Source: Pelagomonas calceolata (taxonomy: Eukaryota). From it: a stretch of DNA of 64,000 nucleotides. The stretch spans positions 4,402,001-4,466,000 of the forward strand of contig CAKKNE010000001.1 in the NCBI GenBank assembly GCA_918797485.1, read 5' to 3'. Below the pieces are notes generated by a model. The model had not been told where the DNA came from and searched no databases. It worked only from the letters and a program-made list of their open reading frames with translations. Positions 1 to 64,000 of this stretch are shown here, in pieces (position 1 is the stretch's first letter; every line of letters begins with the position of its first letter). The translations under genes and the position numbers were made by a program.

Positions 1-525
1 AGTCCGGATTTACAAAGGCTCATGGGCGATGCCGACATCCGCAAGGCCTTCTTCGGCGATCCTCGACGAGAACGCCTGGGCTGCGCCATCCGAAATGGTG
101 TGGATACGCAAGTCGCGGAACGAGCGTCTTCCGGGCTAGAGGGCGACGCGCCGCAGCGCGGCCTCGCCGACGTCTGCGGGCGGCTCCTGCAGGGCGCGCC
201 CTACGCCAAGAGGAAACGGCTGCAGAAGTCCTTCGGCTTCTACCGGCAGCGCGCGGAGGCCTCGCTGCGCCACAGCCGCCACTGGCTGTCCACGGACCAG
301 CGGCGCTACGCGGCGGCGGACGCGTGGGCGACGCTGGCGGTCTATAAAAAGCTGGAGACTTGCGGGGCGACGTTCGAGCTCCACGACGTCGCGGCGGAGG
401 CGCCGTCGCCGGACCGGCAGCGCGGGCGGCCCGTCGCCCACACGTCGCGCGCCGACGACCTGCGGGCGTTTGTTAATAGAAGCCTCGCCGGCCAGACCGG
501 GACGCATACACGTTTCAATGAGTAA
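1..525 (+). CDS. 3'-5' exonuclease (DnaQ/WRN-like) domain protein, 5'-partial
   Basis: Frame is open from base 1. GLADVC..L and W-LSTDQRRYAAADAWATLAVYKKL resemble the ExoIII motif (YAAxD). Confidence 0.65.
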   Translation, partial: SPDLQRLMGDADIRKAFFGDPRRERLGCAIRNGVDTQVAERASSGLEGDAPQRGLADVCGRLLQGAPYAKRKRLQKSFGFYRQRAEASLRHSRHWLSTDQRRYAAADAWATLAVYKKLETCGATFELHDVAAEAPSPDRQRGRPVAHTSRADDLRAFVNRSLAGQTGTHTRFNE

Positions 526-544
526 AGAACAACTGTTGACTTAA

Positions 545-2362
545 TCACATGACGAGCCGCATGAGCGCCTCCTCGAGCTCCTCCGGCGGCACCCCCGCGT
601 CAATTTGCCTCTGGAAGTCAGCTCTCAGGTCCGGCGGGAGCTGTGCCAGGATCTCCCCCACAACATCACCACCACCACCTCCACCCCGGAACACGACGCG
701 GCCCTGCTGCTGCTGTTGCGCGCGCTGATAAGCCTCAACAGTCAACAACGAATCATCAAACCCCTCGGCGGCGTCGGGCCCGAGCTGCGGGAGGTCGTCG
801 GCGAAGACTTCGACCGGCACGCGCGCGTACTTCACGAGCGCCGTCCGCGACCACGCGGCGTCGACGACCGCCAGCGTTTGCGTGGAGGCCTTGCCGGGCC
901 CCAGCCGCTTGATGAGTGCCGCGGCGCCGTCGTGGAGCAATTTCAGAGCGTCCGGCTCGGCCCACAATTTTCTCCCCCTGATACACGCGGCGTCCAACGC
1001 GAGCTCGTATGCGCCCACGGCGTAGGCCTGGGCTAAGCAATTTCTACGTGTCTGCTTCCGGAAGTGCTCGTGCAGCACGACCTCGCGGAAATCATAAGAA
1101 GTCGTGAAGTCCTGGTTCGGGTTCACGCCGCACGCGCCGAGCATGTTCGTCAGGAGGTGAGGATGTGCTGCTAACGCATCAGCGACGGCGTTCACCGCCC
1201 TGGTTCTTTTTGCTTTGCGGTCACCCGGCACTCTCAACAAAGCTAGCGCCCTATTTAACGCGAGGCCCGGCAGTAATCTTGTACTAGAATCGTGCGTGAC
1301 GTGCGGTGACATGTGTTTACGTGGCGCATCGTCAAACACGTCGGCCGGCGGCATGGATACTACAGTGAGCGGACTCTCGAACAAAGCCAGGACCGCTTCG
1401 GCGTCGCCCGCCTGCAGTAAATCCGCGTCCAACCTCAACAAAACGCCGCAGGGGTCGCCCCACGGATCCAGCGCGAGCAGGAAGCGTAGTAAATTCGCCG
1501 CCGTCTCCGGCGCGCCGCTCGACGATGCCACTCTAGCTCGGACATGCAAAGCCTTGAAGAATAGTGCTGACTCGCCGGCACAAGCATCAACACGTAATTT
1601 GACGCTCTTGACCAAATCTCTAGTTCGCTCGGAGCCCGCGTTGAGCGCGACCTCGTACGCCGTCGTCGCTCGCCGCAGAAGCGGCTCGGCGAGCTCCTTG
1701 CGCCCGACGCGGAGCGCAAAGGTCGCCAATGCTACGAGGGGCGGCGCGTGGTACGGCCGTTCGGCGACGCGCTGGGCGAGGTAGTTCGGGTCACCCGCGG
1801 TCGACTCGGCGGTAGCTTGGGCGTAGGCGTCGGAGGCCTCGAAGACGTGCCACTGTTCGTGCGGCCGCGCCCGGCCGGGACTCCGTTTGACGCAGCGCAG
1901 GCCGCCCTTGCCGTAGGTCGGAGCTATGCCGTAGCCGTCGGGCGGCGCGCCGAGCAGGCTCCGTCTTGTTTGTAAGCCGCGCCGCTTGCCGACGCTCGAG
2001 CCCAACGCGGCCGCGACCTCCTTCGCCGTGTCGACCCTTCCAAACTCGAAGCGCAGGTAGGGCGGCGCGGTTGTCGTTGTTGTTGTTGTGGCGCCGCCCT
2101 CCTTTCTTGTTTCCGCGATGGCTGCGTCCAACGCTGCCTCCGTGGCGTCGTCGTCCTCGGCTGGTGGTGCTGGCGGCTGCTTCTTCTTCTTCTTTTTGCG
2201 TTTTTGTTGCGCTTTTGGCGGCGGCGGCGGCGCCTTCGGTAGCACGGGCTCGTCGTCGTCGCTGCTGCTGCTTTCAGAGGAATCGTCGCCGAGCAGCGCG
2301 CCGAAGGATGGCTTTTGCTGCGGCGCTTCTTCTTCGCTCGAGTCGCTGTCGCTGTCTGACAT
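545..2362 (-). CDS. TCF25/Rqc1-like ribosome quality control protein
   Basis: Acidic/basic N-terminus; PYH motif and LLALDPWGDPCGVLLRLD motif typical of TCF25/DUF654. Confidence 0.7.
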   Translation of the reverse strand: MSDSDSDSSEEEAPQQKPSFGALLGDDSSESSSSDDDEPVLPKAPPPPPKAQQKRKKKKKKQPPAPPAEDDDATEAALDAAIAETRKEGGATTTTTTTAPPYLRFEFGRVDTAKEVAAALGSSVGKRRGLQTRRSLLGAPPDGYGIAPTYGKGGLRCVKRSPGRARPHEQWHVFEASDAYAQATAESTAGDPNYLAQRVAERPYHAPPLVALATFALRVGRKELAEPLLRRATTAYEVALNAGSERTRDLVKSVKLRVDACAGESALFFKALHVRARVASSSGAPETAANLLRFLLALDPWGDPCGVLLRLDADLLQAGDAEAVLALFESPLTVVSMPPADVFDDAPRKHMSPHVTHDSSTRLLPGLALNRALALLRVPGDRKAKRTRAVNAVADALAAHPHLLTNMLGACGVNPNQDFTTSYDFREVVLHEHFRKQTRRNCLAQAYAVGAYELALDAACIRGRKLWAEPDALKLLHDGAAALIKRLGPGKASTQTLAVVDAAWSRTALVKYARVPVEVFADDLPQLGPDAAEGFDDSLLTVEAYQRAQQQQQGRVVFRGGGGGGDVVGEILAQLPPDLRADFQRQIDAGVPPEELEEALMRLVM

Positions 2363-3021
2363 GACTTTGATCGCTGCGTGTAAGAGAGGCTGTCGCGGCG
2401 ATGTGAGAGCTGCTTTGACTAGGCGGCTCTACCACCAGAAGCGATTGTCCTCTGCCTTCGTAAGTACGAGTAGGTCCACTGACGACTTTCGCCTTATACT
2501 CAAATGTCGTATGCTCGTAGTAGAGCCGGCGCAAACGCTGTCGACGTAGAAACCCGCGAGCTCAGAGGCTCGGGGCTCAATCGCTAGTGATTTAGCTTTA
2601 GCTTTGTCTCGAGCCGGCGCGTCGGCAAAAACTGCAGCTAGCGTGCTGTAACACACTAGTAAGCACCTTGCGCTTAGTCCAGCGGACGGGTGGGCCCGGG
2701 GGGAGCGGGAGGGGTACGGGGAACCCCGCGACGTAACTAGCCTGAGCCTGAGCACCGCAATCGTCCACGCCATCGAGCAGGCGTTGTAGCCGTACGACGA
2801 TGACAGGTGACTAAGATTCCACATAACTTTACTACTACAAGCAGCGATTGGGAGTTGGAGTCAGCGTTGGCCAGCGATATGATCAGCGTTTTGGGAGGGG
2901 GAGGGGTGGATGTGAGATGCTCAGCGGCGCATGTCACACGTCCGAAGGGCGACTCGGAAACCGGGGGGAGGTTCGCAGGGTCGTGTTGATGGGATGTACC
3001 ATTGGAGTTTTCGATATGAAT

Positions 3022-4386
3022 TCAGGGCGCCTTGACGCCGAGGCCCGTGAGCGACGGCTTGACCGTGCACGCCTCGAGGAAGCTTGAGACCGACGCCGCC
3101 TTCGCGCGGTCGTCCGGGTTGAAGGCCCACATTTTTTCTATGAGCGCTCGGATGGCCTTGGGCGTCCGACTGAACGCGGGCCGCGCGCCGGAGTTGATGG
3201 CCGCGCGGTGCTCGTCTACATTCAAAGCGCCCTTGACGCTCGGCAGCTTGCGCTCCCAGACGTAGTAGAAGACGAGGCCCAGGCTGAAGATGTCGGCCTG
3301 TTCCCTGTATTTCCTTCTGGCCACGTCCGGCGCCGGGGACGCGACTTCCGGCGCCATGAAGCGCGCCGTGCCGCACTCGGTCGTGAGCTCGTACTCGCTT
3401 CCCGTAATGTCGAGGGGCCCGCGCGACGAGTCGAGGTCGCCCGCGGCCGCGCGCGCCTCCTTGGCCGACGCGGGGAAGTGGGTTTTCCCGCCCGGGGACG
3501 ACAGCTTCGACGACGACGAGACCCGCGGGATGCCGCCGCCCGATGCGTCGAGCCGCGCCCGTGGCGAGTTCAAATTGCGCGCGATGCCAAAGTCGCCCAA
3601 TTTGATGCGCAAACATTTACAGACCAGGAAGTTCGGCGGCTTGAGGTCGCGGTGGACGGTGATGTGTGGCTCTCGGCCGTGCAGGTACTCGACGGCGCGC
3701 GCCATGTCCCGGCAGAACTCCAACGTCGTGCGCACGCCCGGCCGCTCCTTGGGCACGTACTGCTCGAGCGACCCGTTCTCGAAGAGCTCGAGGACCAGGA
3801 CGAGCTCGTCGGGGCCCAGCTTCGCGTAGCCCAAAAATTGTGCGATGTTCGGGTGATGCAAGCGGGCCATGAGCCGGATCTCCTTGTGGAACATGTCGAC
3901 GTCGTCGCGCGAGCAGTCGTGGAAGAGCACCTTGACCGCGACGGGCGTGTTGCGCCATTTCGCCGTGTGGACCCTTCCAAACGCACCGGTGCCGATGACC
4001 TCGCGCAGGTCGAGGTCCCGGGCCGAGAGCCGGAAGGGGTCCTCCTCAAAACTCACGCCGTCGAACTTCTCCGACGCGTTGCTGGTTTGCTCGCGCAGCG
4101 CGGCGGGCGAGGCCGGCGGCGACCCCACGGCCCGGCTCGAGCCGGAGGCGCGGAAGTCGATCGGCGCCGCCTGGGGGAGCGGCAAGGAGGACAAGCTGTT
4201 GCTCGACCCGTACGTGAACTTGATGGGCTTCCGCAGCGTCCCGGGCGGGGTCCCGTCTTGTTTGCTGGGCGTCAGCACGTCGGACAGCGCCGGCTCGAGG
4301 CCGTCGATGTCGCCGTCGGCGCCGCGCGGCGTCTCCTTCGGTAACCTTGCATCCGTGGGTGGCGAGGGCGTGCGGATGCTCTCCAT
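3022..4386 (-). CDS. TKL-type Ser/Thr protein kinase
   Basis: IGTGAFG, VAVK, HRDLKPPN, DFG, GTARFMAPE and DIFSLG kinase motifs. Confidence 0.92.
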   Translation of the reverse strand: MESIRTPSPPTDARLPKETPRGADGDIDGLEPALSDVLTPSKQDGTPPGTLRKPIKFTYGSSNSLSSLPLPQAAPIDFRASGSSRAVGSPPASPAALREQTSNASEKFDGVSFEEDPFRLSARDLDLREVIGTGAFGRVHTAKWRNTPVAVKVLFHDCSRDDVDMFHKEIRLMARLHHPNIAQFLGYAKLGPDELVLVLELFENGSLEQYVPKERPGVRTTLEFCRDMARAVEYLHGREPHITVHRDLKPPNFLVCKCLRIKLGDFGIARNLNSPRARLDASGGGIPRVSSSSKLSSPGGKTHFPASAKEARAAAGDLDSSRGPLDITGSEYELTTECGTARFMAPEVASPAPDVARRKYREQADIFSLGLVFYYVWERKLPSVKGALNVDEHRAAINSGARPAFSRTPKAIRALIEKMWAFNPDDRAKAASVSSFLEACTVKPSLTGLGVKAP

Positions 4387-4860
4387 GGCGCCGCGGCGGC
4401 CGCGCGCGGCAAGTGATATGCACCCCTAAAAGCGTCAAAGCGCAGAAGATCGCTGCCACCAGGAAATTAGGTATAGCTCAGCAACACAACGCGCGGGGGT
4501 TTTACAATGGTGCGTGTGATTTTTGAGCGTTCCTGCGACCAACGCGCTGATCTGCTGCTGGCCGCGCCGCCCGTTAGGCCCCCTCGTAACAATCCGATGC
4601 GGACCCCGACGGCAGAGGTCGAGATGTCGAGGGGCCCCGCAACCAGGAATTGGGGGAAGTCAATGGTGCCGTACGGCGACCTCATAAAATCCACAAAAGA
4701 TGACTAAGGGGTGATGCTTCTCGGTGGCTCGCTCCGGAGGCGGCATGTTCCGCTTACACAGCCGCGAGCGGAGCGGGCGCGCGACGAAAGCACATACAAG
4801 CTCGTAGGCCCCGACGCCGTCGACGCGACGCAATTCACGGGCACATTACGAGGGCACTAC

Positions 4861-6050
4861 CTAGATGCGGTAGAACGCCTCCGCCGTCCCCGCAAACACC
4901 ATAGCCTGCGCCTCCGCGTCCAAGCCGAGCGGCCCGTCGCACCAGCCCTGGAACTTTTCGTAGAGCTCCGTCATCGTCGGCTGGCACTCGTCGCAGTAGT
5001 CCGCGTTCGACGACGCCCCCGACCCGTGCCAGTTCGACGCGAACATGCAGCGCTCCGGCCCGAAGAGCGCCAGCAGCTCCTTGACGAGCCCGACCACGAT
5101 TGCCTCCTTGGCCGCGTCGTCGGTCCAGCCGGGCACGAGGAAGCCGAGCATGGACAGCTTGACGCGGACCTGGGGGAGCTTCGCGAGCTGCGTGACGCCC
5201 GCCCGCCACGCTTCAATTTTCGCGGCGTCCGCGCTGCCACCATCCAACTTCCTTACTTTCCCCGCGTGGTCGAGCACGACGGGAATGTCGGGGTGGCGCG
5301 CTAATAAAGCCGCGGCCGCCGGCAGCTGCGCCGGCGCGCACTGCAGGTCGTACCTGTGTGGAAATCAAAAGTTTACGGTGCGTTCATCGTCGCGTCGTCC
5401 TCCACGCCATCGACGCGACGCCTGCTCGATGGCGTGGTGGTGCTCGTTCCTCGCCGCTCGACCGAGCCAGGACGGCCGCGCCATCGCCGAGAAATCGCAC
5501 TGGTTGATTTCCACGCAGGGTCGTACGAGAGGCCATGTTTAGCTAATAAGGAGAAGCCGCGCTCGAAGTCCGAAGCCTCGGGCCCCCGCAAGTAGTCCTT
5601 GCCGTGGCGCGACACCTCGGGGTGCGTCCCGTTGTCTTCTCCCCACGGGCCGTCGTAATCGATGATGTAGCGCACGCCTTTCACTAAGTCTGATGTTTTC
5701 ACGAGCGCTTCGAGTTTTTGTGCAGCGTCGGGCGCCGCCAGATCTACCTTGCCCACGATGGCCTTGACCGTCGGGGCCCTTCCCTCCTTGATCAGCGACG
5801 CGACCCACGCGGCCTCGGCCACACCGTCGTCGGGCAGCGCCTCGACGTGGACGCTCTTCACAATGTTCAATTGTGATTTGTCCTTGACGTACTCCTCCGG
5901 CGGGTAGTCGGGCGCGCCCAGCTTTCTTAAAAATCCGGAGTGGCCGCCGGGGCCCGCTTCCACGGACGGCGTGTAGAAGTGGTGGTGCGGGTCCACGATT
6001 CTTTGTGGTACTTTCTTTGACATGCCGAAGCACTGGCGGATGAATTGCAT
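4861..6050 (-). CDS. Amidohydrolase_2 family (L-fuconolactonase-like) protein; exons 6050-5527 and 5353-4861
   Basis: DPHHHF metal motif, VVLDHAG, VKLS and FGPERCMFASNW. The two ORFs join in frame (GLSYDLQC) after removing GT-AG intron 5526-5354. Confidence 0.88.
5346..5526 (-). mobile_element. Introner (intron-generating MITE) with 14-bp TIR and 8-bp TSD
   Basis: TSD GGTCGTAC at 5346-5353 and 5519-5526; TIR CTGTGTGGAAATCA (5354) / TGATTTCCACGCAG (ends 5518). Confidence 0.9.
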
Positions 6051-6540
6051 CTATTTGTGGGCTGCTCTCTTGTTTTTGCTCTCTCTCTACTGAGAGCTGC
6101 TGCGGCGGCGGCGAACGTTGGCTGCTGATTTATGCAGTGCGGATGGCTACTTTCGCGCCTCCAACGATGTGAATACGTCGTCGACGGGCGCGGGACGGCA
6201 GCCAATCTCTCGATCCGGCTCCAGAGTGTCGGGTTTCGTGTTTTTCCCGCGGACGGATCTCGTCGTTCGTCCGGGACAGACGACAGTTCCAGACCCCTCG
6301 CGCGCGCATGTAGGCGGGATTCAGCCGCGGCGACGGGAGAGCTTTGAGCTTTGCACAAGGCGAAAGAGCAGGCCTTAAGGAGGCCCCACGCTAACCCACC
6401 AGCTTCCCCAGCAGCACAGAAGACTTTACAGATTGCCACTGCCGCGACGCCGCGGTGCTTCACGCACTAGCAGGGCTAAAAGAGCTGGGTAGCAGTACAG
6501 CAAAACAAGCAAGACTCGCACGCAGCCGCGACAAGCTACG

Positions 6541-7533
6541 ATGTCGCGCCGCACGCGCGCCTCCGCCGCGAAGAAGAAGGAGGCGCCGCCCGCGCCCAAG
6601 ATCGAGGAACCGGTGCCGGGGCCCGCGCCGAGCCCGACGCCCGAGGAGCAGGCGCAGCCGCCCGCGCGGCCGCGGCGGCGGCGCGAGCAGTCCGAGGCCT
6701 CGGCCTTCCTCTCGAAGACCTACGCCATGATCAGCGCGCTCGACGGCGTCGTCGGCGGCTGGTCGAAGAACGGCGACACGATGGTCATCTTCGACTCGGA
6801 GAAGTTCGCGGCCGAGATCATCCCGCAGTACTTCAAGCACAACAACTTCCGGAGCTTCGTGCGGCAGCTGAACTTCTACGGCTTCCGGAAACTGCGCGCC
6901 GACGCGAACGCGGGCCCGGCGGCGCAGGCGCGGTGGGAGTTCAAGCACCCGAATTTCAGGAGGGGCCGCCACGACCTGCTGGTGCTGATCCGCCGCGCGG
7001 AGCACTACGACCACGGCGGCCCCGACGCGGCGGCGCAGCGCGCGCGGCAGGCCGAACTCGAACGGGAGGTCGCGGACCTGCGGTCCAAGGTCGCGAACCT
7101 GACGGAGACGCTCGACAAGGTCGTGGGCGTGCTGGCGTCGCAAGGTCTAGGCTTGGACGGCGAGCACCTGCCGCCCCTCAAGAAGCCGCGCTACGACCGC
7201 CAGGACTCGGAGCAGCTCTTCCTGGAGCGGCTGCCGTCTTCCGTAAGAGGCGTGGCGCCGCTCGACTTCGCGCCGCACTCGCTCGACGGCCTCGCGACCT
7301 CGCCGCGGCTCGCGGACGCGCGGGGCCTCGAGGGCCAGCCGCTGCGGCGGTTCGGCGCCGAGGCCGTGCCGGGGCCGGCGCCGGCGGAGTCGACGCCGGC
7401 GCAGCAGGCGCGGAGCCTCGAGGGGCGGCCGCTCGGGCGGCTCCCGTCGGGCGACATCGCGCTGAACTCGTTCGAGGGCTCGCGCCTCGAGTCGCTGATC
7501 CGGACGCTGTCGGAGGAGCGGGCGCCGGCCTAG
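6541..7533 (+). CDS. HSF-type DNA-binding transcription factor
   Basis: FLSKTY..W..FKHNNFRSFVRQLNFYGFRK..WEFKHPNFRRG, followed by a coiled coil. Confidence 0.93.
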   Translation: MSRRTRASAAKKKEAPPAPKIEEPVPGPAPSPTPEEQAQPPARPRRRREQSEASAFLSKTYAMISALDGVVGGWSKNGDTMVIFDSEKFAAEIIPQYFKHNNFRSFVRQLNFYGFRKLRADANAGPAAQARWEFKHPNFRRGRHDLLVLIRRAEHYDHGGPDAAAQRARQAELEREVADLRSKVANLTETLDKVVGVLASQGLGLDGEHLPPLKKPRYDRQDSEQLFLERLPSSVRGVAPLDFAPHSLDGLATSPRLADARGLEGQPLRRFGAEAVPGPAPAESTPAQQARSLEGRPLGRLPSGDIALNSFEGSRLESLIRTLSEERAPA

Positions 7534-7621
7534 TTTTATGGGGCGGCCCTTGGCTAAGCTACCTAGTACTCTGACGCGCTCTAACTCCGACCGGGTCCTT
7601 CGCACTACAATCGTCCTCTTC

Positions 7622-8752
7622 TTACACCGGCAGCGGCGTTTCGCGGGCGCGGAGCGCGGCCCGGGCGTTTCGCAAGTTTTTCTCCAAAGCTGTCGTCTCT
7701 GGGTGCGAACCGCCAAAAACGCGCCGCGCGATCCGTTCCGTGTCCTCGAGCGTCGTCACGGCCTTACGGATATCGTCGAGCGTGGCGCCCCCGGGGTCAT
7801 TGCAGAGGGCCGCCGCGTAATTCTGTCTCATCTTGAGCGTGACCTCGTGACTCTCTCCGAGAACGCGTCGCGCCACGGGTATTGTCTTGCGCAGCAACGA
7901 TTTGGCTTCTGCGAAGCGTCTTACAGCAAAAAGGTCACTCGCGTAATTGTATGCTTCTCTGAGGGATTCTTTATGTTCATCGCCATAGATCTTCACAAAA
8001 CCAGAGTATACTACCTGTCGCAGTGACATGACCTCTTCAAGCCGTCCAAGCGCTCGATACGTGGTCGCAAGATTAGTCTGCACGAAGAGAATGTGTTCTT
8101 CTGTTCCCCCAAGGCGCCGCAGCATAGACAACTCGGCCTCCCTCACGGACAACGCGTCCTCGTGCTGGTTTGCAGCAATTAAACCGTTCCCAAGCTGGTT
8201 TATTGCACCTCTCCGACACCAGTTCTTCTCCGGCCGTCCTAGGTACGTTTTCCAGCAGCCCCATCCAAGCGCGCACTTTACGACGCTGTGATAGTCTTGT
8301 TTGCATAGGCTACATACATTCCATCGATCCCACCTCGCCTGTATCGCATCAACGCCCAAATTGTTCTCCACGGCCTCCGCGACCAAAATCTTCGCCTGCT
8401 CGGCCAAACACGACACGTGTGCGAAGCCCGCCGTCCCGCGGCACGCACACATGCGCACGAGTCCCTCCTTCGTCTTCCAATGGAGGGCCTGCGTGCAGAT
8501 GTAGCACGTCTGCCCTTTCACGTCGTCCGCGCACGCCTCGACCGCGACCGCGACGGCCTCCTTGTATTTTTTGTCTGCATTATACTGTTCTGCGTTGCCG
8601 CCGCGGTGTATTTTCTTGCACATCTGCTTGTGGCCGCGGCGCCAGTGGTCATGTTGGCAAGTCGAGTCACAATAGCGGGTCCAACATCTAACGCATCGCG
8701 GCGCGTTGTGGGCCAGTGGGGCGGCGCAGGCGGCGCAAGTTGTGAGGATCAT
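7622..8752 (-). CDS. MYND zinc finger + RING-CH + TPR (kinesin-light-chain-like) protein
   Basis: CAAC..CVRC..YC..CQ..HW..H..C; CYIC..CACRGTAGFAHVSCL; TPR repeats such as RRVLGESHEVT. Confidence 0.85.
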   Translation of the reverse strand: MILTTCAACAAPLAHNAPRCVRCWTRYCDSTCQHDHWRRGHKQMCKKIHRGGNAEQYNADKKYKEAVAVAVEACADDVKGQTCYICTQALHWKTKEGLVRMCACRGTAGFAHVSCLAEQAKILVAEAVENNLGVDAIQARWDRWNVCSLCKQDYHSVVKCALGWGCWKTYLGRPEKNWCRRGAINQLGNGLIAANQHEDALSVREAELSMLRRLGGTEEHILFVQTNLATTYRALGRLEEVMSLRQVVYSGFVKIYGDEHKESLREAYNYASDLFAVRRFAEAKSLLRKTIPVARRVLGESHEVTLKMRQNYAAALCNDPGGATLDDIRKAVTTLEDTERIARRVFGGSHPETTALEKNLRNARAALRARETPLPV

Positions 8753-8995
8753 CTGCGTTTGGCCCGGAGGAACAGCGCGTTTTGTGAGTTGAAAAAAGCA
8801 GGTTTTGTCAGCTCACTTTGCCGCAGTCACACACGGGTTACGCGCCCTATAGGGATATAGAGGAAGGCACAGGCCTGGTCCGACTCCTGGACGTTCACGT
8901 TTGAACAGATAGCGCGCGCTCGGAGTAAAAAAATTGGACCTGACACCTGACTGCAATAGTCAATCGGAGACGCCGGCGTCACTCTCAGCTGAGGC

Positions 8996-9785
8996 ATGTC
9001 GCAATCGCTCGGACCCCCCGGGTCGGTCCAAGCGGCTGGGGCCGATAACCGCATGCTCCTCATCAATGGTACCATTGACGACGGCGTCACACAAACCGTG
9101 ATCAAATCCCTCTACGACTTGGCGGCGTTCAGATCCAAAGAAGCGCATCGAGCTGGTGTTGAACAGCCCCGGGGGCTCCGTCGAGGGCGCGTTCATGATT
9201 ATCAATGTGATGGAAACCATCGAGACGCCGGTGCACACGACCGCTCTCGGGAAATGCCATTCGTCCGCCGCGGTGATACTAGCCGCGGGCGAGCCCGGTT
9301 CTCGCGCGGTGCACCAGAACGCGCGCGTCATGATCCACGGCGTCAGGGCGACAGGTTCTATAAATACCACGATAAATAGCAACGCCGACCTCGTGGCCAG
9401 CGCCGACCGCATACAACATGAACTCGACGAAATGAAGCACACGGCCAAGGCGTGGGTCGAGATGCTGGCGCGGCTGACGGGTCAGGACGAGGCGAAGCTG
9501 ACCGAGGACCTGAAGCGCGACAAGTTTCTGACGGCCGCCGAGGCGGTCGATTACGGGCTCGCCGACCTGGTGCGGGCGCCAAATCCGCGCGAGAAGAAGC
9601 GCGCGCGGGAGGGCGACGGCGGCGTTTTTGGGAACGGCGGACGGCGCCTCGGCGGACGTGCGGAGTCCGACGGCAACGACGTCATCGACCTGACCAAGGT
9701 CAAGTCGGAGGCGCCGCCGCCCGCCGAGCCGAGCCCTTCGATCGCGGCTTCCCGGCCGAAACGCGCCGCGGCGCGCAAGAAGTAG
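8996..9785 (+). pseudogene. clpP: ClpP-family protease with a +1 frameshift near 9128 (pseudogene or sequence error)
   Basis: NRMLLINGTIDD..SLYDLAA is in one frame; SDPKKRIELVLNSPGG, GKCHSSAA, VMIH and RDKFLTAAEAVDYGLAD are in the next. One extra T separates them, with no room for an intron. Confidence 0.7.
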
Positions 9786-9841
9786 CGCCGGGTGATTCGT
9801 GCCGCTCGCGCTCCGCCTAAAAATATTATGACTGTACTTTC

Positions 9842-10957
9842 TTACGCAGCTGATGCTTCGCACGCGCTGAGCGCTGCTCGCGACTCTCGCAGGGACTCCT
9901 CAATCGCCAGTGCTCTAGGGTGCGCACCGCCGAGCACGCGCCGCGCGGCCCGTGCCGTCTCCGTGAGAATCTTCACGGCCTCGCGAAGATCATCGGCCGT
10001 GGCGCGTGGAGCCATGTAGAGCGCCCGCGCGTAAATCATCCTGAGCACGAACTTAAGTTGCTCGCTCTCTCCGAGAACACGTTGCGCCGCGGGCGCCAAT
10101 TTGCGCAACAGTGACTTGGCTTCTGCGTAGTGCTGCAGTTCAATAAGAAAGTTCGCGTAGTTGTTGGCCGCCATGAGGGTGTCGCGATGTTCCTCGCCAA
10201 AGATCCTCAGCCGTCCGGAGTATACGTCTCGATACATATTGAGAGCAGCTTCAGCCCGTCCGAGCCTTTGATACGAATTCGCCAGATTACCCTGCGCGAT
10301 GAGTAAGTATTCTTCTGGCGAGTCGTGGTACCGCAGCATAGCCAACTCGGCCTCTCTCACACGCAACGCGCCCTCCTGGTCTTCGGCGCACAAGGCGCTC
10401 CCGAGCACCGTCATCGCACTCATTCGAGCTTTGTTGTTCTCCGCCCGACCCGCGTACGTCTTCCAGCACGCCCACCCCATCGCGCAGAACACGACGCCAT
10501 GGTAGCTTTGCTCGCACAGGCTGCACGTGTGCCACCGCACCCACCTCGGGCTCATATCCAAATGGTTCTCCGCGGCCTCATCACACAAAATCCTCACCTG
10601 CTCCGCCAGGCACGACACGTGCGCGACGCCTGCCGTCCCGCGACACGCGCACCCGCGCACGAGGCCTTCCTTCGTCTTCCAGTGGACGGCTTCCGTGCAG
10701 ATGTAGCACGTCTGGCCCTTCGTGTCCTCCGCGCACGCCTCCGCCGCGACCGCTACGGCCTCCGCGTACTTGGTGTTGGCGTGGTACTGCTCGGCGCCAC
10801 CGCTTTTCCTTATCTTCCTGCAGAGCTTGTCATGGCCTGCTTTCCAGTGCTGCACCTGGCAGGCCGGCCCGCAGTAGCGCGTCTTGCAGCGGCTGCATTG
10901 CTTCGCGGCCCGCGGCGGCAGAGGGGCAGCACAGGCAGGGCATTGAGTGAGGATCAT
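9842..10957 (-). CDS. MYND zinc finger + RING-CH + TPR protein (paralog of 7622-8752)
   Basis: Same architecture and shared segments (MILT.C.ACAAPL, KGQTCYICT, HWKTKEGLVR). Confidence 0.85.
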   Translation of the reverse strand: MILTQCPACAAPLPPRAAKQCSRCKTRYCGPACQVQHWKAGHDKLCRKIRKSGGAEQYHANTKYAEAVAVAAEACAEDTKGQTCYICTEAVHWKTKEGLVRGCACRGTAGVAHVSCLAEQVRILCDEAAENHLDMSPRWVRWHTCSLCEQSYHGVVFCAMGWACWKTYAGRAENNKARMSAMTVLGSALCAEDQEGALRVREAELAMLRYHDSPEEYLLIAQGNLANSYQRLGRAEAALNMYRDVYSGRLRIFGEEHRDTLMAANNYANFLIELQHYAEAKSLLRKLAPAAQRVLGESEQLKFVLRMIYARALYMAPRATADDLREAVKILTETARAARRVLGGAHPRALAIEESLRESRAALSACEASAA

Positions 10958-10981
10958 TCCTTTGCCGCGGGACAGCTCCCG

Positions 10982-11036
10982 TGATGTTGGAACTAGGCAA
11001 GGGGGCGCCGCGGGAGGCGCATTTGGTCAGGATCGT
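10982..11036 (-). pseudogene. Degenerate 5' fragment of a third MYND-family copy
   Basis: Minus strand reads ACG ATC CTG ACC AAA TGC GCC TCC CGC GGC GCC CCC TTG CCT (TILTKCASRGAPLP), versus MILTQCPACAAPLP in the neighbouring gene. Confidence 0.55.
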
Positions 11037-11669
11037 CTGTTTTTTGGGCGGCGAGTGTCGGCAATCAATCTCTTTGCGACATCCTACTCATCACGCCCCG
11101 CGCGATAGAGCGGTTCGCGTGCTATAGGCTTCAGCGCTCTGTTCCCCATCCGCCCGTGCCGTAGGGACCCCTGGCTAGGGAATTGTGAAAAGCGATTTTA
11201 GGCGGCCATGACGAATTTTTTTATTTAGCAGCCTCGTGGCCTAATAATTGCCAGCGCGACGTGCACGCCAGCGCGCAGCAAATCACAACTCCTCCTAAAG
11301 CTTCATTTATTCCCTCGTCGAAAGATCACGCCGCCTGTGGCACCGCCGATCGCGCCCTCGGGCTAAAAGCGACAGCGACTTCCTTGGTGGGGATTTCCTA
11401 AATTGCAGGCGGAAGCGGCAAAAGGTGTCTCAAGCGCAGCGCGCGGGAAGCCTAGCTTGGCGGCGGCAACAAAGGCCATCAGCGATGCCCATTTCATTGG
11501 CGCGGATGCGCCAACCCGTAGTCGACCCAGTTTCGGTTCCGGTCGCTGCGTGCCGCCGCCGCCGGCGAAAGCGCCGCCGGCGACTCGCACCACACACATA
11601 TTCGCCCGCCCGCCGAAAGCTCCTCGCGCCGACACCGCATGCTTCACCCGAAACCCCCGCAGGTGGTAG

Positions 11670-12275
<606 letters not shown>

Positions 12276-12718
12276 ACGGAGATTGTGCTGTGGTCGTCCG
12301 TACCCCTTCCCCTTCCCCTCTCCCCCTTAAATTCACATATATAGAATAGAACTCTCGGTGCCGAGGCGCGAGCGTGATCCGTGGCGGAGCTTCACTGACG
12401 CCGACGCCTGCTCGACGGCGTGGGGGGTGGTGCGTTTTCCTCGAGGCCTGGGAACGTAAAGCGGTGGCGTAAAGCCCAATTTTTTGCCAGCTAGTGTCTT
12501 ACAGGCCGCTAGCTAATACTCAAGCTCCGTGCGGCAGCGAGTTGCCTCAGAGCGAGAGCAGCCTCCTGCACGGATTAAGCACAGATCTCATAAATAAGTT
12601 CAGGCGCAGCGCCCGACGACAAATCGCCAGTGCTGAGTGGCCCACAGTGGTAGCGCGCACTACATCAACCAAAGACAGCACCGCACGCCGCCGCCGCGGC
12701 GCAACAAACGCAGCAACC

Positions 12719-13978
12719 ATGGGCGACTCCGAAAGCAGTTTGTTCAGCTTCTTCTTCTACGTGCTCTTCGTGTATCCCGCGACGAACTGGCTCCTGAAAC
12801 CGGGCCGCTTCTCGCGGACGAAGGGCCTGACCTATGCCATTTCGCTGTTAGTAGCGATCGCGGCCGTAAAAACAGGTTTGGAGCTCAAGGAGCAGGGCCC
12901 GAACTACTACCAGCTGATGAAGGTCGGACGGTCCGCGACAGCTTTGGAGATCAAGAGATCCTACAAAAAGATGTCCCTGGAACTGCACCCGGACAAGAAC
13001 CCGTCGGCGACGGCGCTGGACGACTTCGCGACGCTCAAGAACGCCTACGACGTCCTGATGGACATGGACGCGCGGGAGGTCTACGACCGGTTCGGGCCGG
13101 AAAAATTGAAACAGAAGGTCGCCGTCATCGACGAGTACAAAGTTTTGGTCGAGGTGGCCATCTTCTACGCGGCCTGGGGCATCATGACCTGGATGCTTAC
13201 GTTAGGGAAGCACAACTCGAACGCGCGGCAGTGGGTCTTCACCGGTTCGATGCGGCGTCTATGGCGGCGACGGCGTGAAGGCGGTCGCGTCGATGGCGTG
13301 GGGGGCGGCGGAGAGCTCGCATCGCGTCGTCACGTCGACGGCGTGGCCGGTGGAGAGCTCAGAGCCGCCGTCGTCGCGCCCGTCGCTCGGGAGCGTGGGC
13401 TGGCGGAGAGATCAGATAATACCGTCACCGCGACGGGAGAGATCGCACGCCGTCGCCCGGAGATATAACATAACGCAAAACGCGCAGGCATGATCGCGAT
13501 GCTCGTCGTCGAGGTCATGATGCTCCTCAAGGAGATCGAGCTGCCGGCCTGGTTCCTGCCGGCGATGACGGCCCACGAACTGATACAGCTCGGGCACAAC
13601 CTGTTTCCCGCGTTCCTCAACGGCTGTCGGTGCATCGGCGCGTACCTGTTCGTGGATTTGGACGGCCACCAGCGCGCGCTGTTAGGAGCTTTACATGAAC
13701 AGAACAAGGAAGTATTAAGGGCACTGCGAGACATCCAGACTTCGATCCAGAACGGCGGCGGCGCCGGGCCGGCGCGGCCGATGAGCGTGGGAGACGCCAT
13801 GCGCAACCTCGAGGCCGAGCTCGAGGGCAAGGACATCAAGCACCCGTCGGAGGTCAACATCTTCAGCGACGGCTTCCCGGACGGGAAGAAGAAGTCGAAC
13901 GCGAACCTGTACCTCATGATCGGCGGCTACATCGTGCTCTACTACATCTTCGCCGGCAACCAGGCGGCCTCGGCGTAA
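12719..13978 (+). CDS. Membrane DnaJ-domain protein; exons 12719-13244 and 13488-13978
   Basis: J domain (NYY..LELHPDKN) and several TM segments. GT-AG intron 13245-13487 joins the two ORFs in frame. Confidence 0.85.
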
Positions 13979-13986
13979 TATCTATG

Positions 13987-14092
13987 AGACGTTTCGTCGA
14001 TGGCGTCTTGGGGGGGGCGCGATCCGTCGTCGCGGCTGCAGGACACGTTTCGTCGATGGCGTCTTGGGGGGCGCGATCCGTCGTCGCGGCTG
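13987..14092. repeat. Two-copy ~54-bp tandem repeat
   Basis: ACGTTTCGTCGATGGCGTCTTG(n)CGCGATCCGTCGTCGCGGCTGC occurs twice just after the DnaJ stop codon. Confidence 0.85.
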
Positions 14093-14395
14093 CGGCGCCG
14101 GGCTCTACTCCATCTTCGCTTAGCGGCGTTCGTCTCTGTCTGTATCAACCTTGTTCTTTCCTCGTCACCTGTGAGTCGCTCCGTACCCGCAGGCCCTCGT
14201 TCGCTTATGGCCAAAAATGCTAGTGTCCTTACATGCGCTAGCCAACTATTTATTTATCGACAAACTCTCACGCTGAATAGGCCTTGGCACACCACGCCAG
14301 GCGGCCCGCGAAGACACCTGGTTGTTGGGAAAGACCTCGCTCACTGCCCTGTGGCCTCGGCGCGAACGCAACTTGATAAAAAGGGCGTACTGACG

Positions 14396-14761
14396 ATGGA
14401 GAGCCCACTAAGCTCCCTGCCACCAATAAGCGCCGTGCTGTCGCCCTCGCCGCCGGAGAGCGATGGGACAGAATCCACGGCGTCCTCCCAGCCCTACGAC
14501 GACGACGCCCTCGACGCGCTCATGGGCCGCTGCGAGCACCTGTCGGCGCGCCTCGCCGCCTACGAGCGCGAGCCCGCGGCGCGGCCGCGCGGCGCCGCGA
14601 CGTCATCGAACGAACCGGGGGACTCCGTCGCCTCCTCAATAACCAACGACTTCCCGGCGCCGGAGCCCGTCGAGATGCCGCCGAAGAAGCGGCAACGGCG
14701 GCGCCGCAAGGGCCGCAAGCACGCGCGCGACGCCGCCGGCTTCGAGGGCCGCTCGCCCTGA
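14396..14761 (+). CDS. Small hypothetical protein with basic NLS-like C-terminus
   Basis: GC3-rich ORF from MESPLSS; PKKRQRRRRKGRK near the end. Confidence 0.45.
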   Translation: MESPLSSLPPISAVLSPSPPESDGTESTASSQPYDDDALDALMGRCEHLSARLAAYEREPAARPRGAATSSNEPGDSVASSITNDFPAPEPVEMPPKKRQRRRRKGRKHARDAAGFEGRSP

Positions 14762-14906
14762 GGGCTCTCCCACATCGTAGTAAACATTAGTGTCTTAATC
14801 CGGGCCTTTGAAAAACCCGCTCTGCTGAGCTCGAGTGGCTGCTCTCCGGCCACGCGACGAACGTACGTAATAAGCAGTTGCACAACAACACGAATAGCCA
14901 TAAACG

Positions 14907-15683
14907 ATGCTACGAGCAGCCGTGCGCACGGCGCCGCGCCTCGGCAGAGCCCACAGCACCGCTGCCGAGGCCTTCAGGCACGTGGTCATGCAGCGCCACG
15001 CGGCGGCGGCCTTCGATGCGACGCGCGACGTACCAGAAGCTATCCTTGAGGACATCATGCAGCTCACGCGGCGCGCACCTTCAAGCTTCAACATCCAGCC
15101 GTGGACGTGCGTCCTCGTGCGCAGCGCCGCGCAGCGCGAATTGGTCGGACGAGCCGCGTTGTCCGAGTCGAACCGGCGGCGTGTCATGGACGCACCACTC
15201 ACAGCGGTCTTCTGCGCGGACCTCGAGCCGGCCCACGCGCTCCCGCGCGTCAAGGCGGAGGCCATCGCGCGGGGCAAGGACGCGCGGCAGGTCGAAGATT
15301 TAGAACTGGCCGTGGGCTACTACGCGACGCACGGCAAGCTCGCGTCGCTCGTCAAGGGCGTCGCCGCGAACGCGCTCAGCCCCGTCGCGCCCGCGCCGCA
15401 GCCCGAGGGCCGCAGGGCCTGGGCCTACAAGTCCGCCATGCTCGCCGCGCAGACCTACCTCCTCGCGGCGACGGCGCACGGCCTCGCGACGGCGCCCATG
15501 GAGGGCTTCGACGCCGCGCGGCTCCGCGCGTACCTGGACGTGCCCGCGCGCTACGCGCTGCCGCTCGTCGTCGCGACGGGCTACGCGCCGCCCGAGGGCC
15601 CGGAGCCGCCGCCGTCGCCGCGGCTGGACGTGACCGACCTGTTCTTCGAGGACCGGTTCGGGGCGCGCCCCGCGGCAAGCTAA
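14907..15683 (+). CDS. Nitroreductase family protein
   Basis: RAPSSFNIQPW, AAQTYLLAATAHGLATAPMEGFD and VVATGY motifs. Confidence 0.9.
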   Translation: MLRAAVRTAPRLGRAHSTAAEAFRHVVMQRHAAAAFDATRDVPEAILEDIMQLTRRAPSSFNIQPWTCVLVRSAAQRELVGRAALSESNRRRVMDAPLTAVFCADLEPAHALPRVKAEAIARGKDARQVEDLELAVGYYATHGKLASLVKGVAANALSPVAPAPQPEGRRAWAYKSAMLAAQTYLLAATAHGLATAPMEGFDAARLRAYLDVPARYALPLVVATGYAPPEGPEPPPSPRLDVTDLFFEDRFGARPAAS

Positions 15684-15825
15684 GTCTCGATTGTGTGTAG
15701 TACTGCCGTTGCTTTGGTTAGAGCTAGGCCCTGCCTAGCCGCCACGACCGCAGCGGGGCTGCGTGACCGAACGCCGCTGTTACAACAGGTTGGGGAAAAG
15801 GAAATTAACCGTGCCACAGAAGCGC

Positions 15826-17440
15826 CTACTTCTTCTTGGCCGCGGATTTCGTCGTCTTGCCCTCCTTCTCGGACTTGTCGACCGACTTGATGACGCCGAC
15901 CGCGACCGTCTGGCGCATGTCGCGCACGGCGAAGCGCCCGAGCGGCGGGTACTCGGCGAACGACTCGACGCACAGCGGCTTCGTCGGCTCGAGCGTGACC
16001 ATGCACGCGTCGCCCGTCTTCACGAACTTCGGGTTCTCCTCGAGCACCTTGCCTGATCGCCTGTCCATCTTCTGGTCGATGTTCTTGAACTTGCACGCGA
16101 CGTGGGCCGTGTGGCAATCGAGGACGGGCGAGTAGCCCGACGAGATCTGGCCGGGGTGGTTCATGACGATGACCTGGGCGAAGAAGGTGCTCGCGCCCTT
16201 GGGCGGGTCCTTCTTGGAGTCGCCGCACACGTTGCCGCGGCGGATGTCCTTGACCGACACGTTCTTCACGTTGAAGCCGACGTTGTCGCCCGGCACGGCC
16301 TCGGGGAGCGACTCGTGGTGCATCTCGACGGACTTGACCTCAGTCGTGATCTGGACGGGCGCGAAGGTGCAGACCATGCCCGGCTTGATGATGCCCGTCT
16401 CGACGCGGCCGACCGGCACCGTGCCGATACCGCCGATCTTGTAGACGTCCTGGAGCGGGAGGCGCAGCGGCTTGTCCGAGGGGCGCTTCGGCGGGTTGGC
16501 GTTGTCGAGCGCCTCGAGGAGGTAGGGGCCCTTGTACCACGGCATGTTCGTCGACTTGTCGATCATGTTGTCGCCCATCCAGCCCGAGATCGGCACGAAC
16601 GGGATCTTCATCGGCTTGTAGCCGACCTTCTTCAGGTAGGTCGACACCTCGGCCTTGATCTCCTTGTAGCGGCCCTCGCCGTACTTGACCGACACGTCGT
16701 CCATCTTGTTGCACGCCACGATCATCTGCTTCACGCCGAGCGTGAACGCCAGCAGCGCGTGCTCGCGCGTCTGGCCGTCCTTGGAGATACCGGCCTCGAA
16801 GCCGCCCACCGACGAGTCAATCACCAGAATGGCGATATCGGCCTGGGACGTGCCCGTGATCATGTTCTTGATGAAGTCGCGGTGGCCCGGCGCGTCGATG
16901 ACCGTGAAGTAGAACTTCGGCGACTCGAACTTCCAGAGCGCAATGTCAATCGTGATACCGCGCTCGCGCTCGGCCTTGAGGTTGTCAAGCACCCACGCGT
17001 ACTTGAACGAGGCCTTGCCGAGCTCGGCCGCCTCCTTCTCGAACTTCTCGATCGTCCGCTTGTCGATGCCGCCGCATTTGTAGATCAAGTGACCCGTCGT
17101 CGTCGACTTGCCGGCGTCGACGTGGCCGATCACCACGAGGTTGATGTGCGTCTTCTCCTTCACCTGCGATGCGGGCGCGCCGGTCGTACAACGCTCTTTC
17201 CTCACCATAGGGCTTCACGTCGCGCGTGTGTGTGTCCGGGCCTGCTGACAGTGCCCGCCGCGGCGACCGACGGTCGTTCGCTGCGGCTGGCCGCTCGTCG
17301 GTCCGTGCTAGTGGCCAAGCAAAAATCTCGCATCGCCGAAGCTCCGCACGTCGCCGTCGCAGCGCGCGGGCCCGCAACGCGCGCCTCGCTGGACGCGGAT
17401 CGGCTGGAGGATTCTCAAACGTAACGCGGGTGCGCACCAT
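15826..17440 (-). CDS. EF1A: Elongation factor 1-alpha, copy A; exon 1 = ATG (17440-17438), intron 17437-17164
   Basis: [37 protein letters not shown] mirrors copy B. An alternative ATG at 17208 is possible. Confidence 0.95.
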
Positions 17441-18032
17441 CTTGCTTGCTGTGCTGTAGCTTTAGCTTACGATGAAATCGCTGCTGGCAAAAGTTAGTAG
17501 CGCTAGCACCCATGTACGCTAGCTAATGTGCTGAGAGATCGTATACATACGCGGACTGTTTTTTGCCGGGTACTCGTCTCCTCCGTGTCTTTCCCGCGCA
17601 TGTTCGCCTCCGCCGACGACGGCGTCACCACCGCTGGCCGCCGCGACCGTCGCTGCCCGAGGTGCGCGCCGAGTCTCGCACCGTGTGCGCGCCGCCTGAC
17701 GCAGGGCCTGCACGAACTCAATCAGGCAGGGCCCCGGAACCGTAAAGTTTCAATAGGGATAGTTAGGGGCGTATACGGAAGGGGGGCGGGTAGGAGGCGA
17801 ACACGCCGGTGAAGGCGCGGCCGCGCGGAAAGGGTGCGACCCCTCGGGATGGTGCTTGCAGCGGGCGTCGAGAGCACGGGCGGACCGGAGCCGCGTCGGC
17901 GCCGTCGCAGCCGCGGCGGGCGGGGCACACGATTCGCGTGCGCCGCCTCCGCGGTGCGACGGGCCGGCGCGTCCCGTCCCGCCGGAGCCTCGCGTGAGCG
18001 GCAGTAGAGCCGTTCAGGGCCGCGGCACACCA

Positions 18033-19644
18033 TCACTTCTTCTTAGCGGCGGACTTGGTCGTCTTGCCCTCCTTCTCGGACTTGTCGACCGACTTGATCA
18101 CGCCGACCGCGACCGTCTGGCGCATGTCGCGCACGGCGAAGCGTCCGAGCGGCGGGTACTCGGCGAACGACTCGACGCACAGCGGCTTCGTCGGCTCGAG
18201 CGTCACCATGCACGCGTCGCCCGTCTTCACGAACTTAGGGTTCTCCTCGAGCACCTTGCCCGAGCGGCGGTCCATCTTCTGGTCGATGTTCTTGAACTTG
18301 CACGCGACGTGGGCCGTGTGGCAATCGAGGACGGGCGAGTAGCCCGACGAGATCTGGCCGGGGTGGTTCATGACGATGACCTGGGCGAAGAAGGTGCTCG
18401 CGCCCTTGGGCGGGTCCTTCTTGGAGTCGCCGCACACGTTGCCGCGGCGGATGTCCTTGACCGACACGTTCTTCACGTTGAAGCCGACGTTGTCGCCCGG
18501 CACGGCCTCGGGGAGCGACTCGTGGTGCATCTCGACGGACTTGACCTCAGTCGTGATCTGGACGGGCGCGAAGGTGCAGACCATGCCCGGCTTGATGATG
18601 CCCGTCTCGACGCGGCCGACCGGCACCGTGCCGATACCGCCGATCTTGTAGACGTCCTGGAGCGGGAGGCGCAGCGGCTTGTCCGAGGGGCGCTTCGGCG
18701 GGTTGGCGTTGTCGAGCGCCTCGAGGAGGTAGGGGCCCTTGTACCACGGCATGTTCGTCGACTTGTCGATCATGTTGTCGCCCATCCAGCCCGAGATCGG
18801 CACGAACGGGATCTTCATCGGCTTGTAGCCGACCTTCTTCAGGTAGGTCGACACCTCGGCCTTGATCTCCTTGTAGCGGCCCTCGCCGTACTTGACCGAC
18901 ACGTCGTCCATCTTGTTGCACGCCACGATCATCTGCTTCACGCCGAGCGTGAACGCCAGCAGCGCGTGCTCGCGCGTCTGGCCGTCCTTGGAGATACCGG
19001 CCTCGAAGCCGCCCACCGACGAGTCAATCACCAGAATGGCGATATCGGCCTGGGACGTGCCCGTGATCATGTTCTTGATGAAGTCGCGGTGGCCCGGCGC
19101 GTCGATGACCGTGAAGTAGAACTTCGGCGACTCGAACTTCCAGAGCGCAATGTCAATCGTGATACCGCGCTCGCGCTCGGCCTTGAGGTTGTCAAGCACC
19201 CACGCGTACTTGAACGAGGCCTTGCCGAGCTCGGCCGCCTCCTTCTCGAACTTCTCGATCGTCCGCTTGTCGATGCCGCCGCATTTGTAGATCAAGTGAC
19301 CCGTCGTCGTCGACTTGCCGGCGTCGACGTGGCCGATCACCACGAGGTTGATGTGCGTCTTCTCCTTCACCTGCGATGCGGGGCGCGCTCGGTCTCGTAT
19401 AAATGCACCTCATGCGGGGTTTCAGGTGTTTGCGTGTTTGAGGGGTTGCTGCCGATGGCCGGTGCAATCGCTGCGGTTGCCACAACGTCCGCGCGGCCGC
19501 AAAAGGCGCCATCGCCGGCATGGGGGATATTTGGTGATTGCGCGCCACAGGCTTGCCGCGGTGCGTGATTGCTCGATCAGCGGCCGCGCGCAATATATAT
19601 TGGGAGCAGGTGTGCAAGCAGGATAGGTTGGAGAGACGCACCAT
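18033..19644 (-). CDS. EF1A: Elongation factor 1-alpha, copy B; exon 1 = ATG (19644-19642), intron 19641-19371
   Basis: Protein identical to copy A; ATG|GTGCGT..CGCAG|GTG AAG GAG. Confidence 0.95.
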
Positions 19645-19981
19645 GGTTGTTTATGGAGCCTGCAAAGTCGATGTCGCCGGCGGCCGCATTACGAACCCGT
19701 TTTGCGATTTTTAAAAACTAGACGGCTCACGGCCGCGGGGAAGTGCCTCTGTGGCCGGGATGAGGGCTGCTGTGCGTGTTTTCGTGCTTCAGTTGGGCCC
19801 AATAAACTCAAAAGCAAGCAAAGCACAGCCAAATAGCTCGGCCGCTGGGCCATAACGCCTGCGAAAAGTCTCTTTTCCAGTCGCATAGATCATAAGATCG
19901 ACCTGTGCGGCGGCCCGCATGCTGAACCGAGCCCTACTGGCAGTCCTGGTGAATACAGGAGCAGCACTTCAGAGCACAGCC

Positions 19982-20923
19982 ATGGTGGAGCCGCCCGTGC
20001 GGCCATTCTGCGGCTGCTACCTCTTAAGATCTTGCGACCCGGCGCACCCGCGCAGTTCGTACATCGGGTTCACCGTAAATCCCTTGAGGCGCGTGCGCCA
20101 GCACAACGGCGAGATCCAGGGCGGCGCCAGGAGAACGCGGCGCCACCGGCCGTGGGAGGCCGTGGCACTGGTCGACGGCTTCGCGTCGCAAGTCGAAGCG
20201 CTCCAGTTCGAGTGGGCCTGGCAGCACCCCGAGAAGTCCCTGGCCGTGCGCGGCGCGCTCGACGGCAAGAGGAAGGCGCGGACGGGCTGGAAGAGTAGGC
20301 TGGCGCTGCTCGAGGTCATGTGCGACGGCGTGGATGCCTGGCGCGGCGTCCAGGTGCGCGTTTGTATTGAGGACGCGCTCCCCGATTCAGACTTCTGGCG
20401 GTCGGCGCGCGTCTCGGTCGGCCCCTTGGACGCGTGGCCGCCGGCGGTCGCGGCGTCCCGCGTCGTGGCGCGGCGGCGCGTCGTCGACGAGGTCGCGGAT
20501 TGCGCGGCTTGTGGTCAGCCATGCGCGCCGACAACAACCGGCGCCTTTGTGGCGTGCGAGCGGTGCGGCGCGCCCACTCATTTAACCTGCCTCGCGGAGC
20601 AAGCCCTGCGGCGGCGCGGCGCCCCGGCCTGCGCCCTCGTGCCGCCGGCCGGCGCGTGCCCCGTCTGCGACCACGAGAGCGACTGGACGGTCGTCGTCCG
20701 CGCGGCGAAGCGATCGCTCCGCGAGGCGGCGCGGCCGCCACCGCCGCCCGTCGCGACGCCGGCGCCGCGGCGCGCGCGCGCGCCGGCGCCGGCGCCGGCC
20801 TCCGACGACGACGACGTCTTCGACCTCACGCAGACGCAGGCCACGCAGGAGACGGTCGCGCCGGAGGAGTCCGACGACGACGACGTGGTCGACCTGTGCT
20901 CGCCGGTACCACCCGCTCTGTAA
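19982..20923 (+). CDS. SLX1: Structure-specific endonuclease SLX1 (GIY-YIG + C-terminal zinc finger)
   Basis: GCYLLRS..YIGFTVNPLRRVRQHNG..GGA..RPW..ALQFEWAWQHP; C-terminal CxxC..HxxC..CPVC. Confidence 0.92.
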   Translation: MVEPPVRPFCGCYLLRSCDPAHPRSSYIGFTVNPLRRVRQHNGEIQGGARRTRRHRPWEAVALVDGFASQVEALQFEWAWQHPEKSLAVRGALDGKRKARTGWKSRLALLEVMCDGVDAWRGVQVRVCIEDALPDSDFWRSARVSVGPLDAWPPAVAASRVVARRRVVDEVADCAACGQPCAPTTTGAFVACERCGAPTHLTCLAEQALRRRGAPACALVPPAGACPVCDHESDWTVVVRAAKRSLREAARPPPPPVATPAPRRARAPAPAPASDDDDVFDLTQTQATQETVAPEESDDDDVVDLCSPVPPAL

Positions 20924-22543
20924 TTGTATAAGATGTGTTTGTGGTGATAGATTGATAAGACGGCTGTTGGGCGGTAAAAAGAGCTTAAGGTCACTAGGGT
21001 TTTATGATGCGACATGCAGCCGTCTGAGTATCATTCCGTTAGCTACTGGTCCAAAGAGATCAATGGGACACTTACTGGGGGGCGAAAAAAATAATTTTTT
21101 TAATTCGCGATATTGACGGTCCCGCCATGACGGCCGCTTCGGTGGAATCCTGTCAATCCGTGGCCCCCAGGTCTCCCTGGGTGCGCTGAGGGATGGTACT
21201 AGACGTGCGCAAGCGCCTACGTCGTATGCGCGGGCGCTTCCATCGGTAGAGACATATGAGGCATTTCTCTCAGCCAGACATCGGGCCAGAGCCCAAGTCC
21301 CCCAGGTTTTCGATCCAGAGCTCTCTGGAGAGCACCAAGCGCCGCCGCATGCGCACTAGGCGACTATCCGACACCAGACCTATCTCGGAGGGAGTCCGGG
21401 AGCCGATCTGCATCCGAAAAAAGTAAATAATTTGGACCCGATGGCGCCCCGTTCCCGTCAAATACGTCAATTACCCGAGGGCCCCCAGGAATAGTAATAG
21501 CGGTCTCGTCGGACCCCATACTACCCCACCGATAGTCAACTACAAGTATATGACATCTACACGCCGAGAAGGGTACTTTGGACTGCCCACGCTCGGGACG
21601 TGAACATCTTGATCTGGACCTCGCGCAAGTCGGTCGATCATGGAACAAATGATCGTTTCATGGTCCATGGTGATGGTACACGGGCTGATGGTCGCAGGTC
21701 CAAGTAATTCGGCCCAATTAGCCAGATCGTGGGCTCGCGAGACCGACGACCCGCGCCGAGCATCTTGGGGTCTCGAGCAATGTAGGACCCACTCAGGCCG
21801 GTTAGATGGCCCGTCCCGTAACCGAAGCGCCTGAAACGCAAATTTATTTTATAACTCACCGGTCTGGGGCCTTTCCCGCCCTCCGTCTACGTACCGTCGT
21901 CCGCGGAGAACGGGCAAGTCGGTCGATTGTGAATAGAACAACGGCGTTATGGTCCATCTGGATGGTGCCGTCGCTGATACTCGCAGGTGTAGGTATCGAG
22001 CCCGCCTTTAAGTAAACGCGCGGTACCGAAGTCGTCGAATCCCGCGGCTCTAACGGGCCACCTTAAGTACCTCAGTAAGCGTTTATCCGGCCTAGATGGA
22101 CTCTACCACTAACAAACGGAAGGAAACGAACATAAACGCGAGAGTTGTCTAGTAGAATTCTTTTCCCGCCCTCCGAGCGCGGGCCGTCGACTCCGGTTCC
22201 GTCGATTATGTATGAAAACTGAGCTGGAGTTGATATAATGTACTATTTGGACGGTAGATGGCGGCGTCAATCGCTGGTGTATTTTGGCGAGCCGCAAGAC
22301 TCATCCGCGAATGTCGCTGGCGGTGCCTTCCGGGAGGCGCGAGGGTATGTTCCCGGGCCTCTACTCTGAAATATTTGGTCTCAGCGAACGACTAGGATGT
22401 ATTCTGAATTTGGGTCATTCTTTTGACGCTATCGAAGCGCATCTTTGAATTTGCTAGTGTGTCGGTTACGCTAGCTCCGAGTTTGGCACTTTGCACTGCT
22501 TCCGAAGCATAAGCGTACACCAACAAAAAACCACAAAACTATA

Positions 22544-24568
22544 TTACCCCTGGAGCTGCCCCTCGTCGCAGACGCGCTTCTCGGACGCCACGCGGCCCGG
22601 CCACGGCCGCACGTCCATCTCCGTGACCTGAAAGATCATCTTCCACCACTGGACGACGGCGTCCCTCAAATACCACGGCGTCGCCGCGCACTCGAGCACC
22701 GACTCCCTTATAAAAGCCTTGGCCACGTTCCGGTAGTAGGGGCCCTCCCGGTATATTTTCTTCGCGTCGTCGCGATACTCGATCCAGAACTTCTTCCCGA
22801 ACACGAAGCAAAAAACGCAGAAGACGAGGCAGGCCACGATCGTCCCCGTCGCCTCGCCAAAGCTCTGGAACTTCCAGGGCATGACGGGCCAGCCGTCGAT
22901 CTCGCACGGCCACCAGACGCCTAAATACGTGAGACCGCACTCCGTCGGCTGCTGCGTCGGCGCGCCCGTCGTCGGCGACGTCGTCGGCTTGTCCGTCGTC
23001 ACGGTCATGTCATAACATTGCTCCGCGCACCGCTCCGCATTCCAGTCCACGGTCTGGTTCTTGAGGACGACGGCGTCCTCGAAGATGTCAGAAGCCGTCG
23101 TGCCCGCTAATTGAGTTTGCACATCACTCAAAAATTGGCCACTTTTCACAGCTTTCGCCAGATCTATCAACGCTTGTTCCACGAAGGCGTCGGTCACGTT
23201 CTGCGCCTCGGTCGAGTCGGCGACCGTTAGAGTGGTCACGGCGCCGACCATGGTGACGTTGGGCAATACGGTGGGCGCGCGCGTCGGCGACCGCGTCGGC
23301 CAGAACATGTGCGTCGGCGGCTTCGAGGGCGCGGGCGACGGGACGGGCGACGGCGCGGGCGTGTAGGTCGGCGCGGCCGTGTGCCAGTCGAAGTGCTTTA
23401 GTTGGCGCTGTCGCAGCTCGTCGGCCAATGTCGCGACGGAGGGCGCCGTCGCCGGCGGCGTCGCCACAGCCACTGGCTCGACGACGGGCGCGTCGCCCCA
23501 CAGGAGCCGGCGCGCCGGCCGCGGCCGCGGCGGCGCTTCGTCCGACAAACGCCGCGCCGGGCGCGGGAACTCGTGCGAGAAGTACATGCTCCGCGCCTCG
23601 ATGGACACGATCCACTCGACGGGCACATCTAGTGCATTCGCGAAGGCCTGGGCCAGCGCCGCGCGCGCCGCGGCGCAGCGCGAACACCTTTCGGGGAGAT
23701 TGATCTCCGTCGCGTTGACGTACGCCATGATGGTGTTGAATTTGACGTCGATGATGGCCCGTCGGTGCGTCGGCGCGCTCGTGACCGTCGGGTAGGGCGA
23801 CGCCGAGGGCGAGATGGACGGCAGCGGCGAGGGCCGCGACGTGGGCACGCTCGTGGGGTAGCGCGTCGGGTGGTACGTCGAGGGGATCGGCGAGGGCGCC
23901 GGCGACGTCGAGGGCGCCGGCGTCGGGTAGGGCGACACCGTCGGCTCCAGCGAGACGGTCGGGTGCGCCGAGAGCGTGGGCGCATGTGTGGGCGCGACGC
24001 TGTGCGTCGGCTTGAACGTGCGGCTCGGCACCGGGCTCGGTAGCGGTGAAGGTGCCGCCGTCGACGGCGCGGGCGACGGCTCAAGGGACGGTGTCGACGA
24101 CGGCACGGCCGTCGGGATCGGCGACGGCGCCGGCGTCACGGTCGGCACGTCGGTCGGCTGGGCCGTCGTCGGGTGCGGCGTCAGCGTCGGACCCGGCGAA
24201 GGTAATGGAGACGGCACCGAGGACGGGCGCGGCGTCGGCGGCACGGACGGCGCGCCGCTGGGGCCCGCGGTCGGAGGTATGGAAGGCGCGCCGCTCGGTT
24301 GCGGCACGGGCACGCGCGTCGGGCTTGATGAAGGCACGGTCGTGGGTGTACGGCTCGGCACCGAGCTCGGCTGCGGCGTCAGCGTCGGCTTTGGAGTGAT
24401 CGTCGGCGCGGCCGTCGACGGGACCGCCGACGGCATCGGCGACGGCGCCGACGTCGGCACGGGCGTCGGGTGCCCCGCCGTCGGCGCCCACGTCTCGTAG
24501 GTCGGCGCGGCCGTCGGCGCCTGCGCCCGCGCGGCCGCCGCCGCGAGGAGCCAAGCTAGCGTCCTCAT
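22544..24568 (-). CDS. Pro/Thr/Ser-rich mucin-like single-pass surface protein
   Basis: Signal peptide, many PT/PS repeats, RRL motifs and a C-terminal TM helix. Confidence 0.85.
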   Translation of the reverse strand: MRTLAWLLAAAAARAQAPTAAPTYETWAPTAGHPTPVPTSAPSPMPSAVPSTAAPTITPKPTLTPQPSSVPSRTPTTVPSSSPTRVPVPQPSGAPSIPPTAGPSGAPSVPPTPRPSSVPSPLPSPGPTLTPHPTTAQPTDVPTVTPAPSPIPTAVPSSTPSLEPSPAPSTAAPSPLPSPVPSRTFKPTHSVAPTHAPTLSAHPTVSLEPTVSPYPTPAPSTSPAPSPIPSTYHPTRYPTSVPTSRPSPLPSISPSASPYPTVTSAPTHRRAIIDVKFNTIMAYVNATEINLPERCSRCAAARAALAQAFANALDVPVEWIVSIEARSMYFSHEFPRPARRLSDEAPPRPRPARRLLWGDAPVVEPVAVATPPATAPSVATLADELRQRQLKHFDWHTAAPTYTPAPSPVPSPAPSKPPTHMFWPTRSPTRAPTVLPNVTMVGAVTTLTVADSTEAQNVTDAFVEQALIDLAKAVKSGQFLSDVQTQLAGTTASDIFEDAVVLKNQTVDWNAERCAEQCYDMTVTTDKPTTSPTTGAPTQQPTECGLTYLGVWWPCEIDGWPVMPWKFQSFGEATGTIVACLVFCVFCFVFGKKFWIEYRDDAKKIYREGPYYRNVAKAFIRESVLECAATPWYLRDAVVQWWKMIFQVTEMDVRPWPGRVASEKRVCDEGQLQG

Positions 24569-24949
24569 GGTGCCGGCCTCATCGTCTCCGTCGTCGTTCG
24601 CGCATGGTCAATTGGCTTCTTGGAGAGCGAGATGCCCCCAGATGTGGGCAAGAGGCAGCCCTTGGACTTGCGCAAGCCAGCCTTCGCGCTTAGCGCCGAT
24701 GCCAAACCACCTGCCCCGTTTATTTTTTTATTTTTGGACGCATCTCTCGACAGGCGCAGCCCTTCCCGTGCACGCGGAGGACTTTTCTGCGGCTATTGAT
24801 CGTAAAAAAAACTCGGGCAGCCGGCACCCAGCCCAGCACCGGAGCAGCAAAGGCTGCAAAGCCGGGCAGCCTCCGCGAACTCGTGAAGGTATACAACTCG
24901 TAGGACGAGGAGGAACCAAGGCTCAGCAGTGCGAACAGCAGCCCCAACA

Positions 24950-25567
24950 ATGGGCTCGACGACATCGGTGGAGAAGCAGCCCCCGGAGGAGCCCCCGCCC
25001 CTCGACGTGCCCACGGAGCCGGCGCACCAGGAGGTCGCCGCGGCGGGCCTCTGGCAGCGCATGATGGAGCACGCCATCAGCGCGGCGGCGACGGTGCCGG
25101 AATTTATCGAGGCGCCCGACGACGATAGCGACGGAGACGGGCCCGTCGTCACGCTCCTCGCGCGCGCGCCGACAAGCCTCCACCTCGGCGTCGACGCGGA
25201 CGACGCGGTGTGGAGGGAGGCGGCGCGCACTGGCTCACCGCTATATGATGTCGAGATCCGCGCGGTCGGGGCAGCCTGGCGCGCCGTCGCGACGGGCAGC
25301 GCCGAGCGGCGCCACCGCGTCGAGGGGCTGCGGCCGAACGTCGCGTACTGCGCGCGGGCGCGGCGCGACAACGGAACCTGGGGCCCGCCGTCGCGCGTGC
25401 TCCGGTGCTCCGGGGGCGCGCCGTCGTGGTTCGAGGCCTGGCGCCACAAGCGACGCCGGAGGAAGGAGTCGAAGATAGAGGTCCTGTGCTTCGCCTGCGT
25501 CGCGAACCGCCTCGACGCCGACGTCCAGGACCTCCTGCGCCTCATCCACGAGTACCTGGCGCCCTAG
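24950..25567 (+). CDS. Hypothetical protein with fibronectin-III-like segment
   Basis: YDVEIR..W..VEGLRPNVAYCARAR..G.WGPPS fits the FN3 pattern. Confidence 0.55.
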   Translation: MGSTTSVEKQPPEEPPPLDVPTEPAHQEVAAAGLWQRMMEHAISAAATVPEFIEAPDDDSDGDGPVVTLLARAPTSLHLGVDADDAVWREAARTGSPLYDVEIRAVGAAWRAVATGSAERRHRVEGLRPNVAYCARARRDNGTWGPPSRVLRCSGGAPSWFEAWRHKRRRRKESKIEVLCFACVANRLDADVQDLLRLIHEYLAP

Positions 25568-25590
25568 TTGTCTGTAATAATGTCACAACA

Positions 25591-27096
25591 TTAACTCCAG
25601 CTCGCGCACCACGTCGCGTCCCAGGTCCAGGCGGCATGCGCTTGGACGGGCGCGGCGGAGAGGACGTGGGCGACAGCGCCCGGTTCCACTGACACGGCAA
25701 CAGTCATCGCGCCGGCGTGGCCCTCCAGATTCACGGAGCCCGTCCCGTCGAGGCGGAGGTCCAACGTTCGCGCCGCGTCGGTGTTTTCGACGACAGCCTC
25801 GACGCCGCTGCGGGACTGCGCGACGACGAGGCGCCCCGGGCCGTCGAGGTGGTGTGTCACACCCGCATACAAAACGCTGGTCAAGCCAGCGGCAGGGGCC
25901 GGCGCGGCGCTGGCTTTGACGGCGACATCTGAATGGACGACCAGGCCCACCTTTTGGCGCCCGTCCTTCGGGAGGAAGCGGCCGCCCGTCGGCACGACGG
26001 CGTATACGCCAGGGCCAACGGTGACGCCGACGTCCGCGGTCCGCGCCTTGCCGGCGACCGTAGCCGCCACGATTGCGTCCGTCGAGAGATCAAGCACGGC
26101 TACTCCGAGGTCAGTAAGGTCCTCCTCCTGGTGGACGGCGCAGCGCAAAAGTGCCGCTCGGTCGCACTCGACGCGGAGCGCTTTAGTAGTCGGTCCGCCG
26201 CCGGCAAGCGCTGCCCGCGTGCGTGCCACGCGCCACGGCGCGCCGCGCGGCGACGACAGACGTGCCAAACTGACAGCTGAGTGCGCGGCAAAGAGCTCGG
26301 AGAACGGCACCCAGAGCTCGCCGCGCGCGAGGGGCGCGTCGCCCGCGAGCGCCGCGCCGGCGGCCGTCGCCGGCCGGCCGCCGCGCGGGTCGCGGAGCCG
26401 GCAGTAGCGCTCGCCGTTGAGCGAGCGGCCGTCGACGACCGCGTAGGCGTGGCCCGGCGCGAGGCTCGTGTCGTCGACGCGTCGCGTGGAAACGACGACG
26501 GGGTCCTTGCGTCGCACCGCCTCGGCCACCCAGGACCAGAGCGCCTCCGCGTCGCGTTCGCCGGAGCGGACCACGTCGACGGGGCAGCCCGTCAGCACCG
26601 ATAAGGCGTCGTGTGCGTGGCCCCGACGCGTCGCTCCGGCGAGCGCCCGGTCCGGAGCGAGCGTCGTCGTGGTCCAGAGGCCGCCGACGCAGAGGCGATC
26701 GCGCGGCCCGACCGCTATCAAACCAGCGAGCAGCCAGCAGTTGTCGTGGCGGCCCTGCTCGACGACGTCCTCGACCACGGTCTGCGGCGAGCGAGGCCGC
26801 AGCTGATGTACGGCGTACTCGAAGCGCGGGCGCAGCGTCGGCCCGACGGCAGCGCCGAGCACCGTCGTGCCGCGTGTTGATATGGCGCGCAGGACTCGCG
26901 CGCCGTCGGCATCGACGACTTCGCAGTCGCTCCCGCTCAGGTCAAGCGTGAAGTCGACGCAGTCGTCTCTTTTGACTTCCAGCGCGAAGGTCGTGCCCTT
27001 GTCTTGTTTGTTTGATATTAATGCTACGCCGGGCAGCCCCGGGATGGTGGTGCGCGTGGTACGCTGCCCCATTTTACTGCTTGAGAGGCTGCACAT
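25591..27096 (-). CDS. Calpain-like cysteine protease (shortened core) with domain III
   Basis: VEQGRHDNCWLLAGL, LSVLTGCP, GHAYAVVD, RLRDPRG and GELWVPFSE motifs. Confidence 0.7.
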   Translation of the reverse strand: MCSLSSSKMGQRTTRTTIPGLPGVALISNKQDKGTTFALEVKRDDCVDFTLDLSGSDCEVVDADGARVLRAISTRGTTVLGAAVGPTLRPRFEYAVHQLRPRSPQTVVEDVVEQGRHDNCWLLAGLIAVGPRDRLCVGGLWTTTTLAPDRALAGATRRGHAHDALSVLTGCPVDVVRSGERDAEALWSWVAEAVRRKDPVVVSTRRVDDTSLAPGHAYAVVDGRSLNGERYCRLRDPRGGRPATAAGAALAGDAPLARGELWVPFSELFAAHSAVSLARLSSPRGAPWRVARTRAALAGGGPTTKALRVECDRAALLRCAVHQEEDLTDLGVAVLDLSTDAIVAATVAGKARTADVGVTVGPGVYAVVPTGGRFLPKDGRQKVGLVVHSDVAVKASAAPAPAAGLTSVLYAGVTHHLDGPGRLVVAQSRSGVEAVVENTDAARTLDLRLDGTGSVNLEGHAGAMTVAVSVEPGAVAHVLSAAPVQAHAAWTWDATWCASWS

Positions 27097-27541
27097 CAGC
27101 TGCTGTACGATGCCATACCGAGCGGCGTTGGAGAGAGAGTACTTAAGCGGTCACGAACGCTAGACTAACCCTTGCGTCGGCGAAGCTGTGTACGCGGTTG
27201 GACCATAGCGCCGCTACAGTTTGCTTCGTGGGTCCAAACCTGGAGCTCCGCTGTCCGCAAGACTTCTGCTTAGACGAGGTACCCATGGTATAGCTCTGCT
27301 GCTTCCCGAGACCGTGTGTGCTTGGGGCTAGAGGGGCTACCTAGATGCTAGGCCTCTCGATTCACAAGAGGGTCAGACGCGGGCGCTGCTCTTCTGCGCG
27401 GCACTTTGGCACCCGTGGCGCATACGTTTCCGTGTTTCCGCAGCGCGCGGCGCAACGAAACTGTGCAACTGCGGCTCCCTCCAGGGTTTACCCTAGTCTC
27501 TACAGCTCCTGCAGTCTCTACAGCTCCTGCACAGCATAAGC

Positions 27542-28483
27542 ATGGCGGAGATCCTGGATAGCGACGACGATTCCGTCTGCGACCTGACCGAGCCCGAGGT
27601 CATCGACCTGTCAGCAGACGACAATGATCTCGCGGCCCAACTCAACGCCCAGCTCGACGAGTACATCGTGATCGACAGCGACAGCGACGACGACGACGTC
27701 CAGTTCGTGTCGCAGTCCCCGCCGAAGCGGCGCAAGGTCGACGAGGAGGAGGTTACGTTCGTGAAATCGACGCCGGCGCGGCCGGTGGTCGACGTCGACG
27801 CCGACGAGGCCCTCGCGCGCAAGCTCCACGAGCAAATTAATGCAGACGTCGAGGTCGTCGCGCGGCCGACGCCAAAGCCGAGCGCCAAGAAGCCGTCGAG
27901 CAAGAAGCGGCCCAAGAACGAAGGGCCCTTCAGCGGCCGCGACGTGCTCAAGAAGCAGCGGACAGGACTGTTTGACTTCTTGAGCAAGAAGGCGAAGTCG
28001 CTGCGCATCGTGGACGTCGTGCCGAACCCGCACAGCGAGCCCGGAAAACCCCTTTATGAGCGATTTTTATCGGCCTACACGTTCGCGACGACGAAGAAGG
28101 TCAAGCTGTTATTCCACGGATCGCCGCCGCAAAACATCCCGAACATTTTGGCCAACGGTCTGGACCCCAACCGCCGCGGCGCGTCGTCGGGGCAGCGGCT
28201 CGGCAGCGGCGAGTATTTCGGGACCCACGCCGAGGTGTCCACGGAGTACTGCGGCGGCGGGCGGCAAATGATCGTGTTCGCGGTCTTGACGGATCCGCGG
28301 TCGACGCGCGAGGGGGGCAAGATCGTCGTGTCGAGCGACGTGTCGCACCAGCTCCCGCTCTGCACCGTGCACATTGCGAACCGGACGCCGCCCCGGCCGA
28401 CGGAGCGCGCGCTCAAGGTGACGAACGCGGCGGAGCGAGCACTTATCCGCAAGGAGCGCAAGCGCGGCTGGCCCTTCGGGTGA
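27542..28483 (+). CDS. PARP-like ADP-ribosyltransferase with N-terminal SIM/UIM-like motifs
   Basis: LLFHGS..NILANGLD..G.GEYFG; acidic VIDL-type motifs; DEALARKLHE. Confidence 0.7.
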   Translation: MAEILDSDDDSVCDLTEPEVIDLSADDNDLAAQLNAQLDEYIVIDSDSDDDDVQFVSQSPPKRRKVDEEEVTFVKSTPARPVVDVDADEALARKLHEQINADVEVVARPTPKPSAKKPSSKKRPKNEGPFSGRDVLKKQRTGLFDFLSKKAKSLRIVDVVPNPHSEPGKPLYERFLSAYTFATTKKVKLLFHGSPPQNIPNILANGLDPNRRGASSGQRLGSGEYFGTHAEVSTEYCGGGRQMIVFAVLTDPRSTREGGKIVVSSDVSHQLPLCTVHIANRTPPRPTERALKVTNAAERALIRKERKRGWPFG

Positions 28484-28528
28484 GGCTACTATTGTGTGAA
28501 AGAAGTAACAACATGTCAACATTAAAAA

Positions 28529-29302
28529 CTACAGTGTCCGGAGCCGCTTGTCGAGGTCCTCGAAGAGCGCCCAGATGAGCGTCGTCTGGAGCGGTCTTTT
28601 GGCCAGGCGCGGGACGAACCCGGCAAACAGGCCCTGGAGGCTCCGCGGCATCGGCAGGTCCAGCATGGCCCGCGCGCGCAGCGCGTCGAAGGGCTGCGTC
28701 GCGACCGTCGCCGCCGTCGACGCGAGGCTGCCCGCCACGAGGTTCAGCGTCCAGCCGTCGGCGTAGTCTCGTCCTAGCGCCTGCAACCGGCGGTACGACG
28801 CGTAGTGGATCGCCGCGAAGGGAACATTCGTCAACAAGAGCGGCGGCAGGCCGCGCACGAGCGCCCCCGCGCCCTGGGTCCGTACGATCGTCACCAGCGC
28901 GTCCCCCACGCCTCGGTACTGCCGCGCGCCGACGTGCGAGGCCTCCATGCGCGTCTTGACCGTCGTGATGGGACACATGACGACGACCGAGGCGCCGCGC
29001 GCGGCCGCGCCGATGAATGCATCATTGACGGCGTCCGGCGGGCTCCGCGTCCGCAGGAAGCGCAGCGACCCGAACTGAATGGCCGCGCCGCCGCCGACCC
29101 TTAACGCCGCCGCCGAGGTGCCGCGCCACAATCGAGCCGCGCCGCCCTCCGCCGCAATCTCGCGGACGGCGTTGACGGCGGTGCGCGGGCGCCCGGCCGC
29201 GGCGCAAGCTTGGAGTCTCGTCCTCACGACGTCGAACGGCTGCAGCGCTACGGCGACTGCTGTGCCCGAGATCGCGCCGGCGGCGGCTGCTGTGCCTCCC
29301 AT
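28529..29302 (-). CDS. Mitochondrial carrier (SLC25A38/Hem25-like)
   Basis: Three PxDxx[KR] repeats (PFDVVRTRLQ, PITTVKTRME, PFDALRAR); LWRG and PRLAKR. Confidence 0.85.
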   Translation of the reverse strand: MGGTAAAAGAISGTAVAVALQPFDVVRTRLQACAAAGRPRTAVNAVREIAAEGGAARLWRGTSAAALRVGGGAAIQFGSLRFLRTRSPPDAVNDAFIGAAARGASVVVMCPITTVKTRMEASHVGARQYRGVGDALVTIVRTQGAGALVRGLPPLLLTNVPFAAIHYASYRRLQALGRDYADGWTLNLVAGSLASTAATVATQPFDALRARAMLDLPMPRSLQGLFAGFVPRLAKRPLQTTLIWALFEDLDKRLRTL

Positions 29303-29514
29303 GAGGCCTGTCTTTGCACAGTGCTGCAGCGGTGCTGGGCACAGCTTGCACAGCTGTCGAGTGGTCCGCAGTCGGCCCAATACAATCGTTTGCGAGCCAC
29401 AGGCGACGCGTACGACGTGCAGCACCTGCGCCAAAAACTAGTGTGTCTCACTTAGCTACGGCATCGCAAGACGCCGTCGCCGCACCCCCTCTGGACAAAT
29501 AAAGAGATCTAAAG

Positions 29515-30810
29515 TTAGTCGCGCATGTTTCCCTGCTGCCTACGAACAAGAGCGATGCACCCGCGCTTGTCGCACTTCAGGACCGCGCCCGCCTGCGAGC
29601 CCGGCGCGAAGGGGATCGTCTCGTGCGACAGGAGCTTCCATGCCCCATCGACGAGTGTCCACTTCTGGTACGCCAGCAGCGTCGCCCCGTTGCCCGTCTC
29701 CTCCACACAAGTAGTGTACGCGTTGTCGCCATTCACAAACTCGTCGGCGTCGCCCACTTTTAGTGAAGACGGCCGCGCGTCGGCCCGCAGTTGACTTTCC
29801 CAGGGGTCGAGGCGGGCGCCGGCCTCCAAGGCCGCCGAGACGCGCGGCGCCGCGCCGTCGCTTAACACAGAGCGCATCGCGGCGAGGTCGCCCGACGTCA
29901 ACGCATCATAAAAAACCTTCTGCGCGTCGAGCGGCCCCGTGCCGCCCTGCAGCGGCGGCAGGGGCTCGACGAAGTCCCGCGGCGGCAGGAGACTCCCGAG
30001 CAGCTCCAGGAAGTCGGGCGCGCCGGTGCCCGAGCCGACGGACCGCCCCGCATAGGACAAAGCGAACCAGGCGGCCTTCTTTTCTTGAAATTCGAAGTCG
30101 CCCCAGGACGCGTCTTCGTTCAACAGTTCGCCGAAGGTTTTGAGCAGATCGGAACCGCGCCGCGGGACGAAGGACGCGTCTTGGTCCGTGGCGCCGTCTC
30201 CTCTGACACCGAGGACGATCGTCGAACTCAGCTTGAGGCGTCTTCGTAAAGCGCGGCACTCGTCCGTGAAGGCCGTAAAACTACTTTCGTCGGGGCAGAG
30301 GACCGCGAGGACGCGCGCCGACCGTCGCAAACTCCGCAGCGACGCCGTCTCGGACAGGCCGGGGAAGACGCGCGCCGCCGCGGGCTTCATCGATATTTCT
30401 AAATCCCCGACGGCCGCCTCGCGCTCGATCTTGGTTAACCGTCTTGTCCGCTTGTTGCGCTGGTCCTGGAAGCCCGCGGCCGCGGCGAGCCCGCCCAGTA
30501 AATACGCGGGGTACGGCTCCGGCGGCGGCGCGCCGACGGCGTCGGCGAGCTGGTTCGAACCCAGTAAAGCCAGCGCGAGCAAAAAGAAGAGCACGACCCG
30601 CAGCGGTTCGGACTGGTTCGCGTTGTTGTACCGCACCAGCGTCTCGCGGCGCCACTGCCTTAATGAAACGGCGTCGAACTCGGGTTCTGCTAAATACGCC
30701 TCTTTTTGCGCGTCGTAGGGCGTCGAGCGCAGCAGCGTTTTTTGGATGCGTCGCCGCGGTGCCGTGAAGGCGCCACTACTGGCTACTAGTATCACGACGG
30801 CTTGCCTCAT
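29515..30810 (-). CDS. Plastid-targeted LPA1-like (DUF3493-like) protein with C-terminal SnoaL-like domain
   Basis: Signal peptide + GAF; SEPLRVVLF; KIEREAAVGDL; GRSVGSGTGAPDF; then FYDALTSGDLAAM..WKLLSH. Confidence 0.6.
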   Translation of the reverse strand: MRQAVVILVASSGAFTAPRRRIQKTLLRSTPYDAQKEAYLAEPEFDAVSLRQWRRETLVRYNNANQSEPLRVVLFFLLALALLGSNQLADAVGAPPPEPYPAYLLGGLAAAAGFQDQRNKRTRRLTKIEREAAVGDLEISMKPAAARVFPGLSETASLRSLRRSARVLAVLCPDESSFTAFTDECRALRRRLKLSSTIVLGVRGDGATDQDASFVPRRGSDLLKTFGELLNEDASWGDFEFQEKKAAWFALSYAGRSVGSGTGAPDFLELLGSLLPPRDFVEPLPPLQGGTGPLDAQKVFYDALTSGDLAAMRSVLSDGAAPRVSAALEAGARLDPWESQLRADARPSSLKVGDADEFVNGDNAYTTCVEETGNGATLLAYQKWTLVDGAWKLLSHETIPFAPGSQAGAVLKCDKRGCIALVRRQQGNMRD

Positions 30811-31260
30811 TTTGCAGCGTTTCGCGTCTCGCACTGTCAGAGAGCCTGATGCACAGCAATGCTGGATGCTGGCACACAGTGATTATTAGACCTCACTCCG
30901 GCGTCACAGCGCTGCAGGATCTATCAAATATGTCCGTTTCCAGCGCCGTGCAGCAGCAATAGTGCAGCGTTCGACGACTGCGCGTGTGCTGGATCCACTT
31001 TGGCTTGTGACTGTGCCTCCAGCAAGCCTGAGCAAAACCAGACAATGGATCCTCCCGCCGTGGCCATCGCTCCCGACGGTCGCACGTCTGCACTGAAGGG
31101 CCACCCCACCACGTGCGGGTTCAGAGCTGGTTTTGGCCGCCGCTAGCTGTGGCTGCCCATCACCCGCTCCGGGTCCGAGCCAGGCAGAGACGCTGCCCCA
31201 GCATCTCTCGCGGGCGCGTCGACGGCGCGACGGAGCGCTTCGTCGACGCGGCCCCATAGA

Positions 31261-31728
31261 ATGCGGCGCCTGCTCATAATAGCATGGGCAGCTCAAGCAT
31301 CACTCATCCCGAAGGACCCCGACGAGGGCGTCACCGTAGTGGTAGCAAGGGACCAGAGCGACTGCCCCATCTGTATCAAACCGCACCACTGGTGGACCTT
31401 CACCGAGTGCCCGCTGCTCTGGACGCCGAACGAGAACACGGTAGGACGGTGGAAGATCGTGCAAGATGCAAACAACACGGTGGGCTGCCACCCAAAACAA
31501 AAACGGGCGAAGGACGACACGTGGCCCGTCTGCAACATGTGTTATGAAGAGCGGTGCTGCGCGCTCGACGCGGAGAAGTGCTGCGTGTTCGATCGAAGGT
31601 TGGTACTGAACGTGTCCTTCCTGGTCTTTCTGGTGCTGGTGAGCTGCTGCTGGGGCTGCTGGAAGGGCGAGAAGGAGGCCGCGCGGAAGGCGCGGTTGTT
31701 GGCGGCCGTGTCGCACAGCGACGCGTAG
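31261..31728 (+). CDS. Small Cys-rich single-pass membrane protein
   Basis: Signal peptide, about 10 Cys and a C-terminal TM segment. Confidence 0.6.
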   Translation: MRRLLIIAWAAQASLIPKDPDEGVTVVVARDQSDCPICIKPHHWWTFTECPLLWTPNENTVGRWKIVQDANNTVGCHPKQKRAKDDTWPVCNMCYEERCCALDAEKCCVFDRRLVLNVSFLVFLVLVSCCWGCWKGEKEAARKARLLAAVSHSDA

Positions 31729-32097
31729 TCGGCCCCTTGTGTCTGTGTGTAACTCCGTCTTTTTTTCATGATGGCCTACGTCCGTGTGACGAATTGCCTG
31801 CCGCCTTGGATGACGGCCTTCTATTGTACATGAGGCTGGGTAGGGTAAGGTATCGGTCTTTTGTATCGGTACCTTTTTGCGCGCAGTTTTGCCCGCGTCG
31901 CGCTTTAAAACTGCGCCTCGGGCCAAAGCGTTGAACTGCGGCCTGGAAAAGGGCTACACGTCATTGCAGAATCGGCACGACGTAGAGACTTGCGTGGGAG
32001 GTGCGCAGGACATAGCACACCAAGCAGATCCGCGCGGCGCCGGCAAGCAGATCCGCGCGGCACCGATAAATTTGCGTGGGAGGCCGCAGGGTAGAGC

Positions 32098-32868
32098 ATG
32101 CTCCGCCCAGCGGTGGCCGGCTCTTTGGCCTTGTTATCAGCAGCACAAAACGACGATATGAACGACGACGACGACGAACAACCCCCTTTCATTGCCAGGC
32201 TCTTAATCAAAAAGGAGGAATGGCTGGGCGACCTGCCGTGGTACTACGTGATAGGGGCCGTCGTAATAGCGCTGTGGGTGACAAAGAAAATGCTGGCATG
32301 TATCAGGAGGCGCAGCGAACAGAACAGCATCGGCGCGACGAAGCGCCGCGCCGACGGCTTCGACCGCTGGAACCCGCGGCCCTCGTCGGTCGTGCCGTCC
32401 TACGCGTCGACGGCGCTGCCGCCGACGATCAAGCGCTATGCGGCCCAGGGCGAGGAGCGGCCCGTCTTGCAGTGGCTCGCGTCGAACCGCGGCCGGCCCG
32501 ACGCCGCCGACGCGGACGGGCGGACCGCGCTCCACCACGCGTGCGAGCACGGCCGCTCGAAGCTCGCGCGGCAACTGCTGGAGGGCGGGTGCGGGCCCGA
32601 CGCGGCGGACTCGCGCGGCGCGACACCCCTGCACGCGGCCTGCGCGGCCGGCGCGGCCGCCGCAGTCCGCGTCTTGCTCGACGCGGGCGCAGACGTCGCG
32701 CGGCAGGACGCCGACGGCTACACCCCGTCCGCGCTGGCGGCGGCGCGGGGCCACGCGGGCTGCGCGCGGCTCGTGAGAAGGAGGGAACGCGACATGCGCG
32801 CGGGCGCGACCATCGGCGCGAGCCCGACGCTCCTGCGGAGCCGCAACGCGACGTCGGACGCTGTATGA
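32098..32868 (+). CDS. Ankyrin-repeat membrane protein
   Basis: Signal peptide, TM, and GRTALHHAC / GATPLHAAC / GYTPSALA repeats. Confidence 0.85.
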   Translation: MLRPAVAGSLALLSAAQNDDMNDDDDEQPPFIARLLIKKEEWLGDLPWYYVIGAVVIALWVTKKMLACIRRRSEQNSIGATKRRADGFDRWNPRPSSVVPSYASTALPPTIKRYAAQGEERPVLQWLASNRGRPDAADADGRTALHHACEHGRSKLARQLLEGGCGPDAADSRGATPLHAACAAGAAAAVRVLLDAGADVARQDADGYTPSALAAARGHAGCARLVRRRERDMRAGATIGASPTLLRSRNATSDAV

Positions 32869-32984
32869 TGTCGTCGCGGCGATGGCGAGCGCGAGTCGCG
32901 TGCACGGCATACGCCATCGACGCGACGCAGCCCCCGGCGAGGGGGCAGGAAACTGTCTAGAAGTAACTTGTAACACACACAATC

Positions 32985-33602
32985 TTAGAGCGACGCGTCA
33001 TACGCCGCGCGCCTCGACCGGTCGCCGAGCGTCGCGTAGGCCTCCTGGACCGCCTTGAAGCGCTCGTTCGCCGTTGGCGAGGCGCACTTGTCCGGGTGGA
33101 GCCGCAGGGCGAGCGCGCGGTAGGCCGCCTTGACGTCCGAGCGGGGCGCTTTGATAGAGACGCCGAGGACGTCGTAGAGCGTCTTCCGCTTTGACGATGG
33201 TGGCGGCCGTCGTCGTTGCGGTTGGCGGTCACCACCGTCGAAGGGACCCTCCCAGCGCGCGTCGTCCTGGCGGTCGGCCGCGGCCGGCCGGTTCCGGGCC
33301 GCCGGCGCCGGGGCGTCGACGGCGGCGGCGCCGTGCTCGCGGCGCCACCAGGCCGCGGCCTCGCCGTCGTCGTCCGAGTCCGAGGCCGACGCGTCGTCTT
33401 CCGTCGACGACGGCGGCGACCGCGTTGGCTCTAGCTCCTCAAGGACACTGCGGAAGCCCTCCCAGCCGCTGCCCTCCGGGCTTCTTGCTTGATTTAGTAA
33501 ATTCTTGATATTTCTGGGGCTGGCTTGGGCTTCTTCCAATCGTTGGGCTGCCGCGCCGGCCATAATGGCTGCCCCAATTTGCCCCAGTTGGCACTGCCCC
33601 AT
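32985..33602 (-). CDS. C-terminal DnaJ-domain protein
   Basis: TLYDVLGV..AYRALALRLHPDK..F..VQEAYATL. Start codon uncertain. Confidence 0.8.
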   Translation of the reverse strand: MGQCQLGQIGAAIMAGAAAQRLEEAQASPRNIKNLLNQARSPEGSGWEGFRSVLEELEPTRSPPSSTEDDASASDSDDDGEAAAWWRREHGAAAVDAPAPAARNRPAAADRQDDARWEGPFDGGDRQPQRRRPPPSSKRKTLYDVLGVSIKAPRSDVKAAYRALALRLHPDKCASPTANERFKAVQEAYATLGDRSRRAAYDASL

Positions 33603-34136
33603 TCGTGGGCGGGCGCGCGCGGCCTCCCTCTATCCGTCCGCAAATGCCCGCGCGGAGACTCCTCGAAGTGGCGCTTTGGAGTAGTGGCGCTCTAGGTCGC
33701 ATGGTTGCCCGCGTTTGAATTCAGAGACCCGAGAGCGGGCAAACAGAGGTACGGGGGTTTCGTAATGGAGTGTTTTCAGAGCCCTGGCCCGTGTTTGAAG
33801 TTGGCCTTCCGATTCCGCACGGGGGGTATGCACCGAGTGTGATGCTCGAGTGAGGTACGCTCGTCGCTGCTCACCAAACTAAGCTACGAAGAACTCGAGA
33901 GGCACGAGTGTTGCAAAACCTATTGTCCTCCCGAAACCCAGCTTTTTTCGGCGAGCGGAGCGTATTCAAAAACGCTCTCGGGCGCCAAGTGCAAATAGGC
34001 TGCCAAGCGCAAGTTCGCGCCGCCGCGGGACGCAAGCCACCGCCGGCGCAGGACTCCCAAGACCAGAAAAAAGCTGCCGAGCCGGCCTACTGCCGCCGCG
34101 GGACTGCCTCGGTAGTCTAACCCCGCGGCACGAGCC

Positions 34137-34664
34137 ATGGCCGACGAAAAACAAACCCCGGCGGAACAACAACCGCCCCAGAGCCCGGCGCGCGTCACCT
34201 GGCCCGACGACCAAAGGCCCTGGGGCTCGCCGCCGCGACGAGCGGGCGCCATCGACCTGAAGCCCCACTCGCCGCCGCGATTGGGAACGTCGACACCAAC
34301 AGAAAACGTCCTGAACCCGGTCGCGTCGCCGTCCGTCGTCGGCATGTACGACTTCGCCTGGGACGAGTCGCCGGCCGTGCGCGCGTCGCCGCGCAACGAC
34401 GCGTTCAACCACCGCTCCCTATTCCTGCGGCGCATGCGCGCGAACTCCGACGACGGCTCCTTCTCGTCGCGCAAGCGGCCGCGCGACGACGACGCCATGA
34501 CGGACTCGCCGCCGACGCGCACGCGCTTGGACTTCGACGTCGGCTTCGACAACGACGCGACGGATGCGCGGCCGCCGCAGCCACCACAAAGGGCGCCGCG
34601 CGACGCGTCGAGCCCCTGCCCCCACGGCAAGCTGCTCTCCATCTTGTGGGGCAGCGGCACCTGA
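34137..34664 (+). CDS. Hypothetical SP-rich disordered protein
   Basis: ATG-initiated GC3-rich ORF; no recognisable domain. Confidence 0.5.
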   Translation: MADEKQTPAEQQPPQSPARVTWPDDQRPWGSPPRRAGAIDLKPHSPPRLGTSTPTENVLNPVASPSVVGMYDFAWDESPAVRASPRNDAFNHRSLFLRRMRANSDDGSFSSRKRPRDDDAMTDSPPTRTRLDFDVGFDNDATDARPPQPPQRAPRDASSPCPHGKLLSILWGSGT

Positions 34665-34786
34665 CGATGCGTGGACAAAAAAAAAAAAAGCCCCCTGCTT
34701 TCTTGTTACATCATCTCGATCGATCCCCATATCGGCGGCAACGCCGTGAGTAATAATTGTTTGCATACGCGTACACCACAAAACAT

Positions 34787-35509
34787 TTACACAACCAGCC
34801 CCGCGAGCGACTCCGGCGGCGGCGCGTCGCTCGCGACGGCCTCCGCGGCGATGAGCTCCGCGAGCTCCGCCGCGGGCACGAAGGCGGCGAGTCCCGCAAG
34901 CGGATGGCCCGCCGGGACGATCCCCTCGACGACGCCGACGCACGCCGAGCCGGACAGGATCACGGGCGCGCCGCACTGGCCCTGCTCGAGCCGGGAGTCG
35001 GTCCGTAAGAAATGCTGCGGGCCTCCGGCCACCCGCCCGACGTACGCGCCGGCGACGACCTCTGGAATGACCAGGTCGTCGTCTTCGCCCGCGTCGTGGA
35101 TGTTGTGACCATCGACAGTCAGCGCCGCGTTTTCGTCCAACGCCCCCAGGGCCAGATCAAGCGCCGGCACGCCGAGCGCATCCAGCGCGCCAGCGTCGAT
35201 GGGCGTCAGGACCGCCGCGTCCCGATCAGCGTGGCAGACCGGCGCGCACGCCTCGGTGCAGGCCTCGACGACGCCGGCGGCGGATCGCCGCTCCAGAAAG
35301 TACCTCGTGTGCTCCGGTCCTACTGATTTCACCCATTCCTCGGGGAAGTAGTTCGGAAACCGCCACGGCGCAAGGACGTGCGCACTCGCGACGACGCCGC
35401 CCGACGCGAGCCGGAACGCGCTACCGCGGCTCAGGATCTCGAGGCGCTCCATGTACTCGGGCAATCTAAACCACGTCGACACCGCGAGGGACGACGACGC
35501 GCGCTGCAT
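34787..35509 (-). CDS. Trypsin-fold peptidase-like protein with Cys at the nucleophile position
   Basis: GSAF, VASAHVL (His), DAAVL (Asp), LEQGQCGAPV (GxC-G), CVGVVEG. Confidence 0.65.
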   Translation of the reverse strand: MQRASSSLAVSTWFRLPEYMERLEILSRGSAFRLASGGVVASAHVLAPWRFPNYFPEEWVKSVGPEHTRYFLERRSAAGVVEACTEACAPVCHADRDAAVLTPIDAGALDALGVPALDLALGALDENAALTVDGHNIHDAGEDDDLVIPEVVAGAYVGRVAGGPQHFLRTDSRLEQGQCGAPVILSGSACVGVVEGIVPAGHPLAGLAAFVPAAELAELIAAEAVASDAPPPESLAGLVV

Positions 35510-35861
35510 CGCTCGTACGCAGACGAGTGATATGTCCTCTGGGTGCAGTGCTGTGGCTGGGTAGCGCCCGCAATTGCGTTGCCTCTGAACGCCTGCAACA
35601 CGTCGCAGTGATCGATCAAACGAGCTTTCGCGTCGGCAATTTGCCTGACGGGCATTTATGCCGATGCTGAGTGCGAGGTGCTGCTGCAGAGCTGGAGCAC
35701 GAAGCAGCACCGGTCGCTGAGCGTGCAGGGACGGCACAAGAACGCCGTAGCAGTCGTGCCAGGAGCGCGTGAGGACGCCAGCAAGGAGACCAGCAGCTGG
35801 GCCGCGGCAGGCGCCGCAGCAGAGTGGTGCAGCAGTGGGCAGGCTTCATCTGCACGCAGCG

Positions 35862-37274
35862 ATGCGACCCCTGCTCGCCGTCGCCGCGCTGGCATCGAAC
35901 GCAGTAGCACTGGCACCGTACGCCAAGCAGATCAAACTCGCACAGCCAGAGCTGCAGTCGTGGCTCGCGCGCGACGTCGGCCGCCGCCGCCAGGAGCTGC
36001 AAGCGCTGGCGTGGCTTGGCCGCGCGCACCGCGTGCTCCCGAATCTGTTCGACAAAGTGTTCACGATCGACCGCTACGCCAACGCGCCGTGGTACGCGTG
36101 CGACGACGGCAGGACTTATGGCACGCTCAAGACGGGCACGGCAGTCGTCGCCCGCGGCGTGCCCGTGTCCTTCTCGCTCTCGGGCGACGGCGCGAAGATG
36201 ACGGTCTCGGGGCTGGGCTGCGACATCCTGCCGCGCATACCGGCGAACGCGTCAGTAATGGAAGAACGCGATGCGGAGCGCCTCTGCCAGCAGCTGGTCG
36301 CGTCGAAGCGCATATTGATTGACGCCATCGAAACGGCGGTCTTCGACGTCCTCGAGCCCGCGCTCGCGGGAGGGCCGACGTTCGAGGCGACGGGAGATGT
36401 GGTGGAGTTCACGCCACGACGCGACCTCTTCGCCCGCGAGGGAAGTAGCGAGAAGTGGCTCCAGTGCGTCTCTGAGTACTACTTCGCGGCGGCGTCGCTG
36501 CAGGAGGTTGTAGCTGTTGGTAGCGACGTGCGGTTTGTGTTCTACTACGACGCGACCGAACCGCTGAATTCCGAGGATCTGCGAAGAAACGTCAATCCCG
36601 AGATCATCTGCTGTCGCCTGCCGGAGGCCGACGGCGCGGCGCGGGCGTCACTCTCCTGCGTGTTTGTAGTGCTGCTGGTGCTGCTGGTGCTGCTCGAGCC
36701 CTCGAGCGCGACGCGATCCACACGTCGAGCACCAGTCGCAAGACGAGGCCGCCTCCTCGTCTTCGCGTCGATTCTCGCTTCCAGCAGCGCGCTTAAACCA
36801 CTAACGACGCCGCCGCGCCTCGTCATCCTCGCCGGCCTCCCGGGCAGCGGCAAGAGCAGTCTCGCCGCGGCGCTGGAAAAAAGAGGCTGGGCCGTCGTGA
36901 ACCAGGATTCCCTCGGAAATCGGAGGAAATGCGAGCGGGCCTGCGCGCGCGCGTTCGAGCGCGGCGACCGCGTCGTTATTGATAGATGCAACCACGACCG
37001 GGCGCAGCGGGCGCACTGGACGCGGATTCTGGAAAGGGCGGGCGGCGGTTACAAAGTTGCGGTCTGGCTGACGACGCCCGTCGATTCTTGTGTGGAGCGC
37101 GTCCTCGCACGGCCCGCGCACCCGACGCTGGCCGGGCCCGGCGCCGAGAAGGTCGTGCGGAATTTTGAAAAAAGCTTCGACCCGCCCGGTGAGGACGAGG
37201 TCGACGCGATCATCAAACTCGCGCCAACGGACGACTACGACGCCGTCGCCGCGGCGCTCGACCCGTGTATGTGA
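35862..37274 (+). CDS. Signal-peptide protein with C-terminal AAA_33/PNK-like P-loop kinase (possibly two genes)
   Basis: ILAGLPGSGKS, VNQD, VVIDRCN and R..HPTL motifs. Confidence 0.65.
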   Translation: MRPLLAVAALASNAVALAPYAKQIKLAQPELQSWLARDVGRRRQELQALAWLGRAHRVLPNLFDKVFTIDRYANAPWYACDDGRTYGTLKTGTAVVARGVPVSFSLSGDGAKMTVSGLGCDILPRIPANASVMEERDAERLCQQLVASKRILIDAIETAVFDVLEPALAGGPTFEATGDVVEFTPRRDLFAREGSSEKWLQCVSEYYFAAASLQEVVAVGSDVRFVFYYDATEPLNSEDLRRNVNPEIICCRLPEADGAARASLSCVFVVLLVLLVLLEPSSATRSTRRAPVARRGRLLVFASILASSSALKPLTTPPRLVILAGLPGSGKSSLAAALEKRGWAVVNQDSLGNRRKCERACARAFERGDRVVIDRCNHDRAQRAHWTRILERAGGGYKVAVWLTTPVDSCVERVLARPAHPTLAGPGAEKVVRNFEKSFDPPGEDEVDAIIKLAPTDDYDAVAAALDPCM

Positions 37275-37337
37275 TACTAGTAACCCAGCTTGTTACCCTA
37301 TATCATATTCTTGGCAAGGGGGGATGGTGGGATCTCT

Positions 37338-38825
37338 CTAGTCGTCGAAGCCGCCCGGCGGCCCCTTGTTCTTCTGCCCCGGCAGGAATGGTAAATCAGG
37401 CAGCTTCAGGTCTCCCGGCAGCTTCGGCGCGTCGGGCAGCTTGAGGTCGCCGCCCGCCGCGCCCGACGCCGCGCGCCCGGCGAGGACGCCGACGCTCGCG
37501 ACCGTGTTCCCCAGCGCCGTGAAGGCGTCGCCGAGCGCGGCGCCGACCTCGGCGTCATTGGCCGCGTTCGACGCCGCCTTCGCCGCCGACGACGCCGCGC
37601 CGCCCAGGTTCGAGACGATCTGCCCCGTCGACGACGCGGCGTCGCGCGCGATCGCCGCGGCCTCGGACTGGGAGACCTCTCCACTATCGGCGAGCTCGCG
37701 CGTCAAAGCCGACGTGGTATTGGTCGCCTCGCTCAGCAATTTCGAGGCCTCGGCCCGATCGGCAGAAGCCTGGAAGTTGCCCGCGAACGCTAATAAAGAT
37801 TTCCCGACGTTCTGGAAGGCGTTGATCGTGGCTTTGGCCGACGACGCGGCGGCGTCCTTGAGCGCGGCGTCGTCGAGCGACTCCACGTCTATTTGTTGGA
37901 CCGCGCTTCTCGAAGGAGGCGGCACGGCCGGGCCCGCATTCACAGAAGGTGCTACGGGCTGCGCGGCACCGAGCGGCGCCGCACCTAAAACAGCGTCGCG
38001 CTGGTCGAGGGCGTCGTTGATGCGCTGACGCAAGGCCGCCACGGAAGCCTCGGTCTCGGCGATGGCGATGGCCGACTCGGCGAGTTGGGCCTGCAGCGCC
38101 TCGACCTGCTGCCAGGAGTACAATCGCAACGCTTCGCCGTCGTCCGTCGCCGGCAACGACGCCAACGTCGTCTCCATGGCCTCGATGCGCGCATTTATTT
38201 GGTCCTGTTCCACCTTGATCTGCCCGGAGCACTCGTCGACGTCCTCTATTAACACAAGTTCAATGGCAACTAAACCAGCCTTCGTCTCGATGGCCGCAGC
38301 TAAAGATGCGGCGACGGCGTCCTCGGACGTCCGCTGCCTGACATCTTGCAGCTGCACCAATAACTGCTCCTCCCTCCGACACCGCTCCATTTTTTGCGCT
38401 TTGGCATCGGCGAGCTGCTGCTGGAGCTGCGCGGCCGACGCGGCGCGGTCCCGTTCCGCGGCCATTTCCCGTTCGAGTTGGAACCGTAGGGCGGCGACCT
38501 CCTCGCCGATGACCTCCTCGACCTGCTTCCTTCGCAATTGAGACCTTTCAAGCTGCGTCTGCAATCTAGCGACCTCCAAATTCCTTTCACTTCGTGCCGA
38601 GAACTCTCCTAACACACTCTCGGAGAGGGACATCGGCGCCGGCGGCGCCGGCTCCTCGATCACCTCGGCCTCAGGCGCGGCCTCCTCGGGCGCGGCGGCG
38701 GCGGGCGGCGCCATGGAGTCCAAGTAGTCACTCCTAACTGATACGGAGTGTTTCGCGCACTGCGGCGGTGCGACGAGAGCATTGCTGACGGCGAGGGCCA
38801 GCGCTAGTGTGCGAAACTGCAGCAT
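37338..38825 (-). CDS. Coiled-coil protein, probably plastid-targeted
   Basis: Signal peptide + NAL, long heptad region and DLKLPD repeats. Confidence 0.7.
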   Translation of the reverse strand: MLQFRTLALALAVSNALVAPPQCAKHSVSVRSDYLDSMAPPAAAAPEEAAPEAEVIEEPAPPAPMSLSESVLGEFSARSERNLEVARLQTQLERSQLRRKQVEEVIGEEVAALRFQLEREMAAERDRAASAAQLQQQLADAKAQKMERCRREEQLLVQLQDVRQRTSEDAVAASLAAAIETKAGLVAIELVLIEDVDECSGQIKVEQDQINARIEAMETTLASLPATDDGEALRLYSWQQVEALQAQLAESAIAIAETEASVAALRQRINDALDQRDAVLGAAPLGAAQPVAPSVNAGPAVPPPSRSAVQQIDVESLDDAALKDAAASSAKATINAFQNVGKSLLAFAGNFQASADRAEASKLLSEATNTTSALTRELADSGEVSQSEAAAIARDAASSTGQIVSNLGGAASSAAKAASNAANDAEVGAALGDAFTALGNTVASVGVLAGRAASGAAGGDLKLPDAPKLPGDLKLPDLPFLPGQKNKGPPGGFDD

Positions 38826-39400
38826 CGCCTAGGGAGAGTGGTATCCGTCGATCAGTGGTTTTTGCTGACTCTAGCCGTGCTGAGGCCGAGTTGTGCGCAC
38901 TGGATTGAATATAGGAAGACGTCAGCCAGTCGCCGGCTTGCAGACCACGGGGCTAGCCGCGTATTATGCCAAATCAATCTACCTTGATCACTTGTGTGAG
39001 AGAGATAATACCCGCACGCACGTACGCGGCTTCTGTGATGGGTCACCGACAAGAGGAGTAGTCCCTTGCCCCCGTGACGGAATCCCGGCCTGTTTGCGAG
39101 GCGCGACGAGCGCCAACAAAAGCAGTCCCCTGGACTGCTTTTTGGTGACCTCTAACTCCTCGCCCGGCTGCCTTCAGCGCTTCATACGCTGTGATTGTGA
39201 AGCATTTATACGGCTCTCAATCTCAACGAGCGCAGACGCCGTGTCGTGACTCCTACGGGGCAGCACCAGGGGCGCCAGCACCAGCACTGCGCCAAAGCAC
39301 TGCCAAAAACCGCGCGCGACATCGCTCGCAACCGTCGGCGACTCGGCTTCAACCCTCGCCACACTGTCAGCAGGATCGCAAGACCGTCCTCACAGCAGAA

Positions 39401-41176
39401 ATGGCAGCACCCGACGCCGCGCCCGCGCCCGTCGCGGTCAAGTCAATCAAAGGAGAAAAAAAAAAGCAAGTGCGCGACGCGACCGCCGACCTCTACGCCC
39501 AGCACGCGCCGACGACGCCCGACGGGGCCATGCGCGCCATCTGGCAGAAACCGTCCGAGATAAGACGCCACGAGCGCGAGCTGTTTAAGAGGTTTGCGTC
39601 CGACGTCAAGCCCAAGGAGACCATGGGCCTCTCTCCAAAACACGCGCCGTTATCAAACTGCTACGGCTGGACGCAGAGCCGCGACTTTGTCATTGTTGTT
39701 GTTTGGTTGCAGGGTCCTTCGGATGATGTTACTGTGGAGATCAATAATAATAAAATGCTGGTGCAGACCGAGGGCTATACGCCAGTGATTGATCGACAAC
39801 TCTTCTCCCAGGTAGATGAGAGAGTAGACGTCGAGACTGTCGCGTGGGACAAGCTTGATTTAATGGCCCTCAAGCTTACTAAGAAGGATACAGGAATCAT
39901 CTGGGACGCGTTATTTGCGGGCGACTGGCGCTTGTTACGGGCGGTCGACGCGGCGTCGTACGAGGCTTTGCCCGATCCTAGCGACCCTCTGACCTACTGC
40001 ATCTCGGTCTTCGTGCCCGAGCACTGCTTGCGGAGCGACATCGACGTAGACGTCACGGCGCAGTACGTTTCTGTACGTATAAGGGAATGGACGGAATGGC
40101 GAAGGCACTTCAAGTACCCCTGCCGCGCCACAGAGGCCGTCTGGGAGCTGGGCTGGGAGAAACCGATCGAAGAGGAGCAGGAGCAGCGATGGTCGGTCGG
40201 CGAGGACGCCTACCGGCCCACGTCATTACATAGGCGGCGCCGCGTCGTGCAGATCACCGTGGGTTTTGCGGACCTGCCGCGGAAGCGTGTCGTGTACGAC
40301 CGCCGTCATGGCGAGCTCGTCGAGCTCGGGCTTGATAGTGATGTGAAGGACGCGCCACCGTCGGCGTTCCGAGCGGATGTGATAGATGGCGACCTCGCAA
40401 CTAGAACGTTGTTCGTCGAGCACGAGGACGGCATGCTCTGCGGCGCCGTCGCCGAGGTCGCTTCTCATTTAGACGCGCCGGAGGCGTACCCTTTGCCAAG
40501 GTTGTCGGCCGTGGCCCAAGCTCTCTTATCTCACATCCCCGCCGCTGATAGAAACTTATATGAATTCGGGGGTGAAAATCAGGTGGAGCCCGTCGACCAG
40601 TGGCGCGCCGCGGCGTCGTATGATGCCGAGCTCGCGTGGTGCGAACGCGTGGGGCGCGACTTTGACAACGGCGACGAGCGTCGTATTGAAGAGGAATCAG
40701 AGGACGAGGACACGGTCGTCGTCGAGGAGCTCCCGCCGCCGCCGTTGCAACGTCCAAAATGCGGCATGCTCGGCGCCGAGCCCGTGCGCGTCCTCACAGG
40801 AAGGCGTGCCTCTGAGAAAGCCTGGCCGCTGACGCGGTCCCTCGCTTCAGGTAGAGACGCGTGGCCCGCTGAAAGATTAGCGGACTACGCCTTCGACGCG
40901 GGCAAGAAGACTGTGAAAGTGTACGTGAGGGTGCCGTTCGCGGTCACTGATGAATCAGTGTTCGCCGAGTTCGACGACGAGCTGCGCCTCGAGGTCGTGG
41001 ATGTGGCGGCGTCGACGCGGTACTACTTCCGCGTCGCGCTCGCGCACGCCGTCTCCAAACAACACTGCAAGGCCGCGGCGAAGCGCGGCGACGTCGTCGT
41101 GACGCTGCGGAAAGCCGACCCCGAGGACGCCTGGCTTACTCTAGCGTCGACAGAGGTCGCGGGTAACTATTTTTAA
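39401..41176 (+). CDS. Multi-CS-domain (NudC/p23-like co-chaperone) protein
   Basis: YGWTQSRDFV..LKLTKK..W..L and C-terminal DYAFD..VKVYV..VVVTLRKAD..W..L. Confidence 0.7.
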   Translation: MAAPDAAPAPVAVKSIKGEKKKQVRDATADLYAQHAPTTPDGAMRAIWQKPSEIRRHERELFKRFASDVKPKETMGLSPKHAPLSNCYGWTQSRDFVIVVVWLQGPSDDVTVEINNNKMLVQTEGYTPVIDRQLFSQVDERVDVETVAWDKLDLMALKLTKKDTGIIWDALFAGDWRLLRAVDAASYEALPDPSDPLTYCISVFVPEHCLRSDIDVDVTAQYVSVRIREWTEWRRHFKYPCRATEAVWELGWEKPIEEEQEQRWSVGEDAYRPTSLHRRRRVVQITVGFADLPRKRVVYDRRHGELVELGLDSDVKDAPPSAFRADVIDGDLATRTLFVEHEDGMLCGAVAEVASHLDAPEAYPLPRLSAVAQALLSHIPAADRNLYEFGGENQVEPVDQWRAAASYDAELAWCERVGRDFDNGDERRIEEESEDEDTVVVEELPPPPLQRPKCGMLGAEPVRVLTGRRASEKAWPLTRSLASGRDAWPAERLADYAFDAGKKTVKVYVRVPFAVTDESVFAEFDDELRLEVVDVAASTRYYFRVALAHAVSKQHCKAAAKRGDVVVTLRKADPEDAWLTLASTEVAGNYF

Positions 41177-41231
41177 CTTTGTTTTGGAGTGGTCCTCGTC
41201 GGCGCGGACATACGTTTAAATATTAGAAATA

Positions 41232-42939
41232 CTAGTGCCGCGCCGCCGCGACGCGCTCCCGGATTTCGGCCTTTACAACTAAATCGCCGACCGGCGGCCG
41301 CTCGTGCTCGTCGACCTCGAAGTACTCGCCGTCGCCGAAGACGGGTGCTAGCGACCTTAACAGCCCGAGGCCGTGGTTCAACGAGTAGTCCGCGACGAAG
41401 GCCGCGAGCTTCAAAGCCACCGACGGTGGTAATCGGGGTAATAACGCCAGCCCGAATAATAGCCTCCCGAGCCGAGTCTCGTGGTGGTGGTTTCCGGGAA
41501 GCCCGGGCCAGCCGCCGAGGAAGCCGCCCCAGACGTCCTCGTCGACTGCGAAGAAGGCGGCGAACCATGCCCGCAGATCTTTGGCGCCGAGCGTCAAGAG
41601 GAACTCTCCCCCGAACAACGCGAACTCGCGCTGCAGCACCGTTTCGCGCGACCTGCGCGGGGAACCGCCTCGGGCGGGTTGGCTAGAGTTCGTCGCGACT
41701 CGGGGACGCACCAGACCGCCGCGTACGCCGCGCGCGCCGCCGCGTCCGGCGTCCTCTTCTCCCGGTGGGCGGTAATCAACGCATCGGCCACACTTGGCGC
41801 CGCAGCGAGCATTCTACAGAGTTGGTAGCCCGTCGCCGGGTGTACGAGTGCCGCCGCGGCGCCGAACGCGACGACGCGCTGCCGCGGGTCCGGCGGCGGC
41901 CCGCCCATGGGTATGTACGAAAGTTCGTCGGGCTCGTCGGGGTGCTTGCCTTTCAGTTCGACGCCTAGATGTTCCAACCGCAGGTAGGTCCGTCGCTCCA
42001 GCTCCTTCAGGGGCAGCCCTGGGCGCGCGACGAGACTCGTCTCCTCAAAGAAGACCTGTGTGGTCACGCCATCGACGTCGCCACGTGACGTTCTCTGATG
42101 ACGCCGCGCGAGACGGTCCGCAGGCCCGTGGCCTCGTCGAGGTCGAGCGGCATCGCGTACATGAACGACGGCGAGGCGTCCCGCTCCTTCACAGGTAGAT
42201 GGTCATCCCTATAGTCGAAGAGCAGCATCGCGTCGGCGTCGTACGGCGCGAGCGAAGCCTCCTCGACCAGCCCGTAGATGCCATAGGCGACCTGGAACGT
42301 GGGCGGCGGGCCAGTGCCCGTGCCTTGCCGCGACGTCAATGATGATTCGAAGCCCGTGCAGTCGACGACCGAGGTCGCACGGAGCGTCCGCCCGTCGTCG
42401 AATTCGAGCGTCGAGCCCGCGGCGTCGTGCCGGATGCCGTCGACGATGTTCGCGCACCACGACGCCGCGTCGCCCCGGACCTTGGCCTGTATCCGTCTTA
42501 CTCCAACCGCGTCGGAACGCGTCCGGAGCGTTTCTTGCAGCCGTCCTCGATGCACCCTGCAGTAGGGACTGTCGAGCGTCGTTCGCCTTTCATCAGTCTC
42601 GAAGAAGCAGTCCGTGACCGGCCACGTGTGGTCGACGCAGTCCTTGAGCTTTAATTCGGGCATCATGGCATGTAGCGCGTCGAATTCACTCTCCCATACG
42701 CCGTAATTGTTAGGCCAAGGTTTGTCGAGGTTCGGATCGACCAGCGCGACCTCCAGGCCGCCGCGCTCCGCCAGTAGCCACGCAATAACCGAGCCCGCCG
42801 GGCCCGCGCCGATGACGGCGCAGTCGCAGCTCATGTCTGCCGCGGCCACGGTGACGCGTGACCTTCCTGGTGCTGCCGCCATGAAAGCTCCGGCTTCCAG
42901 GGTCGAAAGCGCCGCCGCCAGCAGCGCTAGAGGTGCCAT
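41232..42939 (-). CDS. LCYB: Lycopene beta-cyclase, plastid-targeted; introns 42114-42056 and 41711-41653
   Basis: IGAGPAG, WPNNYGVW, FQVAYG, FMYAMP, FFEETSLVARP, YIPMGG, VHPATGY. Two 59-nt GT-AG introns join three ORFs in frame. Confidence 0.9.
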
Positions 42940-43279
42940 AATTGGGCTTCGGCTCGTTATGCGTGTTGTTGCTGCTCTTGTTTGAAGTCGTTGCTCGCTT
43001 GGGGTAATAGTGCGTTCAGTGGCAGGTACTTGCTTCGGCTGCTGCGATATATTGCGATCAGCAGCCTCGTTTGGCAAAAGAGCAGATCCATGAGGGCAGA
43101 TTTGCTATTATTTGCAATTAATCGATTGCGCCGCGACGGACCGGGTAAGCAGCCTTCTCATCGTTGCTCCGAGCCGTGCGCGGGCGTTGTGCCAAAACCC
43201 GCCGCGCAGCTAACGCGCAAGGAGAGCGTCGCCGCTCTGCGTGAGTAGGGCTGCCCCTCGACGCCGTCGACGCGCCAGG

Positions 43280-44302
43280 ATGGGCCCGCCGGCCTACGAC
43301 GGGACGCGCCACGCCGCCGGGACCCACGGCCTGCGCTGGGGCCCCAACAATGTCGTGAGCAGTGGGTGCCGCGACGGCAGCGTGGCCCTCTGGGACCCAA
43401 ACACCAAGACCAACATGATATTAGGGGGAGGCCACGACGGCGACGCGGATCCGACGGGGCGCTGGGTGCGCTGCACGGCCTGGAGCCCGGACGGGAGCTT
43501 GCTGGCCTCGGGCGGGCCGCGACGCGTCTGCGTCTGGACGGCCGAAGGCGAGTTGAAGTGTTCCCTCAACCTGGCCTCGGCGACGGCCGTCGCTGAGAAT
43601 GAAGACGACCCCGAGCCCTACTACGTCTTAGGGTTGTGCTGGGTCGACGAGACCACGCTGGCCATCGGCGGCGGCTCGCACGACGTGGCCGTCTGGAAGC
43701 TCGAGGAGGGCAATCTCCGGTTTTCCCTCGCGTGCCACGACCACGAGGATTCCATCAGGTGCCTCGCGGCGTGCAACGGGCGGTTGGCGTCCGGTTCTGA
43801 TGATTGCACCGTGAGGGTCTGGGACGGCACGCCCGCGCCGTCCGATATTATTACAAGGGGCTTCGGCGCCGCCGTGACGTGCGTCTGCTGGTCGCCGGAC
43901 GGCGCGCTGCTGGCGGCGGGTTCCGCGGACTCGTCTGTTCGCGTCGCGCGCGCGGAGGCGGGCCGCCAATTCGGCGCCGTGGCCTGGGTCTGGCGCGGCA
44001 ACGCTGAAAAAGTGACGGCGGGCGTCGCTTCCATTGATTTCAGCCGGGACGGCACGCGTTTAGCTGTGGCGGCCGAGGGCCGCGTTTTTGTCTTCGGGGG
44101 TGTCCTGGACGCGACGTTAGGTGATATGATGGCCTGTATCGACGCGCCGGGTTTACGTTATGATGTCCAGTTCGCGCCGGACGGCCGCCAGTTAGTTTAT
44201 GGGAGGTCGCTGAAGCGCGAGCCGGTCGCGTCGGACAACGTCGGCGACGAGTGGCCCGTGGCGTTCGTCGACGCGCCGCTGATCGACGATGATCCGTACT
44301 GA
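43280..44302 (+). CDS. WD40-repeat protein (5' end uncertain)
   Basis: SGCRDGSVALWD, AWSPDG, LASGSDDCTVRVWD repeats. Confidence 0.85.
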   Translation: MGPPAYDGTRHAAGTHGLRWGPNNVVSSGCRDGSVALWDPNTKTNMILGGGHDGDADPTGRWVRCTAWSPDGSLLASGGPRRVCVWTAEGELKCSLNLASATAVAENEDDPEPYYVLGLCWVDETTLAIGGGSHDVAVWKLEEGNLRFSLACHDHEDSIRCLAACNGRLASGSDDCTVRVWDGTPAPSDIITRGFGAAVTCVCWSPDGALLAAGSADSSVRVARAEAGRQFGAVAWVWRGNAEKVTAGVASIDFSRDGTRLAVAAEGRVFVFGGVLDATLGDMMACIDAPGLRYDVQFAPDGRQLVYGRSLKREPVASDNVGDEWPVAFVDAPLIDDDPY

Positions 44303-45281
44303 ACGACGACCCGTACTGAAGCAGGCTTGGTGGGGAGTAAGTTGCGGGGATGCAGCTTCTCTGTCGGACTCTATGCTCGATTGCTCGTCCCGCGCGTCGT
44401 TCGTGTGCTGTGGTCGTAGTGATGCCCCCGTCGCCCCCCCCGCAGCTTGCCCTGGAGCTGCCCTCCTGTCCCGGACCGGTAGCAGGGCTAGGCAGAGGGC
44501 TATTCGGATGCTGGCCAGCTTCATCCTTAGGGCAAGCCGCGAAGGAGGCCCAGCACGAACAAGCCGGCGGAAGATAAGCGGGTCCGCACGCCGCGCACAA
44601 CGAATCTCACGAAAGTCGAGTGCTCGAAAAGTACTCAAGGCTCTGCCTTACCGTCCGGCGCAGCTTTTTCCAGCTCTCCGCGCCGCCTCGGATTCAAAAA
44701 TAAGCTCTGACACGACAAACAGGGCTAAAGCACGCGGCTACCACCCTCCAACAAGCCCACTTCTCTCCACTCGCCGCCACGTGATGACCATGAACACCAC
44801 CGCGCTCACGCCAGCCGACGCTAAAAGCGGCGCGGCGCAGACGCCGCCCCTGGCCGAGGCCTGCCGCGGCCCGGCGACGATGCCGCTGGGAATCCTCGAC
44901 GGCGCCGCGCGTCAGCCCGTCTACACGATGGCCCGACAGCCGAGGCCGCTCGCGCGCGACGGGACGCCGCTGTCCCGACGGTTCTCTCCGCCAATCCCAG
45001 CGCCGGCGCCGGCCGATACGAGCATGACGATCCCGCCGGCCCAAATACCGAGCTCCGCCGAGGTCACGCCCAACGTGGCGTATAGAGGCCTCGGCGACGA
45101 CTGAAAAATTGAAAGATGTTGCCCGCGCGCGGCCCAAGGCCGACGCGACGCGCCCCAATTCGCATGAGAAATCCCCTGAAAATCCCCCCTGTGGTCCTGT
45201 AAGAAGAGACATGTTACTCTAAGCCCAAATCGCATGGGAACTCATAAACCCCCAGTAGTGTCTTGTAGTAGAGAAGACATG

Positions 45282-46226
45282 TTACTTTTGCACGCTGACC
45301 GACGCCTCGCCCTGACGGGCCAGGTTCGCGCCGCGAAACGCGGAGAGCCACTCGTAGGAAGCCCCGCGCGGGTACCGCTGCCCGCCGTGCGTCTCCGCCC
45401 ACTTTTCGAGGTACTGCGGTTTGTAGCCCCAGGGATACGTCGTCTTCGCGTTCTCCGTCACGTAGGGCGCGTTCGAATCTCCTGACCGCAGCAGGCGCCA
45501 GGCGTCGCCCTTCGCGTCGCGGGCGAAGACGTACGCGCCGCACGGGGCGAATTTGAGGTCCACCGTGAGCTCGACCCCGAGGAGACGGGAGACAAGTGCA
45601 ACGCTCGCCGCATGGCTAGTGAGGACAACCGTCGACCGCCCTCGTCCTAGCTCGGCGTCGAGCAGCTCCGTCAAGTTCCACTCCGTCGCGGCCATGCGCT
45701 CCAGGTATCCCAACGGCCACGTCTCCTCGTCGTCGCCGGTGTGCGGGTCGGCCCGGTCAACAAGCCGAGGAAAATACTGGAAGCGCTCGGCGTAGGGCGC
45801 CACGTTCCGCGGGTGGTGGAGCACCTCCGCGATCTCCGGATATAGCTCCAAAGGCACGTCCAACGCGTCGCAGAGCGGCGTAATCGTCTGCAGACACCGT
45901 AGGTAGGGCGAGCTGAGCACGCGCACCGCGCCGCCTCGCCGTTTTAGTGTTGCGGCCGCAGCAGTCCCGAGCTGCCGCGCCTGCCGGTGCCCGAGCGTAG
46001 AGAGCGGCGGGTCGCGCGGGTAGCGCCCGAGGGCCTGGATGCGGGCCCTCCACGCCGGCATGGCGTAGTCCATGCGGTCGCCGTGGCGCACGAGCACGAG
46101 CCACTGCGTTGCCTCGGCGCCGTCGCAGCCGAGCGCTTCCTTTTTTGATTTATAAATGCCCAGTGCCGCTATTACCACTCCCGCGATGGCCGTGGCGAGG
46201 ACGGTCGGCCACTGGCGCTCCATCAT
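45282..46226 (-). CDS. Histidine phosphatase (PGM-like) with N-terminal membrane anchor
   Basis: LVRHGDR, DPPLS..G..QA, SSPYLRCLQT, VLTSH. Confidence 0.88.
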   Translation of the reverse strand: MMERQWPTVLATAIAGVVIAALGIYKSKKEALGCDGAEATQWLVLVRHGDRMDYAMPAWRARIQALGRYPRDPPLSTLGHRQARQLGTAAAATLKRRGGAVRVLSSPYLRCLQTITPLCDALDVPLELYPEIAEVLHHPRNVAPYAERFQYFPRLVDRADPHTGDDEETWPLGYLERMAATEWNLTELLDAELGRGRSTVVLTSHAASVALVSRLLGVELTVDLKFAPCGAYVFARDAKGDAWRLLRSGDSNAPYVTENAKTTYPWGYKPQYLEKWAETHGGQRYPRGASYEWLSAFRGANLARQGEASVSVQK

Positions 46227-46631
46227 TGTTGCGTCGGCGGCGTTGCTGCGGTGAGTTGCTGCTGCAGTGGCACGCAGCGTGGTGCCAGGAGATGCTGCGC
46301 GTGTAGAAGTTGGGTTTTGCAGTCTACGACCACTGTCGATGCCAAACGCGTTGTGCAAGCGCTGGCGCGTGTAAACGATCGCTAGGCGAGCCTGAGCAGT
46401 CAAAATTACAGGTGGCAAAGAGAGCGCCTCAGCCTCGAGTTTTGAAAGCGGTGTACGCGCCGACGTAACGTGATTCAAGCTTTGCGTGCAAGCACGTGTG
46501 GCCCGCGGTCAGGAGCAGACAAATCAAATCTCACAGTCACGCCGTCGCGCGCGCAGCACTCCACCAGTGGCACACCAGGTAGTTTTGCAGCAATAACTCG
46601 CCGCAGCGCGAAGCATTGCTGGAAATAAGCT

Positions 46632-47357
46632 ATGATGCTACTCAGCACGCTCAAACTGCTCGCATGCATCGCACCGCTGCACGCCCTGACGCCGCCGAAG
46701 TCGCATGCCGCGCCGACGCCGTCGGTGCGACGACGGACAGCAGCAATGCGCGTGCGCGGCGGCGACAACGCGACGGATGCGCTACGCGTCCGCGGCGGAA
46801 CCGGCAAGAAAGCCAAGAAACCGAGGAAGAGAGGGACACGTCGATGGCCTACTTACGGTAGGAGTAGTCGAGACCGGTCTCGCCGCGAGAGTCGAGTCGA
46901 GTCGAAGCCTGCGGACGCCCCAGTCGTCGAAACGCCCGTCGCAAAGGATTTCAACCAGCTCAAAGAAGTACCACAGGGTTGGATCGACCGCACCTGTGAA
47001 GAATCAAATTTCGCGGCGCTTCGAATCATGACGATGCACCCGACTCACTGGTTGATTTCCACACAGGACCGCACGATCAACTTCCTCGAGGCGCCCGTCA
47101 CGGAGCTGTTGATCGGCGCCACGGCCGTGTCGTTGAGTTTGATGGAGATCCAACGACAAATTATCGAGCTCGGCACGCGGGAAGCCGACTACTCCGTGCT
47201 GTTTCTCGCGGCGACGCGGATGCTCAAGGCATTCCTCGCTGTGTTGCGCTCGACGCGCATGGCTCTGCGCGGCTACAAGTCCTACGCGGTCATCAAGAAA
47301 GGAGAAAACGTCTACCTCAAGAAACTACCGGCGACCGACGATGACGGTGTTGTGTAA
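46632..47357 (+). CDS. Hypothetical signal-peptide/membrane protein interrupted in frame by an introner
   Basis: Signal peptide, two RVRGG motifs and C-terminal hydrophobic helices. Confidence 0.55.
   Translation: MMLLSTLKLLACIAPLHALTPPKSHAAPTPSVRRRTAAMRVRGGDNATDALRVRGGTGKKAKKPRKRGTRRWPTYGRSSRDRSRRESRVESKPADAPVVETPVAKDFNQLKEVPQGWIDRTCEESNFAALRIMTMHPTHWLISTQDRTINFLEAPVTELLIGATAVSLSLMEIQRQIIELGTREADYSVLFLAATRMLKAFLAVLRSTRMALRGYKSYAVIKKGENVYLKKLPATDDDGVV
46986..47074 (+). mobile_element. Short introner (73 bp) with 8-bp TSD
   Basis: TSD GACCGCAC at 46986-46993 and 47067-47074; ends CTGTGAAGAATCAAA / CTGGTTGATTTCCACACAG match the 5354-5518 element. Confidence 0.85.
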
Positions 47358-47372
47358 TAACATAGTTCTAAT

Positions 47373-48260
47373 TTATGCTGCCGCCTTCTTCTTCGATGGC
47401 GCCTCCCCACCACTCGCGGCTGCGGCGCGCTTCTTGCTGTCGCGCCGCGCGACGGCCGCGAGCCGCCGTTCTTCGATCGCCGCGGCCGTCGCCGCATCAA
47501 TTGTAGAAGAGGGCAGCTCGAACTCGGGCGCCGGCGCCGCGCTCCCCCTACCAGACGCCTCGCCCGCGACGCCGCGCTGCACGAGCGCGTCCGCGCGCTC
47601 GTTCAGCGCGTCGCCGCTGTGGCCCTTGACGTGCTCCAACGCGAGTTTCCGCTTCCGCCGCGTGCCCTCGGAACAGTACAGGTCCCTACACGTCTTCGCG
47701 AGGTCGACGTTCTTGTGGGCCCGGAACGCGCCGGACGTGATGTTCGCCGCGTACGTGGAATCATAACATAAAGCCGCCGGCCCGTCGCTCCCCTCCTCGT
47801 CGCGCAGCCACAGCAGGGCTTCGGCGACGCCGCTGAGCTCGCCCGTGTTGTTCGATTTTTTCTCCGCGCCGAGGTAGTGCGCGTGTCCCGAGTCGATCAC
47901 GACCGGCCCCCACCGCTCCGCCAGCACCTTGCCGTCGCGGACCGCGATGAACCCCCAGCCCGCCGGCTGGTCCCGCTTACTGTCGACGTTCTGGTTGCCG
48001 CGGCAGCCGCCGTCCGTGTAGACGGCGACGGTGCCCTTCGGCGGCTTGTACGTTGTACGCTTCGGCTTCGTCGTGGACGAAGCGCGCGTGGCGGGCGCGG
48101 GGCTCCCGCGCACAAACGCCGCGGCCTCGGACTGGCTCTTGAACTTCTTGAACCGCGCGCCCGCGAAGCCGCTCACGAGTCTCTCGGCCTCGGGCCAGGA
48201 CCCGAAGACGCCCGTTGCTCTTCCTCTAGCTACGGCGTAGAACATGCGCTGGGCGGACAT
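47373..48260 (-). CDS. RNH1: Ribonuclease H1 with N-terminal hybrid-binding (Cauli_VI) domain
   Basis: FYAVARGRATGVFGSW..FKKF; VYTDGGC, NNTGEL, YDSTY, HVKGHSG..NERADAL. Confidence 0.92.
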   Translation of the reverse strand: MSAQRMFYAVARGRATGVFGSWPEAERLVSGFAGARFKKFKSQSEAAAFVRGSPAPATRASSTTKPKRTTYKPPKGTVAVYTDGGCRGNQNVDSKRDQPAGWGFIAVRDGKVLAERWGPVVIDSGHAHYLGAEKKSNNTGELSGVAEALLWLRDEEGSDGPAALCYDSTYAANITSGAFRAHKNVDLAKTCRDLYCSEGTRRKRKLALEHVKGHSGDALNERADALVQRGVAGEASGRGSAAPAPEFELPSSTIDAATAAAIEERRLAAVARRDSKKRAAAASGGEAPSKKKAAA

Positions 48261-48696
48261 TGTCGTCGCGTCGGCGGCGCGTCGGCTTCCTGTAATGCCT
48301 GGCGCGTCGGCGGCGCGTCGGTGCTGCCCGTTGACTCTGCACAGTGCAGCCTCAGCAGGAGTGCGCACGGCGGCGGCGTCGGTCTGCGCGCGCGCAGTTC
48401 TCAATGAAACGAAGTCGCAGCAGCCCTGCGACGAAGCGTGAATGTCGCAAAGGGTTTTTACCGCGCGTCTTAGCGCCGCTTCGCAGGTGCACCAACGACA
48501 AGGTACCTTACCCTATAAGTATAGTACCTCTTGCCAACGAGGCCCGCCAACCGGCGAACTTCCGTCAACAGAGCGGTCCAGAGGCGTCTCGCAGCAGTGC
48601 TCGTCTGGACCTTTGATCCGTTCCCAGGAGGAGCTAACCGGCGCCGTGCCGAGCTCCATAGACTCGCGCCACACCCGAGAAAATCACCCATCAGTC

Positions 48697-51031
48697 ATGG
48701 CGAACCCTATTGTTTGCATCAGCGTCTTAGTACGTCAAAGTGACAGCGCTCTGCGATTTTCGTGCAACCGCGGCAATCAGCGACCGAGGAAAGGCCAGGA
48801 GGCCTGCCTCGCTGATGCTCTGCGCGCGTGACGCGCGGCGGCGCCCTGCAGCAAGCGAGCAGCCACGAGTGGAGCACGCCCGTCGCCGCCGCAGCCCTGC
48901 ACGCATCCACATAAAACATGCAAAAAATCCGCCGCGACCGCCGACCGCCAAAACGCGCGCAGGTCTTCTTCGACATGTCCATCGGCGGCCAGCCGGCGGG
49001 GCGCATCGAGATGACGCTCCGCGCGGACGTCGTCCCGAAGACGGCCGAGAACTTCCGCTGCCTCTGCACGGGCGAGAAGGGTGCCGCGGCCGCGTCCCTC
49101 TTTTCTCAAACAACTCCGTGGCGCAATGGATAGCGTATCAGACTTCGAATCTGGGGGTTGCGGGTTCGAGTCCCGTCGGAGTTGTTTCGCCGATCGCGCG
49201 GCGGCCGTTCAGTATCCGTGGCCGAGTTGGTCTTTCATCTATGATGAACCATGAAGGCGTTGGATTTAAGCCCCAATCTCTTCGGAGGCGTGGGTTCGAA
49301 CCCCACCGGATGCACACATGAACGCCGTCGACGCGACACCGGACGGACTGGAAAATCTGAAGGTCGCGGGTTCGACTCCCGCATCGGTCTCTCCGCGGAT
49401 TGGACTTTGTGCAAGATAGTGTGGCCGAGTGGTTAAGGCGGTAGACTTGAAATCTACTCCCGTAAGGGTCGCAGGATCGATTCTCACAAAATCGATGCGC
49501 GTTCGAACCCTGTCACTATCGCGCACGTTGATGATGTGGCCGAGTGGTCTAAGCTCCTGTGAGCGACCAGAGGCGCTGGTTTTAGGCACCAGTCTTCGGG
49601 CGTGGGTTCGAACCCCACCATCATCACGACAAGTCCTTTCCGCACATTTGTATCCGTGGCCGAGTTGGTCTAAGGCGTTGGATTTAAGCCCCAATCTCTT
49701 CGGAGGCGTGGGTTCGAACCCCACCGGATGCATTTGGACCGATTGGCGCAACGGTAGCGCGTCAGATTCCAGTCCTGAAGGTTACGCGTTCGAATCGCGT
49801 ATCGGTCATAGAGCGCGTGTCGACGGTACGTTCCTACGCAGGCACGGGCCGCTCGGGCAAGCCGCTCTACTTCAAGGGCTCCACCTTCCACCGCGTCATC
49901 ACGGACTTCATGTGCCAGGGCGGCGACTTCACGCGCGGCAACGGTGCCGCGGCCGCGTCCTATGCATATTTGGGGGTGTAGCTCAGTGGCAGAGCGTCCG
50001 CTTTGCATGCGGAAAGCCCAGGGTTCAAACCCCTGCTCCTCCACACACACACAACTCCGTGGCGCAATGGATAGCGTATCAGACTTCGAATCTGGGGGTT
50101 GCGGGTTCGAGTCCCGTCGGAGTTGTTGCTGCTCGACGGCGCGGAGGTGGAGCCTCGCACGCCGAGACCGGGCCGGTCACGCGCGCACGCGCAGGCACGG
50201 GCGGCGAGTCCATCTACGGCGAGAAGTTCGCCGACGAGAACTTCCAGCTCCGCCACACGGGCCCCGGCGTGCTCTCGATGGCCAACGCCGGCCCGGGCAC
50301 GAACGGCTCCCAGTACCGCGGCCGCGTCCTTTCATTCAACTCCGTGGCGCAATGGATAGCGTATCAGACTTCGAATCTGGGGGTTGCGGGTTCGAGTCCC
50401 GTCGGAGTTGTTGCTCGATAGCGTGGTGCGTCTCGACGCACCACGATCTGGACGGACTGGAAATCTGAAGGTCGCGGGTTCGACTCCCGCATCGGTCTTG
50501 CTTGCGGATTGGACTACGATAGTGTGGCCGAGTGGTTAAGGCGGTAGACTTGAAATCTACTCCCGCAAGGGTCGCAGGATCGATTCTCACAAAATCGATG
50601 CGCGTTCGAACCCTGTCACTATCGCGCACAAAGTCCTTTCTGCACATTTGTATCCGTGGCCGAGTTGGTCTTTCGTCTATGACGAGCCACGAAGGCGTTG
50701 GATTTAAGCCCCAATCTCTCCGGAGGCGTGGGTTCGAACCCCACCGGATGCATTTGATACATTTGACCGATGGGCGCCACGGTGGCGCGTCAGACTCCAG
50801 TCCGATGTCAGATTCCAGTCCTCCGAGAGAGCATACAAGGGCAATGTCGACGGTACAATCACACGCAGGTTCTTCCTCTGCACGGTCAAGACCGACTGGC
50901 TCGACGGCAAGCACGTCGTCTTCGGCTCCGTGACCAAGGGCATGGACGTCGTCAAGAAGATCGAGGCCGTCGGCTCGGGGTCCGGCGCGACGGCCAAGCC
51001 GGTCGTCATCACCGACTGCGGCCAGCTCTAA
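48697..51031 (+). CDS. Cyclophilin (PPIase), 171 aa; exons 48697-48711, 48963-49080, 49842-49943, 50195-50312, 50869-51031
   Basis: Four GT-AG introns removed give [89 protein letters not shown]. Confidence 0.95.
49112..49184 (+). tRNA. tRNA-Arg(TCG), copy 1
   Basis: Acceptor AACTCCG/CGGAGTT, anticodon arm TCAGA-CTTCGAA-TCTGG, GGTTCGAGTCC. Confidence 0.93.
49212..49314 (+). tRNA. tRNA-Leu(TAA) with 20-nt D-loop intron (49234-49253)
   Basis: Identical to the intronless copy 49650-49732 once the insert is removed. Confidence 0.88.
49345..49390 (+). tRNA. Orphan 3' half of tRNA-Trp with anti-anticodon leader, copy 1
   Basis: ATCTGAAGGTCGCGGGTTCGACTCCCGCATCGGTC, preceded by GGACTGGA. Confidence 0.6.
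49415..49521 (+). tRNA. tRNA-Ser(TGA) with 26-nt T-arm intron (49476-49501)
   Basis: Acceptor GATAGTG/CACTATC-G, GTAGA-CTTGAAA-TCTAC, long variable arm; GCAGG|TTCGAAC is restored after removing the insert. Confidence 0.88.
49530..49626 (+). tRNA. tRNA-Leu(TAG) with 19-nt D-loop intron (49552-49570)
   Basis: Acceptor GATGATG/CATCATC-A, CTGGT-TTTAGGC-ACCAG; GGTCTA|AGGC is restored after removing the insert. Confidence 0.87.
49650..49732 (+). tRNA. tRNA-Leu(TAA), intronless
   Basis: Acceptor GTATCCG/CGGATGC-A, loop TTTAAGC, variable arm, GGTTCGAACCC. Confidence 0.92.
49737..49808 (+). tRNA. tRNA-Trp(CCA), contiguous, with A31-C39 mismatch
   Basis: Acceptor GACCGAT/ATCGGTC-A, D stem GCGC/GCGC, loop TTCCAGT, T stem ACGCG/CGCGT. 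Confidence 0.8.
49972..50043 (+). tRNA. tRNA-Ala(TGC)
   Basis: G3:U70 identity pair, TCCGC-TTTGCAT-GCGGA, GGTTCAAACCC. Confidence 0.92.
50053..50125 (+). tRNA. tRNA-Arg(TCG), copy 2
   Basis: Identical to 49112-49184. Confidence 0.93.
50338..50410 (+). tRNA. tRNA-Arg(TCG), copy 3
   Basis: Identical to 49112-49184. Confidence 0.93.
50454..50498 (+). tRNA. Orphan 3' half of tRNA-Trp with anti-anticodon leader, copy 2
   Basis: Same as 49345-49390 apart from one A in the leader. Confidence 0.6.
50518..50624 (+). tRNA. tRNA-Ser(TGA) with 26-nt T-arm intron (50579-50604), copy 2
   Basis: Near-identical to 49415-49521 (one variable-loop change). Confidence 0.88.
50650..50752 (+). tRNA. tRNA-Leu(TAA) with 20-nt D-loop intron (50672-50691)
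   Basis: Same body as the other Leu(TAA) copies (one variable-loop change); intron variant TTCGTCTATGACGAGCCACG. Confidence 0.87.
50765..50821 (+). pseudogene. Degenerate 5' half of tRNA-Trp with duplicated anticodon segment
   Basis: GACCGATGGGCGCCACGGTGGCGCGTCAGACTCCAGTCC, then GTCAGATTCCAGTCC again. U8, A14 and A21 are altered and no T arm follows. Confidence 0.6.
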
Positions 51032-51108
51032 GCGTCGTGGAGCGCGCGACGCGCACCGACTAGCTACCCTATAAGATTCGTCAAAACTTACTCACCCTTG
51101 ATCACTCG

Positions 51109-51402
51109 CTACTTGACGTTCTCCTGGACGACGATGAGCAGATACTCGGGGTCCGGCGCGACCATGATCTCGTGCTTGTTGCTTCGAATCCGGAAGAAGG
51201 CGAGCTCGTCCTGATCATCTAAAACGCGCACGACGTTCCTTGCTTTGGTGGCTAATTGTGAGAGTAGAGCGGCGTACGTTTGCGTTTCGTCGTCGTCGAG
51301 GTTCGATCTTATCGGTACGCCGTCGGCGGAGACGATGAGCACGCCCTTGACGCCGCGGTGGGACTGGATCCTCTTCAGGGTCTCCTCGACCTCGGACGAC
51401 AT
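51109..51402 (-). CDS. Dynein light chain roadblock (LC7)
   Basis: [45 protein letters not shown]. Confidence 0.95.
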
Positions 51403-51780
51403 GGCGCGGTCCAAAGGCTGCCTGTCCGCTTACAGCTCCCGGTCCCTGGTGGTACTGGTTCCTGCCTTGCGCTTCCGAAAACTAGTTGCCCAGAGACGTT
51501 CTAAGGCAGCGGCGCTGTCCCGAGATCGATTACCCCGCAGACGCGTTTGGTTTTGCGCGGCGCTGGACTGTATAATATTAGCGTGGAGAGGTACTAGCGA
51601 GCCACGGAGGAAGCGACTTCTCGTAGCAGGACAGCTCGGACCCGCCCGGCGACGGATCCCTGCGAAAACACAGGCGCCATCGGGCTCGAGATCGTCGTCG
51701 TTGGGCTGCCCGCGCTCTTGGAGTCCGCGCGCCCGTCGCAGCAGCGCAAGAACGCGCACGGAACGCGTGTCGCCCCCTGC

Positions 51781-52653
51781 ATGGACGCGGAGGCTGCCCC
51801 GTCGCCGCGAGCACCCATGGCGGCCCTGGAGAGCACGCTCAACGCCGAGGCCGAGGACGCCGTCGTCGTCAAGCCCGAGACGGCCCTGACAACGACGGAG
51901 GACGCCGCAGAAGACAATGACGCCGTCGGGCCCCTGGAAGCCTGGGGCGAGACGAAAGAACCTGAGAAGGAAGAAAAAAAGCTCCACCAGTGCGTCTTCG
52001 ACACGAATCGGAAGCTTGGGTTACATCTGAAGCGCGGCGACGACGGACGGGCCGTCGTGACGAAGGTCGACGAGGAGGGCCAGGCGGCGGCCGGTCGGCT
52101 CAAGGCGGGTTATATACTTGCGACCTTCGACGACGAACCATGTGACGAGTACGATCTCTTCCTAGAATGCTTCGCTGGTGCAAAGGAGCACCAGGCACTT
52201 ATTAGACTAGGCTTCGAGAAGGTCAAGAGTCAGAAGACCAACGAAGAGGAAGAATTGGTGGAAAATGAGTGCGAGGTCCAGGAGGCGATCGTCGAACGAG
52301 CCCCCCCGGAGAAGCGCGACATGCTCGCGCGGAAGATTAAAGATAGATTACGCATATTGGACGCCGAGGCCGACGGCGACGAAGCGGGAGACGCGGCCTT
52401 CGCGGCGTACATGGCGCGCGAGCGCCACGAGGCCGACGCAAAACTGAAATCGCTGCAGGAGGCCTGGCGCAAGGAGTCGAACGCGAAGGACCGGTCGACG
52501 AATAGGAGAGTGGCGGAGTTGAAAGCCGAGAATGATAGACTGAGGGGCTTGTATTCTTCCACTCAAGTGAAGGAGCTGCCGACGGACAAAGGTCTGGCCA
52601 AGGTCAAGGAAGCGCGGGCCGAGTTGGAGCGGCTCCGGGCGCTCCACGGCTAG
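51781..52653 (+). CDS. PDZ-like + coiled-coil hypothetical protein
   Basis: KLGLHLK..AVVTKV..GQAAAGRLKAGY.L, then a charged helical tail. Confidence 0.6.
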   Translation: MDAEAAPSPRAPMAALESTLNAEAEDAVVVKPETALTTTEDAAEDNDAVGPLEAWGETKEPEKEEKKLHQCVFDTNRKLGLHLKRGDDGRAVVTKVDEEGQAAAGRLKAGYILATFDDEPCDEYDLFLECFAGAKEHQALIRLGFEKVKSQKTNEEEELVENECEVQEAIVERAPPEKRDMLARKIKDRLRILDAEADGDEAGDAAFAAYMARERHEADAKLKSLQEAWRKESNAKDRSTNRRVAELKAENDRLRGLYSSTQVKELPTDKGLAKVKEARAELERLRALHG

Positions 52654-52713
52654 TTCTTCGCGGGTTTCACTTGATGCGTAATTCCAAGTCAAAAATTAGG
52701 TGGGGGGAGATAT

Positions 52714-54054
52714 CTACATCATGTCGTCGCCCTCCTCGTCCTCGTCGAACTCGCCCTCCTCCTCGGCCGTCGCGTCCTGGTACTGCTGGTACTCGGAGAC
52801 GAGGTCGTTCATGTTGGACTCGGCCTCGGTGAACTCCATCTCGTCCATGCCCTCGCCCGTGTACCAGTGGAGGAACGCCTTGCGGCGGAACATGGCCGTG
52901 AACTGCTCGGCGACGCGCTTCCACGTCTCCTGGACGGCCGTCGTGTTGCCGATGAACGTCGTCGCCATCTTGAGGCCCTTGGGCGGGATGTCGCAGATGG
53001 CCGACTTGACGTTGTTCGGGATCCACTCGACGAAGTACGACGAGTTCTTGTTGACGACGTTGAGCATCTGCTCGTCGACCTCCTTCGTGGACATGCGGCC
53101 GCGGAAGAGGCACGAGCACGTGAGGTAGCGGCCGTGGCGCGGGTCGGCGGCGCACATCATGTTCTTGGCGTCGAACTGCTGCTGCGTGAGCTCCGGCACC
53201 GTGAGCGCGCGGTACTGCTGCGAGCCGCGCGACGTGAGCGGCGCGAAGCCGACCATGAAGAAGTGGAGCCGGGGGAACGGGACCATGTTGACCGCGAGCT
53301 TGCGGAGGTCGCAGTTGAGCTGGCCCGGGAAGCGGAGCGAGCACGTCGTGCCGCAGACCGCCGCCGCGATGAGGTGGTTTAGGTCACCGTACGTCGGCGT
53401 CGTGAGCTTGAGCGTGCGGAAGCAGATGTCGTAGAGCGCCTCGTTGTCGAGCGTGAAGCACTGGTCCGAGTTCTCGACGAGCTGGTGCACCGAGAGCGTC
53501 GCGTTGTAGGGCTCGACGACCGTGTCCGACACCTTGGGCGACGGGATCACGGAGTACGTCGACATGACGCGGTCGGGGTACTCCTCGCGGATCTTGGAGA
53601 TGAGGAGCGTGCCCATGCCGGCGCCCGTGCCGCCGCCCATGGAGTGGACGAGCTGGAAGCCCTGGAGGCAGTCGCAGGACTCGGCCTCCTTGCGCACGAC
53701 GTCGAGGACGGAGTCGATGAGCTCCGCGCCTTCCGTGTAGTGGCCCTTGGCCCAGTTGTTGCCCGCGCCCGTCTGGCCGAAGACGAAGTTGTCCGGGCGG
53801 AAGAGCTGGCCGAAGGGGCCCGCGCGGACGGAGTCCATGGTGCCGGGCTCGAGGTCCATGAGGATGGCGCGCGGCACGTAGCGGCCGCCCGTCGCCTCGT
53901 TGTAGTAGACGTTGATGCGCTCGAGCTGGAGGTCCGAGTCGCCGTGGTACGTGCCCGTCGGGTCGACGCCGTGCTCGTCGGAGATGACCTCCCAGAACTT
54001 GGCGCCGATCTGGTTGCCGCACTGGCCGCCCTGGATGTGGACGATCTCGCGCAT
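52714..54054 (-). CDS. TUBB: Beta-tubulin
   Basis: [24 protein letters not shown], acidic tail; 446 aa. Confidence 0.98.
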
Positions 54055-54640
54055 GGTTGCTAGAGTAGTTGTTGTTGCTGAAACCTGCGGGAGAGGCGGC
54101 GTGATTCCCTGTGCTCGCGGGCGCTTCTAAATCCCTGGAAGCGAATTATTTGGTGGGCAGCCCGCCGCGGCGGCGCCGCGCAACGGCGCCGCGCCGCGCG
54201 CGAGCGGCGGTCGGCTCTGTGACGGCGCGCGCGCTGCGTTTGCGCAAAATAAAGGCGGGCGCAGGCGCAAACGCGATGCTAATATGCGTTTGGCAGTTTT
54301 CAAAAGGCACAGCTTCGTGCGGGCTGCCCGGGCAGCCCTTCGCTTCCGGCTTGTGTGTGCGAGGGGTCAGAGGCGTGACGGGCGGATACGTTGGTTGTGA
54401 GCTTCGAAAAACCCGCACGTACTCCTGAATCGAGCAATGTGGCCCGAAATCACGCTGATTCACAGGCGTGACTACCGCGCATCTGCTCGAAAAGAAGCTT
54501 CTGACCTTGTCGCACCACTGCGCCCCATCTATAACCTCAAAAGCGCTCAGCCGGCAGCCCAGGAGCAGCACCAAGTAAGGAGTGGCTGATAAAGCGCGCA
54601 GGAACGGAGCCGGGCGCCCAAAGCTAACACAAAACGAACC

Positions 54641-55942
54641 ATGCAGTCCCCCGCCGGCACCAACGCGCCCGAGGCCGACCTCGCGGAAGTCGAGATGCAC
54701 AAGGCGACCATCGACGCGGCCAACAACGCGAGCGACCCGCGCGCCGCGCAGCTTTCGATGGAGGCGAAGACCATCCAGGGCCAGCTCTACAAATTGAAAC
54801 CGTGGACCTACGCGCAGCTCGCATTACTCGGGCTCATCCTTTTGTTGTTCTTGACGTGGCACTGGCAGCTCGTGCTCGTCGTGCTGGCTCTACTCATTCC
54901 GACGCTAGGGAAGCTGCTCCTGTGGTGGCAGAAAAATCCAGAGAGATGTCCTCTAGATCACGTCCTGTCGAGCTACTGCCTCGGGCTGTTCGTGCTCGCG
55001 GTGCCGGCCATGGCGACGGCCCTGATCGCGTTCGTCCTCGCGTTCTGGATCTTGGTCATCATATTTTTCTCGTTGCCGCTACCCGAGGCGTTATCATTAC
55101 TCCTCGTCTTCCTGGGCTGCTGGGGCGTCTTCTGCTTGATCGAAGATTTGTGGCACGTATCAGCCCTCCGGAGGCAGAATAGAAGGAGGGCGCACCACCA
55201 CCGCGGCCCGACGGCTCAGCGAAAAGCGGGGGCAGCCTACGCCGCGGCTACCGCGGTAGGCTACGCGACGGCGCAGTGCGTCGCATTGACGTGCATCGTC
55301 ACGGCGTTCATGGACGGCCACTCGGCCTTCGAGCTCCACGACGAGCGACGCCACTCCAAGTACGGGACCATCACGCCGAACGAAGGATTCTTTTTGTTCG
55401 TGCTAGCGCTGATCTTCACGTGGTACTGGCTGCCCCTGCGGTTGATGTGCAGCCACCTGCTCGCGTTGGAAGTGGCGCGGAACGACGCCGCGGCGCAGCA
55501 GGCCGGCAACGCCCAACCGCCGGCGTGCTGCTCCTGCGACGATGTTTGTCCGGCGACGGCTGCGGGCCAGATGTGCGGCCACCGATGTTCTGGATTTTGG
55601 ACGGTCATCGCCTGGCCGCTCACGTTACGGACGCTGCACATGACGTCATTTCTATATATTACTATATGGCTGTTGGGCGTGAGCTTCTGGCTCTGGCTCG
55701 CCGTCGTGGTCGTGGCCGGCGCGCTACTCATGTACGGCGCGTGGCGGCGCGTCCTGTACGTCGAGGACACGATCGACCCGAACGCGCGCGAGGCGGCGGG
55801 GCTGCGGGAGCTCTATGGGTTTTCCCTGCTCGCGGGCGACGCCGAAGAGGCCGCCGTCGCGCCGCCCGCCGCGACCCTCGCGCCGCCCGTGGTGGCGGCG
55901 GAGCCCTATATTGCGGCGGAGCCGACGGTCGCCGTCGTCTAG
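54641..55942 (+). CDS. Multi-pass membrane protein (degenerate PrsW-like topology)
   Basis: Roughly 8-9 hydrophobic segments; LIED and AVGYATAQ loosely recall PrsW motifs. Confidence 0.6.
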   Translation: MQSPAGTNAPEADLAEVEMHKATIDAANNASDPRAAQLSMEAKTIQGQLYKLKPWTYAQLALLGLILLLFLTWHWQLVLVVLALLIPTLGKLLLWWQKNPERCPLDHVLSSYCLGLFVLAVPAMATALIAFVLAFWILVIIFFSLPLPEALSLLLVFLGCWGVFCLIEDLWHVSALRRQNRRRAHHHRGPTAQRKAGAAYAAATAVGYATAQCVALTCIVTAFMDGHSAFELHDERRHSKYGTITPNEGFFLFVLALIFTWYWLPLRLMCSHLLALEVARNDAAAQQAGNAQPPACCSCDDVCPATAAGQMCGHRCSGFWTVIAWPLTLRTLHMTSFLYITIWLLGVSFWLWLAVVVVAGALLMYGAWRRVLYVEDTIDPNAREAAGLRELYGFSLLAGDAEEAAVAPPAATLAPPVVAAEPYIAAEPTVAVV

Positions 55943-56031
55943 GCCCCTCCCAGACGCCATCGCCGCGAGGCGCTATTTTTTTCTCCCCCCAAAGTACGTA
56001 CTAATAATTCGCCAACAAACTCCTACGCACC

Positions 56032-56880
56032 CTAGTTGAAGTTCAGGATCCGGCCGAACTTCTCCCCGTCGAGCGACGCGCCGCCGACGAGGCACCCGTC
56101 GATGTCCGGCATGGACATGAGCTCGTCGACGGAGTCCGGCGTGACCGACCCGCCGTACTGGATGCGCACGGCGTCGGCCGTCGCCTGATCGTACATGGAC
56201 GCGAGCTTGGCCCTCAAAAACTTGTGGACCTTTTGCGCGGTTTCGGAGGGGCACACGAGGCCCGTGCCGATGGCCCAGACGGGCTCATACGCAATAATCA
56301 TGGTCTTGACGTCCGCCGCCGACACGCCCGCTAAATCCTTGGCGAGCTGGATCGCGCAGACGGACTCGCACAAGTTGGCGTCGAACTCTTCCTTCGTCTC
56401 GCCGATGCATAGGACGGGGATCATGCCCCCTTCAATGATCTTTAATACTTTCTTGTTGATCGCGGCATCATTATCTTTGAAGAGGGTTCTACGTTCCGAA
56501 TGGCCCGCGAGGACGTACTTGACGCCGAGAGACTTAACCATCGACGCGCTGACGGCACCGGTGTAGGCGCCCTTATCTTCAAAAAAGATGGACTGGCTTC
56601 CTAAGTTTAATTTGGTGTCCTTGATGATCTCTCCGACGGGGCCGATGAACGGGTACGGGGGAAAGACGATGCCCTCGGCGGCGCTCGAGCCGGCGGCGGC
56701 CGCGACGCTCTTCGCCAGCTCGCGCGCGTCGTCTAGGCTCGTGGGATTCATCTTCCAGTTGCCGCCCGTGATCGGCTGCCTGGCTGCCAGTGCCGTCGAC
56801 GGCCGGACGGGCGCCGCGGGTGCCACCAAGGCGCTCGCCGGCATCAGGGCCAGGGACGCGATAACTGCTGCAGTTTTCAT
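56032..56880 (-). CDS. TPI: Triosephosphate isomerase, plastid-targeted
   Basis: Signal peptide + ASAL; GGNWKMN, GHSERR, AYEPVWAIGTG, YGGSV, LVGGASL. Confidence 0.97.
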   Translation of the reverse strand: MKTAAVIASLALMPASALVAPAAPVRPSTALAARQPITGGNWKMNPTSLDDARELAKSVAAAAGSSAAEGIVFPPYPFIGPVGEIIKDTKLNLGSQSIFFEDKGAYTGAVSASMVKSLGVKYVLAGHSERRTLFKDNDAAINKKVLKIIEGGMIPVLCIGETKEEFDANLCESVCAIQLAKDLAGVSAADVKTMIIAYEPVWAIGTGLVCPSETAQKVHKFLRAKLASMYDQATADAVRIQYGGSVTPDSVDELMSMPDIDGCLVGGASLDGEKFGRILNFN

Positions 56881-57233
56881 TATGGCTGCTGGCGAAATAT
56901 GAAATATAGATCCGACAGCAACTGGTGTTGCAATAGGTGCAGCAGGCGTCGCGACAGCCTATGCCTCGTCGATGCCTGTGATGATGCAGCCTTTCGAGCA
57001 TTTTGTTTCAGGGCGCTCGCGCACCGGTATGGAGAGTAGGAGTCCCTCCTCGAGACGCGTGAGAGCCATCCTCGCGGTCGCGCGTGGCGCCCCGCCGGGA
57101 CCATGCCCTCTCCACAGGCGGCAGTGAAGTTACTCGCGGGCACTCAACAGCGACGGAACAGCAAGTCTGGCAATTCCGACATTTGTATATACCACTACAC
57201 GACCATCTCAAAATATACAGCAAGTAGAACATA

Positions 57234-60200
57234 ATGGGGCGTGGTGGCCAGAGGCCCCCGAGCCCTGCCACCCTGGCTGCTATAGTGCCGCCGCTGCGCG
57301 ACGACGAGCTACAGCACTACACGGTCTTAGAAGGAGCGGCCTATGACCTACGAAAGCTCGGCGACCGCCACCCCGGCGGCGCTTTGGCACTAACCTTCGC
57401 GGGCGGCCGGGACCTGAGTCGGACGTGGGCGGGCCTCCACGGCTTCGCGGACCCGCAGAAAACTAGAGCGTGGTTGACGCATATGAGGGTCAGAGACAAG
57501 GAGCTCGAGCGACGCATCGTGCGACGAGCAAAACCAGACGCGTACAGCGAGGGCGATAATGTATCAGCACATCTCGCGCGCATCGAGCGGGAAGCATCGA
57601 GCTTCAATGAATTATCGCAGAAAGGCCGCGTGCCTCCATCAGAACCTCCGTCCCATTTAATAGAGCGCGACTTGGGCGGCGAACTCGGGACGAGGGTGCG
57701 GTGGTTGTTCCGCAGGAAAGCTCATGCATCAAAAACATCATTGAATGCAGCCACGAAGGCGCCCACGGCGTACTGGCCCTGGTTAATTGTAGTAGTGACG
57801 GCCTTCCTCGCGTCCTATGTTTCATGGTGTCGAGGGAGCTACGTCGGGTTGATAGCACTCGGCCCGCTCGGCCAGTTACTAGCCTTCGCGGTGATGCACG
57901 ACGCGTCGCACTACGCCATCTCGACCAAGCGCTGGGTCAACGTCGCGCTGGCCTACGCGGGCGTCGCCTACACGTCGCCGCACGAGTGGACGCTGCAGCA
58001 CGTCCTCGGCCACCACGTCGCGCCGAACGTGGAAGGCGAGGACCCGGACGTCGTCCACGCGCGGCGCTACATGAAAGCATTAACTGGCGTCGGGAAAGCT
58101 TTTGATGCGCTGCTCGTGTGGCTCGTGGCTCTACCGGCAGCCATAACTTTACTGGCACCGGTACGCGTGCGCAAGAACGACGGCGTCTACCCCGCCTCGA
58201 CGGTGCACGAGGGCGAACGAAGTATGATAAGGCACGTGGCGCACTTCGCCGGACGGTTAATACATGCGCTGGCATTCTTCCTCTGGCCCTTCTACGTCTA
58301 CTCACCACTCACAGCGGTAACGTGGGTCTTGATTCCGGCCTGCTCTGGTTCTTTAGTTTTTATGGCCGTGACGCAGGTGGCGCATTTACTGGAGGCCACG
58401 ATCGAGGGGCCCTCGAATGCGCCTCGATCCTGGGCCTCGCAGCAAATTGCGAATGCGTGCGATTTCGCGCCGGACTCGCCGTTAGTTGCGAGATTGACGG
58501 GCGGCCTCAATAGACAAGTGGAGCACCACCTCTTTCCGACCGTGCACCACTCGCACCTACCGGAGCTATCATCTATAGTACAAGATGTCACAAAAAGAAG
58601 AGGCCTGGACCACCACGTCCTGCCGTCCGCCACAAAAGCTCTGGGGGACCACCTCGCGTTCTTGCGGAGCCTCGAGGAGGCGCCTCCATTACCTGTCGTG
58701 TACGACGGTACTGTGGTGCACGCGCGCGCGCCGATTGCCAACGAACCTAGACATCGCTTCTCCGCGTCGCATGCCATGTGGTTATTGCCCTTGGATGATC
58801 CCGAGGCCATGCGCACCCTTGAGAAAGGATGTATCCGGTGGCGCGCCGCGGACCATCTGAGGTCGAGGCCCGGGGAGAGGAAGACACCAAAAGACGTCGC
58901 GGACGCCGTCCGATCTCTCTGTCGGGAACGAGGAGGCTCTTTAAAAAGAGTGGACTCGCCCGATAGTGTGATCAAGCACTTTCAAGGTAGTAGACGTACG
59001 GGCCTCGGTTCGGTCTCACTATTGACGATGCCTCGGACCTTCGGCTACGTCTTCAACCCCATCTCCGTCTACTACGTGAGGGATGCGAATGACAAGCCGG
59101 CCTATGTTGTTTTTGAAGTGTCGAATACGCCTTGGCTGGAAGAAACGCTCTACGTACATCCCGTTAATACAAAAGATACATATGAAGATATGAAGAAGAT
59201 GCACGTGTCGCCCTTCCAGCCCATGGGCCAAATGTACAAGTGGACGGCGCCGTTTCCTTCTGAGAATGTGTCTCTAAGGGTCGACGTGTCGAGAAATGAT
59301 AAGCCGTATTTCGTGGCCACGTTCGACGGTGCCGCGTCGACGGCGCCTTCCACAACATTAGGGAGAGTGCGTACGGCTCTCAAACTGACCCCACATACCG
59401 CCGTCTTGTTAATCCACGCGCACGCCGCCCTCTTACTAGCAAAAGGTGCAAAATTCTACCCTCATCCAAGCGGCGTGAAGACGGCCATGTCGCGATGTAT
59501 CGAGGTGATCTATCATTCGCGGTATCGCTTGTTGGCCTACTACTTGTTGAGACGGTTGCATGCGCCTCAGTACCTCATCGCGACGGCGGCCGTCAGCGTC
59601 TTACAGCGCGCCGCGTCTGTATTGTCAAGGAAAAGTTCATCGAAGAACGTGTCATCAAAGGATACCAAAGATGTACCTTTCGAGATGGTCGAGTCCCCGA
59701 AAAATAACAGTACGCCGATGCTGGCTACTGAGGAGAATTTAGCCGGTAATGCTACTGGAAAGCGCGTCGCCATCATCGGTAGTGGCATTGCGGGCAACGG
59801 TGCTGCTTACTTACTAAAAAAGCGCGGCGTCGACGTCACGGTCTTCGAGGCCTCATCAATACCGGGCGGCCACGCGCTTACGGTCGAGGTCGAGGGCCGT
59901 GCTGTCGACGTGGGCTTCCAGGTCTTCAACCTCGCGAACTACCCGAGACTGTCAAAACTGTTCGATGAACTAGGCGTGCAGCACGTCCAGAGCGACATGA
60001 GCCTGTCGTGTGAGGGCACGCAGTGCTGGTCCTCGAAGAACCCGTTAGTTGGTTGTTTGTTGTCACCAAGCAAACTCTGGCAGCGGTTGTCTTTACTCAT
60101 GGAGATCCTCAAGTTCGAGAAAAAGTGCAAACAGCTCTTGCAGAGTGAAGAAGATCCGTCTTTGTCCATACAAGAATGGTTAAACGAAAATAACTTCTCG

Positions 60201-63200
60201 GAAAGGCTAGCTCGAGAATACTGCGAGCCCATGGTCGGGGCCATCTGGTCGCGTACGCAGGGCGATGTGTTAGATGAGTTTCCGATCTTGGGCGTGGCCC
60301 AGTTTCTGGCGAACCACTACATGCTCGACCGGTCGCGGCCGGCGTGGCGAACGCCGCGGTTAAGATCGCAGGACTACGTTACGAAGTTAGTCGAGAAGGT
60401 CGGGCGGGACGCGTATCGACTATCATCGAGGGTGCGCGCTGTACATAAGGATCGCTCCAATAAGTGGTTAATAGAGTCCGATTCACCGACGGCCCTGGCC
60501 TTCGACGCTGTTATACTCGCGTGCGACGCGCCGACGGCTTCTACCATACTAGGGGACCAGGCGCCGGACCTACTCAAGCAGCTCAAGGTAACGCAAAATG
60601 ATGTCTGTGTCCACCGCGACGCGTCGCTCATGCCTTCTGACAGAAACGCGTGGGCGGCCTGGAACTGCCGGCCGAACGGCGTGTTGACCTACTGGGCGAA
60701 TGTGCTACAGCCCGGTGTCGATGATCAGGACCTGTTTATTACCTTGAATGGATCTACGCCAGCCCCCTTATGGCGGCGGACGTTACAACATCCCGTGCTC
60801 GATGCGGCGTCGCAGAAATGGAGGGAGTCATTACCATCACTCCAGGGGAACGAGGGTATTTATTTTGCCGGCGCCTGGTGCGGCTTCGGCTTCCACGAGG
60901 ACGGCCTCAAATCGGCCTACGATGCTGTGGATGCTTTGTGTGGTACGACGACCCCTATCGCTCGATCACCATTTGTAGCCAGTTCATCCTTGACGAAGAC
61001 GGCTTTAAGATGTGTCTGTCGCGGCGCTCGAGCGCTAGCAGCAAGGACTGCTGATAAAACGAGACCGCGGCCGGAGATCGTCCTGACTTTACCGGAAGGT
61101 CTCGACTTAATAGCGGCCGACGCCGTCTCTAGTAAAGAGAGAGTTGAGGTAAGAATCCTAGACGGACGAGCGGCCTGGCGGTTATTAGCTGATCCGTCGA
61201 TGGGGCTGGCCGAGGGGTACATGGAGGGGAGCCTCGACCTGAAGCCGTCTATTCGAGCTGTGTTACATGCCGCCCTGAAATGTAAAAATAAGGATGCGGG
61301 CGATAGTCCCCAGAACGTGGCGTCGCGATCACTCCTCACAGTCGGCAAGCGGTTCACCGACGTCATCCAACACGCGTTCAACGCCAATACTAAGTCAGGT
61401 AGCTTGAAGAACATCGCGGCGCACTATGATTTGTCCAATGCCTTTTATGAGCTGTGGTTGGATGAAACCCTCACCTACTCCTCAGCTTTGTATGATGACC
61501 ACGAGCCCTACTTACGAAGGGAAGGTTTACTGGTAGATGACGGTCGGAGAGGTACTGTGGACGAAGACGCATCAGACGACGTGTTAGCGGCAGCGCAACG
61601 TAGGAAACTAGATTCATTACTGGACAAGGCCGGCGTGCGCGATGGTGATAGAATACTAGAGATCGGGTGCGGCTGGGGTAGTCTAGCGTTGCGGTGTACG
61701 GAACGCTTCCCGAACTGTGAGTACGTGGCCATCACTATTTCCCGGGAACAGTTGAACGAAGCCTCGCAACGGTTGGAAGGTAAGAGCAATGCCAGGGTCG
61801 TCTTCTGCGACTATCGCGACGCGCGAGACAAGCTGGGCTTGTTCGATCGCGTGCTGTCCTGTGAGATGATCGAGGCCGTCGGCCACGCCTTTTTACCGTC
61901 CTATTTCTCGGCGATCCACGCCTGTCTGAAGGGCGGTGGGTCGGCCTCCCTACAGATCATCACGGTGCCCGACGAACGGTACGCTTCATATATCAAGGGT
62001 AGCGATTTCATCCGGAAGCACGTCTTTCCTGGTTCTTCATTGGTATGTCTGGAAGCCGTAAAAAAAGCCCTGCCGAAGCTAGGCTCTTTAGCTTTAAGGT
62101 TGGACGACGCGGCTACTTTAAGCATGGGCGTATCTTATGCTCGTACCTTACGGGCGTGGCGCGTCCGTTTCGACGCTGTCGAAGACCAGGTATCTAAGCT
62201 CGGTTTTGATGACGTCTTCGTCAGGAAGTGGAGGTATTATCTGGACTACTGCGAGGCGGGCTTCGCGTGTGGTCATATCGACGTGAAGCAGATACGACTC
62301 GAGAAGACGGACGAAAGCCTTGCGAGAGAAGCGACGGAGGGCGCCCATGGTTCGAAACCCATCTCGGTGAAGGATATGACTATCAAGGCCGTGAAGGGCG
62401 TGGCCACTACGGCCTTTGAGCGAGGCTTACTGCCGGATTTCGTGACGCGGTATGGGATAAGACAGCTCTCGGCGCAGCAACTGAGGCACTGCGACGACGC
62501 CGGTCGCGCAGCCAACAACGGCGAGGCGGGCTTGGCTGGTAGTCAAGAGAAGCTCCGGGAGACCATCCAGGCTTTGTTGGAAGCGCCGGTAGCAGTATGT
62601 ACGTCCGAGGCGAACGAGCAGCACTACGAAGTCGACGCGCGCTTCTACGGGCTGTGTCTGGGGCCCCATAGGAAGTACTCTGCTTGTTTATATGAAGGGG
62701 CGGAGCCGAAGTGGCCCGGGAACAAACTGCAAAAAGACGCGGCTCGGTTACTGCCAAAGGCGGAAAAGGATTCATTAGATCAAGTCGCGGCTCGCGGCGA
62801 CATCACGCAGGCCACGAAAGCTATCTTAGATTGCGGCTGCGGCTGGGGGTCGGCCTCGCTGTACTTGGCGGATAGATTCCGGAACGCCCAGGTGGTAGGT
62901 GTCTCGAATTCTCATTCCCAGAGAAGGTACATCATGGGCCAGGCTCAAGAACGAGGATTGACGAACCTGCAGATTGTGACACTGGATTTGTCGAAGGAGC
63001 CTCTCACAAAAGCCTTGGACGCGTTGCAGAGTCGACTGCCGGGCCAGTATTTCGAGCGCGGCGTCTCGATAGAGATGTTCGAGCACATGAAGAATTATAA
63101 GGCATTATTTGAGAAGATCACGGCGGTACTACAGGACCAGGGCCGCTTCTTCGTGCACGTGTTCTGCCACCGGCAGTACGCGTACCACTTCGTGGCCAAG

Positions 63201-63542
63201 TCCGACGCGGACTGGATGGCCAAGTACTTCTTCGCGGGCGGTACCATGCCTTCGGCCGATTTATTTGTTCATTTTGCGGCGCGGAAAGATGCGCCCGTCG
63301 CGCTCGTGGACCACTGGCGGAACAGCGGCGTGCATTACGCGTTGACGGCGGAAGGCTGGCTCCAGAACATGGACGCCAACGCGGCGGAAGTCAGAGAGAT
63401 ATTAAAGGAGGCCTACCCTGAAAATGAGACGGAGCTCTGGTTCCACCGCTGGCGCGCCTTTTACCTCGCGTGCGTCGAACTCTTCGGCTACGACGGCGGC
63501 CAGGAGTGGTGCATCGGGCACTACCTCTTCGAGAAGCGGTGA
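57234..63542 (+). CDS. 2102-aa six-domain fatty-acid-modifying fusion: cyt b5, desaturase, DUF1365, FAD oxidoreductase, CFA-type methyltransferase, second SAM methyltransferase
   Basis: HPGG; HDASH / HVLGHH / QVEHHLFP; YDGTVVHAR..FGYVFNPIS..KKMHVSPF; IIGSGIAG..GAWCGFGFHEDG; NIAAHYDLSN..LEIGCGWG..WRYYLDYCEAGF; ANEQHYEV..LDCGCGWG..SIEMFEHMKNY..ELFGYDGGQEW. Confidence 0.93.
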   Translation: MGRGGQRPPSPATLAAIVPPLRDDELQHYTVLEGAAYDLRKLGDRHPGGALALTFAGGRDLSRTWAGLHGFADPQKTRAWLTHMRVRDKELERRIVRRAKPDAYSEGDNVSAHLARIEREASSFNELSQKGRVPPSEPPSHLIERDLGGELGTRVRWLFRRKAHASKTSLNAATKAPTAYWPWLIVVVTAFLASYVSWCRGSYVGLIALGPLGQLLAFAVMHDASHYAISTKRWVNVALAYAGVAYTSPHEWTLQHVLGHHVAPNVEGEDPDVVHARRYMKALTGVGKAFDALLVWLVALPAAITLLAPVRVRKNDGVYPASTVHEGERSMIRHVAHFAGRLIHALAFFLWPFYVYSPLTAVTWVLIPACSGSLVFMAVTQVAHLLEATIEGPSNAPRSWASQQIANACDFAPDSPLVARLTGGLNRQVEHHLFPTVHHSHLPELSSIVQDVTKRRGLDHHVLPSATKALGDHLAFLRSLEEAPPLPVVYDGTVVHARAPIANEPRHRFSASHAMWLLPLDDPEAMRTLEKGCIRWRAADHLRSRPGERKTPKDVADAVRSLCRERGGSLKRVDSPDSVIKHFQGSRRTGLGSVSLLTMPRTFGYVFNPISVYYVRDANDKPAYVVFEVSNTPWLEETLYVHPVNTKDTYEDMKKMHVSPFQPMGQMYKWTAPFPSENVSLRVDVSRNDKPYFVATFDGAASTAPSTTLGRVRTALKLTPHTAVLLIHAHAALLLAKGAKFYPHPSGVKTAMSRCIEVIYHSRYRLLAYYLLRRLHAPQYLIATAAVSVLQRAASVLSRKSSSKNVSSKDTKDVPFEMVESPKNNSTPMLATEENLAGNATGKRVAIIGSGIAGNGAAYLLKKRGVDVTVFEASSIPGGHALTVEVEGRAVDVGFQVFNLANYPRLSKLFDELGVQHVQSDMSLSCEGTQCWSSKNPLVGCLLSPSKLWQRLSLLMEILKFEKKCKQLLQSEEDPSLSIQEWLNENNFSERLAREYCEPMVGAIWSRTQGDVLDEFPILGVAQFLANHYMLDRSRPAWRTPRLRSQDYVTKLVEKVGRDAYRLSSRVRAVHKDRSNKWLIESDSPTALAFDAVILACDAPTASTILGDQAPDLLKQLKVTQNDVCVHRDASLMPSDRNAWAAWNCRPNGVLTYWANVLQPGVDDQDLFITLNGSTPAPLWRRTLQHPVLDAASQKWRESLPSLQGNEGIYFAGAWCGFGFHEDGLKSAYDAVDALCGTTTPIARSPFVASSSLTKTALRCVCRGARALAARTADKTRPRPEIVLTLPEGLDLIAADAVSSKERVEVRILDGRAAWRLLADPSMGLAEGYMEGSLDLKPSIRAVLHAALKCKNKDAGDSPQNVASRSLLTVGKRFTDVIQHAFNANTKSGSLKNIAAHYDLSNAFYELWLDETLTYSSALYDDHEPYLRREGLLVDDGRRGTVDEDASDDVLAAAQRRKLDSLLDKAGVRDGDRILEIGCGWGSLALRCTERFPNCEYVAITISREQLNEASQRLEGKSNARVVFCDYRDARDKLGLFDRVLSCEMIEAVGHAFLPSYFSAIHACLKGGGSASLQIITVPDERYASYIKGSDFIRKHVFPGSSLVCLEAVKKALPKLGSLALRLDDAATLSMGVSYARTLRAWRVRFDAVEDQVSKLGFDDVFVRKWRYYLDYCEAGFACGHIDVKQIRLEKTDESLAREATEGAHGSKPISVKDMTIKAVKGVATTAFERGLLPDFVTRYGIRQLSAQQLRHCDDAGRAANNGEAGLAGSQEKLRETIQALLEAPVAVCTSEANEQHYEVDARFYGLCLGPHRKYSACLYEGAEPKWPGNKLQKDAARLLPKAEKDSLDQVAARGDITQATKAILDCGCGWGSASLYLADRFRNAQVVGVSNSHSQRRYIMGQAQERGLTNLQIVTLDLSKEPLTKALDALQSRLPGQYFERGVSIEMFEHMKNYKALFEKITAVLQDQGRFFVHVFCHRQYAYHFVAKSDADWMAKYFFAGGTMPSADLFVHFAARKDAPVALVDHWRNSGVHYALTAEGWLQNMDANAAEVREILKEAYPENETELWFHRWRAFYLACVELFGYDGGQEWCIGHYLFEKR

Positions 63543-64000
63543 CGCTTTTTTCTCGTGGGGTCTAAGTTTACATATTGTACTTCTTGTCGCGGCGCGCGTG
63601 ACCAACGAAAAACGGAGAACTGCGTTCCGCCGACCTCACGAAGCTTCCGTAGACGGCCTGGGACGTCCGGAGACCTCGCGATAGCCTCGTGATAGTGTGC
63701 GGGATTTAATTGTTTGATTTGACCCGAGGGCCGAGACTGCCGTGACCGCGCTGTGTGCCGTGACCGCGGCGCGCATTTGGAATTGATTCTAATCAGGGCC
63801 ACCGCGCACCTGTCCGCACCTCACGCAGCCCGCGTGCGGCATCGCTGTCGCACCTTCTGGGCGCTGTGATCCTCGGAGCCCCAGAGCCCAGTTTGACCTA
63901 CAAACTGCTGCGTATTTGCAACGAGCAGGCATCGCGCAACACGAGCGCAGCCACATTCACAATGCGGCGCGTCGCCCCCAATTACGCCTTCCTGGCAGCC

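Follow-up and report, generated by a model that had tools for sequence, protein, structure and literature searches.

Candidate bulge-helix-bulge introns at non-canonical tRNA positions within spliceosomal introns of a stramenopile cyclophilin gene

Three kinds of insert in leucine and serine tRNA genes of the window (the whole 64,000-nucleotide stretch of DNA analysed) are probably independent non-canonical tRNA introns, likely cut under the guidance of bulge-helix-bulge (BHB) structure and carried in a multi-tRNA cassette that would be processed from the intron RNA of a host gene. The BHB reading of the three inserts, which draws on comparison between loci, is strongly supported. Ectopic BHB introns in a stramenopile did not turn up in the literature searched; as such introns are already known from eukaryotes, the novelty lies in the lineage and, more so, in the intron-hosted cassette. 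The inserts would add a stramenopile, from a culturable group of abundant ocean algae, to the red-algal nuclei in which structure-guided tRNA splicing is known. The assignment to a stramenopile nucleus, made in the initial annotation, is consistent with the presence of spliceosomal introns and with pelagophytes as the nearest named TPI relatives.

Inserts and their geometry

All window features given here lie on the plus strand. The first copy of tRNA-Leu(TAA) (49212..49314) carries a 20-nt insert at 20b/21 (49234-49253), and the second (50650..50752) carries its insert at 50672-50691. tRNA-Ser(TGA) likewise occurs twice, at 49415..49521 with a 26-nt insert at 53/54 (49476-49501) and at 50518..50624 with an insert at 50579-50604; tRNA-Leu(TAG) (49530..49626) holds 19 nt at 21/22 (49552-49570). 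The places, helices and bulges that the initial annotation had given for these inserts were all found as claimed, and its statement that removing them restores the tRNA also held, with all five genes receiving the expected ARAGORN call after excision by script. Standard scanners fail on the unspliced genes, three of the five being missed and two mis-called as Thr or Ala; we rejected the Thr and Ala calls, with their 10-nt introns, and the long-intron calls as artefacts. After excision, copy 1 of Leu-TAA is identical (83/83) to an intronless tRNA-Leu(TAA) in the same cluster (49650..49732), and copy 2 matches it at 82 of 83 positions. The inner helix of copy 2 shows an A-U to G-C change relative to copy 1.

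Cuts after the second base of the two 3-nt bulges fit one register only in the Ser, Leu-TAG and Leu-TAA genes, and when equivalent cut registers were compared the central helix was complete (4/4) in the BHB register alone. A complete central helix with at least three inner pairs arose in 123 and 118 of 20,000 shuffles of the two window Leu-TAA inserts, in 78 of 20,000 for the window Leu-TAG insert (scored on metagenome locus L006) and in 4 of 20,000 for the window Ser insert (scored on L020). Describing these structures as relaxed was correct: the exonic outer helix h next to the bulge measures 0 bp in Ser and 1 bp in Leu, which departs from the strict hBHBh' motif and corresponds to the relaxed HBh' type. 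Whole-gene minimum-energy folds of unspliced sequence lacked the BHB for several copies, and single-sequence folding was not counted as support. TSEN would very probably cut each bulge behind its second base, with a ligase joining the exons, and the inserts would probably be removed once the tRNAs have been freed from the intron of the host gene.

Ectopic tRNA introns of this sort are also known from the Guillardia nucleomorph. In Cyanidioschyzon merolae, according to the available text of Soma et al. 2013 (PMC3728597), nuclear tRNA introns form strict or relaxed BHB motifs and their splicing was shown by RT-PCR, and Chondrus crispus has ectopic BHB introns at 20/21 and 58/59 (PlantRNA 2.0, 10.1101/2021.12.21.473619). 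As far as the available text describes them, both algae resemble the present case in having short introns with BHB motifs in the D-loop or T-arm of nuclear tRNA genes. The present genes differ from those of Chondrus in insert position, and from those of both algae in belonging to a pelagophyte-like stramenopile and in sitting in multi-tRNA cassettes inside spliceosomal introns. The available text of PMC3728597 also gives C. merolae tRNA genes TATA-like upstream elements and T-stretch terminators, unlike the cassettes here, and where it documents splicing by RT-PCR, the BHB introns here are candidates recognised by their geometry in sequence. Archaeal non-canonical BHB introns (Crenarchaeota and Thaumarchaeota, as portrayed in the available part of the tRNAscan-SE 2.0 paper, PMC8450103) share the 4-bp helix, the two 3-nt bulges, the exact restoration of the tRNA by the cuts and the relaxed HBh' form; the present inserts, in contrast to these, are in eukaryotic nuclear genes, and the likeness rests on structure.

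Variation among related algae

The inserts were compared across 28 metagenome loci from related algae, which count as related copies and not as independent events. All 14 distinct Ser inserts and all 8 Leu-TAA inserts kept the BHB geometry, as did 12 of 13 Leu-TAG exon-plus-insert variants, and all four pairs of the central helix were present in 30/30 Ser genes, 26/27 Leu-TAG genes and 9/9 insert-bearing Leu-TAA genes. Insert lengths ranged from 19 to 29 nt, with an inner helix of 3-7 bp that begins directly after the bulge. Ser and Leu-TAG exons are nearly invariant and their inserts have diverged, the inner helix h' being kept through compensatory change across the metagenome loci. Covariation in Leu-TAG was scored on 10 equal-length inserts of 12 distinct ones (the 23- and 25-nt inserts were omitted): 98.8% of cells were paired, three of the four inner pairs had changed on both sides, and the score of 0.300, against 0.065±0.036 for shuffled inserts, was reached by none of 500 shuffles. 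Slid registers were only 29-54% paired; the count of covarying pairs alone was equalled by 65 of 500 shuffles. Central helices yield no two-sided covariation because they hardly vary. The 3' bulge dinucleotide is variable in both Leu genes, with three forms in Leu-TAG and four in Leu-TAA; the Ser insert ends in G (3' bulge CG in 14/14), so the B box is kept. A search of viral contigs for the Ser-insert pattern gave no matches.

The earlier interpretation had two parts. Its BHB reading is strongly supported by geometry that is kept, with compensatory inner-helix changes, across loci; its second part, that the tRNA splicing endonuclease recognises the BHB rather than measuring from the tRNA body, we infer.

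The insert was present in 27 of the 27 Leu-TAG genes seen, and 8 of the 17 Leu-TAA genes seen were intronless; the Ser scan pattern required the insert, so intronless Ser-TGA genes could not show up. It is improbable that the insert-bearing genes are dead copies whose hairpins spread with a duplicated cassette, with intronless genes elsewhere supplying the tRNAs. The intronless Leu-TAA genes would suit such a history, as would the repetition of the cassette with decayed members (L016, L007 and position 50765 in the window) and the lack of a spliced read among the matches listed. Dead hairpins, however, would not retain 3-nt bulges or pairing with the exon, and here diverging inserts hold the exact BHB register at three places beside exons that scarcely change; the listed DNA-run matches described below also argue against it.

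tRNA cassettes in host introns

All of these tRNAs sit within introns 2-4 of a cyclophilin gene (48697..51031; exons 48697-48729, 48963-49080, 49842-49943, 50195-50312 and 50869-51031), whose joined exons form an open frame of 177 aa with a match to PF00160 in the last exon. Intron 2 (49081..49841, 761 nt) has a shared donor motif at its 5' end and carries, in order, Arg, insert-bearing Leu-TAA, a Trp-like 3' half, insert-bearing Ser and Leu-TAG, the intronless Leu-TAA and Trp. Intron 3 (49944..50194, 251 nt) holds Ala-TGC (49972-50043) and Arg-TCG (50053-50125), and intron 4 (50313..50868, 556 nt) holds Arg, a Trp-like 3' half, insert-bearing Ser and Leu-TAA, and a degenerate Trp 5' half. The intronless tRNA-Arg(TCG) of intron 2 (49112..49184) has copies at 50053-50125 and 50338-50410. 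A long-range stem, with its left arm at 49395..49406 paired to 49632-49643, brackets the insert-bearing Ser and Leu-TAG genes, and a second such pair joins 50504-50515 with 50632-50643; the stem was considered as a further BHB and rejected, its loop being symmetric by inspection. The cyclophilin-intron setting, the intronless Leu-TAA in the cluster and the orphan Trp half were absent from the initial annotation.

The same cassette occurs in introns of other genes. Flanking reading frames identify an SBF transporter (profile positions 3-36, then 40-178 across the intron), a cold-shock/CCCH protein, an SSF symporter (below the cut-off) and an unnamed Lys-rich protein, and the 3' flank only points to L24e and TRM13; host assignment across the cassette is weakened for metagenome loci that are chimeric there (L026, L010, perhaps L014). 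Wherever a host frame was identified, the cassette lay on its sense strand. The donor motif had 22 distinct matches in 143,029 bases, all on the tRNA strand; in 20 of these an A-box follows 15-27 nt later, and in the remaining two a tRNA comes at a greater distance. Together, recurring sense-strand cassettes, a shared donor motif and few T-run terminators suggest that the tRNAs are processed from Pol II introns, a conclusion to which we give about an even chance; RNase P and RNase Z may equally well free them from such an intron as not, in place of separate Pol III transcripts. If so, tRNA supply would be tied to transcription and splicing of the host gene, and the cassettes make tRNA production from pre-mRNA introns directly testable.

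snoRNAs are intron-encoded small RNAs, and the cassette tRNAs resemble them in lying within a spliced intron on the host's sense strand. For transcription signals of their own the picture is mixed: at least four T occur in just 9 of 113 distinct 25-nt tRNA 3' flanks (against 3.9% of background windows), yet A and B boxes are intact in the cassette DNA, which leaves room for Pol III transcription. Pelagophyte introner elements are reportedly the subject of Huff et al. 2016. Introner elements of pelagophytes are also named in the available text of PMC9481584; as with these, introns of unrelated genes here share 5' sequence and cargo, which suggests copying, but they differ in spanning 251-761 nt with tRNA cargo and in having positions common to more than one species.

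Less probable, though with appreciable weight, is an arrangement in which the BHB introns are real and spliced and the cassettes act as Pol III polycistronic units whose place within introns is incidental, the donor motif 25-45 nt upstream doubling as a Pol III element and the unit being tolerated as a spliceable intron. The intact boxes, including the B box kept by the terminal G of the Ser insert, would serve such a unit, and the donor motif occupies the place expected for TFIIIB binding, with a T/A-rich spacer after it. Intronic tRNAs of C. elegans are Pol III genes, 56% of them sense (Sagi et al. 2016, PMC4999229, available text), whereas every identified host here shows a single orientation; the scarcity of terminators, a T4 inside Leu-TAG itself and spacers of just 4-24 nt between several neighbouring tRNAs also tell against Pol III units. 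Algal and plant tRNA genes do not always have T-stretches (PlantRNA 2.0, 10.1101/2021.12.21.473619). As described in the available text of PMC4999229, the C. elegans genes share with ours their location in host introns and a conserved tRNA-host pairing, and differ from our sense-strand clusters, which have a common donor motif in front of them and, for the most part, no terminators; splicing of a tRNA out of pre-mRNA is deemed there only theoretically possible.

Transcription and splicing

Reads from one polyA raw run, two metatranscriptome contig sets and one DNA set were compared with the homologous locus L008 only, which has no Leu-TAA insert, so that Ser and Leu-TAG were covered. At this locus cyclophilin introns 2-4 are spliced out in RNA: 1409 polyA reads continue from exon 3 into exon 2 letters, 975 continue from exon 4 into exon 5 letters, and the intron 3 joint is carried by 1517+9 polyA reads and by contigs of two metatranscriptomes and is absent from the DNA run. 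Ser and Leu-TAG have ~90-fold polyA coverage on the sense strand and none antisense, and some polyA reads connect neighbouring tRNAs. PolyA depth stays level over the Ser insert (83-87), with reads crossing the inserts unspliced, as expected because such reads are precursors; polyA libraries are without mature tRNA and ill-suited to detecting spliced tRNA. Among the L008 matches listed, which leave out 6 joints, 23 indels and 104 loose ends, no joint spanned the Ser or Leu-TAG insert in the polyA, metatranscriptome or DNA sets, and those from the DNA run included none for an intronless Ser or Leu-TAG. For a splicing test it is Ser-TGA and Leu-TAG that carry information; reads of spliced Leu-TAA copy 1 are uninformative because of the identical intronless copy in its cluster.

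Separately, in metatranscriptome set X16, depth within the Ser insert was 100-126, about half that of exon 1 (230). A spliced product, diverged inserts or other organisms could each produce this dip, which we do not count as evidence.

A candidate permuted tRNA-Trp

The orphan Trp-like 3' half of intron 2 (49345..49390; positions 38-73 at 49355-49390, with U73) carries a leader whose sequence complements the anticodon and trailer of tRNA-Trp(CCA) farther downstream (49737..49808), a contiguous gene with an A31-C39 mismatch whose 5' half is also the orphan's partner. A second such half with leader lies at 50454..50498 (38-73 at 50463-50498), upstream of a Trp 5' half that has no 3' half adjoining it (50765..50800) and in which the D-arm is mutated (U8, A14, A21) and the acceptor and anticodon strands are kept. 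A 3' half precedes a complementary 5' half on one transcript, 241-362 nt apart in loci long enough. Pairing between the two halves, which with the long-range stem would fold the cassette, is rather likely; that the folded halves yield a mature permuted tRNA is doubtful. Two other readings were rejected: the leader as an anticodon loop (Ser-GGA or Pro-TGG), since it differs between loci, and a Trp intron spanning cyclophilin exons 3-4, since the intron 2 orphan half has no upstream 5' half in the window.

On a less likely reading the two halves form a true circularly permuted tRNA-Trp with a 37/38 junction, whose 241-362-nt intervening sequence would be a pair or trio of other tRNAs. The T-stem of the orphan half is fully paired in 28 of 28 copies, in five covarying versions, and the half restores the A31-U39 pair missing from the contiguous Trp. 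In the leaders listed, position -3 is a purine in 28/28, which would permit an anticodon-intron pair. Of 19 distinct loci, 17 have a predicted pairing of 0.92 or above between the orphan anticodon strand and the 5' half, and all 19 give a joined product called as Trp. L004 has an intact Trp 5' half with no 3' half adjoining it. Other features disagree with permutation. The leader/trailer junction forms no BHB, its bulge varying in size, and shows only the purine at -3 and the anticodon-leader helix. A73 is a eukaryotic Trp identity base, and position 73 is U in 28/28 orphan halves against A in 30/30 contiguous Trp genes. G-U pairs occur at 1:72 or 7:66 in 5/28 orphan halves, no more than 11 of the 19 distinct loci have acceptor pairing predicted at 0.6 or above, and the partner's D-arm is broken in window intron 4 and in L007. 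Contiguous Trp is abundant in both DNA and RNA, and the L008 matches listed from the same read sets included no back-spliced, circular or 37/38-joined Trp.

Rather unlikely in our judgement is the fullest account, in which pelagophyte nuclear tRNAs come, in the manner of snoRNAs, from polycistronic Pol II-intron cassettes that a copied intron family takes into unrelated genes, with a permuted Trp around two or three tRNAs interrupted by archaeal-type BHB introns; if true, it would place three nested levels of splicing within one intron. Known type II permuted genes (37/38) have intervening sequences of 1-74 nt, with no Trp among the 34 listed in the available part of PMC3978253 (Soma 2014). 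As described there, they share with the Trp candidate an upstream 3' half and complementary leader and trailer; the candidate departs from them in its 241-362 nt with whole tRNAs, a junction without BHB, and U73. Its duplicated half resembles the tandem-duplication model set out in that text, and the candidate together with this half matches the intermediate expected under the model.

Conserved inserts in tRNA genes

Every tRNA gene that our analysis detected in the 64-kb window (GC ~63%) lay within 49111–50752, and the three inserts sat where the initial annotation had placed them; they occur in two Leu-TAA genes at 20b/21, one Leu-TAG gene at 21/22, and two Ser-TGA genes at 53/54. As had also been claimed, in silico excision restored the tRNA in 5/5 genes, and Leu-TAA copy 1 then matched the intronless gene at 49650–49732 at 83/83 bases. 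A single metagenome scan, with a pattern requiring the Ser insert, returned 28 loci, which host exon identity assigns to several related algae: cyclophilin exons were 93–100% identical to those of the window, while between loci SSF exons were identical at 324/429 and SBF exons at 331/394 positions.

Across these loci and the window, the 4-bp central helix of the bulge-helix-bulge (BHB) was fully paired in 30/30 Ser genes (14 distinct inserts), 26/27 Leu-TAG genes (13 variants; the exception, locus L016, had 3/4), and 9/9 insert-bearing Leu-TAA genes (8 distinct); 8 more Leu-TAA genes were intronless. Since the loci are related copies, these counts are not independent events. Inner helices spanned 3–7 bp and outer helices 0–1 bp, bearing out the relaxed form with a weak outer helix described earlier. 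When each insert was shuffled 20,000 times, between 3 and 123 of the shuffles produced a 4/4 helix with at least three inner pairs; just one of the equivalent cut registers gave 4/4. Among 10 equal-length Leu-TAG inserts (2 of 12 were excluded by length), the central helix was invariant and the inner helix showed two-sided changes at 3/4 pairs; the covariation score (0.300 vs. 0.065) was matched by 0/500 shuffles, the count of covarying pairs alone by 65/500. Conserved geometry and inner-helix covariation thus support the BHB interpretation well, with splicing still putative at the RNA and enzyme levels.

These are introns of a known kind in a new lineage, at new positions. Nuclear ectopic BHB introns are in print for C. 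merolae (PMC3728597, accessible text), and others have been described in Chondrus crispus (10.1101/2021.12.21.473619) and, in accessible text, the Guillardia nucleomorph; the accessible part of a 2026 review covers those three organisms and green-algal permuted genes, and no others. The word "tRNA" is absent from the main text of the P. calceolata genome paper, and the Aureococcus announcement gives only a tRNA count. In the freely accessible literature, searched mainly through listings, we found no report of stramenopile BHB introns or of tRNA cassettes processed out of spliceosomal introns, an origin of tRNA that Sagi et al. (PMC4999229, accessible text) consider theoretically possible.

A recurring cassette in host introns

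More unusual than the introns themselves are the recurring intron-hosted cassettes, a setting overlooked by the initial annotation. The window tRNAs occupy introns 2 (49081–49841), 3 (49944–50194), and 4 (50313–50868) of a plus-strand cyclophilin gene whose five exons form an open 177-aa frame. On the homologous metagenome locus L008, reads reveal splicing of each of the three introns: one GT-AG joint is carried by 1517+9 polyA reads and by contigs of two metatranscriptomes and is absent from DNA, and at the other two introns 1409 and 975 reads continue into the letters of the adjacent exon. The core order (Ala, Arg, an orphan Trp half, insert-bearing Ser and Leu-TAG, optional Leu-TAA, Trp) is repeated in introns of other genes, whose flanking frames indicate an SBF transporter, a cold-shock/CCCH protein, an SSF symporter (below cut-off), L24e, and TRM13 (from the 3' flank alone). 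A Pfam scan of 17 flanks left 7 without a match. The two flanks make a single frame for cyclophilin, SBF (L007), cold-shock (L015), SSF (L017), and, in L019, a Lys-rich protein; both L026 and L010 are chimeras across the cassette.

Other introns of the same host genes carry Arg-CCT, Arg-TCT, Arg-TCG, Ala, and Trp behind a similar donor motif (oriented positions: L021, 950–1800; L015, 2760–3200; L002, 300–1000; L022, 1700–2130), and the cargo of cyclophilin introns 3 and 4 in Arctic-type loci differs from the window's. In the cold-shock gene, the cassette intron has a GC donor at L001 2099 and L021 185 (oriented) and GT in L015. Close to the 3' ends of introns 2 and 4 (49818–49828, 50845–50855), a branch-point-like word precedes bases complementary to the first six of the donor, which could be a remnant terminal repeat. 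In L009, L011, and L018, the Arg-TCG upstream of the orphan half has a decayed T-arm and the remaining cassette is intact.

Transcription and processing

Sense polyA depth on L008, where reads may derive from several cassette copies, was ~90-fold over Ser and Leu-TAG vs. 1350–2400 over exons, with zero antisense reads over either tRNA; depth stayed flat across the Ser insert, and some reads joined neighbouring tRNAs. These reads cross the inserts unspliced, as precursors would. Since no joint spanning the Ser or Leu-TAG insert was among those listed for L008, and polyA libraries represent precursors rather than mature tRNA (the read filter also discards some reads), we infer BHB splicing from conservation. 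In run X21, mapped to L008, polyA reads contained neighbour pairs foreign to that locus (Arg-Leu-TAG, Arg-Arg, Trp-Trp, Arg-Trp), all sense, and therefore point to further cassette variants in the organism.

The cassette is most likely borne on the host pre-mRNA or excised intron. To the observed geometry, intron location, and precursor reads we add inferred enzyme steps: each tRNA would fold, and the tRNA splicing endonuclease would cut the BHB motifs without measuring to 37/38, because that ruler, as established for the yeast enzyme, does not extend to sites in the D-loop or T-stem; RNase P and RNase Z would separate the units by trimming. A Pol III polycistron is the main rival, given the intact A and B boxes and a donor motif placed where an upstream Pol III element is expected. 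This motif, which ends in CGTCC and marks the cassette introns, gave 22 distinct matches over 143,029 bases, every one on the tRNA strand, with an A-box 15–27 nt downstream in 20. Four or more T occurred in only 9/113 distinct tRNA 3' flanks; Leu-TAG (49530–49626) has a T4 run within its anticodon arm that could stop Pol III.

Trp halves

A Trp-like 3' half (window 49345–49390 and 50454–50498) lies upstream of Ser in 28/28 cases where the stretch is covered. Its T-stem is completely paired and occurs in five covarying versions. Next after this half comes a left stem arm whose matching right arm follows Leu-TAG or Ser. In 17/19 distinct loci, the predicted structure has the orphan pairing through its leader and anticodon strand with the Trp 5' half downstream, and the joined halves were called Trp in 19/19. 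This layout is that of a type II permuted gene, though the halves are 241–362 nt apart vs. 1–74 nt in 34 known cases (PMC3978253, accessible text). A true permuted tRNA-Trp nevertheless seems rather unlikely: the junction has no BHB motif, position 73 is U in every orphan vs. A in all 30 contiguous Trp genes, two partner 5' halves have a broken D-arm, contiguous Trp is abundant, and no back-splice joint was among those listed for L008. More probably, the orphan stems from a duplicated Trp gene and serves as a scaffold for folding or processing. DNA contig depth on L008 (640–1010 on contiguous Trp vs. 15–40 on adjoining stretches), which is not equivalent to copy number, hints that contiguous Trp is many-copied.

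All 30 listed copies of contiguous Trp (window 49737–49808 and 29 in loci) share an A31-C39 mismatch. The decayed 5' halves (window 50765–50822, and after Leu-TAA in L007) keep their acceptor and anticodon strands, and in the window copy the anticodon strand carries an 18-nt tandem duplication.

Elsewhere in the window, the nearest named relatives of the triosephosphate isomerase are pelagophytes (Chrysophaeum, 69%; Aureococcus, 62–65%), which suggests a Pelagomonas-like member of that group. A plus-strand open frame of 2104 codons (57228–63542) joins cytochrome b5-like, fatty-acid desaturase, DUF1365, amine-oxidase, cyclopropane synthase, and methyltransferase domains, an unusual fusion for lipid modification.

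Follow-up and report, generated by a model that had tools for sequence, protein, structure and literature searches.

The locus described here raises the question of why one protein-coding gene should hold three nearly identical genes for tRNA-Leu(UAA), two of them interrupted by 20 nt in the D-loop and one uninterrupted, and whether the interruptions are introns that the cell removes. The 64,000-nucleotide stretch of DNA that was analysed (the window) is nuclear DNA, likely of a pelagophyte alga, and the host gene encodes a cyclophilin, with matches to PF00160 in exons 2 and 5 (Table 1). RNA reads from polyA libraries, mapped over positions 48600-49268 of the window, confirmed the first two exon joints: intron 1 was crossed by 1690 and 766 reads, and 1622 and 866 reads passed from exon 2 into exon 3. 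Joints 3-4 and 4-5 we infer. The cargo of intron 2 consists of Arg, Leu(UAA) with its intron, a Trp-like 3' half, Ser, Leu(UAG), Leu(UAA) without an intron and Trp; intron 4 holds Arg, a Trp-like 3' half, Ser, Leu(UAA) with its intron and a degenerate 5' half of Trp. These tRNA genes lie on the sense strand, and those of intron 2 within an intron whose splicing the reads show, as is required of tRNAs nested in the introns of a host gene.

Table 1. Positions in the window of the host gene, its cassette-bearing introns and the nested tRNA genes.
Feature	Position	Strand	Remarks
Cyclophilin (peptidyl-prolyl isomerase) host gene	48697..51031	+	171 aa; open frame across GT..AG introns
Cyclophilin exons	48697-48711, 48963-49080, 49842-49943, 50195-50312, 50869-51031	+	
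Spliceosomal intron 2	49081..49841	+	761 nt; reads run from exon 2 to exon 3
Shared 17-nt 5' end	49081..49097	+	common to introns 2, 3 (49944) and 4 (50313)
tRNA-Arg(UCG)	49112..49184	+	ARAGORN and Rfam; identical copies 50053-50125, 50338-50410
tRNA-Leu(UAA) copy 1, with D-loop intron	49212..49314	+	in intron 2
Copy 1 intron	49234..49253	+	20-nt BHB (bulge-helix-bulge) at 20b/21; A-T helix version
Trp-like 3' half	49345..49390	+	anticodon stem 3' side, T arm, acceptor 3' strand; second copy 50454-50498
tRNA-Ser(UGA)	49415..49521	+	in intron 2; 26-nt BHB-type intron at 53/54 (49476-49501)
tRNA-Leu(UAG)	49530..49626	+	in intron 2; 19-nt BHB intron at 21/22 (49552-49570)
tRNA-Leu(UAA) copy 2, intronless	49650..49732	+	in intron 2; ARAGORN; Rfam RF00005, 51.6 bits
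tRNA-Trp(CCA)	49737..49808	+	in intron 2; A31-C39 mismatch
Spliceosomal intron 3 (inferred)	49944..50194	+	251 nt; holds Ala(UGC) and Arg(UCG)
tRNA-Ala(UGC)	49972-50043	+	in intron 3
Spliceosomal intron 4 (inferred)	50313..50868	+	556 nt; paralogue of intron 2 by alignment
tRNA-Ser(UGA), second copy	50518..50624	+	in intron 4; intron 50579-50604
tRNA-Leu(UAA) copy 3, with D-loop intron	50650..50752	+	in intron 4; C at 50720
Copy 3 intron	50672..50691	+	20-nt BHB at 20b/21; G-C helix version

The ends of both 20-nt Leu(UAA) inserts are unambiguous, and counting from the acceptor stem places them in the D-loop and not at 37/38. Once its insert is taken out, copy 1 equals copy 2 at every letter, and copy 2 is itself called tRNA-Leu by ARAGORN and Rfam, so that removal restores a canonical tRNA. 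Copy 3 without its insert differs from copy 2 at a single letter, a T-to-C change at body position 51 in the variable arm. Both inserts form a strict bulge-helix-bulge, with four of four pairs in the central helix, an intron helix of 5 bp and, where exon meets intron, two 3-nt bulges, one per strand, which is the form required of a non-canonical BHB tRNA intron; the exon-side helix has 1 bp only and adjoins the D stem. This motif is the minimum-energy or centroid fold of both inserts when they are folded locally, and it is absent from the minimum-energy folds of the whole copy 1 and copy 3 precursors. The inserts differ from each other at four sites, all of them transitions (insert positions 4, 12, 15 and 19): a double change from A-T to G-C in the intron helix, a change from T-A to a T-G wobble in the central helix and one change in the 3' bulge. 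An earlier sequence-only reading had described the three near-identical bodies, one of them intronless, and the four differences that leave the fold intact, and it was correct on both counts. It had not placed the inserts in the D-loop or the genes in spliceosomal introns, and it had missed both the recurrence of the cassette in other genes and the viral copy of the intron family. Of all possible changes at four sites, 18873 of 392445 (4.8%) kept every pair and 6300 (1.6%) did so while containing a double change; with transitions only, the corresponding figures were 1830 (37.8%) and 465 (9.6%) of 4845. Because 38% of random four-transition sets preserve the fold, its retention in the two window alleles is by itself weak evidence and suggestive only. 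As for the T/C letter at position 51, it distinguishes copy 3 from copies 1 and 2 and, since the latter two both have T, does not mark intron-bearing against intronless genes.

The further claim of that reading, that selection maintains the splicing structure, is supported by a wider sample of alleles taken from 16 metagenome loci and the window. The BHB motif was kept in all 23 distinct intron alleles (Leu(UAA) 10/10, Leu(UAG) 7/7 and Ser(UGA) 6/6), each with four of four central pairs and at least four intron-side pairs, while the loops (3-10 nt) and the bulge letters vary; the proposed alignment of copies across metagenomes thus yielded no helix-disrupting allele. Shuffling the letters of each intron reached the same motif in 0-3 of 1000 trials. 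The 23 Leu(UAA) bodies sampled show 0 or 1 difference from copy 2, the search pattern itself having fixed 36 of the 83 letters. Covariation was compared with shuffled alignments. In the Leu(UAG) intron, 63/63 cells are paired and three pairs have changed on both sides (0/500 shuffles). For the Leu(UAA) intron itself, 100/100 cells are paired and the covariation lies in one pair, with a score reached by 14/500 shuffles and a pair count reached by 383/500; the double change there might go back to one event that conversion then spread. Covariation is stronger in Leu(UAG) than in Leu(UAA). In a fixed-register tally over 215 cells, seven types of double change were counted and no cell was broken, three of the ten types tallied having been left out because they came from a register shift in one locus (L003).

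Taken jointly, we consider it quite probable that the Leu(UAA) D-loop inserts are strict-BHB tRNA introns, carried in cassettes that have been copied and between which versions have been moved by conversion. As judged from the alleles, the inserts are likely real tRNA introns that the alga's own tRNA-splicing endonuclease removes. Sense-strand, intron-bearing tRNA precursors are present in RNA, and reads over the tRNA region come from the mRNA strand only. A published pelagophyte gene table, used as a stand-in for this species (14,639 rows of 16,667 genes), lists two PF01974 subunits and Sen54; in its annotation there is no row for Sen15 or TFIIIC, both of which are likewise reported to be lacking in Cyanidioschyzon merolae. 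The insert-bearing copies might instead be pseudogenes or remain unspliced, in which case copy 2 would supply the tRNA and conversion alone would keep the bodies alike. The ruler of known eukaryotic endonucleases, fixed to 37/38 (PMC3728597), would agree with this, as would the RNA reads: D-loop reads placed on copy 1 retain the insert, and no joint across the copy 1 intron was seen in polyA reads, where the mapped stretch ended 15 nt past the intron and the libraries hold no tRNA. Copy-1 letters account for at most 3/36 and 1/15 of the RNA reads over the intron, and the whole depth over the Leu(UAA) intron in run X1 has copy-3 letters, a contig of this run joining copy 3's four intron letters to the upstream flank in intron 4. 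We nevertheless regard unspliced or dead copies as very improbable, given that the helices are kept although loops change in length and sequence, and are still present where the intron stems are wholly different (L007 and L011); that Leu(UAG) and Ser(UGA) occur only with their introns in the sampled loci (10/10 and 12/12); and that a viral Leu copy retains the BHB motif with compensatory changes in two stems. A separate alternative accepts the introns as real and supposes that each tRNA gene, or each cassette starting at its first gene, is a Pol III unit of its own, uncoupled from the host gene, whose intron would be only a safe landing place. It could draw on the Leu introns, which sit just behind an intact A box, on the intact boxes of the Arg and Ala genes and on the Pol III subunits annotated in the stand-in genome. 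However, no run of four T occurs within 25 nt after any of the 11 tRNA genes to act as a terminator, such a run lies inside Leu(UAG), the Ser(UGA) intron splits the B box, and all ARAGORN-found tRNAs at algal loci are on the host gene's strand; read-through from Ala into Arg was also seen in 113 and 68 polyA reads, with a consensus agreement of only 0.6. Independent transcription thus seems unlikely to us, although it retains some weight.

Intron gain or loss at this locus had also been taken by the sequence-only reading to be recent or ongoing, and here the wider sample gives it no support: the Leu(UAA) gene has its intron after Arg in 5/5 cases and directly after Ser in 3/3, lacks it after Leu(UAG) in 9/9, and no cassette position in the window or the sampled metagenome loci occurs in both states. 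If new gains or precise losses were still happening, for instance because tRNA genes recombined with the reverse transcript of a spliced tRNA or with a viral tRNA gene, copies 2 and 3 would be a very recent before-and-after pair. Their upstream flanks are indeed identical at 18 of 20 letters, against 5-15 for other intronless spacer types; near-identical haplotypes differ in the cassette content of cyclophilin intron 4; and the intronless body on an AT-rich contig (L014, 26% GC) equals copy 2 at 83/83 letters, while a giant-virus bin carries the intron-bearing body. Yet the order of with- and without-intron copies is repeated on three further contigs (L004, L009 and L015), and the Leu(UAA) intron alleles all belong to one family, so that a single gain suffices in this sample, which has no outgroup; continuing turnover is accordingly a rather poor prospect in our judgement. 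From the 18/20 shared letters we infer that the intron state changed, by gain or loss, after cassette duplication, and the flank similarity likely reflects gene conversion between cassettes that are paralogues. At the intron-4 site of the cyclophilin gene, both helix versions occur in haplotypes whose exons 3-4 are 100% identical (the window and L012). Among the sampled loci, intron state and T/C letter occur in every one of the four possible combinations; these combinations may be assembly products, because the intronless gene with C is found on one contig only (L005) and at least one contig, L015, is a chimera that joins two host genes. That chimera demonstrates that such repeats can mislead assembly, but the supposition that the three Leu(UAA) copies are themselves an artefact is largely refuted and barely credible, since order and states are repeated on independent contigs and copy 3 was recovered with its flank in run X1.

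The introns that carry the cassettes were probably copied as well. Several unrelated genes among the metagenome loci have the tRNA cassette in their introns, and there the intron start is the same or nearly the same as in the cyclophilin gene, where introns 2, 3 and 4 agree at 16-17 of their first 17 letters; similar introns at non-homologous sites are what is required of introners. No further GT-starting place in the window matches this start within two mismatches. The 17-nt start is predicted to pair just before the 3' splice site (49814-49829 in intron 2 and 50846-50856 in intron 4, probabilities 0.97-1.0). This end pairing is imperfect, amounting to 14 bp and 10 bp in introns 2 and 4 and being weak in intron 3 (duplex energies without a shuffle control), and it stops 12 nt short of the 3' splice site with G-U pairs tolerated. 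Among 14 introns inspected, those at the cyclophilin and L005 sites showed no repeat of the exon ends past the inverted repeat, and L001 bore only a partial likeness to a target-site duplication. One intron of 249 nt, which contains two Arg(CCU) genes and has a 5' end of only loose similarity, is present in L011 and absent from L016; for the cyclophilin introns, no empty site was found among the sampled loci.

Under the reading that we favour, of BHB introns in copied cassettes, a cassette-bearing intron would have been copied between genes and within the cyclophilin gene, making introns 2 and 4 paralogues, and the tRNAs would be cut from the polycistronic RNA of the host intron instead of each having a transcript of its own. 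The algal endonuclease would cut the tRNA introns at the two bulges, and the three Leu(UAA) genes would yield a single tRNA species apart from one letter in the variable arm; versions with and without the intron would coexist because both work, and conversion between cassettes would move whole versions from slot to slot, leaving copies 2 and 3 different yet with shared flanks. More tentatively, and with considerable doubt, pelagophytes might derive many of their tRNAs from a mobile family of spliceosomal introns that has tRNA cassettes as cargo and spreads between genes, would tolerate D- and T-arm introns because box-dependent Pol III transcription has been given up, and would exchange both versions with giant viruses. 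The same Leu intron family is carried by a giant-virus bin, with one viral contig matching the relaxed Leu-intron and Tyr-intron patterns and none matching the strict Leu, intronless or Ser-intron patterns; this bin, 85% complete, contains no match to the tRNA endonuclease family. A viral nature of L014 found no confirmation, since this contig has no relatives among the viral contigs and its atlas matches lie under 0.9. Prokaryote genomes gave 0 matches to the Leu pattern.

Ectopic BHB introns are known in nuclear tRNA genes of C. merolae (PMC3728597), and splicing has been demonstrated for D-loop introns at 20/21 in Chondrus crispus (bioRxiv 10.1101/2021.12.21.473619). The present introns resemble those of red algae (same sources) and archaea in being short, in the D-loop or T-arm, and in forming strict or relaxed BHB motifs; they differ in residing in a stramenopile nucleus, in cassettes inside spliceosomal introns, and in that identical bodies with and without an intron share one genome and even one host intron. 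Our literature search found no report of such tRNA introns in stramenopiles. According to a review (Yoshihisa 2014, PMC4090602), introns follow an all-or-none rule within an isodecoder family, equalised by gene conversion, and mixed families are ascribed to different origins; conversion among tRNA paralogues is the homogenising force proposed here too, whereas the identical bodies point to one family in a mixed state, be it stable or transient. As in Caenorhabditis, where the host promoter influences them (PMC4999229), the tRNA genes lie in introns of protein genes, but here several of them are grouped into terminator-free cassettes, and the homologous introns that hold these are found in unrelated genes. 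A pelagophyte genome contains 956 putative introner elements (PMC9481584, Supplementary Note 3). The likeness of introns at unrelated sites, the complementarity of their ends and one presence/absence pair recall introners (reviewed in PMC11282704), from which the tRNA-gene cargo and the lack of a visible target-site duplication set the present introns apart. Differing intron content of the same tRNA within one population has a parallel in the intron and fragment heterogeneity at tRNA-Thr of Caldiarchaeum (PMC3293823), which is archaeal and linked to a recombinase-bearing element; none was seen here.

If correct, this interpretation would widen the range of position-free, archaeal-style tRNA splicing beyond red algae and nucleomorphs to the nucleus of a stramenopile, in a group that is abundant and culturable. 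Identical bodies that share a host intron, one with a tRNA intron and one lacking it, would amount to a natural experiment on the role of the intron and on the spread of intron state, a question that the cited review (PMC4090602) does not settle. If the cassette introns move, they would be introns with useful cargo and not mere parasites. Standard scans miss such genes (ARAGORN detects 6 of the 11 at this locus), so that annotation of the tRNA sets is likely incomplete both in these algae and in their viruses.

Two further candidates at the locus were set aside. A 15-nt motif beside copy 1 has 11 occurrences in the window where 0.11 would be expected, but most of them lack a common context and it is not put forward as a repeat family. 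The Trp-like halves are arranged with the 3' half upstream of the 5' half, as in a circularly permuted tRNA; this permuted-gene reading was also rejected, the leader/trailer joint having no BHB motif. In registers tried by hand, the halves gave predicted helices of 8 bp and 6 bp, 1-2 nt apart, with no pair of 3-nt bulges, and the leader of the 3' half is predicted to pair with the anticodon arm of Trp 430 nt downstream.

The sequence-only reading had described tRNA-Leu(UAA) bodies with and without an intron, the inserts differing by changes that keep the fold, and this is confirmed as written. The 20-nt insert lies in the D-loop, between positions 20b and 21 (numbered by counting), and comprises one bulge letter, a 5-bp stem with a 3-nt loop, four letters pairing with D-loop letters 17-20 and two bulge letters; its predicted fold is a strict bulge-helix-bulge (BHB). 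The BHB was the minimum-energy local fold of copy 1 and the centroid local fold of copy 3 (equal stability in 5/200 and 19/200 shuffles, respectively), and whole-precursor folds gave structures other than the BHB. The window inserts show four differences, all transitions; because all pairs survive in 1830/4845 sets of four random transitions, these two alleles alone are little proof. The same motif was found in Leu(UAG), which has a 19-nt intron at 21/22, and in both Ser(UGA) genes, where a 26-nt intron at 53/54 interrupts the B box. The Ser intron starts with a B-box-like stretch, two mismatches from the consensus, and looks as if it arose by local T-loop duplication.

A wider sample of alleles came from one scan of metagenome contigs, using a pattern that kept both exon flanks constant and allowed 0-30 arbitrary letters in between; this pattern detects close relatives only, and it yielded 16 loci (L001-L016) on contigs that may be chimeric. 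At least one of them, L015, is chimeric, beginning in a bile-acid-symporter gene and finishing in cyclophilin. Together with the window, these loci contain 23 Leu(UAA) genes, of which 12 lack the intron and 11 carry it as 10 distinct alleles; the intron is present in 10/10 Leu(UAG) genes (7 distinct) and 12/12 Ser(UGA) genes (6 distinct). All 23 distinct intron alleles retain 4/4 central pairs and at least four stem pairs, as do 0-3 per 1000 shuffled introns. In the Leu(UAA) alignment, 100/100 cells are paired, one pair is altered on both sides (A-U 5, G-C 4, G-U 1) and one on a single side, and the covariation score was equalled by 14/500 shuffles. In the Leu(UAG) alignment, 63/63 cells are paired and the score was equalled by 0/500 shuffles, with both-sided changes in three pairs that stem from two alleles, relatedness inflating such counts. 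The random helix disruption that would have counted against selection for splicing structure thus did not appear in the wider sample, and selection on the tRNA-intron fold is well supported.

Within this sample, intron state is constant for each position in the cassette (the row of tRNA genes in a host intron). Leu(UAA) has the intron in 5/5 copies in a hairpin after Arg, in 3/3 copies immediately after Ser and in 2/2 copies in the L001/L002 gene, and lacks it in 9/9 copies after Leu(UAG); the other four (L008 with intron; L010, L013 and L014 without) have flanks that are different or beyond view. Both states are present, in the window order, at L004, L009 and L015. Cyclophilin introns 2 and 4 are paralogues, and the 20 letters upstream of copies 2 and 3 share 18/20, compared with 5-15 between copy 2 and other intronless spacer types. 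This paralogy and upstream match suggest that the intron state switched, by gain or by loss, no earlier than a rather recent duplication; no outgroup was seen among the loci. The earlier claim that gain or loss is recent or ongoing at this locus is unproven, the state being fixed per position. In addition, intron state and variable-arm letter (T or C, body position 51) occurred in each of the four possible pairings, intronless with C in L005 only, and the cyclophilin intron-4 site has a G-C stem in the window versus A-T in L012, exons 3 and 4 being identical. These observations point to gene conversion among cassettes as the best account of the mixing of state and letter. An isodecoder family is reported to be, as a rule, uniform in having or lacking an intron, mixed cases differing in origin (PMC4090602, excerpts), and the mixed state is unexpected under this rule.

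The window is eukaryotic DNA (56-71% GC); among named organisms, its triosephosphate isomerase is closest to those of the pelagophytes Chrysophaeum taylorii (69%) and Aureococcus anophagefferens (64-65%), and marine metagenomes contain near-identical DNA. The source would thus be a pelagophyte, probably one resembling Pelagomonas. Cyclophilin introns 2-4 hold 11 tRNA genes, every one on the mRNA strand; ARAGORN detected 6/11 and none outside them across 64 kb, and Rfam placed nine above cut-off in the scanned 48000-52000. In two polyA runs from one sample (~6 in 100 of each run examined), the exon 1-exon 2 joint was supported by 1690 and 766 reads, and 1622 and 866 reads passed from exon 2 into exon 3, which indicates splicing of intron 2; the prediction of introns 3 and 4 comes from the reading frame and GT..AG ends. 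RNA depth over the Leu(UAA) intron was ~1% of exon depth, with all reads sense and copy-3 letters in 33/36 and 14/15 reads. No joint across a tRNA intron was listed in the polyA reads, a library and stretch scarcely able to reveal one.

Locations of the tRNA genes, cassette hosts and other features (window positions unless a locus is named)
Feature	Location	Strand	Remark
Cyclophilin gene	48697-51031	+	five exons, 171 aa; PF00160
Leu(UAA) copy 1	49212-49314		with intron; in cyclophilin intron 2
Leu(UAA) copy 2	49650-49732		without intron; in cyclophilin intron 2
Leu(UAA) copy 3	50650-50752		with intron; in cyclophilin intron 4
Ser intron start	49474-49485		B-box-like
Trp-like 3' halves	49345-49390, 50454-50498		upstream of Ser
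Spacer helix, Ser (and Leu(UAG))	49395-49412 with 49523-49526 and 49631-49643		predicted
Spacer helix, second Ser	50503-50515 with 50632-50644		predicted
Degenerate Trp 5' half	50765-50821		
Bile-acid symporter	L005, L013		cassette in intron; Pfam match resumes past intron
Sodium:solute symporter, weak match	L003		cassette in intron
Cold-shock/CCCH protein	L011, L016		cassette in intron
Unnamed genes	L001, L002, L009, L010		cassette in intron
Intron with two Arg(CCU) genes	L011:1080-1328		249 nt
Intronless Leu(UAA), AT-rich contig	L014:136-220		
Giant-virus Leu(UAA)	L017:595-723		
Giant-virus Tyr	L017:376-397		
Further giant-virus tRNA genes	L020 (G001:C8:31000-33350), L018:11135-11250, L021		anticodon-arm inserts
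1.36-kb duplicate	15828-17185, 18035-19394		
Single ORF	57234-63542		2102 aa

The first 17 letters are common to introns 2-4 (16 in intron 4), with no occurrence within two mismatches elsewhere in the window, and folding predictions pair this shared 5' end, in introns 2 and 4, with a stretch shortly upstream of the 3' splice site. Other loci carry the same cassette, its genes in similar order, inside the introns of unrelated genes. Where L011 has the intron with two Arg(CCU) genes, L016 has uninterrupted exon; a further intron of this cold-shock/CCCH gene begins with GC. Excerpts of Supplementary Note 3 of PMC9481584 give 956 putative introners for a pelagophyte genome, and the word "tRNA" is absent from the main text. 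No target-site duplication was seen for the cassette introns, and hence we do not class them as introners, despite their introner-like behaviour.

The Trp-like 3' half, which has a covarying T stem, also occurs in L002-L007, L009, L011, L012, L015 and L016. A predicted helix joins its leader to the anticodon arm of the Trp gene at the opposite end of the cassette, enclosing Ser and Leu, and this pairing is compensated in L005; the Trp gene downstream is without its own 3' half both in intron 4 and at L002. The arrangement is permuted-gene-like, yet has no BHB, and a permuted gene was rejected. The degenerate Trp 5' half has D-arm changes and a tandemly duplicated anticodon arm, and both spacer helices were predicted with probabilities of 0.6-0.99.

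None of the 11 tRNA genes in the window is followed by a T4 run, and one such run is located within Leu(UAG). A term search of a published pelagophyte gene table (14,639 of 16,667 genes; PMC9481584, Supplementary Data 2, in part) returned two catalytic endonuclease subunits, Sen54 and Pol III subunits, with no Sen15 or TFIIIC row; C. merolae is described as having the same three endonuclease subunits and as lacking box-binding TFIIIC homologues (PMC3728597, excerpts). Taken with the split B box, these points lead us to prefer a route in which the tRNAs would be released out of the host intron RNA; the tRNA introns, too, would be excised.

We also searched IMG/VR with a relaxed pattern, and one contig matched. 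It belongs to giant-virus bin G001 (539,882 bases), which has a DNA polymerase B match and no match to the tRNA-splicing endonuclease family PF01974. The contig's Leu(UAA), in gene-dense DNA of 31-32% GC, has a 23-nt D-loop intron of the same family and site as the algal one (0/200 shuffles fold as well) and a further, T-loop insert with 3/4 central pairs; minus both inserts, it shows four differences from copy 2, which form two compensatory pairs. The adjoining Tyr gene has a strict BHB intron at 17/18. The intronless Leu(UAA) of L014, a 26% GC contig, matches copy 2 in 83/83 letters and is followed by Ile(UAU), in tandem as in the giant-virus bin; L014 is likely viral. Short relics of algal spacer lie upstream of the giant-virus Leu(UAA), and the further tRNA genes of this bin (Trp-, Asn-, His-like and others) were missed by ARAGORN.

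The feature is real: the type of intron is known, whereas its lineage and its genomic setting are new. Ectopic BHB introns are reported from nuclear tRNAs of C. merolae and C. crispus and in the Guillardia nucleomorph (bioRxiv 10.1101/2021.12.21.473619; excerpts of PMC3728597, PMC3978253 and PMC13578239); the excerpts of the last, a 2026 review, name no stramenopile case and do not mention pelagophytes. A literature search, with most subscription papers outside its scope, turned up no description of comparable introns or cassettes from stramenopiles or from giant viruses.

Elsewhere in the window, the two copies of the 1.36-kb duplicate are 99% identical, and the stretch read resembles elongation factor 1-alpha by eye. 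The single ORF appears by eye to fuse a cytochrome b5/desaturase-like part, an FAD oxidase and two methyltransferase-like parts.

Follow-up and report, generated by a model that had tools for sequence, protein, structure and literature searches.

Two introns of a cyclophilin gene of Pelagomonas calceolata each contain an orphan tRNA 3′ half upstream of a tRNA-Trp 5′ half, with whole tRNA genes in between. Our preferred explanation, which we hold with belief and doubt in equal measure, is that orphan and 5′ half form an unspliced, permuted tRNA-shaped clamp that would be cut by RNase P and RNase Z around the enclosed tRNAs. Directly seen are the sequence, its conservation, compensatory pairs in the T-stem, the lack of a splicing motif and the splicing of the host introns.

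All features lie on the forward strand of the window, a 64,000-nucleotide stretch of contig CAKKNE010000001.1. Cyclophilin exons 2 (48963-49080), 3 (49842-49943), 4 (50195-50312) and 5 (50869-51031) are supported by translation and spliced reads; exon 1 (48697-48711) and intron 1 are predictions. RNA reads confirmed the numbering and GT-AG ends of introns 2 (49081-49841), 3 (49944-50194) and 4 (50313-50868), and exons 3 and 4 are spliced in at >2000 reads. Mapping drew on poly(A) reads amounting to ~6% of two runs from one sample, over the stretch 49734-50516, in which one T>A place was counted per RNA run. Intron 2 has introner-like paired ends and, like intron 4, carries a tRNA cassette; intron 3 carries tRNA-Ala(TGC) (49972-50044) and tRNA-Arg(TCG) (50053-50125).

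The cassette of intron 2 begins with tRNA-Arg(TCG) (49112-49184) and a tRNA-Leu(TAA) (49212-49314) that has a 20-nt D-loop intron (49234-49253) and its own helix flanking the gene. Beyond the orphan follow tRNA-Ser(TGA) (49415-49521; 26-nt intron at 53/54, 49476-49501), tRNA-Leu(TAG) (49530-49626; 19-nt D-arm intron, 49552-49570), an intron-less tRNA-Leu(TAA) (49650-49732) and a complete tRNA-Trp(CCA) (49737-49808). The latter is the normal gene of the lineage, and its 5′ half (49737-49772) is the predicted partner of the orphan. In intron 4, tRNA-Arg(TCG) comes first (50338-50410), and tRNA-Ser(TGA) (50518-50624) and tRNA-Leu(TAA) (50650-50752; 20-nt D-loop intron) lie beyond the orphan. Standard annotation misses or misnames the Ser and Leu genes, finding six of the 11 whole tRNAs of the three introns. 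The non-canonical introns of these genes carry an HBh′ motif (4-bp helix, 3-nt bulge and intron stem, with a normal tRNA restored on removal) in 7/7, 13/13 and 11/11 distinct introns, 31/31 in total; the intron-less tRNA-Leu(TAA) serves as control. At the sequence level, BHB-type non-canonical tRNA introns appear to be present in a stramenopile, a pelagophyte; in the literature searched, we found no report of such introns in pelagophytes.

tRNA-Trp also occurs alone in 26 introns of 139-165 nt with 18 distinct junction contexts; such spliceosomal introns, ~147 nt long, make up a family found with tRNA-Trp at no fewer than 18 sites. The host introns resemble introners in being similar to each other, in their paired ends and in their occurrence at many unrelated sites. 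Introns 2-4 contain only two T4 runs, neither of them 3′ of a Trp half, and among 81 Trp contexts, only two are followed by such a run within the next 50 nt. This scarcity fits tRNA release from longer transcripts.

The intron-2 orphan spans A38 to U73 (49355-49390) and is preceded by a leader (49345-49354) antisense to the Trp anticodon loop and 3 nt beyond. Intron 4 contains a second leader (50454-50462) and 3′ half (50463-50498), and the 35-nt 3′ halves at 49355-49389 and 50463-50497 are 100% identical. The leader sequence GGACTGGA occurs at 49345 and 50454, its complement TCCAGTCC at 49768, 50796 and 50814, and the acceptor strand GACCGAT at 49737 and 50765. Based on composition, the chance of a complementary 8-mer within four offsets of the orphan is about 8 × 10⁻⁵. 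The halves enclose Ser(TGA), Leu(TAG) and Leu(TAA) over 346 nt in intron 2, and Ser(TGA) and Leu(TAA) over 266 nt in intron 4. The preliminary description had located both pairs of halves and the enclosed tRNAs correctly, and its proposed complementarity of the leader to the anticodon region and trailer holds (GGACTGGA versus TCCAGTCC). It had also rightly called the intron-4 5′ half (50765-50828) degenerate: this half, which lacks a 3′ half of its own, has lost U8, A14 and A21 (now G8, C14 and G21) and is changed at position 32 (now C32). Behind it the anticodon arm is duplicated in tandem (18 nt), and the trailer pairs with the leader. Every helix is still kept. The intron-4 5′ half is known from the window alone, with no read or related locus, and assembly errors are possible. 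The two registers of the duplication are 0.4 kcal/mol apart, and we rejected the duplication as a tRNA intron for want of an HBh′ motif in any register. The leader was rejected as the orphan's own anticodon, reading GGA, TGG or TAG or giving an 8-11-nt loop across copies.

We found 23 orphan copies in metagenomes, in several host genes of two close lineages. A38, UCUGA, the acceptor strand and U73 are retained in all of them, UCUGA and the acceptor strand without change save one G-U wobble. The T-stem is paired in 60/60 cells, and two of its five pairs are changed on both sides; its covariation score was reached by 0/500 shuffles, with the qualification that it reflects two pairs in related sequences from two close lineages, whose cyclophilin exons are 93-97% identical. 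The 12 distinct orphan rows contain no uncompensated stem change, and the loops and upstream part vary freely. At variable-loop positions 46-48 there are six forms in eight distinct orphan sequences versus one in intact Trp. The conservation of A38, UCUGA, the acceptor strand and U73 in 23 copies, together with the compensatory T-stem pairs, argues that the orphan is not a decaying fragment. A Trp 5′ half lies downstream of 19 of the 23 orphans, and the contigs of the remaining four end within 90-252 nt. The metagenome scan pattern covered the window-type orphan, other orphan types being found only beside Trp matches; a general orphan pattern gave 0 hits in viral and 0 in prokaryote contigs. 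The preliminary description had suggested a search for an uninterrupted gene with the same 3′ half. None was present in the metagenome matches: 0/9 matches of the window type and none of 113 matches were intact genes with this half, and 0/23 orphans directly follow a Trp anticodon arm.

In some respects the locus resembles a type II permuted tRNA gene. The 3′ half lies 5′ of the 5′ half on the same strand, a full cloverleaf can be computed from both halves, and ARAGORN (threshold lowered to 80%) called all eight chimera types and the intron-4 chimera tRNA-Trp. The spacer between the halves, partly folded out by a helix, measures 135-362 nt as against the 1-74 nt of type II genes, and introns 2-4 show no transcription unit of its own with a T-stretch downstream. 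A BHB/hBH motif (4-bp helix, 3-nt bulge, helix) was sought at the swapped junction with any cut from 26 to 45 and found in 0/11 cases, compared with 31/31 neighbouring tRNA introns. The best swapped junction has three of four central pairs, an uninterrupted helix buries the would-be 5′ splice site, and the would-be 3′ splice site has 0, 1, 2 or ~5 unpaired nt in place of a constant 3. Identity at position 73 also differs: U73 is present in 23/23 orphans, versus A73, along with C39, in 96/96 intact Trp copies among the metagenome matches. A73 is the major TrpRS identity element in eukaryotes (PMC1538984). Both the missing BHB and the T as discriminator base had been anticipated as caveats. The supposedly poorer anticodon stem of the contiguous Trp gene is a misreading, given that A31-C39 is the norm of the lineage (96/96 intact Trp and 14/14 Leu(TAA) copies); for the same reason we rejected A31-C39 as a sign of decay.

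We also considered joining across introns. Among 15 listed of 16 joints in poly(A) reads over 49734-50516, a sample of low power, none connects 49772 to 50463. The joint that goes back from 49808 to 49737 was rejected as a circle, as it has 32 other letters in between and stands in X1 DNA contigs. The remaining joints that go back were rejected likewise: in them Arg is connected with Ala or Trp across spacer letters, which points to tandem genes elsewhere. Cis-splicing of the intron-2 5′ half to the intron-4 3′ half was rejected, since exons 3 and 4 (>2000 reads) would be removed and the intron-2 orphan would go unexplained. In split tRNAs of the Nanoarchaeum type, the halves are encoded at separate loci with their own promoters and are joined at a BHB; here, the halves share one intron and there is no BHB. 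Of the earlier proposal, a permuted tRNA whose spacer is a tRNA polycistron, the order of the halves, their complementarity, the conservation of the 3′ half, the lack of an intact parent among the matches and the helix-closed tRNA spacer survive. Ligation into a working tRNA-Trp is not supported, in view of the missing motif (against 31/31), U73 and the abundance of intact Trp.

A separate bracket helix is predicted to fold the enclosed Ser and Leu tRNAs out. Its arms are at 49395-49407 and 49631-49643 in intron 2; in intron 4, 50503-50515 pairs with 50632-50644 and encloses Ser(TGA) (helix span 50503-50644). The bracket outperformed a shuffled partner (fraction ≤0.05) in 13 of 20 cases, with one locus whose contig ends (L033) scored as a miss. 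In four loci (L004, L019, L039 and L045) the bracket is wholly different in sequence and retains its complementarity. The orphan acceptor strand and Trp G1 each lie 3-5 nt from a bracket arm in 10 of 15 cassettes. According to energy models, which take no account of modifications, tertiary contacts or proteins, the swapped fold would be more stable than the contiguous Trp fold in 14/15 cassettes, by 5.8-14.3 kcal/mol; the exception is L053 (+0.7 kcal/mol). Shuffling of the leader (six shuffles each) abolishes much of this advantage. For intron 2 of the window, the ensemble probability is 0.96 for the anticodon duplex and only 0.02 for the permuted acceptor pairing.

A clamp might work as follows. 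Folding predicts that the bracket would close first, placing the orphan acceptor strand beside Trp G1, and that the orphan, ~300 bases upstream, would then pair with Trp through 7 bp of the acceptor strand and 10-14 bp of the anticodon arm and loop. RNase Z may cut after U73 and RNase P before G1, with the long anticodon duplex keeping the two cut intron pieces together. Maturation of Trp, if it occurs from this copy at all, would come later, after degradation of the orphan. The arrangement may have originated, in line with the duplication model, by decay of the 5′ half in a tandem tRNA gene, and stalled before acquiring a spliceable junction. Evidence for the clamp is that constraint sits on the acceptor/T-arm half of the orphan. 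Against a general need for it are the 26 introns with a lone Trp and the three loci (L019, L039 and L059) that keep the bracket and lack the orphan; the upstream Arg, moreover, sits outside the clamp. The leader's GGAC portion shows no covariation with U38/A38 of Trp, which also counts against the clamp.

There is a minor but real chance that the locus is a true type II circularly permuted tRNA-Trp gene. TSEN would cut after G37 and before A38, a ligase would close a 340-420-nt circle containing the Ser and Leu tRNAs, RNase P and RNase Z would open the circle, and leader-trailer re-joining may save the host intron. The ARAGORN calls agree with this, as do conservation that begins at A38, the canonical site, a purine at -3 in 11/11 junctions, a U48 that matches A15 in 6/8 types, the A31-U39 pair that the chimera would restore and the flexible TSEN suggested by 31 non-canonical introns; intron 4, without an outer 3′ half, corresponds to the stage at which the duplication model ends (PMC3978253). 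The junction geometry, U73, the loss of U8, A14 and A21 from the intron-4 5′ half and the absent 49772-to-50463 joint (low power) all speak against it, and the 96 intact Trp matches would make such a gene redundant. We think it unlikely that this is the first stramenopile permuted tRNA gene, one residing in spliceosomal introns with a helix-closed polycistron as spacer, in which the cassette is lifted out as a circle, a U73 tRNA-Trp gains a repaired anticodon stem, the host intron is re-sealed, the mRNA survives and mobile introns supply the alga's tRNA genes.

Rather improbable is regulatory sequestration, in which the orphan acts in cis as an anti-tRNA that keeps the downstream Trp misfolded until splicing, the tRNA shape itself remaining uncut. 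Between Trp and the 3′ splice site there are 25-45 nt, the own-fold probability of Trp is 0.00 in 14/15 cassettes, and leader and A38-A43 together complement Trp 27-36/40 almost perfectly except in L053 and, partly, the L041-type. Sequestration does not account for retention of the T-arm, the T-loop consensus and U73; lone-Trp introns have no orphan, and intron 4 has no whole Trp to hold back. We consider it improbable that the orphan is a relic. In this case a tRNA gene would have died and left its 3′ half, which recombination among highly dynamic intronic cassettes then spread and homogenised, the T-arm variants being copies from a parent gene. Near-identical intron-4 alleles (window, L033, L045 and L016) do differ in cassette content, several copies have 5′-half-like remnants upstream of the orphan, three loci have lost the orphan, and 8 and 6 RNA reads contain a related 3′ half that has G66 and a different T-stem pair, indicating that a cousin tRNA exists. 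A relic is difficult to reconcile with 12 distinct rows free of uncompensated stem changes and with the absence of the window-type half from intact genes among 113 matches. Highly improbable is a self-contained, mascRNA-like mini-tRNA, made of the orphan and a degenerate acceptor strand just upstream and excised alone. The L056 remnant can give a 7-bp acceptor with two wobbles, and ARAGORN at the lowered threshold called Pro(TGG) in L017, L036, L043 and L056; the upstream strand is mismatched in most copies, absent in L004/L045, L010-type, L033 and L053, and resembles the intron-end repeat, and folding prefers the Trp partner.

Even if unspliced, the arrangement would show the proposed intermediate stage toward permuted tRNA genes in a living organism, and the occurrence of 'outer half kept' and 'outer half lost' in one gene makes the duplication model testable in a culturable alga. 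The locus bears directly on the mechanistic question of how tRNAs can be excised from a pre-mRNA without destroying it. It reveals an unusual tRNA economy, with terminator-less tRNA genes crowded into spliceosomal introns that are themselves repeated, and apparent archaeal/red-algal-type tRNA introns in a stramenopile.

tRNA-like elements occur in Pol II transcripts, namely MALAT1 mascRNA and Arabidopsis GUT15 (PMC6152437). They serve as RNase P and RNase Z substrates. The proposed clamp would likewise be a tRNA-shaped element in a Pol II transcript and a candidate RNase P/Z substrate; GUT15's element is also intronic. MALAT1 mascRNA and GUT15 fold locally from one stretch, whereas the clamp would combine two distant, swapped halves, one borrowed from a real tRNA gene. 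With the type II (37/38) permuted genes of Cyanidioschyzon merolae, Ostreococcus, Micromonas and the Bigelowiella nucleomorph, as described in PMC3978253, the locus shares swapped halves on one strand, the 37/38 boundary, leader-trailer pairing and a full cloverleaf. Unlike those genes, whose spacers are 1-74 nt and whose junctions are BHB/hBH, it has whole tRNAs in the spacer and no such junction, and it lies in spliceosomal introns with no terminator, U73 and an intact copy alongside. The review's table of 34 permuted tRNA genes includes no Trp and no stramenopile. As in the tandem-duplication intermediate outlined there, the upstream 5′ half is decayed and the downstream 3′ half is kept (intron 2) or lost (intron 4), and the extra partial 5′ half of intron 4 parallels O. 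lucimarinus Cys; in that model an intron-containing starting gene supplies the BHB, which is missing here. The D-arm and T-stem introns with HBh′ in Ser and Leu genes resemble those of C. merolae and Chondrus crispus (PMC3978253; PlantRNA 2.0 preprint), the host here being a pelagophyte stramenopile. Shared paired intron ends at many sites recall pelagophyte introner elements (PMC9481584, PMC11282704), and tRNAs within host introns are known from C. elegans (PMC4999229). Unlike in either of these, the repeated intron itself carries the tRNA genes, singly or as cassettes, and mostly without a T-run.

The loose tRNA 3' half (the orphan, A38 to U73) occurs at 49355-49390 and 50463-50498, in introns 2 and 4 of a cyclophilin gene. 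The DNA is GC-rich and comes from a marine eukaryote, treated here as a pelagophyte because a protein encoded nearby has its best named relative in Pelagophyceae sp. CCMP2097 (53%). The GT-AG introns at 49081-49841, 49944-50194 and 50313-50868 were confirmed by stranded poly(A) reads. In the two poly(A) runs, which represent a single sample and were each sampled to ~6%, the intron-3 joint was covered by 1527 and 624 reads, and loose ends of reads showed the exon 2-3 join (1411 and 717) and the exon 4-5 join (975 and 434). In all, 11 whole tRNAs lie within these introns: ARAGORN found 6 and Rfam 9, and a repeat search added two intron-bearing Leu(TAA) genes. An RNase H1-like ORF (minus strand, 47373-48260; named from its translation) is divergent from the cyclophilin gene, and an intronless beta-tubulin gene lies at 52714-54054, also on the minus strand. 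The tRNA set, or cassette, of cyclophilin intron 4 differs between near-identical alleles (the window, L033, L045, L079 and L016), an indication that cassettes often recombine with one another.

All elements named in the preliminary description are present in both introns: the orphan, the leader immediately 5' of it, and the Trp 5' half downstream (49737; 50765) with its complement to the leader. The leader/anticodon duplex is predicted in both with a probability of 0.89-0.98. A metagenome scan with a pattern fitting both 3' halves returned 102 stretches, kept as 100 loci. Directly behind a Trp 5' half lay 96 of the 113 pattern matches, all with C39 and A73; nine were orphans of the window type, each preceded by the GGACTGGA leader, and eight were cut off, damaged or unrelated. 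No intact gene with the window-type 3' half was among the 113. The contiguous Trp gene is thus the normal gene of this lineage. The A31-C39 mismatch is found in every intact Trp(CCA) (96/96) and Leu(TAA) (14/14), including those at 49737-49808 and 49650-49732. The chimera's better anticodon stem, originally counted in favour of a permuted tRNA, is therefore no argument for it.

Among the loci, 26 introns of 139-165 nt carry a lone intact tRNA-Trp between shared paired ends and variable spacers, in 18 junction contexts (for example L001, L002, L011, L014, L024, L026, L031, L046, L049, L055, L058, L064, L074 and L075). These spliceosomal introns are likely tRNA-carrying introner elements. A T4 run lies within 50 nt in only two of 81 Trp contexts. 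L003/L018 and L026/L051 have one exon flank in common and the other different, reflecting either exon shuffling through a repeated intron or assembly chimeras; because such junctions share just one flank, the site count may be inflated by metagenome contigs wrongly joined across the repeated tRNA. In similar introns tRNA-Sec(TCA) directly follows tRNA-Trp (L023:2538-2624 in oriented coordinates, L054, L076, L093), and Trp-Sec-like flanks are common in poly(A) reads.

A looser pattern recovered 23 orphans, some of them repeats of one contig or allele, with eight distinct sequences. They lie in introns of cyclophilin, ABC-type elongation-factor-like, cold-shock-domain and other genes (named from translations) and span two lineages, between which the cyclophilin exons share 93-97% identity. 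Apart from a single G-U wobble, nothing varies at A38-G45, in the acceptor strand or at U73. All 60 T-stem cells are paired, with two pairs altered on both sides, a covariation control that relatedness inflates. Positions 46-48, the T-loop and all sequence 5' of A38 vary, the last by substitutions and indels. A Trp 5' half follows 19 of the 23 orphans; the other four contigs end too early. The alignment indicates that the orphan is under selection. At L017, L036, L041 and L044 a second Trp isodecoder has a different acceptor stem, and the orphan fits no Trp other than the one immediately after the bracket, the helix around the Ser/Leu tRNAs between the halves.

The bracket helix begins 3-5 nt past U73, and its closing arm lies beyond Ser and/or Leu(TAG). 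The pairing is better than with a shuffled partner in 13/20 cases, and its sequence is different yet complementary in L004, L019, L039 and L045. In 10 of 15 scored cassettes it ends a few bases 5' of Trp G1; in the other five, the window included, a Leu(TAA) gene intervenes. The spacer is modelled as folded away by this helix. A further helix in intron 2 (49199-49211 with 49319-49330) surrounds an intron-bearing Leu(TAA) and resembles the bracket. With helices forced, 14 of 15 cassettes (L027 and intron 4 excluded) preferred the permuted fold (orphan plus Trp 5' half) to the contiguous one, by 5.8-14.3 kcal/mol, the exception being L053; shuffling the leader, six times per locus, lowered the margin to ~0-9 kcal/mol. 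Against the permuted fold, the free ensemble of window intron 2 gives the permuted acceptor a probability of only 0.02, and the bracket helix is kept without an orphan in three loci.

Introns interrupt the enclosed Ser(TGA), Leu(TAG) and Leu(TAA) genes, either at 53/54 or within the D-arm (49234-49253, 49476-49501 and 49552-49570, with copies in intron 4 and the loci). These non-canonical introns, in a stramenopile, show perfect HBh' splicing motifs and co-varying intron stems; Leu(TAA) occurs both with and without its D-arm intron. Each of the 31 distinct local tRNA introns can form the motif of 4-bp helix, 3-nt bulge and intron stem, with predicted cuts after the second bulge base. By contrast, the same motif test on the permuted junction gave 0/11 at 37/38, and likewise at each other position in the range 26-45. 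The leader closes the anticodon loop into a continuous helix, and 0, 1, 2 or ~5 bases stay unpaired where the 3' cut would fall. By local rules this is not a splice junction. A purine is present at -3 in 11/11, so a yeast-type ruler cut may still operate there.

Reads came from two poly(A) runs, one rRNA-depleted metatranscriptome and one DNA run. Mapping covered 49734-50516, which includes the good 5' half along with one of the two identical orphans, so that a chimera would give a 49772-to-50463 joint. This was absent among the 15 listed of 16 joints, a test of low power, as neither mature tRNAs nor circles carry poly(A) and the strain may differ. tRNA-bearing reads were many, sense-stranded and with long flanks (Trp depth ~800 in run X21, 770 of 819 reads being from other copies); tRNA precursors are therefore present in poly(A) RNA. 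At 50472-50491, 8 and 6 RNA reads had a related 3' half that differs in one T-stem pair and carries G66; the orphan may descend from this cousin tRNA. In the DNA run X1 a contig has the orphan and then an L010-type flank, and hence a further copy exists in the same organism.

Acceptor, T-arm and anticodon duplex are kept, and tertiary core, discriminator and splice motif are not. PMC3978253 names the acceptor stem and T arm as the parts that RNase P and tRNase Z recognise. The pattern fits the needs of these enzymes, and for this reason we favour, at about an even chance, a permuted, unspliced clamp. It would be cut at U73 and at G1, thereby freeing the bracketed cassette. The original proposal of a permuted tRNA with a tRNA polycistron as spacer holds as regards the permuted-type fold and a spacer folded out by a helix; the missing splice motif and the fixed U73 speak against it, and its caveats about the BHB, the discriminator T and the degenerate intron-4 5' half were well founded. 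That half, known from the window alone, has lost U8, A14 and A21 and retains all helices. A73 is the major identity element for eukaryotic TrpRS in the relevant part of PMC1538984, which speaks of A73 and not of U73's effect. A ligated permuted tRNA, sharing that fold and lacking that motif, is unlikely. Pure sequestration seems less likely still, and a relic about equally so. A local mini-tRNA is very improbable.

In the literature searched, which leaves out most subscription papers, neither permuted tRNAs nor non-canonical tRNA introns nor tRNA-carrying introners are described from pelagophytes. 'tRNA' is absent from the main text of the introner study PMC9481584, whose supplements may bear on tRNA-carrying introners; PMC11282704 is the other study of pelagophyte introners used for comparison, beside PMC4999229 on the intronic tRNAs of C. 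elegans, PMC6152437 on tRNA-like elements, PMC13578239 and the PlantRNA 2.0 preprint. A table of 34 permuted tRNA genes in PMC3978253 gives spacers of 1-74 nt, with no Trp and no stramenopile. The orphan/Trp arrangement is real and conserved and, in the folding models, behaves like a permuted pre-tRNA; on the features tested it falls outside the permuted tRNA genes.

Follow-up and report, generated by a model that had tools for sequence, protein, structure and literature searches.

Clusters of tRNA genes in introns with a shared 5′ end: a cyclophilin gene of Pelagomonas calceolata as a candidate tRNA host gene

Why should three introns of one housekeeping gene begin with the same 17 nucleotides and all carry tRNA genes? 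The gene lies in a 64,000-nucleotide stretch of Pelagomonas calceolata DNA (GCA_918797485.1, CAKKNE010000001.1:4402001-4466000), referred to here as the window, which has a GC content of 63% and eukaryotic gene content. All four neighbouring proteins that were looked up have many metagenome relatives. Elsewhere in the window, two near-identical EF-1-alpha genes are seen by eye in tandem on the minus strand (15828-17165 and 18040-19370), and a low-GC stretch without obvious genes separates coding regions at 20950-22450. Two further segments, 5353-5519 and about 46995-47066, resemble what we take to be a common Pelagomonas introner family, and the first of them is insertion-like, with a short flanking duplication. 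A first-pass annotation of the three introns had proposed that one tRNA-carrying intron was copied to new positions within the gene, or that the three are homogenised by gene conversion.

The host gene encodes a cyclophilin. Excision of the four introns listed in Table 1 leaves an intact open reading frame of 171 amino acids, and all four exons tested match the cyclophilin family PF00160. Introns 3 and 4 are spliced introns: in about 6% of run X21, aligned to 50128-50515, 2289 polyA reads cross the exon 3-exon 4 junction and 996 cross the exon 4-exon 5 junction, in both cases exactly at the predicted borders. Depth in these reads is about 1500-2860 over exon, reads from paralogues included, and 14-62 over intron outside the multi-copy Arg gene, with intron retention of about 1-3% and every intronic read on the mRNA strand. 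Over the same interval the polyA reads contain no sharp RNA starts or ends and no processing ends. Intron 2 is presumably spliced in the same way. An assembly artefact is ruled out by the same architecture in independent contigs, together with an X2 contig that is identical over 50128-50364. In paralogous cyclophilins the DNA runs across the intron-3 site and the intron is absent there.

Table 1. Features of the cyclophilin locus in window coordinates
Feature	Position	Strand	Remarks
Cyclophilin host gene, 5 exons, 171 aa	48697-51031	+	spliced ORF, Pfam, polyA reads
Cyclophilin exons	48697-48711, 48963-49080, 49842-49943, 50195-50312, 50869-51031	+	
Intron 1	48712-48962	+	no tRNA, other donor, ends without predicted pairing (internal control)
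Intron 2	49081-49841	+	761 nt, phase 1; carries six tRNA genes plus an orphan 3′ half
Donor motif, copy 1	49081-49097	+	17 nt
tRNA-Arg(UCG)	49112-49184	+	intron 2
tRNA-Leu(UAA)	49212-49315	+	intron 2; predicted 20-nt BHB-type D-loop intron 49234-49253
Orphan tRNA 3′ half	49341-49390	+	intron 2; conserved leader complementary to Trp anticodon arm
tRNA-Ser(UGA)	49415-49522	+	intron 2; predicted 26-nt BHB-type T-arm intron 49476-49501
tRNA-Leu(UAG)	49530-49626	+	intron 2; predicted 19-nt BHB-type D-loop intron 49552-49570
tRNA-Leu(UAA), intronless	49650-49733	+	intron 2
tRNA-Trp(CCA)	49737-49808	+	intron 2
3′ motif of intron 2	49818-49829	+	predicted partner of donor nt 1-10
Intron 3	49944-50194	+	phase 1, 251 nt, two tRNA genes; RNA-supported splicing
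Donor motif, copy 2	49944-49960	+	17 nt
tRNA-Ala(UGC)	49972-50043	+	intron 3
tRNA-Arg(UCG)	50053-50125	+	intron 3
Intron 4	50313-50868	+	phase 2, 556 nt; RNA-supported splicing
Donor motif, copy 3	50313-50329	+	17 nt
tRNA-Arg(UCG)	50338-50410	+	intron 4
Orphan tRNA 3′ half, second copy	50450-50498	+	intron 4
tRNA-Ser(UGA)	50518-50625	+	intron 4; predicted BHB-type T-arm intron 50579-50604
tRNA-Leu(UAA)	50650-50753	+	intron 4; predicted BHB-type D-loop intron 50672-50691
Degraded Trp 5′ half	50765-50830	+	intron 4; short duplication and trailer complementary to orphan-half leader
3′ motif of intron 4	50845-50856	+	register as in intron 2

The common start of introns 2, 3 and 4, already pointed out in the first-pass annotation, is confirmed in full. 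The GC-rich and partly palindromic donor motif GTRCCGCGGCCGCGTCC occurs in three exact copies in the 64-kb window, all of them at intron starts, and no further match is found there with up to two mismatches, which removes the possibility that it is merely a generic donor context; with three mismatches there are four sites, where chance would give a mean of 2.94 at three or fewer. The 3′ motif TGTCGACGGTAC, which that annotation had placed about 12 nt before the AG of introns 2 and 4, is found in the window at 49818 and 50845 only (chance mean 0.38), ending 12 nt inside the intron 3′ end. Its leading T is not conserved in relatives, and the string GTCGACG is common, with 101 matches in the window.

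Folding of whole introns predicts that the two ends pair. For pairing between the donor and the last 45 nt, donor nucleotides 1-10 reach a probability of 0.99-1.0 in introns 2 and 4 of the window, and nucleotides 3-16 one of 0.88-1.0 in intron 4 of the related contig L054; the range is 0.4-0.99 for window intron 3, and the value for intron 1 is 0. Blocking the tRNA bodies gave the same outcome. The earlier claim of pairing in introns 2 and 4 is thus borne out by prediction but needs extending to intron 3, where the ends are also predicted to pair, although without excess over shuffled sequences (z -0.3 to -0.5). For the intron-2/4 ends, z is only -1.9 to -3.2, in sequences that are related to one another. 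An inverted repeat of at least 6 nt lies near the ends of introns 2 and 4 (with one bulge) and is weaker in intron 3. A register with a bulged A is shared by all six intron-2/4 3′ ends, three of which were paired with a 5′ end taken from another contig; this A lies 18-21 nt from the intron end (19 nt in window intron 2) and may be a branch point. The 3′ partner holds its register although its letters change among relatives. The pairing energy by itself is not exceptional, as the duplex energy of the ends is equalled by 2-48% of 1882 control 45-mers.

Introns 2, 3 and 4 carry six, two and three tRNA genes, respectively, and all 11 are in the sense orientation of the host gene. Standard gene finders miss such genes: ARAGORN detected 6 of the 11, and Rfam returned nine above threshold. 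Rfam hits to tmRNA, YrlA, mascRNA and ycf2 fall below gathering scores and overlap tRNA sequence, and were rejected. The three Arg copies are identical, as first described, but they do not all stand first in their introns, since Arg comes second, behind Ala-UGC, in intron 3. Sequence comparison of introns 2 and 4 upholds the description of the latter as a rearranged, shorter copy of the former.

Five of the 11 tRNA genes are interrupted in the D or T arm by predicted archaeal-type (bulge-helix-bulge, BHB) introns, a feature absent from the first-pass annotation. The genes concerned are both interrupted copies of Leu-UAA and the Leu-UAG gene (D loop) and both copies of Ser-UGA (T arm). An in-silico search for the motif gave exactly one solution in five of the six genes tested, the sixth being intronless. 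Each solution has a 4-bp central helix, 3-nt bulges and an intron helix of 4-6 bp, and excision restores the tRNA; the exon-side helix of only 0-1 bp marks a relaxed form of the motif. Differences between the Leu-UAA BHB introns of introns 4 and 2 preserve the helices, and by eye the BHB introns of relatives likewise have other letters and keep their helices. Leu-UAA occurs both with and without its BHB intron within the single cluster of intron 2. An A31-C39 mismatch closes the anticodon stem in the Trp gene and in the intronless Leu-UAA gene; in Trp it is also found in L054, and it is possibly tolerated or edited.

A further element is a tRNA 3′ half without an adjoining 5′ half. It is present in six copies, two in the window and one each in contigs L074, L083, L108 and L117, with compensatory changes in the T-stem, and another variant with a compensatory T-stem change appears among reads aligned over the Arg region. 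Between its leader and the Trp anticodon arm, a duplex of about -22 to -23 kcal/mol is predicted. After in-silico fusion with the Trp 5′ half of the window, all six copies are called Trp(CCA) by ARAGORN, and the inner tRNAs are bracketed by a helix whose letters differ, by eye, in L117. It is therefore possible that the orphan half belongs to a candidate nested permuted or trans-spliced tRNA. Against such a role, no BHB is found at the orphan half-Trp junction, where the helix between leader and Trp arm is almost unbroken, with bulges of 1-2 nt; the discriminator (position 73) is U, and the Trp gene of intron 2 already has its own 3′ half. A box C/D guide for Cm34 on Trp was also considered for the leader and rejected, since no box C is visible by eye and variants differ in the D+5 position.

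An exact scan of metagenomes with the donor plus two letters returned at least 120 loci. Six of the matches listed are the cyclophilin gene (L054, L074, L083, L102, L108 and L117), and these are all the recognisably algal loci among them. The other 114 listed have no BLASTN match to the locus, and 109 of these are unlike the window in composition, with scores under the 10th percentile for its own chunks, the exceptions being L052, L070, L072, L113 and L114. In viral contigs the donor matched 20 loci, none of which resembles this one, and Arg-gene patterns had no matches in viral and prokaryote contigs.

The comparison of intron positions that had been suggested is answered in part: all six contigs retain introns at every position they cover, as close relatives that were retrieved through the donor itself, so that empty alleles could not appear. 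These lineages differ from the window at 10 of 68 (L054), 4 of 19 (L108) and 6 of 19 (L102) four-fold sites, or up to 15-30%. Spacers have diverged, and intron 1 is barely alignable with the diverged contigs. The donor starts at intron nucleotide 1 in all 12 tRNA-intron 5′ ends and is exact in 11, the remaining one being short by 1 nt; eight of the nine donors from relatives were selected by the donor pattern, and the sole unselected one is the short copy. As side observations, L102 (1-342) has a longer N-terminus, lacks intron 1 and has the same intron-2 start as L074, and intron 1 of L074 (209-424) seems to begin with GC and aligns barely with that of the window.

The cargo is more fluid. 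Intron 2 of L108 opens with Ala-Arg; in L054, intron 3 holds Arg alone and intron 4 holds Ala-Arg; and intron 4 of L117 contains Arg, the orphan half, Leu-UAG and then the start of Trp. Position 69 of Arg is G in all three copies of L054 and L108 and A in all eight others. Arg copies that are uniform within lineages and different between them show concerted evolution. These comparisons show, at the level of sequence, that tRNA cassettes have been shuffled between introns and that Arg copies have been homogenised, in agreement with the gene conversion suggested at the outset.

Related introns likely occur beyond this gene. Loose read ends upstream of Arg point to about three other loci with donor variants of 1-3 nt, each beginning with GT: TG followed by GTACCGCGGCGGCGTCC (134 polyA reads, median 67 nt), ACTAC followed by GTACCGCGACCGCGTCC (DNA contig, X13) and GTCG followed by GTGGCCCGCGTCC (X2), the last ahead of an Arg-UCU variant. 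One variant is nearer to a perfect inverted repeat. The contexts are seen both among polyA reads and in the DNA of the two organisms sampled; as they are known from 30-letter ends, these loci are candidate introns, and as they were found by alignment to Arg, copies of the motif that lack tRNA would have escaped detection. The exact metagenome scan is blind to these variants. Another locus carries a tandem Arg cluster (29 reads). Related introns of one family thus likely serve the alga as carriers from which tRNAs would be cut.

A common origin of introns 2 to 4 is supported by sequence comparison, given the non-generic donor, its variants ahead of Arg elsewhere and the paralogues without intron 3. 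The proposal that one intron was copied to new sites stands to that extent, but present-day mobility is unsupported, because no target-site duplication (TSD) lies in register at any of the three introns (no 8-bp duplication had been evident before either), because positions are fixed in six of six contigs at every site within their span and because intron interiors vary in both size and contents. Near the end of exon 3 lies a word of 9 nt (about 49929-49937) that is repeated near the end of intron 3 (about 50172-50180), as a decayed duplication or by chance.

A currently or recently mobile, MITE-like introner family with tRNA cargo and terminal inverted repeats (TIRs) of about GTACCGTCGAC is accordingly an unlikely explanation. 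It fits the inverted repeats at the intron ends and the variants at other loci, including the more nearly perfect one; 956 putative TIR introners are reported for P. calceolata (PMC9481584; bioRxiv 10.1101/2021.10.25.465678), and TSDs are not universal among introners, since TIR families without them exist (bioRxiv 10.1101/2022.06.06.494994). However, apart from the missing TSD, the 3′ repeat stops 12 nt inside the intron, the interiors vary between 158 and 761 nt and in what they hold, positions are fixed across diverged lineages, and all six recognisable algal loci among the matches listed, for which an exact match was required, are this one gene.

How copies could have reached their sites is suggested by the exons. 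Site 2 and site 3 have flanks that agree at 26 of 35 positions, the top score among 36,895 in-frame pairs in the coding sequence over a span chosen after the match had been seen; with symmetric spans, 20-38 of about 36,000 pairs are as good. Site 4 has no comparable flank match. The match at sites 2 and 3 favours homology-guided copying over random insertion. In the history proposed here, an ancestral intron with inverted-repeat ends, probably introner-derived, would have taken up tRNA genes and been copied to new sites, at sites 2 and 3 most likely by homology-guided repair on near-identical exon flanks, while site 4 and the other loci would need another route, such as past transposition. Positions and donor would later have become fixed across lineages as ectopic recombination reshuffled the cassettes.

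It is also conceivable, but quite unlikely, that ancient ordinary introns gained tRNA genes and were made alike by local gene conversion alone, with ends that have no function. Conversion and shuffling are indeed seen, and the site after GNG is presumably an intron site in other cyclophilins as well. Intronic tRNA genes are common, making up 44% of 609 in C. elegans (PMC4999229). Conversion alone is nevertheless hard to reconcile with a donor that holds constant across lineages in which spacers and intron 1 have diverged, with motif variants at other loci and paralogues that have no intron at site 3, or with a 3′ partner that keeps its register while its letters change.

The remaining question is how the tRNAs are made. 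Host genes of snoRNAs yield intron-encoded RNAs derived from Pol II transcripts, and cyclophilin would be a host gene of this kind, transcribed by Pol II. The terminal helix would close a long, highly structured intron, and the tRNAs would be freed from its RNA by RNase P, RNase Z and an endonuclease that cuts BHB motifs. One point that counts against such a clamp is that a helix covering the GT would compete with U1. Release from a Pol II intron is favoured by the sense orientation of all genes, by the interrupted D and T arms, by long polyA reads that bear tRNA and by the lack of terminators: a run of four T follows the cluster in none of eight intron tails, although such runs are rare in any case (103 of 1599 background windows). 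Taken together, these features suggest that the tRNAs are probably released from a Pol II intron.

The serious rival is that the clusters are Pol III polycistrons started at the first intact tRNA, with the 17-mer as a travelling promoter element that incidentally supplies a GT donor. Every cluster 5′ end seen opens with an intronless Arg or Ala gene with intact boxes, and the donor lies 8-14 nt before the first tRNA in the window introns. In C. merolae, box-disrupted tRNA genes use upstream elements (PMC3978253), and the intronic tRNAs of C. elegans are Pol III genes (PMC4999229). Against this reading, the 17-mer starts at intron nucleotide 1 in 12 of 12 ends, stands about 45 nt from the tRNA in L054 intron 3, and has a predicted partner at the far end of the intron. 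Furthermore, the T-stretch absent after all eight clusters is present in C. merolae genes (PMC3978253), and one run of four T sits within Leu-UAG. Pol III polycistrons are for these reasons rather unlikely, serious as the alternative is. The reading preferred here, held with about even confidence, is that of an old family of tRNA-hosting introns in which predicted pairing joins a conserved 5′ end to the 3′ end and whose tRNAs would come from the intron of a Pol II host gene.

The locus is real, non-random and richer than first described. More tentatively, it is possible that many cytosolic tRNAs of this alga, including BHB-interrupted ones and perhaps a nested permuted one, come from Pol II introns of housekeeping genes, and that a transposon-derived intron family with an end-to-end clamp has been domesticated as a genome-wide tRNA cassette. 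If this is true, an introner-like element would have been domesticated for a core function, in a culturable and globally abundant alga. A search of the literature found neither tRNA-hosting introns nor BHB tRNA introns described for pelagophyte nuclei; subscription papers lay mostly outside that search, and supplementary introner consensus tables may include the family.

Among known systems, the introners of pelagophytes (PMC9481584; 10.1101/2021.10.25.465678; 10.1101/2022.06.06.494994) are alike in that several introns with common ends and a near-end inverted repeat occur in the same kind of organism. They differ from the introns reported here, which have no TSD, different interiors, fixed positions and tRNA cargo. 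The word "cargo" is absent from the text of Gozashti et al. (10.1101/2022.06.06.494994), as is "tRNA" from the main texts on P. calceolata (PMC9481584; 10.1101/2021.10.25.465678).

The intronic tRNAs of C. elegans are likewise nested in Pol II introns with a conserved host pairing (PMC4999229). In that case 56% are in the sense orientation, whereas all 11 here are sense, clustered and terminator-free, in introns with shared, conserved ends. That study calls the release of tRNA from pre-mRNA a theoretical possibility, and whether tRNAs are routinely cut from spliceosomal introns, the question left by that work (PMC4999229), is directly testable in this alga. The RNase P RNA of arthropods is a formerly Pol III RNA inside an intron of a housekeeping gene (PMC6797745), unlike the present cargo of tRNA polycistrons, for which a host-gene role is proposed. 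Human nimtRNAs are also tRNA folds within introns and may affect splicing, but they are of mitochondrial derivation and not processed as tRNAs (PMC7722341), in contrast to the conserved cytosolic tRNA genes found here.

The predicted BHB introns have their closest counterparts in C. merolae, Chondrus, prasinophytes and nucleomorphs, where non-canonical BHB introns, alongside permuted tRNAs, are known with the same D-loop and T-arm positions, 4-bp central helix and 3-nt bulges (PMC13578239, PMC4090602, PMC3978253). No stramenopile case is described in the accessible portions of these three papers. Unlike those examples, the introns described here lie in what is likely a stramenopile nuclear genome and are nested inside spliceosomal introns, which would widen the known range of archaeal-type tRNA introns to include the nucleus of a likely stramenopile.

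Follow-up and report, generated by a model that had tools for sequence, protein, structure and literature searches.

An intron-free gene of Pelagomonas calceolata fuses five domains into a candidate synthase of methylated furan fatty acids

The analyzed window (64,000 nucleotides of Pelagomonas calceolata contig CAKKNE010000001.1) contains a gene for a protein of 2102 aa (P0001), encoded at positions 57234-63542 of the forward strand by one open reading frame without internal stop. The exact protein is present in NCBI, UniRef and MMETSP. Pfam and PDB matches place all five domains where the sequence-only reading had seen them, in the order Des-O-D-M-F on one polypeptide, with low-complexity linkers separating the domains and intact motifs in all five. 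All lie on the forward strand. Domain 1 combines a cytochrome b5-like domain (57312-57485, aa 27-84; HPGG at aa 46; Pfam Cyt-b5 E-value 9e-4, which is under the curated cut-off) with a front-end-type membrane desaturase (57843-58607, aa 204-458; Pfam FA_desaturase, E-value 2e-30; His boxes at 222, 255, and 428). It is followed by a UfaO-like DUF1365 domain (58698-59471, aa 489-746; Pfam E-value 4e-48), a UfaD-like FAD oxidoreductase domain (59763-60938, aa 844-1235; Pfam Amino_oxidase/NAD_binding_8, E-value 2e-22; GxGxxG at 849), a SAM methyltransferase domain of the UfaM/plant-CPS type (61131-62321, aa 1300-1696; assigned by Pfam CMAS and by tree) and a second, CNMT-like/FufM-like SAM methyltransferase domain (62418-63539, aa 1729-2102). 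Pfam CMAS covers two stretches, in domains 4 and 5.

The five-domain gene is a single unspliced, intron-free transcribed unit of about 6.4 kb. A contig of 6,423 nt (X5), from a run that is probably RNA (its RNA status was guessed by the tool), matches 57133-63555 (+) with 0 mismatches and 0 gaps, and coverage in this run is zero directly beyond these positions. Stranded polyA reads from three runs cover 27-29 of 30 bins of the gene, contain no joints and pile up at a single 3' site; in run X21 the depth is about 1-10 in the 5' half and up to 80 toward the 3' end. Rather than transcripts of separate genes, which would speak against a fusion, the X5 contig and the joint-free reads show one unit, and the uninterrupted frame described from the sequence is borne out. 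Expression is low (2-9 reads per kb per million). A fraction of 0.29-0.36 of the gene's sequence words occurs in eight marine metatranscriptome runs (two studies), an observation that we did not use as evidence.

The impression that codon usage is less GC-biased than in neighboring genes also proved correct: GC3s is 0.67, whereas the remaining 31 ORFs in the window that reach about 250 aa have a median of 0.83, three of them being as low. Because the fusion gene is old within pelagophytes, its low GC3 does not indicate recent transfer, and a recent bacterial transfer as its cause was rejected on the consistent pelagophyte branching order in all five domain trees. Weak expression is one possible explanation, and a location at the border of a low-GC region of the chromosome, as described for Pelagomonas (PMC9481584), is another.

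Domain 1 shows the features given for b5-fused front-end desaturases, namely HPGG and three His boxes, of which the third contains Gln (PMC3423564). All four motifs are kept in 19 of the 22 five-domain sequences, and the Cyt-b5 match is clearer in the orthologues P0051 and P0052 than in P0001. The desaturases of the fused proteins form one clade in the tree (support 99). Domain 1 also carries an HDASH box, which is typical of many delta-5 front-end desaturases (PMC3423564). A search for a characterized enzyme among the desaturase-domain matches found none. One stand-alone relative is automatically named delta11 desaturase; it sits outside the clade of fused desaturases, and a delta-11 identity for domain 1 was not confirmed.

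The three following domains were compared with Cereibacter johrii UfaO, UfaD, and UfaM, identified by primer anchoring. Domain 2 aligns with UfaO at 33% over 161 aa (E-value 4e-20), scores 164 bits against Pfam DUF1365 (cut-off 25) and keeps 19 of the 24 residues invariant among 23 bacterial sequences, the other five being changed, which supports membership in the UfaO family at modest identity. The single-domain DUF1365 proteins P0174 and P0194 branch among bacteria in the DUF1365 tree and were set aside. Domain 3 aligns with UfaD at 35% over 420 aa (E-value 1e-64) and keeps 55 of 65 residues invariant among 24 bacterial sequences; this supports its placement in the UfaD family, FAD oxidoreductases that are encoded beside DUF1365.

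Domain 4 aligns with UfaM at 36% over 387 aa (E-value 6e-71). In a quick IQ-TREE analysis of 83 rows, with no plant or mycobacterial rows among them, it joins UfaM and all 21 cluster-linked methylases in one clade (SH-aLRT 100); Escherichia coli Cfa lies outside this clade, as do 22 of the 23 Cfa-like genes that are not cluster-linked. Thirteen of 17 diagnostic columns are UfaM-type and two are Cfa-type, and S139, A240, and Q266 (E. coli numbering) are common to domain 4 and the methylases of the UfaM clade. The bicarbonate site of Cfa comprises C139, E239, H266, I268, and Y317 (PMC3132707); it is incomplete in domain 4, which keeps E239, I268, and Y317 and has Ser for C139 and Gln for H266. 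These data support a UfaM-type rather than an E. coli-type Cfa enzyme. We did not accept this residue signature as proof that domain 4 methylates rather than cyclopropanates, because H266Q and C139S also occur in cotton CPS1/2, which are proven cyclopropane synthases with the same FAD+methylase arrangement (PMC3132707). With the FAD domain directly before domain 4 and with Q266 and S139, the algal protein likewise has the characteristics of the plant CPS type.

Within domain 5, aa 1791-2101 match coclaurine N-methyltransferase (PDB 6gkv, E-value 8e-49), and alkaloid N-methyltransferases are its nearest solved structures. At the sequence level it has 40-42% identity to the second methylase of bacterial clusters vs. 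25% to UfaM. The comparison with Rhodopseudomonas palustris FufM (RPA0924) was made via primer-encoded residues and the link to AT4G33110, the best Arabidopsis match of FufM (PMC10940516); the internal and C-terminal residues encoded by the fufM primers fit the domain-5 family and none of 65 UfaM/Cfa-type rows. Domain 5 thus fits the FufM family only indirectly. The family assignments of the sequence-only reading stand for UfaM, UfaD, and UfaO by direct comparison and by trees, and for FufM by this indirect route.

UfaM, UfaD, and UfaO suffice for furan fatty acid synthesis in two bacteria (Lemke 2020, PMC7380195). They correspond to RSP2144, RSP1091, and RSP1090 in Cereibacter sphaeroides and to RPA2569-2571 in R. 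palustris, with RPA0924 as FufM (PMC7380195). The algal protein has four enzyme families in common with this system (three directly compared, FufM indirectly) but joins them in a eukaryote into one polypeptide with an extra b5-fused desaturase, whereas the bacterial proteins are separate. Among 20 alphaproteobacterial loci, a FAD gene lies next to DUF1365 in all 20 and a UfaM-type gene in 17. Of the 40 metagenome loci of at least 10 kb, which were chosen on methylases, 23 contain all four families, and 18 of these 23 also have a membrane desaturase, so that all five activities stand together as in the alga. In such clusters (e.g., Acinetobacter plasmid NZ_CP053948), desaturase, FAD oxidoreductase, DUF1365, cfa-like, DUF1295, and second methylase genes are unfused; the desaturase is of the delta-9 family, with no BLAST match to algal domain 1, and DUF1295 has no counterpart in the fusion. 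Bacterial FAD-oxidoreductase+DUF1365 proteins, mostly from Actinomycetota (ESM Atlas clusters), also have D and O in one chain but contain these two domains only; they are a lead based on feature similarity.

Plants fuse only two of the five domains. Their FAD+methyltransferase proteins (Sterculia and cotton CPS, and Arabidopsis AT3G23510 = UFAM1/UFAD1) resemble the alga in the D-M fusion and in H266Q and C139S (PMC3132707, PMC10940516, PMC13247531). Arabidopsis has the same family set as the algal fusion, with AT1G30130 (UFAO1) and AT4G33110 (LIME1/FUFM1) as separate genes, and this set is suggested, still as a putative function, to make furan acids at lipid droplets (PMC10940516, PMC13247531, 2026). 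In Chlamydomonas, singlet oxygen induces CFA1 together with the CNMT-like CFA2 and a DUF1365 gene (PMC4067076).

Long-protein homologue searches, each limited to scoring 8,000 candidates of a set length range, found the five-domain order in at least 22 sequences with identities as low as 40%, which form at least eight clusters at 90% identity. These forms belong to pelagophytes and to the dinoflagellate Polarella, and transcript-derived proteins of Polarella and Aureoumbra have the same domain order. The Aureococcus gene model P0048 looks imperfect. Symbiodiniaceae keep reduced forms, and the reduced dinoflagellate forms comprise four Des-D-M-F and nine Des-D-M sequences. The versions of Durusdinium, Effrenium, and Symbiodinium lack DUF1365, the predicted ring-forming part, an observation that speaks against the furan reading. 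The proposed bacterial origin was not supported as a direct or recent capture: the fusion places O before D and so differs from the commonest operon order, a search of 80 metagenome loci found no fused ORF, and in the trees domains 3-5 cluster with further sequences of fused or eukaryotic type, apart from the sampled bacteria. The per-domain trees agree on one old fusion, which apparently arose from eukaryotic genes and not from a recently captured operon. A single assembly event in a eukaryote is probable, with the FAD+methylase fusion that plants also have as the older core; the gene then reached both pelagophytes and dinoflagellates, likely via alga-to-alga transfer.

By analogy with the bacterial pathway (PMC7380195), the protein probably performs the entire synthesis of methylated furan fatty acids, likely on membrane lipids. 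The UfaM-like domain would methylate an unsaturated acyl chain with SAM and move the double bond, the UfaD-like FAD domain would produce the methylated conjugated diene, the UfaO-like DUF1365 domain would close the furan ring by inserting O2, and the C-terminal FufM-like methylase would add the second ring methyl. More tentatively, the N-terminal b5-desaturase might serve as membrane anchor and as source of the unsaturated substrate, filling the slot of the unrelated delta-9-family desaturase in many bacterial clusters. A point against the analogy is that furan acids of plants and algae are traced in reviews to linoleic acid (PMC11945187, PMC10608786) and not to vaccenate, the bacterial precursor, which makes the substrate and the role of the desaturase tentative. 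The product would scavenge radicals and singlet oxygen. A fuller version, in which one polypeptide turns an ordinary membrane acyl chain into a dimethyl furan acid, makes its own unsaturated substrate through an uncharacterized desaturase subfamily and has moved between pelagophytes and dinoflagellates, is conceivable, with the odds somewhat against it.

We consider it improbable that the protein makes cyclopropane or cyclopropene fatty acids, as Sterculia and cotton do with their FAD+methylase enzymes, in which case the ring would be the target of its desaturase or FAD domain. Domains 3 and 4 do have the plant CPS layout, cotton CPS1/2 with the same two substitutions make cyclopropane acids in yeast (PMC3132707), and the best NCBIfam matches are cyclopropane synthase models, all far under their cut-offs. 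However, such a product leaves DUF1365 and the second methylase without explanation, domain 4 lies outside the E. coli Cfa clade, and GhCPS3 and an operon-linked Agrobacterium enzyme yielded no cyclopropane acid (PMC3132707). Equally improbable is a related lipid, i.e., methyl-branched conjugated dienes without a ring, a furan acid to which the front-end desaturase adds a further double bond, or a non-fatty-acid acceptor methylated by the CNMT-like domain. The HDASH box (PMC3423564), the alkaloid N-methyltransferases nearest in structure to domain 5 and the several dinoflagellate forms that keep the desaturase without DUF1365, or without DUF1365 and domain 5, fit this possibility, but the protein in the window keeps DUF1365 with most invariant residues, and its domain 5 is closest to the methylases of bacterial ufa clusters.

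The steep rise in X21 read depth toward the 3' end, the linkers and the existence of split and reduced forms could also point to a co-expression device, in which the polypeptide is cleaved into individual enzymes or the C-terminal methylases come from a shorter transcript, and no megaenzyme works as one unit. We rate this slightly lower still, as a rising 3' gradient is expected from polyA selection, the single 3' pile-up, the lack of joints and the one contig across the whole gene speak for a single transcript, and full-length forms persist in at least eight clusters. A false joining of neighboring genes through assembly or annotation is refuted in practice because the X5 contig matches the whole ORF; although P0048 shows that such models can err, the frame is unbroken, MMETSP holds an exact match, and the same order recurs in the transcript-derived Polarella and Aureoumbra proteins.

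In the literature that we found, furan fatty acid genes are proven only in two alphaproteobacteria, and plant homologues are still putative (PMC13247531, 2026). Our literature searches found no description of the five-domain fusion, no algal gene assigned to furan fatty acids and no record of such lipids from Polarella or pelagophytes. That all four families are naturally fused is independent Rosetta-stone evidence for one pathway in eukaryotes, and the fusion adds a candidate fifth enzyme, the desaturase; being intron-free and single, the gene makes algal furan-acid production testable through one gene. Furan fatty acids are antioxidants that build up in fish, which are said to obtain them from plants and algae (PMC11945187). 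If the furan reading is true, abundant ocean picoalgae would be a genetic source of furan acids in the marine food web, and the gene would provide a one-gene production cassette. It would also mark an oxidative-stress trait common to pelagophytes and dinoflagellates, including coral symbionts, in which the fusion has lost its predicted ring-forming domain.

The fusion gene is a single ORF (57234-63542, forward strand) of 2,102 aa. In a Pfam scan, a weakly matching cytochrome b5 domain is followed by a fatty acid desaturase, DUF1365, an FAD oxidoreductase and a pair of CMAS-family methyltransferases, of which the second is similar to coclaurine N-methyltransferase. This matches, in the same order, the five domains that the sequence-only reading had assigned to one ORF. 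The identical protein is present in NCBI, UniRef and MMETSP. The claim of one full-length gene is borne out by a contig of 6,423 nt that spans 57133-63555 without gaps and comes from a run that is probably RNA, and by stranded polyA reads from three runs, which fall in 27-29 of 30 bins, show no joints and pile up once, at the 3' end (depth 2-9 reads per kb per million). The five-domain fusion is real, expressed and conserved. Its GC3s of 0.67, against a median of 0.83 for 31 other ORFs, agrees with the less GC-biased codon usage noted earlier. The GC content at the right end of the window (57001-64000) is 0.54-0.61 versus about 0.65 elsewhere, which could reflect the codon use of the fusion gene itself or the border of a chromosomal region of low GC.

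For domains 2 to 4, the ufaD primer of Lemke 2020 (PMC7380195) matched three genomes and was used to anchor a reference locus. UfaD and UfaO were taken from this locus in Cereibacter johrii, and UfaM is the sole strong Cfa-like gene of that species, with a start that agrees with the ufaM primer. The proposed membership of the UfaO, UfaD and UfaM families is supported, with identities of 33% over 161 aa (domain 2), 35% over 420 aa (domain 3) and 36% over 387 aa (domain 4), respectively. Of the residues invariant in the bacterial sequences, domain 2 retains 19 of 24 and domain 3 retains 55 of 65. In a quick, unrooted maximum-likelihood tree of 83 rows, domain 4, UfaM and all 21 cluster-linked methylases form one group (support 100). 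E. coli Cfa lies outside this group, as do 22 of the 23 Cfa-like genes that are not cluster-linked; the remaining one is from a genome with a methylase-free DUF1365 locus. At 17 diagnostic columns domain 4 has the UfaM state in 13 and the Cfa state in two.

Domain 5 shares only 25% identity with UfaM but 40-42% with the second methylase encoded in each of four plasmid clusters, three of which also contain FAD and DUF1365 genes. FufM probably belongs to the same family as domain 5, as two indirect lines suggest: its best Arabidopsis match is reported as AT4G33110 (PMC10940516), and the residues encoded by the fufM primers agree with the domain 5 family and with none of 65 UfaM/Cfa-type rows. 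Domain 1 carries HPGG and three His boxes, and no characterised desaturase was found among its matches. The nearest Atlas clusters of its b5-desaturase subfamily contain many sequences from giant viruses and ciliates; in some relatives the desaturase is joined to elongase or TLC domains.

DUF1365 is present in 32 of 61 alphaproteobacterial genomes. In 20 of these loci examined, an FAD gene always adjoins it (20/20); 17 of them also have a domain-4-type gene there, and one has a gene of the domain-5 type. Among the best 80 of 592 metagenome loci, chosen by methylase motifs, no fused ORF was found; of the 40 that are at least 10 kb long, 23 contain all four families. A delta-9-family desaturase accompanies them in 18 of these 23, by a weak match in some cases. 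Judging from these counts, the five activities of the algal protein parallel those of a bacterial cluster that is common; another kind of desaturase occupies that slot, and one chain takes the place of unfused genes.

Twenty-two sequences (eight clusters at 90% identity) share the five-domain order, with Aureococcus (imperfect model), Aureoumbra, Pelagophyceae sp. and Polarella glacialis as named carriers. The nearest named homologues of the protein point to a pelagophyte alga as its host. The Durusdinium and Effrenium versions lack DUF1365, the Symbiodinium version lacks DUF1365 and domain 5, and desaturase-DUF1365 halves also occur. The Symbiodiniaceae relatives P0276, P0277, P0278 and P0068 retain the desaturase, with DUF1365 absent from the fusion. 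In per-domain trees (some by FastTree; unrooted, with no clade test, and sampled outside plants, diatoms and haptophytes), the fused copies form one group for all five domains, with one branch of pelagophytes and one of dinoflagellates. Two FAD-methylase fusions join domains 3 and 4 in these trees, and the neighbour of domain 5 is a stand-alone gene from a eukaryotic contig that also carries COG6. These groupings favor a single assembly within a eukaryote over capture of a bacterial operon, the origin previously considered possible. Transfer of the gene between algae, in either direction, is plausible since gene sharing between pelagophytes and dinoflagellates is reported to be common (bioRxiv 10.1101/2024.10.30.620910). 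Over 574 aa, the relative P0058 (desaturase, DUF1365 and CRAL/TRIO) matches the start of the Aureococcus model P0048 at 98.8% identity; either P0058 is a paralogue that has a lipid-binding domain, or P0048 is mis-joined. A Chlamydomonas CRAL/TRIO gene is reportedly co-induced with CFA1, CFA2 and DUF1365 (PMC4067076).

In the simplest reading, the fusion protein would carry out the steps of the bacterial furan fatty acid pathway in one chain, anchored to the membrane through the hydrophobic segments of the desaturase. A pathway function is likely, and we consider it fairly probable that furan fatty acids are the product. In Chlamydomonas, separate homologues are reported to be co-induced by singlet oxygen (PMC4067076). 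Several points count against furan products. Cotton CPS1/2 have the FAD-methylase layout and H266Q/C139S in common with the fusion and make cyclopropane acids, while GhCPS3 and an Agrobacterium cluster enzyme made none, according to the same study (PMC3132707). In addition, the ring-forming DUF1365 is absent from several dinoflagellate fusions, and reviews give linoleate as the algal furan acid precursor (PMC11945187, PMC10608786). Isochrysis and Phaeodactylum are reported to contain furan acids; for taxa carrying the fusion gene, no such report was found in the literature searched.

No description of the five-domain fusion was found in open PMC and bioRxiv text (the subscription literature being outside this scope), nor any mention of “furan” or “cyclopropane” in the main text of the pelagophyte papers checked. 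Database names of members reflect single domains (ufaA1, coclaurine N-methyltransferase, amine oxidase).

A gene for triosephosphate isomerase, extended at its N-terminus (56032-56880, reverse strand; Pfam), lies head-to-head with the fusion gene, with 353 bp between them. Six tRNA genes, three of them tRNA-Arg(TCG), are found at 49111-50411 on the forward strand within a stretch of repeated pieces. Two adjacent high-GC3 ORFs on the reverse strand (15826-17208 and 18033-19070) presumably encode elongation factor 1-alpha, judging from their motifs.
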